Of a DNA stretch of 22,754 nt, positions 1-22,754 are shown piece after piece. How positions within the stretch are numbered: position 1 is the stretch's first letter; each line of letters starts with the position of its first letter. The stretch is taken from the NCBI GenBank assembly GCA_046296715.1, contig JBKBIN010000020.1:1-22754 (forward strand). The letters run 5' to 3'. Below the pieces are notes generated by a model. It saw only the letters and a program-made list of their open reading frames with translations, was not told where the DNA came from and searched no databases. The position numbers and the translations under genes were made by a program. This DNA comes from Candidatus Ratteibacteria bacterium (lineage in GTDB: Bacteria > Ratteibacteria > UBA8468 > B48-G9 > JAFGKM01).

Positions 1-185
1 ATTTTAACTATTTTATCACCATAATTTTCTTTTATAAAATCAATTACTTGTGAAAACCTCCTTTTTCTTTCATATCTATAATACCATATTATCTCCTGCA
101 TCCTTCTAAAATCCCTCTCTTTCACAAAAATCTTATATCTTGCTATACTTTTTGTAAAAACATGATAATAATTCTCAACTCCCAT
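1..185 (-). CDS. Putative REP-associated tyrosine transposase (RAYT-like, Y1/IS200-like HUH family), N-terminal fragment running off the window edge
   Basis: Not in the ORF track. SD AAGGAGG (197-191), ATG at 185-183, then an open frame to the edge: MGVENYYHVFTKSIARYKIFVKERDFRRMQEIIWYYRYERKRRFSQVIDFIKENYGDKIVK(I). The YYHVFxKSI...IF..E.DF.RM...YY...RFS...KIV.I pattern resembles the region preceding the 'AYCxMPxHxH' HUH motif of RAYT/Y1 transposases. The HUH motif and catalytic Tyr lie outside the window. Confidence 0.75.
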   Translation of the reverse strand, partial: MGVENYYHVFTKSIARYKIFVKERDFRRMQEIIWYYRYERKRRFSQVIDFIKENYGDKIVK

Positions 186-197
186 TCTAACCTCCTT

Positions 198-212
198 ACA
201 CCTACGAGGTGA
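198..212. repeat. REP-like hairpin repeat, copy 1 (ACACCTACGAGGTGA on +)
   Basis: CACCT-ACG-AGGTG stem-loop that is the exact reverse complement of copies 2 and 3. It extends imperfectly to 191-218 (CC-T-CCTT-A-CACCT acg AGGTG-AAGG-C-GG). Confidence 0.9.
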
Positions 213-222
213 AGGCGGAAGA

Positions 223-1263
223 TTAAAGAGAGACAAGGCATTTGATGACCCCATTCTTATATTCTGAAACAAGATTTAATGCCTCTTCAATTTTTTCAAA
301 AGGGTATTTATGCGTTATCATTTTTAAAAAAGGCAATTTTGATTTTTTCATCATATTTAATGCAATTTCAGTGCAAAAAGCACTTCTTCTCACATTTATA
401 AGTTTAAGTTCTTTCCTTCTCATTATATGTGCATCAAATTCAACTATATCTTCAGAAGGAATACCAACCAAAACGGACTTCCCACAGATTTTTGTAGTAT
501 GAATTACCTGCCTAAATGTTTCCCTTTTTCCTGCTGCTTCAAATGAAATATCAACTCCTCTATTATTTGTGAAATTTTTCACAATCTCTGCGATATCTTC
601 CTTTTTCGCATCAACAGTAAAATCTGCTCCTAACTGCCTTGCAAATTTAAGTCGCTCTTCTATTAAATCAGAAACAAAAATTTTATTTGCTCCACCTTCT
701 CTAACTGAAAACAAAATAGAAAGTCCAATAGGGCCTGCTCCTAAAATTACAACATCATCTCCAATTTCAAGTTGACTTAATTTTACTGCATAAACTCCAA
801 TAGCAAGCGGTTCAGACAAAACTCCTTCGTCATATCCAAGACCTTCAGGTATTTTTACAAGATTTTCTTCTGGCATCACAATATATTCTCTAAAAGCACC
901 ATTAATCGGAGGAGTTCCAAGAAATTTTACATAAGGACAGGTATTTGGTTTCCCTTTTTTACACGACTCACATTGTCCACAACTTATTCCCGGCTCAATT
1001 GCTACTTTATCTCCTTTTTTCAATTTTTTTACATCCTTTCCAACTTCAACAACCTCTCCACTTGCTTCATGTCCAAGAATTATTTTATCTTTTACAATCT
1101 GGTCACCAATTCTACCTTCCAAAAAATAATGAACATCAGAACCGCAAATCCCAACCGCTCTAATCCTTACAAGAACATCTTTTCCATTTTTAATTTCAGG
1201 ACATTTTTCTTCTTCAATCTCAATCTTTCTTTTTTCAACAAGATATGCTACTTTCATTTTCAT
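223..1263 (-). CDS. Zn-dependent medium-chain dehydrogenase, sorbitol/L-iditol 2-dehydrogenase-like
   Basis: GICGSDVH, LGHE, structural Zn motif CGQCESCKKGKPNTC, Rossmann GAGPIG. Confidence 0.88.
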   Translation of the reverse strand: MKMKVAYLVEKRKIEIEEEKCPEIKNGKDVLVRIRAVGICGSDVHYFLEGRIGDQIVKDKIILGHEASGEVVEVGKDVKKLKKGDKVAIEPGISCGQCESCKKGKPNTCPYVKFLGTPPINGAFREYIVMPEENLVKIPEGLGYDEGVLSEPLAIGVYAVKLSQLEIGDDVVILGAGPIGLSILFSVREGGANKIFVSDLIEERLKFARQLGADFTVDAKKEDIAEIVKNFTNNRGVDISFEAAGKRETFRQVIHTTKICGKSVLVGIPSEDIVEFDAHIMRRKELKLINVRRSAFCTEIALNMMKKSKLPFLKMITHKYPFEKIEEALNLVSEYKNGVIKCLVSL

Positions 1264-1274
1264 ATTTTATTTTT

Positions 1275-1610
1275 TTAGATTTTTGAATATTTTTCTGCAT
1301 AATCACCTATTACTGGCAATTTAAAATATTCGCCCTGAAAAGATTTAACAAGTAAAATTATCCAGATTACAGTTCCAACTAAATAAACAATTGGATAGAG
1401 AATTAAAGACAAGATTTTACCTAAAACTGGGATGAGAGATAAGATGTTCAGAAAAATATAAATTAAAGTTAAAGCACCGCTAAAAATTATACTTTGCATA
1501 GCATTGAATCTTATATATTGACTTTTCTTTTCTGTTAAAAAAATAATAAGCCCTGAAACCCATCCAAAAAAATAAGAAATAAAACTCATCGTCTTTTCCC
1601 TCTCCTCCAT
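1275..1610 (-). CDS. DUF4870-like small membrane protein
   Basis: Three hydrophobic segments, 'EKKSQYIRFNAMQS' and C-terminal 'GEYFKLPVIGDYAE' pattern, SD GAGGAGG. Confidence 0.75.
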   Translation of the reverse strand: MEEREKTMSFISYFFGWVSGLIIFLTEKKSQYIRFNAMQSIIFSGALTLIYIFLNILSLIPVLGKILSLILYPIVYLVGTVIWIILLVKSFQGEYFKLPVIGDYAEKYSKI

Positions 1611-1633
1611 TTCTCCTCCTCTTTTAAATTTTA

Positions 1634-1662
1634 ATTATATCATATAAAAACAGGCCTCTCAA
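1634..1662 (-). promoter_or_regulatory. sigma70-type promoter upstream of the DUF4870-dehydrogenase-(RAYT) unit
   Basis: TTGAGA (1662-1657) - 17 nt - TATAAT (1639-1634), with an extended TG. Confidence 0.6.
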
Positions 1663-3004
1663 TTAACTTTATCTTCTTCCAGTTCCCTTTATGAAATCTA
1701 ATAAAGAAAATAAATCCAATCAAAATTACATATAAAGTACCTATTGACCAACTTACAAAAATTCCATAATTTAAAATAAATGTGCATATATAGAGAGGAA
1801 TGAGAAAAATAAAAATTGAAGATAATGCAAAAACCAACATAATAAATTTTGTATCTCCGGCGCCTCTTAATCCAGAAAGAAAAATTACATTCATAGTATC
1901 AAAAATAGAATAAAAAGCAACAAATCTCAAAAGTATAATAGTTAAATCTCTAACTTCATTGAAATCAGCAGTATGAACTTTTGGCTTGAAAAATTTAATA
2001 TAAAAGTCAGGGAAAATAAGATAACTTAAAGCAATTAAACACATATATATAAATGTAATCCAAAATCCTATATATGTAATTTTTTCCCCAATTTCTGGTT
2101 TCCCTTTTCCTATATATTGACCAATGATTATTGAAACACCTGTCCCAATTCCTATCATTGGCATAAAAGCAATTGTATTTATATTAAATGCAATATTTGA
2201 AGATGAAAGAGGGATTACTCCCTGTCTACCTATTATAAGTAAAAAAATTGACCACACAGAGATATCAAGAAAAAACTGAATTCCGTTTGGAACACCATAT
2301 TTAACTAATCTTTTAAAAATTTCTGAATTTATTTTGAAATTTAAATTTCCAAAAACTCTATTATTTCTGTTAAAAAATAAAATCAAGTAAATTGAAAGTG
2401 AAACATAACCTGAAATAACTGTTGCAATTCCAGCACCTTTTATTCCCATTTCAGGAAATCCAAATTTGCCAAAAATAAGTATATAATCAAGAATTAAATT
2501 TATAGAAGTTTGAAGAAAACTTACAAAAAGAACAATTTTAGTTTTTCCCTGTCCTGAAAAGAAAGAAGAAACAGAAGCAGATCCAATACCAGCAAAAGCA
2601 CCTATACAAACAATCTGAAAATAGATTGTTTCATAATATAATACTTCTTTTTCATGACCGAAAATTTTAAATATTGTTGGAGCAAAAGGAATAAGTAAAA
2701 GATGAAAAATCCCTCCAATTAAAGCCCAGTATAATCCTTGCCACACAGTTTCGCCTATTTTTTCGTATTTCTTTGCACCATAATATTGAGCAGCAAATGT
2801 ATTTACAAAAGAGGCAGTCCCAATAAAAATACTTGTTGTCGTTAAATTTAAAAAACTTGCAGGTAAAACTGCAGCAAGTGCTTTTACTGAATACCACGAA
2901 ATAAACATTCTATCAACAAAATGCTGAATAGTCCAAATACTTGAACTCAAAATTAATGGAAGAGAGATCCTTAGAAGTTCTTTGGTATAGTTTCTGAAAA
3001 ACAT
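1640..3004 (-). CDS. MATE family efflux transporter
   Basis: About 12 TM segments, 'DRMFISW', 'LIFGKFGFPEMGIKGAGIATV', 'LRGAGDT'. Start moved to ATG 3004 (MFFRNY), which follows GAAGGGAG and removes the overlap with the upstream gene. Confidence 0.88.
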   Translation of the reverse strand: MFFRNYTKELLRISLPLILSSSIWTIQHFVDRMFISWYSVKALAAVLPASFLNLTTTSIFIGTASFVNTFAAQYYGAKKYEKIGETVWQGLYWALIGGIFHLLLIPFAPTIFKIFGHEKEVLYYETIYFQIVCIGAFAGIGSASVSSFFSGQGKTKIVLFVSFLQTSINLILDYILIFGKFGFPEMGIKGAGIATVISGYVSLSIYLILFFNRNNRVFGNLNFKINSEIFKRLVKYGVPNGIQFFLDISVWSIFLLIIGRQGVIPLSSSNIAFNINTIAFMPMIGIGTGVSIIIGQYIGKGKPEIGEKITYIGFWITFIYMCLIALSYLIFPDFYIKFFKPKVHTADFNEVRDLTIILLRFVAFYSIFDTMNVIFLSGLRGAGDTKFIMLVFALSSIFIFLIPLYICTFILNYGIFVSWSIGTLYVILIGFIFFIRFHKGNWKKIKLIERPVFI

Positions 3005-3014
3005 TCTCCCTTCT

Positions 3015-4013
3015 TCATTTAAAATTTCGTAAAATCGCAGCAAGATTATAAGCCATCTCCTCAAATCCCTGTGAACAAGGATGTATTCTGTCTGTCATTA
3101 AGCCCCTTACATCTTTCAATATATCAAAACCAGAAATATGGATTACATTCTTTTTATTTATTTCTTCTACTTTGTTTTTCACAATTTCTCTAAATTTTTT
3201 CTGTTTATCCTGATTATCAAAGTCCATATAGAATGGGAAGATATCAATAAAAAATAAGTTTTTATCAGGATTTTCACTAACTATTTTCTCAATAAAATAA
3301 TCAACTCTTTTCTTAAATTCTTCTACTTCAAAACCACCAACCATATTAACTCCAAGTTCAAAAACACCAAAATCCCAGTCATCTCTTTTAGCAATATAAT
3401 CTGCAATCTCTTTTTCAAGATGAGCACCACCACCCAAACCAAGATTTATAGCATCCATACCAAGAATATAAGCAGTTTTTGCTACATAAGTATAACTTGG
3501 AACAATTGAAAAGCCGCCATGAGTAATTGATGAACCATAAGCAATAAATCTTTCATCTGGAACTTGGTGTTTTTTAGGTATCTCAAATTCTCCTTCAATA
3601 TCTACAATTCTTATATCTACTAAATGAGGCAGAATAATTCTTACAACCTCTGGATCAAATTTCAACTTTTTTTCTTCCTTTAATTTTTTTAATTTTTCAA
3701 GATTCTGAGGATAACAAATCTCAATTATAGTCAGATTTTCATTTATGTAATACCATTTTTCAAAAAAATCACCAAAATAAATCTCACATATTCCATTTCT
3801 TAAAACTATCTCTGAACTAACTTTCATAACTATTTTTGCCTTTTCACTTTTCAAATTAAACCTTAATTCAGACCCTGCTGGCATAAGTGCTCTTGTTTTT
3901 GCTCCTTCATTCAATTTTTCTCTCACTCTTTCAGGAAGCCGGGATAATTGAAGACCATCTGATTTCTCAAAAATTTCCTCAACATTATAAAACTCAATAT
4001 TTTTATAAACCAT
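3015..4013 (-). CDS. SGNH/GDSL hydrolase family protein
   Basis: Block I YGSSITHG, NLGLGG, block III LGVN, block V DRIHP, SD AAGGAGGT. Confidence 0.8.
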   Translation of the reverse strand: MVYKNIEFYNVEEIFEKSDGLQLSRLPERVREKLNEGAKTRALMPAGSELRFNLKSEKAKIVMKVSSEIVLRNGICEIYFGDFFEKWYYINENLTIIEICYPQNLEKLKKLKEEKKLKFDPEVVRIILPHLVDIRIVDIEGEFEIPKKHQVPDERFIAYGSSITHGGFSIVPSYTYVAKTAYILGMDAINLGLGGGAHLEKEIADYIAKRDDWDFGVFELGVNMVGGFEVEEFKKRVDYFIEKIVSENPDKNLFFIDIFPFYMDFDNQDKQKKFREIVKNKVEEINKKNVIHISGFDILKDVRGLMTDRIHPCSQGFEEMAYNLAAILRNFK

Positions 4014-4025
4014 ATTTACCTCCTT

Positions 4026-4040
4026 TCACCTCGTAGGTGT
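4026..4040. repeat. REP-like hairpin repeat, copy 2 (TCACCTCGTAGGTGT)
   Basis: Identical 15-mer in the 4014-4069 intergenic gap, directly abutting the SD of the SGNH gene. Confidence 0.9.
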
Positions 4041-4069
4041 TAGTGGGAAATTGTTGTCTATCAAGGAAT

Positions 4070-4882
4070 TTAATAATCATGTTTGGAAAGAGAAACTAAA
4101 AGATTAAGTTTAATTTTTATCGTAAGTGTTTCTGACTTTTTTCTTTTTATATCAGGAGATGGTGGGACCTCAAATTTTGTATTTAAATCAATATTAAAAT
4201 TCCCTTCAAAATTGATTATCTCACCTTCATTTTCATTAAATATAAAACTACCTTTTGAAAAATTTTTTCCATCAAATGTTATCTTTGTATCATTATCTTT
4301 TTTTGTCTCTTTTATTGTTTGAACACCTGAAAGTTGAATTATACTTGATCTTTCTTTTTTTTCATATGAATAGTTAAACTCAAGATTACACATAGGAATT
4401 CCAGGGAAATTAAAAGCAGGTATTACTTGTTTCCACTTTTTCACAGTAGTTACTTTGTCCGGGAAGACAGGGAGAAGTTTTAAAACTTGAGAAAGAGTTA
4501 AAATACCTTTATTTGATTCTGTTATTTCAATTATTTCACCATTTTTTTTCATCTTTACAAAGTTGATTGATATTACAGAAGAAATTCCTGTTTCAACATT
4601 AGTTTTATCCTCAATCACTTCTTGATTAATTTTTACAAAGGTTTTAAATGGAGTTATTTTTAGATTATATATTTCATCTTCAACTCCAACTGTCTCAATT
4701 TTCAAATTTCCTTTCACAAAAACATTCATCTTTTCATTTGTGCCTGGATAGGTCAAAAAAACATCACCCTTAATCTGAAATGAATAATAAAGTGGTTTTG
4801 ATTGTTGAAATTTATATTCAACTTGCGAAAATAGAAATATCGGAGAAAAAAATAAAAAAATAAACATCACCCTTTTTCTCAT
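4070..4882 (-). CDS. Hypothetical exported protein
   Basis: Signal-peptide-like N-terminus MRKRVMFIFLFFSPIFLFS, beta-rich-looking body, tight packing with its neighbours. Confidence 0.7.
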   Translation of the reverse strand: MRKRVMFIFLFFSPIFLFSQVEYKFQQSKPLYYSFQIKGDVFLTYPGTNEKMNVFVKGNLKIETVGVEDEIYNLKITPFKTFVKINQEVIEDKTNVETGISSVISINFVKMKKNGEIIEITESNKGILTLSQVLKLLPVFPDKVTTVKKWKQVIPAFNFPGIPMCNLEFNYSYEKKERSSIIQLSGVQTIKETKKDNDTKITFDGKNFSKGSFIFNENEGEIINFEGNFNIDLNTKFEVPPSPDIKRKKSETLTIKIKLNLLVSLSKHDY

Positions 4883-4883
4883 T

Positions 4884-6029
4884 TTAGTTCTCCTTTACAA
4901 ATTCATTTATTCTATCAACTGCTTTTTTAAGTTGCTCTATACTTACAGCATAAGATATTCTTATATAATTGTCAACTCCAAACTCACATCCTGGAACAAC
5001 AGCAACAAGTTTCTCTGTAAGTAATCTTTCGGCAAACTTATTAGAATCTATATCTTTAAAATTTAAAAAGATATAGAAAGCCCCTTCAGGATATGGATAT
5101 TTAATTTCTTTTGAAAGATTATTTACAAGAAAATTTCTTCTTTTTTTAAATTCAATTATCATATTACCAAACAATCTTTCTCCTTCTTTTAAAGCAAAAA
5201 TAGAACTTTTCTGAGAAATTGTTGAAGGAGCAGATGTTGTCTGTCCCTGTATTTTTCCAATAGCATCAGCAATTTCTCTTTTTGAAGCAGTATAACCAAT
5301 TCTCCATCCAGTCATAGCAAATGTTTTTGAAACACCATTAACTAAAATTGTTAAATCTTTTATTTCTTTTCCTAAGGATGCAATTGAAATAAACTTTTTA
5401 TCAAAAACAATTTTCTCATATACTTCATCAGATATGCACAAAATTTTATTGGAAACAATTATTTCTGCTAATTTTTCAAGTTCATCCTTTTTATATAAAA
5501 TACCTGTTGGATTAGAAGGGCTATTCAATATTAACGCTTTTGTCCTTTTTGTTATTTTTTTCTTCAAGTCATCTAAATCTATTTTAAATTTCTCATTATA
5601 TCTACAAAATACAGGAATACCACCACATATAGAAATCATTGCAGGATAACTTACCCAATAAGGAACAGGGACAATAACTTCATCCCCAGGATTTAAAATC
5701 GCAAGAAATATATTAAAAAGAGAGTGTTTTGCCCCATTTGAAACAACTATCTCTTCTGGTTCATATTTAAGATTATTTTCTTTTTCAAGTTTTTCACAAA
5801 TTGTCTCCCTCAATTCTTTTAAACCTTTTTCTTCAGTATATTTTGTATATCCATCCTTCATTGCTTTGCATGCAAAATCTATTATTTCTTCCGGTGTCTG
5901 AAAATCAGGTTCTCCGACTGTTAAATTTATAACATCAAGACCACTATCTTTCATCTCTTTTGCTTTTTTATTTAAAGCCATTGTTGCTGATGATTTTAGT
6001 GTCTTGGCTCTTTCAGATAGGTATTCCAT
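4884..6029 (-). CDS. aspC: PLP-dependent class I aminotransferase (aspartate aminotransferase-like)
   Basis: GEPDF, NSPSNPTG, SDEVY, NGVSKTFAMTGWRIG, GAFY, IRISYA. Confidence 0.85.
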   Translation of the reverse strand: MEYLSERAKTLKSSATMALNKKAKEMKDSGLDVINLTVGEPDFQTPEEIIDFACKAMKDGYTKYTEEKGLKELRETICEKLEKENNLKYEPEEIVVSNGAKHSLFNIFLAILNPGDEVIVPVPYWVSYPAMISICGGIPVFCRYNEKFKIDLDDLKKKITKRTKALILNSPSNPTGILYKKDELEKLAEIIVSNKILCISDEVYEKIVFDKKFISIASLGKEIKDLTILVNGVSKTFAMTGWRIGYTASKREIADAIGKIQGQTTSAPSTISQKSSIFALKEGERLFGNMIIEFKKRRNFLVNNLSKEIKYPYPEGAFYIFLNFKDIDSNKFAERLLTEKLVAVVPGCEFGVDNYIRISYAVSIEQLKKAVDRINEFVKEN

Positions 6030-6049
6030 ATCAACTCCTTTTTATTTTT

Positions 6050-7936
6050 CTAAATAAATTTTTCAGGAGAAATGTAATCCCCAAATTTTTCCCTTGCTTT
6101 CAATAATCTTTCTTTTTGTTCTTGAAGAACTTTAAAAACTTCACTGGGTGCATCTTCTATTTTTTCTTTTACAAATTTTATAACTCTTTCAACTTTTGAT
6201 ATATTTTCTAAAACTCTTATTTTAAACTGTTCAATATAGTCATCTTTTGAATATTCTTTTTTCAAGACATCATTAAATAAAATTTTCAAATCATCATAAA
6301 GTGGAATAAGCCCTGTAGGAGTTTCTATAGCCTTCACATCATTATGAATACGAAGTTCCATCCATTTAATCCAAACATGTTTGTCTTTCCTTGAATTTAA
6401 AAAATTACCTGTTTTTAAGTCTTTAAGAAAATAATTTACACCAAAAACAAGTGGGACTTTTCTTAACTTTCTTCCAAATTCAATATAATCTTTTATATAT
6501 TTACCAAGCGGAATAGAAATAAAATCTTGTATACTCATTATATTTATCTCATATTTACCTTCCTGTCCAACAATAGCAAAGGTTGTTTCTGTTTCAAGTG
6601 CAACTCCATACGCTATTATTCCATGAACCCAATCAAAACCTTGTTGAACAGGAACATAACCTCTATAATCTCTTCCTCCAAAGATAATACCTCCAAGCTC
6701 AACACCATTTGGATTTTCAAGTTCTTCATCACAATTTGGAAGTGCCTTTAAAGATATTGTGTACCTTGCGTTTTTATGAGATGGCAATATTTCTTCTTCA
6801 TTTTCATCTTTTTTACCTTTATACCATTTTCCTGAATAATTTATTCCCTCTTTAGGTAGTTCACATCCCATATCAAGCCACCAAACTTTTCCATCTTTTA
6901 TAAGAACATTTGAAAATATTATTTCATTTGGAGATGTTATTGTTTTAAATATTAAAGGGTCATCAACAGGATTAACTCCTTGAATTATTCCGAAAATTCC
7001 ACATTCAACATTTACTGCTCTACATACCCCATCAATATTTCTAACATAAGCAAGGTCATCCGAAAGTATCTTTTCTCCTTCAAGCATAGCAGTTGAAGTT
7101 TTCCCACAAGCACTTGGAAAAGCACCAGCAAGATATGTTTTTCTTCCGCCTGGACCATGAACTCCAATTATCATAAAATGTTCTGCAAGCCATCCTTCAT
7201 TATGTGCCTTTCTTATCGCAAGCCTTAAAGCAAGTTTTTTAAATCCTATGGAATTTCCTGCATACTGAGTATTAACACTATAAACTGTATTTTCAACATA
7301 ATCTATATAAATCCTCTTTTTATCATAGTTTTTGCTTGTCATATTTTCATCAAGTTGGCCTGCTGAATGTAATGTAAAGAAGATATCTATTTTATCATCA
7401 ATCTCTAAAAATTTTTTATAGCCATGCCTGTATAATAAATCAACTGAATGAGCAACATACCAACTATCAGTGCATTCAATACAGGGAATAGCAAAAATGG
7501 AATCTGAAGGTCCTAAGACTAAAAATCTAACTATCATTGTTTTACCTTTCATTGATCCATTTAGCAAACTTTTTATTTCATTTAAACCTTCTTCTCTATC
7601 TATTTGATTTAAAGCAGAACTTAATTTATCACCTTTGGGAACAAGAAATTTTGTAACTTCTCTATCTCTGCCCTGATCATAATATCCGTCAAAATGGAAA
7701 GTATGTCCTGGTGTTAATAAAGCAGCACTTTCTTCTTTACTAACAATTGCCATATTTTTTATATATGCAATTTCATCGGGTGTATCACTGCATATAAAAA
7801 TATCATCTGGTTGACATAATGAAATACTATCTGCAATAAACTTAAGTACTTTTTGACTCTTTATTTTTTTCAATTTTTCAAACTCTTCTTTTTTTAATTT
7901 TTTTTCAAAAATCTGGGTATAATAATCCTCCATCAT
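6050..7936 (-). CDS. pckG: Phosphoenolpyruvate carboxykinase (GTP)
   Basis: GAFPSACGKT P-loop, WLAEH, DD metal motif, ECGIFG, HKNARY, IIFGGR, VNYF, SD AAGGAGG. Confidence 0.92.
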   Translation of the reverse strand: MMEDYYTQIFEKKLKKEEFEKLKKIKSQKVLKFIADSISLCQPDDIFICSDTPDEIAYIKNMAIVSKEESAALLTPGHTFHFDGYYDQGRDREVTKFLVPKGDKLSSALNQIDREEGLNEIKSLLNGSMKGKTMIVRFLVLGPSDSIFAIPCIECTDSWYVAHSVDLLYRHGYKKFLEIDDKIDIFFTLHSAGQLDENMTSKNYDKKRIYIDYVENTVYSVNTQYAGNSIGFKKLALRLAIRKAHNEGWLAEHFMIIGVHGPGGRKTYLAGAFPSACGKTSTAMLEGEKILSDDLAYVRNIDGVCRAVNVECGIFGIIQGVNPVDDPLIFKTITSPNEIIFSNVLIKDGKVWWLDMGCELPKEGINYSGKWYKGKKDENEEEILPSHKNARYTISLKALPNCDEELENPNGVELGGIIFGGRDYRGYVPVQQGFDWVHGIIAYGVALETETTFAIVGQEGKYEINIMSIQDFISIPLGKYIKDYIEFGRKLRKVPLVFGVNYFLKDLKTGNFLNSRKDKHVWIKWMELRIHNDVKAIETPTGLIPLYDDLKILFNDVLKKEYSKDDYIEQFKIRVLENISKVERVIKFVKEKIEDAPSEVFKVLQEQKERLLKAREKFGDYISPEKFI

Positions 7937-7955
7937 TTCCTCCTTTTGGACTTTT

Positions 7956-7971
7956 TTTGTAAATTTACAAA
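7956..7971. promoter_or_regulatory. Perfect 16-bp palindrome (TTTGTAAATTTACAAA), candidate operator of pckG
   Basis: Lies between the predicted promoter and the pckG SD. Confidence 0.4.
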
Positions 7972-7988
7972 GAATTAGATTGAAGTAT

Positions 7989-8018
7989 ATTTTAATATCT
8001 ATTTTATTTTTCTGTCAA
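7989..8018 (-). promoter_or_regulatory. sigma70-type promoter for pckG-aspC
   Basis: TTGACA (8018-8013) - 18 nt - TAAAAT (7994-7989). Confidence 0.55.
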
Positions 8019-8068
8019 ATTTTTAAATCACTTTTTGAAAACCCTTATTCTTATTAGTTTTTCCAATG

Positions 8069-8083
8069 TCACCTCGTAGGTGT
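8069..8083. repeat. REP-like hairpin repeat, copy 3 (TCACCTCGTAGGTGT)
   Basis: Identical 15-mer. On the minus strand it reads ACA CCT ACG AGG TGA = T-P-T-R-stop of the LysM gene. Confidence 0.9.
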
Positions 8084-8971
8084 AGATGGAAGTAGAAGTT
8101 TTTGGCCAGGATAGATAATATCTGATTTTAAATTATTCAATTTCTTTATTTCATTCACAGAAGTATTATATTTTTTTGCAATTAATGATAAATGTTCTCC
8201 TTTCTGCACTATATGATATCTTTCTTTCCCTGTTTTTAGTATAGATTTTGCAGTTTCAGATGTCGGTTCTATTCTCTGCTCTGAAATTTGCATTTTCAGT
8301 TGGTGAATCTCACTTTCATGTCTTATCAATTCTTCTAAAAATGTTTTTGTAACTTCATTAATTTTTTTATCCAATTGATTTATTCTTTCATCTATCTGAT
8401 CAATCTTCTTTGGGAAATCCTGTAATGTTGCTGCAATCTTAATCTGTGAATCTCTTAAATTTAGTATATCTGTTTTAATATTTGATTGATTTTCTATTAA
8501 ACTTTGATACAAATTGGCTGTCTTTGAAGATAGGTCATTATAAATCAATTTCACACCTTCTATATCTTTTTTTATTCCTTCAATATCCTTTTTTAACTCA
8601 ATATTTTTTTCAATAAACTCCTCACTCAATTTTTTTATTTTCTCAGAATATTCAAAATTGCTTTCGTCTATTTTGCCTTTTGCACTTTTAATTTCATCTT
8701 TTAAATTACTTATTTCATTGGTTAAAATTATTATTTTATCATTAATTTCATCTGTGTTTTTCTTAATTTTTTCGTCACTCTGCTTATAATCGGTTTCTAT
8801 TTTATTAAATTTTTCACCTATTTGTTTTACAGTTGCATAAAAATCATTTTCTAAATTATTTATTTTCTCCTTAATTGCATCTATATCATCTTTTGTAGCA
8901 ATATCTGCACAATTATTAAAAATTAAAACAACCCCACCTAATAAAATTGTTGTAAGGATTTTTTTTCTCAT
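8069..8971 (-). CDS. Coiled-coil putative lipoprotein with C-terminal LysM domain
   Basis: Signal peptide ending FNNC, long heptad region, LysM 'YHIVQKGEHLSLIAKKYNTSVNEIKKLNNLKSDIIYPGQKLLLP', 4-nt overlap with pal. Confidence 0.85.
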   Translation of the reverse strand: MRKKILTTILLGGVVLIFNNCADIATKDDIDAIKEKINNLENDFYATVKQIGEKFNKIETDYKQSDEKIKKNTDEINDKIIILTNEISNLKDEIKSAKGKIDESNFEYSEKIKKLSEEFIEKNIELKKDIEGIKKDIEGVKLIYNDLSSKTANLYQSLIENQSNIKTDILNLRDSQIKIAATLQDFPKKIDQIDERINQLDKKINEVTKTFLEELIRHESEIHQLKMQISEQRIEPTSETAKSILKTGKERYHIVQKGEHLSLIAKKYNTSVNEIKKLNNLKSDIIYPGQKLLLPSTPTR

Positions 8972-9621
8972 TTTTTCACTTCTATTTTAAATTCGCATCT
9001 TCTATTTTTTGCCCATGCCTCTTCGTTGCTTCCTATAACTGCTGGCATATCTTCTCCATAACTAACAGTATATAACCTTTTTGGAGAAACACCCATAACA
9101 ATAAGAAACCTTCTTGCACTTAATGCCCTCTGTTCTCCAAGGACAAGATTGTATTCTCTCGTTCCTCTTTCATCACAATGACCTTCAATTAAAATTTTAA
9201 CATCCTGATTTTTTAATAGATATTCTCCAATTTTTTTAAGTGTTTTTGCTGCATCCTCTCTTATATCATATTTATCAAAATCAAAGTAAATATTCTGGAA
9301 TATTTCTTTCAATTCTTCACTTATTTCTTCTGGTTTTACAAATTTTGCTTCAAGAGGTATAGGAGTGATTGGAATTTCTTCTCCTTTAATAACTTTTTTG
9401 ATTTCTTCTGGAGTTGCTTTCCCTTCTTCTGTCGGAACTTTTGTTTCTTCTGGTGTCTTTACTTCTTCTGGAGTTTTTGTTTCTTCTGGTTTAAGGATAC
9501 TTACAAGTTCTGGTTTTTTCTCTTTTTCCTCAACAACTTCCTTTTTTATCTTTTTTGGACAGACACAACCAACTAAACTAACTAATATAAACCCTACAAT
9601 CATATAATTCATCTTCTTCAT
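8968..9621 (-). CDS. pal: Peptidoglycan-associated lipoprotein (OmpA_C-like)
   Basis: Lipobox LVGC, IYFDFDKY, IEGHCDERGTREYNLVLGEQRA, SYGE, NRR. Start reassigned to 9621 (MKKMNY) after a GGGGGG SD. Confidence 0.92.
   Translation of the reverse strand: MKKMNYMIVGFILVSLVGCVCPKKIKKEVVEEKEKKPELVSILKPEETKTPEEVKTPEETKVPTEEGKATPEEIKKVIKGEEIPITPIPLEAKFVKPEEISEELKEIFQNIYFDFDKYDIREDAAKTLKKIGEYLLKNQDVKILIEGHCDERGTREYNLVLGEQRALSARRFLIVMGVSPKRLYTVSYGEDMPAVIGSNEEAWAKNRRCEFKIEVKK
9439..9492. repeat. Three degenerate 18-nt tandem repeats encoding the (K/T)PEE(T/V)K linker of Pal
   Basis: ttttgtttcttctggtgt / ctttacttcttctggagt / ttttgtttcttctggttt. Confidence 0.75.
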
Positions 9622-9643
9622 ATAACACCCCCCATTTTTTCTA

Positions 9644-9671
9644 ATTTTACACTTTTTTTTTCTAATGTCAA
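9644..9671 (-). promoter_or_regulatory. sigma70-type promoter for pal-LysM
   Basis: TTGACA (9671-9666) - 16 nt including an A9 run - TAAAAT (9649-9644). Confidence 0.55.
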
Positions 9672-9677
9672 ACAATT

Positions 9678-10328
9678 TTATAAATCTCCAACTGCCCATA
9701 ATAAACCTCTTTTAATAATCTCTTTTGCTTCAGGAACTTCAAAATCTTCTTTCTGATGACCAAATGAAGCATAAAAAACTTTTCCTTTCCCATAAACTCT
9801 TTTCCAGACAGACGGCATAATAGTTCCATTAATCCATGGTAAATCAGTATTTTTAAAAGTAGTTGTTGCAAGTACTTCGTTTGAAGGATCTACATGCATG
9901 TAATATTGCTCTGATTTCAATTTAAAATCAGAGATACCTTTTACAATTGGATCATCTTTTTTAACTATATTTATTTCATATTCAACTATACCACCTGGAT
10001 GAGCAACAAATTGTCCACCAACAATAAATTGATAAGAAGTATTTTCTCTAAAAGCATCTCCCATACCTCCATGCCATCCAGCAAGTCCAACTCCTGAACT
10101 AATAAGTTGCTCTAAATTTTTAAATTGTTCTGAAGTTATCTTACCCATTGTCCAGTTTATCACAATTAAATTTGCTGAACCAATTTTATCTATGTCAAGA
10201 AAGATGTCAAGTGTATTATAGATTTCAATATTATATCCTTCTTTTCTCATTATTTCTCCAAAGATTTCTGTTGTTTCTTTTGGCTGATGACCTTCCCATC
10301 CACCCCAGACAAATATAATTTTTTTCAT
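9678..10328 (-). CDS. ThuA-like domain protein
   Basis: VWGGWEGH, GLAGWHGG, GGQFVAHP, SEQYY, YGKGKVFYASFGH. Confidence 0.82.
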   Translation of the reverse strand: MKKIIFVWGGWEGHQPKETTEIFGEIMRKEGYNIEIYNTLDIFLDIDKIGSANLIVINWTMGKITSEQFKNLEQLISSGVGLAGWHGGMGDAFRENTSYQFIVGGQFVAHPGGIVEYEINIVKKDDPIVKGISDFKLKSEQYYMHVDPSNEVLATTTFKNTDLPWINGTIMPSVWKRVYGKGKVFYASFGHQKEDFEVPEAKEIIKRGLLWAVGDL

Positions 10329-10337
10329 CGCTTCCTC

Positions 10338-11498
10338 CTAAATTTTAAAATTTAAAATTAGATTACTTAAATATTTAACTGCAAATGGCAAAACTCTTTC
10401 ATCAAGATTAAATTTACTACTGTGGTGCACTCCACTCTTTTTTCCACAACCAATAAAGATATAAGATGAAGGGCAAATTTCACTATAAAATGCAAAATCC
10501 TCTCCTCCCATGATAGGATGATATTTATAAAAATACTTTGGAGGCAAAATTTCTTTACTTAACTTTTCAATCGCTTCAGTCAATTTAGAGTCATTCTTAA
10601 CAGATGGAGAATAACAGTCATAGAGAAATTTAATTTTACACTTAAATGACAAAGCAACTTTTCCACAAATATTTTTCATTTCATTTTTAATTTTCTTCCT
10701 TATCTTTTCAGAAAGCGTTCTTACAGTTCCTTCTATTTCAACTCTTTCAGGGATTATGTTAAATGCATCTCCACCTTTTATTTTACAAACAGAAATTACT
10801 GCTGGTTCATAAGGACTAATTCTTCTACTTATAATTGTCTGTAAACTTGATATCATGTATGAAGAACAAACAATAGGATCATTTGTTAAATCAGGAGTGC
10901 TTCCATGTCCTCCTTTTCCTTCAATTATTATTTTAAATTTATCTGTATTTGCCATTATTGCACCTTTTTCAATATAAATTTTATTAAGCGGTATATCTGA
11001 TATAAAATGAAAACCAATCAAAAAATTCACATCATCTAAAACTTTCTCTTTTATCAACTCACTTGCACCACCAGGTGGCTTTTCTTCACATGGTTGAAAA
11101 ATAAGTTTTATATTATAATTGAGTGAATTTTTAAATTTATTTAAAATTAATCCAACTCCAAGAAGTGCAGCAATATGTCCATCATGACCACAAGCATGCA
11201 TTATTCCTTTATTTTTTGAGCAAAACTCAAGTCCTGTCTGTTCTTCAATTGGTAAAGCATCTATATCCGCTCTTATCCCAATTGTTTTTGAAGAATTTTT
11301 ATTTATATATCCGATAACCCCTGTTTTTGCTTTAATTTCATATTTTATCCCAATATCTTTTAAAATCTCCTGTATTTTTTCTGAAGTTTTATATTCTTCA
11401 AATCCAAGTTCAGGATACATATGAAAATATCTTCTCCAATTGATAATATCTTTTTCAATTTTTTCTACTTCTTTCTCCAGTAAATTATGTTTTTTCAT
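10338..11498 (-). CDS. M20 family amidohydrolase (ACY1-like)
   Basis: HMYPELGFEE, RADIDALP, MHACGHD, FQPCEE, GKGGHG, GEDF, HH. Confidence 0.9.
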   Translation of the reverse strand: MKKHNLLEKEVEKIEKDIINWRRYFHMYPELGFEEYKTSEKIQEILKDIGIKYEIKAKTGVIGYINKNSSKTIGIRADIDALPIEEQTGLEFCSKNKGIMHACGHDGHIAALLGVGLILNKFKNSLNYNIKLIFQPCEEKPPGGASELIKEKVLDDVNFLIGFHFISDIPLNKIYIEKGAIMANTDKFKIIIEGKGGHGSTPDLTNDPIVCSSYMISSLQTIISRRISPYEPAVISVCKIKGGDAFNIIPERVEIEGTVRTLSEKIRKKIKNEMKNICGKVALSFKCKIKFLYDCYSPSVKNDSKLTEAIEKLSKEILPPKYFYKYHPIMGGEDFAFYSEICPSSYIFIGCGKKSGVHHSSKFNLDERVLPFAVKYLSNLILNFKI

Positions 11499-12520
11499 TC
11501 TCTTTTTACAAAAATTAATTCAATCCTTTCCTGCTCAAATCTTGTATTTATCTGTTCAATCATTTTATCAATAACTTCCATCTCGTCTTTGTAATTAATA
11601 CTGAAACAAAATAAAAAAATTGTTTGAGTAGTTGAATATTCAGTTAAATAAACTTCACAACTATCCTTTATAATTTGCAGATTATTTTTGCATATTTCAA
11701 ATAGTATTTCTTTTATTTTCTCTTTATCTTTCAAATTCTGAATCCCAATTTTCAATCTAACTTTTATATTTGTATCCGGAAAACCAAAATTTACAATTCT
11801 TGTTTTAGCAATTTCAGAATTTGAGACAATTACAACATTATTTTCAGGGGATAAAATCTTAGTCCTCCTCATTCCTATTTCTATAACCTCTCCAATTTCT
11901 CCTGTAGAAAGTTTAATTCTATCTCCTATTTTAAATGGTTTATCAATTATTATAAAAAATCCTGAAATCATATTTGAAAGTGTATCTTGTGCAGCAAAAG
12001 CAATAGCAAAAGAAGCAATACCTGCTGCTCCAAGAATACTTGTTATTGGTTGGTTAAATTTATTAAGAATTATTGTGCCTGCGATAAAAAGTATAATTAT
12101 TCTTGAAACTCTTTTAAATAACATCATAAACTCTTCATCAACTTTTGTTTTTGTCTTTTTTGCTATTTCTTCAAGGTACCACTCAACAAACCCATCAACT
12201 ATGCCACTTATTACAAAAGCAATAGAAAGAACTATAAAAGAATAAATAATCTTAGGTAAATTAGAAAGAAATTTTGTAAGTGGTAAATTTTCAGTTTTTA
12301 TAAAAAGAGATGTCCTTTCCCATAAAATACTTATTCCAGAAAAAAAAACAAAAAAGACAATTCCGTTTCTTGTTCTTCTTAAAATTTTTGTATCAAGTTC
12401 TCTATCTTTTAGAAATTTTTTTGGGATAACTTCTAAAAACCATTTAACAAAAAGACAAATAAAAATTATTATCAGAAAATAAATAAGTGTTAAAAGATTA
12501 TTTCTAAATGTTTCAGCCAT
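11495..12520 (-). CDS. Small-conductance mechanosensitive channel (MscS family)
   Basis: AIAFAAQDTLSNMISGFFIIIDKPFKIGDRI, IGMRRT, N-terminal TM segments. Confidence 0.9.
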   Translation of the reverse strand: MAETFRNNLLTLIYFLIIIFICLFVKWFLEVIPKKFLKDRELDTKILRRTRNGIVFFVFFSGISILWERTSLFIKTENLPLTKFLSNLPKIIYSFIVLSIAFVISGIVDGFVEWYLEEIAKKTKTKVDEEFMMLFKRVSRIIILFIAGTIILNKFNQPITSILGAAGIASFAIAFAAQDTLSNMISGFFIIIDKPFKIGDRIKLSTGEIGEVIEIGMRRTKILSPENNVVIVSNSEIAKTRIVNFGFPDTNIKVRLKIGIQNLKDKEKIKEILFEICKNNLQIIKDSCEVYLTEYSTTQTIFLFCFSINYKDEMEVIDKMIEQINTRFEQERIELIFVKRE

Positions 12521-15994
<3,474 letters not shown>

Positions 15995-16003
15995 AAGTAA
16001 AAA

Positions 16004-16032
16004 ATAATATACTAAACCTTTTTAATTTTCAA
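16004..16032 (-). promoter_or_regulatory. sigma70-type promoter of the HAD gene
   Basis: TTGAAA (16032-16027) - 17 nt - TATTAT (16009-16004), 9 nt before the ATG. Confidence 0.45.
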
Positions 16033-16059
16033 ATGTCTAAATTAAAAAAAGGAGAAAAA

Positions 16060-16497
16060 ATGAAGAAAATTTTTATTCTGCTCGTTTTAATAACCATAAT
16101 AGTTTTATCTAATCTTGAAGCACAAACTCAAAAACAAAATTTACCACCTAAAAGAGAAGAGATTGAAAAACTGCTAAAAGAAAAAAGGGAAAGAATTGAA
16201 AAATTAATTGAAGAAAAATCTATTATAAAAGAAAAACTTAAAGAGATACTTGAAACTCAAAAAAGAATGAAAGAAATTGAAAGACAGGAAATAGAAAAAG
16301 ACCCAGAACTTAAAAATCTACATATTCAGATAATGACATTAAGAATGCAGTTAATGCAAAAGATTCAAGAAAAACTGAAGGATGATCAAGAATACCAAAG
16401 ATTGAAAGCAAGGATGAAAGAGATTGATGAAAAAATAAAAAAGATGAGAGAAGAATTAGAGAAAAATATAGAAAAGAAAGGAGGTGAAAAGATATGA
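16060..16497 (+). CDS. Hypothetical exported coiled-coil protein (paralog A)
   Basis: SD AAAGGAG before ATG 16060, signal peptide MKKIFILL...LEA, K/E-rich helices. Confidence 0.75.
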   Translation: MKKIFILLVLITIIVLSNLEAQTQKQNLPPKREEIEKLLKEKRERIEKLIEEKSIIKEKLKEILETQKRMKEIERQEIEKDPELKNLHIQIMTLRMQLMQKIQEKLKDDQEYQRLKARMKEIDEKIKKMREELEKNIEKKGGEKI

Positions 16498-16889
16498 AAA
16501 GATTAATTGTTTCTGTTTTAATTGGTTGTTTGTTCTTGGGACTTACATATGTTAATGCACAAGAAAGAAGAGAAAGACCACAGATTCCACCACAGTTTCA
16601 AGGAGAAAGAAGAGAAGGTGCTTTTGGAGAAGCATTTGAAATAAGAAAAAAAATGAGAGAGATAGAAATACAGACAATACAGGCAGATCCAGAATTAAAA
16701 AGATTGGATGAGCAGATTAAACAACTTCAAAAACAGTTTGAAGAAAAACTTCAGCAAAAATTAAGTTCAAACCAAGAGTATCAAGAATTAAAGAAAAAAC
16801 AGGAAGAAATGCAAAAGCAGTGGAGAGAAAGAGCTGAAGAAATGAAAGAAAGGATAAAAGAAAAAGTTGAAGAACAAAAGAAAAAATAA
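16494..16889 (+). CDS. Hypothetical exported coiled-coil protein (paralog B)
   Basis: SD AAGGAGGTGA, signal peptide ending VNA, shares DPELK...QEYQ with paralog A. Confidence 0.8.
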   Translation: MKRLIVSVLIGCLFLGLTYVNAQERRERPQIPPQFQGERREGAFGEAFEIRKKMREIEIQTIQADPELKRLDEQIKQLQKQFEEKLQQKLSSNQEYQELKKKQEEMQKQWRERAEEMKERIKEKVEEQKKK

Positions 16890-16898
16890 TTCTTTTAC

Positions 16899-16942
16899 AA
16901 AGGGGCTACTTAAAAAGTAGCCCCTTTTATTTTTTTTATTTT
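16899..16942 (+). terminator. Intrinsic terminator
   Basis: AAAGGGGCTACTT-aaa-AAGTAGCCCCTTT followed by a long T-rich tract, just after the stop at 16889. Confidence 0.88.
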
Positions 16943-16958
16943 ATGTTATCATTTTTAT

Positions 16959-17819
16959 ATGACTGGAATTGATTTTATTGTTTTAATTATTTTTGGTAGT
17001 GGTATTCTGACAGGAATTTTAAGAGGTTTTATTGGTGGAATAATAGATATAATTGGAATTTGTGGAGGTGTTTCACTTGCTTCAATTGCTTATAAAGCAC
17101 CTGTTAATTTATTTAGAAGATTTAATATAATTGGCACTCCTGTTGATATTCTTTTTTTTCATCTTTTCTCTTTTCTTTTTATTCTTTCAATAATAGTTGG
17201 TATAGAGGTTTTGAGAAGAAAAGTTTATATAAAACACATCGTTGATAGAATTTTTGGATTTTTTACTGGAATAATTGAAGGCATGTTTTTTTCTGCATTT
17301 CTTTTAAATATTATGAGTGCTTCACCAAATGCTGCTAAAGAAATTGACCAAGCAAAATTTACAAAATACATAACAAGATTTGTTCCGGGTATTTACTTGA
17401 AAAGTGATAAAATTGGCATAACATTACCAAAATTGATTGCTCTTCCTAAAAATTATCAGGATGAATTTAATAGAGAAAAACTAACAATTTCTTTCCAAAA
17501 AACTAATTTCTATAAAATGAAAGGTACCTGTATAAAATGTGGAGGAGAAGTTGAATTTTCTGGATATTTTTTAAAAGCAGGAACAAGTATAATGCCAAAA
17601 TTTACTTGTAAAAATTGTGGAAGAACCTCTGATGGATGTCAAACATTTGAAATTTTTCATTTTTTATATAATCAATGTCCTGTTGAATTAGCAAAAAAAG
17701 GAATAAAATTTGATTGTGGAAACTTTCCTAATAGAGAATTGGTTATGCCAAAAACTCAATGCCCAATAGACAAAAACCAATTACAGATTTGGGAATGGCA
17801 ACCACCTGTAAAATATTAA
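16959..17819 (+). CDS. CvpA (colicin V production)-family membrane protein with Cys-rich C-terminal domain
   Basis: 'IDFIVLII...GILRGFI' and 'DRIFGFFTGIIEG' CvpA-like TM region, C-terminus with CIKC, CKNC and four more Cys. Confidence 0.75.
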   Translation: MTGIDFIVLIIFGSGILTGILRGFIGGIIDIIGICGGVSLASIAYKAPVNLFRRFNIIGTPVDILFFHLFSFLFILSIIVGIEVLRRKVYIKHIVDRIFGFFTGIIEGMFFSAFLLNIMSASPNAAKEIDQAKFTKYITRFVPGIYLKSDKIGITLPKLIALPKNYQDEFNREKLTISFQKTNFYKMKGTCIKCGGEVEFSGYFLKAGTSIMPKFTCKNCGRTSDGCQTFEIFHFLYNQCPVELAKKGIKFDCGNFPNRELVMPKTQCPIDKNQLQIWEWQPPVKY

Positions 17820-19201
17820 GAATTTTGTTTAAGATACTCAATTATTGATTTTGCTGCCTTTTTGCCCATACCCATTGCACTTATAACAGTTGCTGCTCCA
17901 GTTGCAATATCTCCTCCTGCATATATACCTTTAATATTTGTTTCACAGGTTTCTGGATTTACAATTATATTACCATGTCTACCTGTTTTTAATTCAGGAT
18001 ATGTTTGAGTAATTAAAGGACTTGGTGATTGACCTATTGCAACAATAACAGTATCAAATGGAATAACTTCTTCACTCCCTTCAATCGGAACTGGTTTTCT
18101 CCTTCCAGATTCATCTGGTTCACCAAGTTTATTATGAATTACCTTTACAAATTTAACATATCCTTTTTCATCTCCTATTATCTCAAGTGGTTGAACAAGA
18201 AAAATAAATTTAATACCTTCTTCTAAGGCATTTTCATATTCTTCTTTTCTTGCTGGCATTTCTTTTTCAGTCCTTCTATATAAAACAACTACTTCTTTTG
18301 CTCCAAGCCGTAAAGCACTTCTTGCTGAATCCATTGCTACATTTCCTCCACCAATAACTGCAACTTTCTCACCAACAGAAACTGGTGTATCATATTCAGG
18401 AAATAGGTATCCTTTCATTAAATTTACTCTTGTCAAAAATTCATTTGCAGAATAGACCCTCAATAAATTTTCCCCTGGTATACCAAGAAAATTAGGAAGG
18501 CCTGCTCCTGTTCCTATGAAAATTGCTTTATATCCAATTTCAAACAATTCTTCTATTGTCAATGTTTTTCCAATAATTACATTCGTTTTTATTTCAACTC
18601 CAAAAGTTAAAAGTTGATTTATTTCTTTTTCTACAATTTTTTTAGGAAGACGAAATTCTGGAATTCCATATATTAAAACTCCTCCTGGTTTATGCAGTGC
18701 TTCAAAAATTGTAACTCTAATTCCACATCTTGCAAGTTCAGATGCACATGCCAGCCCAGCAGGACCGGAACCAATTACTGCAACCTTTGTATTTTTCATA
18801 TTATGATCCTTATTAATCTGACAAGACAATCTAAAATCAGCATAATCAGCAGCAAATCTTTCAAGTTTACCAATTGCAACTGGTTCAAATTTTTTCCCAA
18901 GAGTGCATAACTGTTCACACTGTGTCTCTTGAGGACAAACTCTTCCACAGATTGCAGGTAAAAGATTTTTTTCATAAATAATCTCAAGTGCTTTCTGAAA
19001 ATTTCCATCTCTAATTTCTTTTATAAATCTTGGAATATCAATCTCTACAGGACATCCTTTAACGCAAGGTGCTTTTTTACATTGTAAGCATCTTGATGCT
19101 TCTTCAATTGCCTGTTTTTCATTATAACCATATGAAACTTCATTAAAATTTTTAATTCTCTCTAAAACAGGTTGTTTTTCATCTTTCACTCTTTTTTTCA
19201 T
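17816..19201 (-). CDS. Glutamate synthase small-chain-like Fe-S flavoprotein (homotetrameric GltA / SudA / NfnB type)
   Basis: RCLQCKKAPCVKGCP, ICGRVCPQETQCE, GSGPAG, YGIPEFRLP, GGGNVAMD, AGGDIATGAATV. Confidence 0.9.
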   Translation of the reverse strand: MKKRVKDEKQPVLERIKNFNEVSYGYNEKQAIEEASRCLQCKKAPCVKGCPVEIDIPRFIKEIRDGNFQKALEIIYEKNLLPAICGRVCPQETQCEQLCTLGKKFEPVAIGKLERFAADYADFRLSCQINKDHNMKNTKVAVIGSGPAGLACASELARCGIRVTIFEALHKPGGVLIYGIPEFRLPKKIVEKEINQLLTFGVEIKTNVIIGKTLTIEELFEIGYKAIFIGTGAGLPNFLGIPGENLLRVYSANEFLTRVNLMKGYLFPEYDTPVSVGEKVAVIGGGNVAMDSARSALRLGAKEVVVLYRRTEKEMPARKEEYENALEEGIKFIFLVQPLEIIGDEKGYVKFVKVIHNKLGEPDESGRRKPVPIEGSEEVIPFDTVIVAIGQSPSPLITQTYPELKTGRHGNIIVNPETCETNIKGIYAGGDIATGAATVISAMGMGKKAAKSIIEYLKQNS

Positions 19202-20796
19202 TTTATTGTCACTCCTTTTTTACTCACAATTATATGTTTTTTCCAGTTTTTATCATCTATCTGAGGATAATCTTTTCTAAAATGAGTTCCTCTTGATTCC
19301 TTTCTTATAAGCGCAGATTCTGTGATTAAACTTGCAACAATTAACATATTTAAACTTTCAAATCCATTTCTATCATTAAATTCTTTCAAAAATGCATATT
19401 TTTGCCATTCTTTAAACTTTTCAAGAGCATATTTCAACATTTCTTCATCTCTTTCTATTCCAACATTTCTCCACATTAAACTTCTTATTGACCTTTTTAA
19501 ATCATCCTTATCTATTAAAACATCTGCTTTTTTTGGAAAAGTATATTTATAATCCGATTTAAAAATTTCAAATTTTTCTTCTTTTATTTTAATTGAAACC
19601 CTTTTCCCAAAAACAAGACATTCTAAAAGCGAATTGCTTGCAAGACGATTTGCTCCATGAATACCAACACATGCACATTCTCCACAAGCAAAAAGATTTT
19701 CAATGTTAGTTTTCCCCCAGATATCTGTTTTTATTCCACCTATAAAAAAATGTGCAGATGGTCTTACAGGTATTAAATCCTTACTTGGTTCTACACCATA
19801 TTTTTTGCAGAAATTATAAATTTGAGGAAACCTTTCTTTTATATATTCTTTCTTCAAATGTGTTAAGTCAAGATAAACACAGTTGGAATTTGTTTTTTTC
19901 ATCTGGTCAATTATTGCTCTTGAAACAATATCTCTTGGTGCAAGTTCACCTGAAGGATGATAATCTAACATAAATCTTTCCTTATTCACATTTCTTAAAA
20001 TTCCACCTTCTCCCCTAACACTTTCTGATATCAAAAATCTTGGTGCACCAGCCATATAAAAAGTCGTTGGATGAAACTGATAAAACTCAAGATCTGTAAG
20101 TTCAACATTTTTCCTATAAGCAATTGCAATACCATCTCCAGTTATATAAGAAGGATTTGTCGTCTCTTGAAAAACCATACCTGCACCACCAGTTGACAAT
20201 ACATATGCCTTTGCTTGAATTAAAACAATCTTATTTCTACTTTCATCAAGAACAATAGCACCTATAACTTTATTTTCTTGCACAATTAAATCAATGAGAA
20301 AAGTATTAGAAAAAATTTTAATATTCGGGGAATTTTTTATAAGATTATAAAAGAAAGTGGTTATACTTTGACCTGTTGCATCTCCATTTGCATGTAGAAT
20401 CCTATTTTTTGAATGCCCTCCCTCTTTTGTGAAATGAAATTTATCTTTTTCTTTATCAAACTTAAAACCAAGAGAAATAACCTCCTTAATCCTATCAATC
20501 CCTTCATTAACAAGTATATCAACTGCTTTTTCATCATTAAAATAGTATCCGGTTTTTAAAGTATCTTGTTTATGAATTTCAGGACTATCATCTTCATTAA
20601 GTGCAACAGCAATACCACCTTGAGCATAATAACTACACGATTCTTCAAAACCATTTTTAAAAAGAATTAGTGTTTTAAAATCTTTCAATTGGTAAGCAAC
20701 AAAAAGCCCACTTAATCCACCTCCAACAATTAGAAAATCAACCTCAATTTTTTCAAGCGCCTTTGTATTAAAACTAATCAAATATTCAGGTATCAT
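19198..20796 (-). CDS. nadB: L-aspartate oxidase
   Basis: AQGGIA, EGGHS, QFHPT, LISESVRGEG, ELAPRDIV, HGANRLASNSLLE, ESRGTHFR. Confidence 0.93.
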   Translation of the reverse strand: MIPEYLISFNTKALEKIEVDFLIVGGGLSGLFVAYQLKDFKTLILFKNGFEESCSYYAQGGIAVALNEDDSPEIHKQDTLKTGYYFNDEKAVDILVNEGIDRIKEVISLGFKFDKEKDKFHFTKEGGHSKNRILHANGDATGQSITTFFYNLIKNSPNIKIFSNTFLIDLIVQENKVIGAIVLDESRNKIVLIQAKAYVLSTGGAGMVFQETTNPSYITGDGIAIAYRKNVELTDLEFYQFHPTTFYMAGAPRFLISESVRGEGGILRNVNKERFMLDYHPSGELAPRDIVSRAIIDQMKKTNSNCVYLDLTHLKKEYIKERFPQIYNFCKKYGVEPSKDLIPVRPSAHFFIGGIKTDIWGKTNIENLFACGECACVGIHGANRLASNSLLECLVFGKRVSIKIKEEKFEIFKSDYKYTFPKKADVLIDKDDLKRSIRSLMWRNVGIERDEEMLKYALEKFKEWQKYAFLKEFNDRNGFESLNMLIVASLITESALIRKESRGTHFRKDYPQIDDKNWKKHIIVSKKGVTIK

Positions 20797-20899
20797 AATT
20801 AATAAATGATTTTATCACATTTTTTTTAAAAAACCATAGACAAAATTGTATTGTAAAAAATGTGCCAGAAAAAAAATTTTTAATGAAAAATCGGATGTA

Positions 20900-20933
20900 T
20901 TGATTTTCTATTTTTAAAAGAGTAAAATTTACT
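20900..20933 (+). promoter_or_regulatory. Promoter of the amidohydrolase operon with an overlapping inverted repeat
   Basis: TTGATT (20900-20905) - 17 nt - TAAAAT (20923-20928), and AGTAAA-A-TTTACT at 20921-20933. Confidence 0.5.
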
Positions 20934-20958
20934 AAAATTAATTTAAAAATGGAGACAA

Positions 20959-21811
20959 ATGATTGATTATCATGTTCATATTGGTAAGATTTTCTATGGA
21001 AGAAAACATTTAACTCCAAAGAAATTAATTCAAACGATGGATGAAAAAGGTATAGAAAAAGCAGTAATTCTCCCAATTGAAAATCCAGAAGAAACTCACT
21101 GGTATAATACAACTGATAATGTTTTAAAAGTATGTAAAAGATATAAAGATAGATTAATTCCATTCTGTAATGTTGATCCAAGAAGAGGACTAAATAGCGA
21201 AAATGAAGAAAAAATAAAATTTCTTATTGAAGATTATGTTAAAAAAGGAGCAAAAGGTTTTGGAGAAATACTTGCAAATCTACAATTTAATGATAAAAGA
21301 ATGAAAAATATTTATAAGATATGTGGTGAGTTTGGTCTTTCAATTGTTTTTCATCTTGGAGGAGTTCCTTGGAAATCAACAATTGGTTTAACTGATGAAA
21401 TAGGGCTACCCTTTATTGAACAAACTTTAAATGAATTCCCTAATACAATTTTTGTTGCTCATGGACCTGGTTGGTGGGCTGAAATATCAGGAAAAGTTAC
21501 AACTGAAGAAAGAAATACATATCCAAAAGGGAAAATAGAAAAAGAAGGAAAAATTCAATATTTACTTGAAAATTATCCAAATATTTATGCTGACCTTTCT
21601 GCAGGAAGTGCTTATAATGCCTTAACAAGAGATCCTGAATATGGAGTTATATTTTTAGATAAATTTTATAATAAACTTTTATTTGCAACTGATTATTTAC
21701 ATCCAGAACAGGAACTACCAATAATAGAGTATATAAAAAATCTTAGTATCTCTGAGGAAAAGAAAAATAATGTTTGAAAATGCAAAAAAATTGTTAAAAT
21801 TGGAGGAATAA
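20959..21811 (+). CDS. Metal-dependent amidohydrolase (Amidohydro_2-like TIM barrel) with an apparent frameshift near the C-terminus
   Basis: IDYHVH, FH, AHGP, ADLS, LLFATD. The frame stops at 21777, but the +1 frame continues KIMFENAKKLLKLEE* to TAA 21809-21811. Confidence 0.82.
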
Positions 21812-22651
21812 ATGGAAAGGAGAAAGTTTAAAATATATATTTTAGAAAATAACCAAGAACTTGGTCTTTTTGCAAGTAAAAAAGCAGGTGAAATTCTTGA
21901 AAAATATACAAACCAGTTAAATAAAAAATGTTTATGTGTTTTTGCTGCAGCACCTTCTCAGGATACCTTTCTTGAAAATCTATCAAAAAATGAAAATATA
22001 AAATGGGAAAATATTTATGCTTTTCACCTTGATGAATATACTGATTTACCAATTGGGCATCCTAATACTTTTCAAGAATATTTAAAAACACACATTTTTG
22101 AAAAAGTTAATATACCCAAAGAGAATATTTTTTACATGAAAGAAGCAGGAAATAATCCAGATGAAATTATTGAAAATTATACAAAGTTATTTGTAGAAAA
22201 ATATAAAGAAGTAAAAGAAAACGAAGGAATTTATATTGCTTTTATTGGTATAGGAGTTAATGGTCATATTGCTTTTAATGAACCAGAAACAGATTTATGG
22301 ACCGATGAAGTTATAGTTAAAGTAAGGATTGATGAAATATCAGTAAAACAACAATATGAAGATTATAAAAATCATCCAAATCCTAATGCAAGGTATAAAA
22401 GTTTAGATGAAGTCCCAAGAAATGCTTTAACTATGACTGTTAGTGCAATTTTACTTTCAGATAAAATTTTCTGTATGGTTCCGGGAAGACAAAAATCAAA
22501 TGCGGTAAAACAAACAATTGATGGAGATATAACAAATAAAGTTCCATCTTCATTTTTAAGATTGCACCAAGATGTTTCATTATTTCTTGATACTGACTCA
22601 GCACAACTTCTTCTGAAAAAACCAAAAAGTAAAATTGAAAAAGAGGAATAA
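21812..22651 (+). CDS. Glucosamine-6-phosphate deaminase/isomerase (NagB-like) family protein
   Basis: FHLDEY, GIGVNGHIAFNEP, ALTMT, PSSFLRLH. Confidence 0.82.
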   Translation: MERRKFKIYILENNQELGLFASKKAGEILEKYTNQLNKKCLCVFAAAPSQDTFLENLSKNENIKWENIYAFHLDEYTDLPIGHPNTFQEYLKTHIFEKVNIPKENIFYMKEAGNNPDEIIENYTKLFVEKYKEVKENEGIYIAFIGIGVNGHIAFNEPETDLWTDEVIVKVRIDEISVKQQYEDYKNHPNPNARYKSLDEVPRNALTMTVSAILLSDKIFCMVPGRQKSNAVKQTIDGDITNKVPSSFLRLHQDVSLFLDTDSAQLLLKKPKSKIEKEE

Positions 22652-22754
22652 ATGGAAAAACTTGCGATTTTAGGTGGAGAAAAAGCAATAAAATCAAATT
22701 ATGAAGAATATTGTAAATGGCCTATTATAACAAAAGAAATGGAAGAAAAAGTTC
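22652..22754 (+). CDS. DegT/DnrJ/EryC1/StrS-family aminotransferase, N-terminal fragment (runs off the window)
   Basis: Not in the ORF track. The ATG abuts the upstream TAA, and MEKLAILGGEKAIKSNYEEYCKWPIITKEMEEKV fits the 'LAxxGG...WP...E' N-terminus of this family. Confidence 0.65.
   Translation, partial: MEKLAILGGEKAIKSNYEEYCKWPIITKEMEEKV

Follow-up and report, generated by a model that had tools for sequence, protein, structure and literature searches.

We found that copies of a dispersed hairpin at old sites shared between related bacterial genomes have changed in step genome-wide. Sequence comparison suggests that the hairpins are the own repeat family of a Y1/HUH nuclease of the RAYT superfamily, likely of the TIRYT-like subclass 2.1. 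According to our preferred reading, to which we assign a probability of roughly 60%, this single-copy nuclease spreads its repeats and overwrites resident hairpins. The basic layout of nuclease and repeats is already known, and the value of the present case hence lies in the rewriting signal, together with a system in which it can be tested. In-step base change and loop swaps at shared sites are new.

The window, i.e., the whole stretch of 22,754 nt analyzed here, comes from a Candidatus Ratteibacteria contig (JBKBIN010000020.1) in a fragmented 1.64-Mb assembly (G000); the host is an uncultured hot-spring bacterium labeled Candidatus Omnitrophota at NCBI. It contains three exact copies of a 15-mer with 8/15 G+C that folds into a 5-bp stem with a 3-nt loop, at 198-212 (reverse strand), 4026-4040 and 8069-8083 (both forward), where shuffled sequences let us expect 0.09 by chance. 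No further window copies appeared with up to three mismatches. Copies, composition, fold and the 12-nt spacing between the first copy and the nuclease ATG at 185 thus agree with an earlier sequence-only reading. That reading had also described a very compact 15-bp repeat with conserved unpaired T/T ends, and here our results differ. The 15-mer forms the tip of a larger polar unit (~55 nt, Table 1) in which one side has a conserved arm of 34–37 nt, the arm orientation being derived from the very copies that it describes. Invariant are only the 13 nt of the core, CACCT-CGT-AGGTG, and the bases bordering its 33 exact copies in G000 vary (T..T 15, A..T 11, T..A 4, C..G 2, A..A 1).

Table 1. Positions of the nuclease gene and the repeat units in the window.
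Feature	Position	Strand	Remarks
Y1/HUH (RAYT/TIRYT-like) nuclease gene, first 61 codons	1..185	-	Runs off the contig; identity over 61 aa 85% to L002 and 80% to L003
Repeat unit 1	190..248	-	Long arm ~248-212, core 211-199, short side 198-190
Repeat unit 2	4017..4075	-	Long arm ~4075-4040, core 4039-4027
Repeat unit 3	8033..8092	+	Long arm ~8033-8069, core 8070-8082

All three units are filled at the same site in the relatives G004 and G006. The stop codon of the Zn-dehydrogenase gene upstream and the long arm of unit 1 overlap, and the short side of this unit includes the Shine-Dalgarno-like AGGAGG of the nuclease gene, for which lower-stem pairing is predicted. In unit 2, the core loop is reversed relative to the arm; the arm overlaps the stop of a 270-aa gene, and the short side includes the Shine-Dalgarno-like site of an SGNH-hydrolase gene (start 4013). 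Unit 3 encodes, on the opposite strand, the last four codons and the TGA stop of a LysM gene (8069-8971). Unlike in the sequence-only reading, copy 3 codes for a protein C-terminus and is not intergenic. A known RNA family or terminator was rejected, with no Rfam match over positions 1-9000 and no intrinsic terminator call for any of the three copies.

The repeat is dispersed, as had been proposed. Cores in G000 are all solitary and lie at gene ends or between genes, and a crude ORF call placed none of them deep within a gene. The smallest core–core gap is 237 nt, with a tRNA in between, followed by 1,658 nt, and G000 contains no REPIN/BIME doublets. Near-identical copy pairs match from about -37 up to the core or to +3 to +8. 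The short side provides the ribosome-binding site of at least 4/33 genes (three in an automatic test, plus the nuclease gene); a general role of this kind was rejected with just 3/33 in that test. No lagging-strand bias was seen (17/33 copies) when strands were assigned from local GC skew, which is a crude proxy given how fragmented the assembly is. An arm profile detected no decayed copies in G000; synteny revealed two, plus one with a 1-nt deletion. The dinucleotide CT is enriched at -37 (27/123 versus 4% background), which recalls the TnpA-REP cut site and is confounded by reverse-strand Shine-Dalgarno sequences; we take it as a lead only.

The unannotated ORF at the window's edge had been proposed to encode a RAYT-like HUH protein, and its orthologues bear this out. 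The 61-codon fragment by itself gave no Y1 match, but full-length orthologues of 205 aa carry H71-L-H73, W110 and Y131 (L002 numbering), and PF01797 scored above its cut-off in 5/5 full-length homologues tested. Among six close homologues, PTHLH and WES occur in all and YIHLNP in five, with YHHLNP in the remaining one. An AlphaFold model of L002 (pLDDT 89) has E. coli TnpA-REP (4ER8) as its best fold match and ends in three short helices. Four congeners possess an orthologue with HUH motif, catalytic Tyr and a hairpin on both sides; 5' and 3' flanking hairpins are present in 6/6 close loci (L002-L005, L015, L016). The flanking arms are direct in L002 and L003 and inverted in the G001 and G005 loci. 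An in-frame third hairpin within the gene occurs in the L013/L014 clade and in 0/6 close homologues. The remainder of the nuclease gene, which would include its HUH motif and Tyr beyond the contig end at codon 61, and also panC are absent from the G000 assembly, and short pieces in run X1 are not assignable to G000. In run X2, panC and the dehydrogenase are connected on one contig with no nuclease gene between them.

In congeners, the gene has a stable neighborhood near the dehydrogenase and panC genes. It looks like a resident, mostly vertically inherited gene rather than an insertion sequence. With IS200/IS605 elements (IS608, ISDra2) it shares the Y1 fold and hairpins near both gene ends, whereas it has YxxxNP in place of YxxxQ, each type occurs just once in a genome (with a single match in G000), and the loci examined showed no tnpB-sized neighbor; we hence rejected such an element.

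In the parts of the publications considered here, TIRYT/TIRtron genes (PMC3733652) correspond to TnpA-Y1 subclass 2.1 (PMC6006769) and to RAYT Group 1 (PMC5581495). Of the motifs given there for subclass 2.1, i.e., NH[VYF]H, W[EQ], Y[IV]HLNP or YIELNP, and SS (PMC6006769, Table 1), our enzymes match the W, Y and SS motifs, whereas the HUH context is THLH. BLAST gave 38% identity with a plasmid-borne protein that carries 2.1 motifs and 26% with E. coli RayT, the two 2.1 reference proteins being assigned to their class by motif only. In a tree of 24 rows, both 2.1 references and E. coli RayT sit on long branches, and the tree program warns that these meet. Filing the system with canonical RAYT/REP pairs, as the sequence-only reading did, is not what the motifs suggest, and the NCBIfam RAYT profile NF047646 (cut-off 80 bits) was missed by L002 (66.5), L003 (65.8) and L015 (64.4). 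Y1_Tnp was the sole profile match at E 0.01, with no C-terminal HTH of the Bac_DnaA_C, HTH_23 or HTH_28 type.

As far as the cited sections describe them, TIRYT genes are flanked by terminal inverted repeats, mostly with GGGGWSAS, and some of these families are moderately abundant and self-complementary. Our system resembles them in the latter respects and in a gene flanked by non-GTAG repeats, and differs in having GGGGWSAS at only 3/165 copies, no C-terminal HTH and, in L002 and L003, flanking copies that are direct by their arms. In the portion of their study consulted, Quentin et al. 2018 report that genes of subclass 2.1 have no REP-like structures in their vicinity (PMC6006769); the REP-like partner described here, which folds into a hairpin and bears a polar arm, speaks against this statement, and our repeat is not among the four matching entries of their Table S1 that were examined. 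No paper on this repeat and enzyme family was found in the literature searched, where the TIR sequences of Di Nocera lie in figures and files and may bear on novelty; nor did the literature surveyed yield a Group 1/TIRYT enzyme with a tested substrate.

Fold, HUH/YxxxNP core, one resident gene with its repeat on either side, a dispersed extragenic family and a separate repeat type for each paralogue are features shared with E. coli TnpA-REP (RayT, PDB 4ER8) and its REP/BIME, and with Group 3 RAYTs and their short REPs (PMC8266576, in the sections used). The perfect 5-bp stem, with loop bases that apparently matter, recalls Marinomonas REP-Mb from the latter work. Unlike in these systems, the copies number tens and not hundreds, are solitary in G000, carry the long conserved 5' arm and lack a GT[AG]G foot on the 5' side, where this tetranucleotide occurs within 12 nt in 1/165 copies and within 40 nt in 6. 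The absence of GTAG from this position had been pointed out before, and the loops of the paralogue are without GTAG. From what is covered of REPORTH (bioRxiv 10.1101/2024.10.14.618302), REPINs are replaced at conserved extragenic sites in Pseudomonas chlororaphis. That case concerns Group 3 and acts at the level of REPIN type; here, the enzyme belongs to a group said to lack REPINs, and the change is seen at base level, in a short patch, with the arm of the site kept.

The in-step change is best seen at 11 sites shared by G000 and G006. Their cores are identical, while the five core-adjacent bases agree at 6/55 positions, compared with 70% of 5,635 4-fold sites between the two genomes. Instead, these bases follow each genome's own type: at -3, T occurs in 26/33 copies in G000 and G in 29/30 in G006. 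The site-specific long arms, in contrast, persist. Against G005 and G001, whole loops were swapped with the arm kept, at one fully collinear and four one-side-anchored sites. In addition, one loop is flipped at a site shared with G006 (L056), and the two members of a duplicate pair in G001 differ in all three loop bases.

Could the same pattern arise without rewriting? Flanks free of constraint might simply have drifted towards A/T in the lineage of G000 and G004, which would fit the G+C of the four core-adjacent bases, 0.28 in both genomes and equal to the genome value. Yet G/C was kept in G000 at 2/46 flank positions as opposed to 9/21 control 4-fold sites, a small set with G/C common to G006 and an outgroup (Fisher p 2.5e-4, positions not independent). 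The new flanks are also non-random, with the T preference at -3 and G/C at -1 in 2/33, and drift leaves the loop swaps unexplained; we regard it as very improbable. At least as improbable, in our view, is a transcription-factor operator or chromosome-organizing site with the nuclease gene as merely one member of a regulon. The 13-mer is a short palindrome, conserved at orthologous sites and often near TTGAC-like boxes, as an operator might be. However, copies are not confined to promoters: convergent gaps are enriched for cores (7/30 versus 37/450, p 0.014) and divergent ones are not (4/30 versus 133/450), some copies extend over stop codons and the 3' ends of tRNAs, and hairpins flank the nuclease gene on both sides at every close locus. 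Moreover, the 55-nt unit is gained or lost as a block, and other enzyme clades of the host family have their own, different palindromes.

A more serious, though still unlikely, rival keeps enzyme and repeats and dispenses with rewriting: selection would maintain every site because the enzyme, or else a host factor, binds there, and point mutations would have let loops and flanks track a shift in specificity. Strong selection at each site could produce the same in-step pattern, and it would be in line with persisting arms, perfect cores across 13% divergence, short sides that serve as ribosome-binding sites and the enzyme residues F26 and Q46 common to G000 and G004, the two A/T-flank genomes. 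But G000 and G004 share the A/T type and still agree at just 18/40 flank positions at shared sites. Selection would further require some five changes per site at 11 sites, although intermediates are few, and the three-base loop swaps, the flipped loop and the duplicate pair look like block replacement.

We hence favor rewriting, in which the nuclease likely replaces old hairpin copies in place, as inferred from these sequence patterns. By analogy to the biochemistry of E. coli TnpA-REP and IS608, the enzyme would bind the folded hairpin on single-stranded DNA, cut via a 5'-phosphotyrosine and rejoin the ends. A whole unit would be moved if the enzyme cut close to the distal end of the long arm, ~35–37 nt from the core on its 5' side, and again within a few bases beyond the 3' end of the core. 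If two resident copies exchanged strands, on the other hand, the patch transferred would be short, reaching from about -8 to +3 relative to the core and including the loop, and the site would retain its long arm. We may thus speculate, at slightly less than even odds, that this Group 1/TIRYT-type nuclease is a resident repeat editor: it would paste a hairpin patch of ~25 nt from copy to copy by single-strand exchange, such that an allele change updates all old sites while position and arm are kept. If this holds, repeat editing would amount to gene conversion that is directed to specific sites and driven by an enzyme, and it would account for the uniformity of REP-like families whose copies do not move. 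The system bears on how such repeats spread and remain uniform. It is small (~30 sites), offers natural variants in A/T versus G/C flanks, two loop classes and two paralogues, and allows substrate, cut region and patch size to be predicted down to the base.

Among relatives, the exact 13-mer occurs 33 times in G000, 30 in G006, 29 in G004, 10 in G003, 8 in G005 and 7 in G001, and no more than twice in any of the remaining 35 genomes out of 41, with 0 for the reversed control; these genomes are kin, and co-occurrence thus reflects few independent events. Loop type tracks the enzyme paralogue: the two genomes with paralogue B carry cores with other loops (31/39 in G005), and G000 has none. In G003, no enzyme was found despite 10-11 cores, and neither was the dehydrogenase locus. 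A metagenome scan with the core gave 121 loci, mostly chance matches, of which 0 had a Y1 match. Empty orthologous sites, which had been suggested as a check, do exist: 8/29 G004 sites and 8/30 G006 sites were scored empty in G000, and 3 of those 16 turned out to be damaged copies. Presence/absence differences measure about 50 nt with edges that are ragged at 87% identity, and many empty sites may be losses. Hairpins as hot spots of rearrangement or cassette exchange were rejected, as 10/42 scorable sites were discordant with G000 compared with 4/10 control junctions (p 0.43). Blocks bracketed by hairpins were seen anecdotally, and a few close core pairs occur in G001 and G005.

The 15-mer that the sequence-only reading had noticed does occur in three exact copies in the window (see the table), against a chance expectation of 0.09 matches at three or fewer mismatches. 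It also belongs, as supposed, to a dispersed family. In the window's own genome assembly (G000; 1.64 Mb, 28% G+C, 117 contigs), the invariant portion is a 13-mer, CACCT-CGT-AGGTG, with 33 exact copies, one with one mismatch and six with two. The bases outside this core, previously taken as conserved, vary among the exact copies (15 T..T, 11 A..T, 4 T..A, 2 C..G and 1 A..A). A crude ORF call, with 93% of the sequence coding, places no copy deep inside a gene. Three copies overlap the last codons of genes; one of them, the third window copy, supplies the stop codon of the LysM gene. Every copy is solitary, the closest spacing being 237 nt across a tRNA, followed by one of 1,658 nt. A tRNA gene stands no more than about 100 nt from many of the copies, and several abut its 3' end directly.

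Nor is the repeat as compact as 15 bp. When a profile derived from four genomes is used to orient the copies, a conserved arm of 34–37 nt leads into the core, which sits at the arm's 3' end; the arm is strongest at −31/−30 (A), −27 (C), −23 (G), −17 (C), −11 (T) and −8/−7 (C). On the 3' side of the core, a short G-rich stretch (+7, +8) can pair with −8/−7 to give a longer, bulged stem. Relative to the arm, the G000 loop reads CGT in 22 copies and ACG in 11. In nine pairs of nearly identical copies, agreement runs from about −34/−38 to the core or to +3..+8, and filled and empty site alignments differ by about 40–60 nt, without clear target duplication. From these limits and length differences, the repeat unit is about 55 nt.

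Features of the repeat family and its enzymes (C, contig of G000; L, fetched locus)
Feature	Location	Remarks
15-mer copies in the window	198-212 (-), 4026-4040, 8069-8083	exact matches, n = 3
tRNA-near copies	G000:C14:10683, C25:13218, C9:38983, C9:39220, C5:42821; L069, L075, L079, L228, L261	
Other-clade enzyme loci	L007, L008, L010, L018, L011, L017, L013, L014, L020, L025	each clade with its own palindrome
Accessory block	G000:C9:39220-42971 (L262)	between two direct copies, arms near-identical; GntR regulator, pilin-like, GH42-like trio
Accessory block	G000:C8:7273-8943 (L263)	between two direct copies, arms near-identical; apiosidase-like gene

The ORF at 185..1 encodes 61 residues that alone give no Y1 match and resemble full-length congener proteins of 205–208 aa, with identities of 85% (G004), 80% (G006), 76% and 56% (G005) and 61% and 61% (G001). 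These homologues bear PTHLH, WES, Y(I/H)HLNP and FSSY. They pass PF01797 and score 64–67 bits with NF047646, below its cut-off of 80. Their best solved relative is E. coli TnpA-REP (4ER8), both by profile search and by the fold of a G004 orthologue model (pLDDT 89). Hairpins flank the gene 5' and 3' in all six close loci. The remainder of the G000 gene and panC were not found in the G000 assembly. Sequencing run X1, a possible source of the window, holds short pieces covering the HUH region that derive from more than one organism, among which the HUH half of the G000 gene is not assignable; on a run X2 contig, panC and the dehydrogenase gene are joined with no nuclease gene between them, and G002 and G008 have different neighbours at this locus. 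The named records closest to the host genome bear the label Candidatus Omnitrophota, and the runs in which the window occurs are metagenomes from hot springs. With 676 representatives at E 1e-30, the enzyme family is a large one.

Among 41 genomes searched, the exact 13-mer is also frequent in G006 (30), G004 (29), G003 (10), G005 (8) and G001 (7); the other 35 hold at most two each, and the reversed control gave 0 in all. Five of these six rich genomes have the enzyme, while in G003 neither it nor the neighbouring gene was found. In the tree, the close homologues split into type A (support 99/99) and type B (99/98). G005 and G001 have both types, plus cores with other loops (31/39 in G005) that are absent from G000. 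Further enzyme clades in the host family pair with different palindromes, some abundant in their hosts. Because the genomes are kin, all this amounts to a handful of independent co-occurrence events. Copies of one other-clade palindrome number 22, 28 and 46 in G007, G011 and G020, which host it (control 0–2), yet also 13–17 in four further genomes; a second type has 11 copies in G016 and two orphan copies in G000. In G026, of the same order, CACC-N5-GGTG has 126 matches versus 40 in the control, possibly another hairpin family. Four unrelated metagenome contigs (L103, L104, L105, L131; about 45% G+C) carry the 13-nt core in clusters of 2–4 with alternating orientation, and no Y1 gene was found in the stretches fetched.

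Copies at shared sites have changed in step. Identity between G000 and G006 is 87%, with 70% over 5,635 four-fold sites, and at their 11 common intact sites core and orientation are the same and site-specific long arms are recognisable. At core-adjacent positions −3..−1 and +1..+2, however, only 6/55 match. Of these 55 positions, 46 are G/C in G006. Since G005 and G001 flanks are also G/C, the A/T type of G000 is likely derived. The new flanks follow a pattern of their own: position −3 is T in 26/33 G000 copies and G in 29/30 G006 copies. G000 and G004 are both of A/T type, yet match at only 18/40 flank positions over eight shared sites. Loops were likewise exchanged in place, with the type B loop in G005/G001 and type A in G000 (one fully collinear site, four anchored on one side). 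At L056 the loop is flipped between G006 and G000/G004, and in one G001 duplicate pair all three loop bases differ.

TnpA-REP and IS608, as established in PMC8266576, bind a folded hairpin strand-specifically and cut 5' or 3' of it before strand transfer. The same chemistry would move the 55-nt unit, and strand exchange between two resident copies would replace a short patch around the core. That the enzyme does both is the reading we favour, at a probability of about 60%. The REPORTH preprint (bioRxiv 10.1101/2024.10.14.618302) suggested that overwriting may affect REPINs that occupy conserved sites. Against the favoured reading stand the lack of strand bias among G000 copies, the failure to find the enzyme in G003 and the absence of a rearrangement excess: a role of hairpins as general rearrangement hot spots found no support, with 10/42 hairpin sites versus 4/10 control junctions discordant.

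The main rival, site-by-site selection after a shift in enzyme specificity, seems to us less likely, though plausible on sequence evidence. Drift alone as the cause of the flank change is highly improbable, as it fails the control: G000 retains G/C at 2 of the 46 flank positions versus 9 of 21 four-fold sites with G/C common to G006 and an outgroup (p 2.5e-4, for positions that are not independent and a small control). Also highly improbable is that the 13-mer is a transcription-factor operator, which fits badly with the stop-codon overlaps, block gain and loss, and gap types. For 30 sites with both neighbours known, from 33 exact copies and three variants, the promoter confinement expected of an operator did not appear: copies are enriched in convergent gaps (7/30 versus 37/450 genome-wide; p 0.014), not in divergent ones (4/30 versus 133/450).

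The favoured enzyme-driven system works similarly to REP/RAYT, and a Y1 family with flanking and dispersed hairpins is among the parts of that interpretation that stood. The canonical tests failed, with no doublets, a score below the NCBIfam cut-off and a GT[AG]G foot within 12 nt in 1/165 copies (these taking in 23/32 G001 cores). The initial observation is confirmed with corrections, and the REP/RAYT interpretation partly supported. The enzyme motifs fit subclass 2.1/Group 1, probably the same group as the TIRYTs described by Di Nocera et al. (PMC3733652), among which some TIRYTs come with repeat families of moderate abundance; for subclass 2.1, Quentin et al. (PMC6006769) found no REP-like sequences. 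Of the further features of that group, no HTH was found here and GGGGWSAS is present in 3/165 copies. Literature searches, covering texts and part of the supplements, found no paper on this enzyme/repeat family.

Empty orthologous sites were found. In G000, 29 G004 sites scored as 9 filled, 8 empty, 4 breakpoints, 5 larger indels and 3 undetermined, and 30 G006 sites as 11, 8, 4, 2 and 5; damaged copies account for 3 of the 16 empty ones. Two or three further genomes have a copy at several of the empty sites, which may therefore be losses. The copies bracketing both accessory blocks have an arm identity of 28/30; at the corresponding site G006 lacks the trio and keeps one repeat copy, and G007 lacks the apiosidase-like gene at its site. 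An arm identity of 26/30 is reached by five linked pairs and by one among about 2,300 unlinked pairs. Near-identical direct pairs 0.8–1 kb apart occur in G005 (L240, L242) and G001 (L087). The gene between the L242 pair is hairpin-free in G000, which suggests local hopping. A duplicated gene with hairpin and C/G flanks, G000:C8:13153-14065, is 98% identical to a G004 locus (L037) versus 87% background and is likely a recent transfer. In runs X2 and X3, single low-depth contigs covering window:3060-4022 show deletions within the SGNH-hydrolase gene ending no more than about 25 nt from the second repeat unit.
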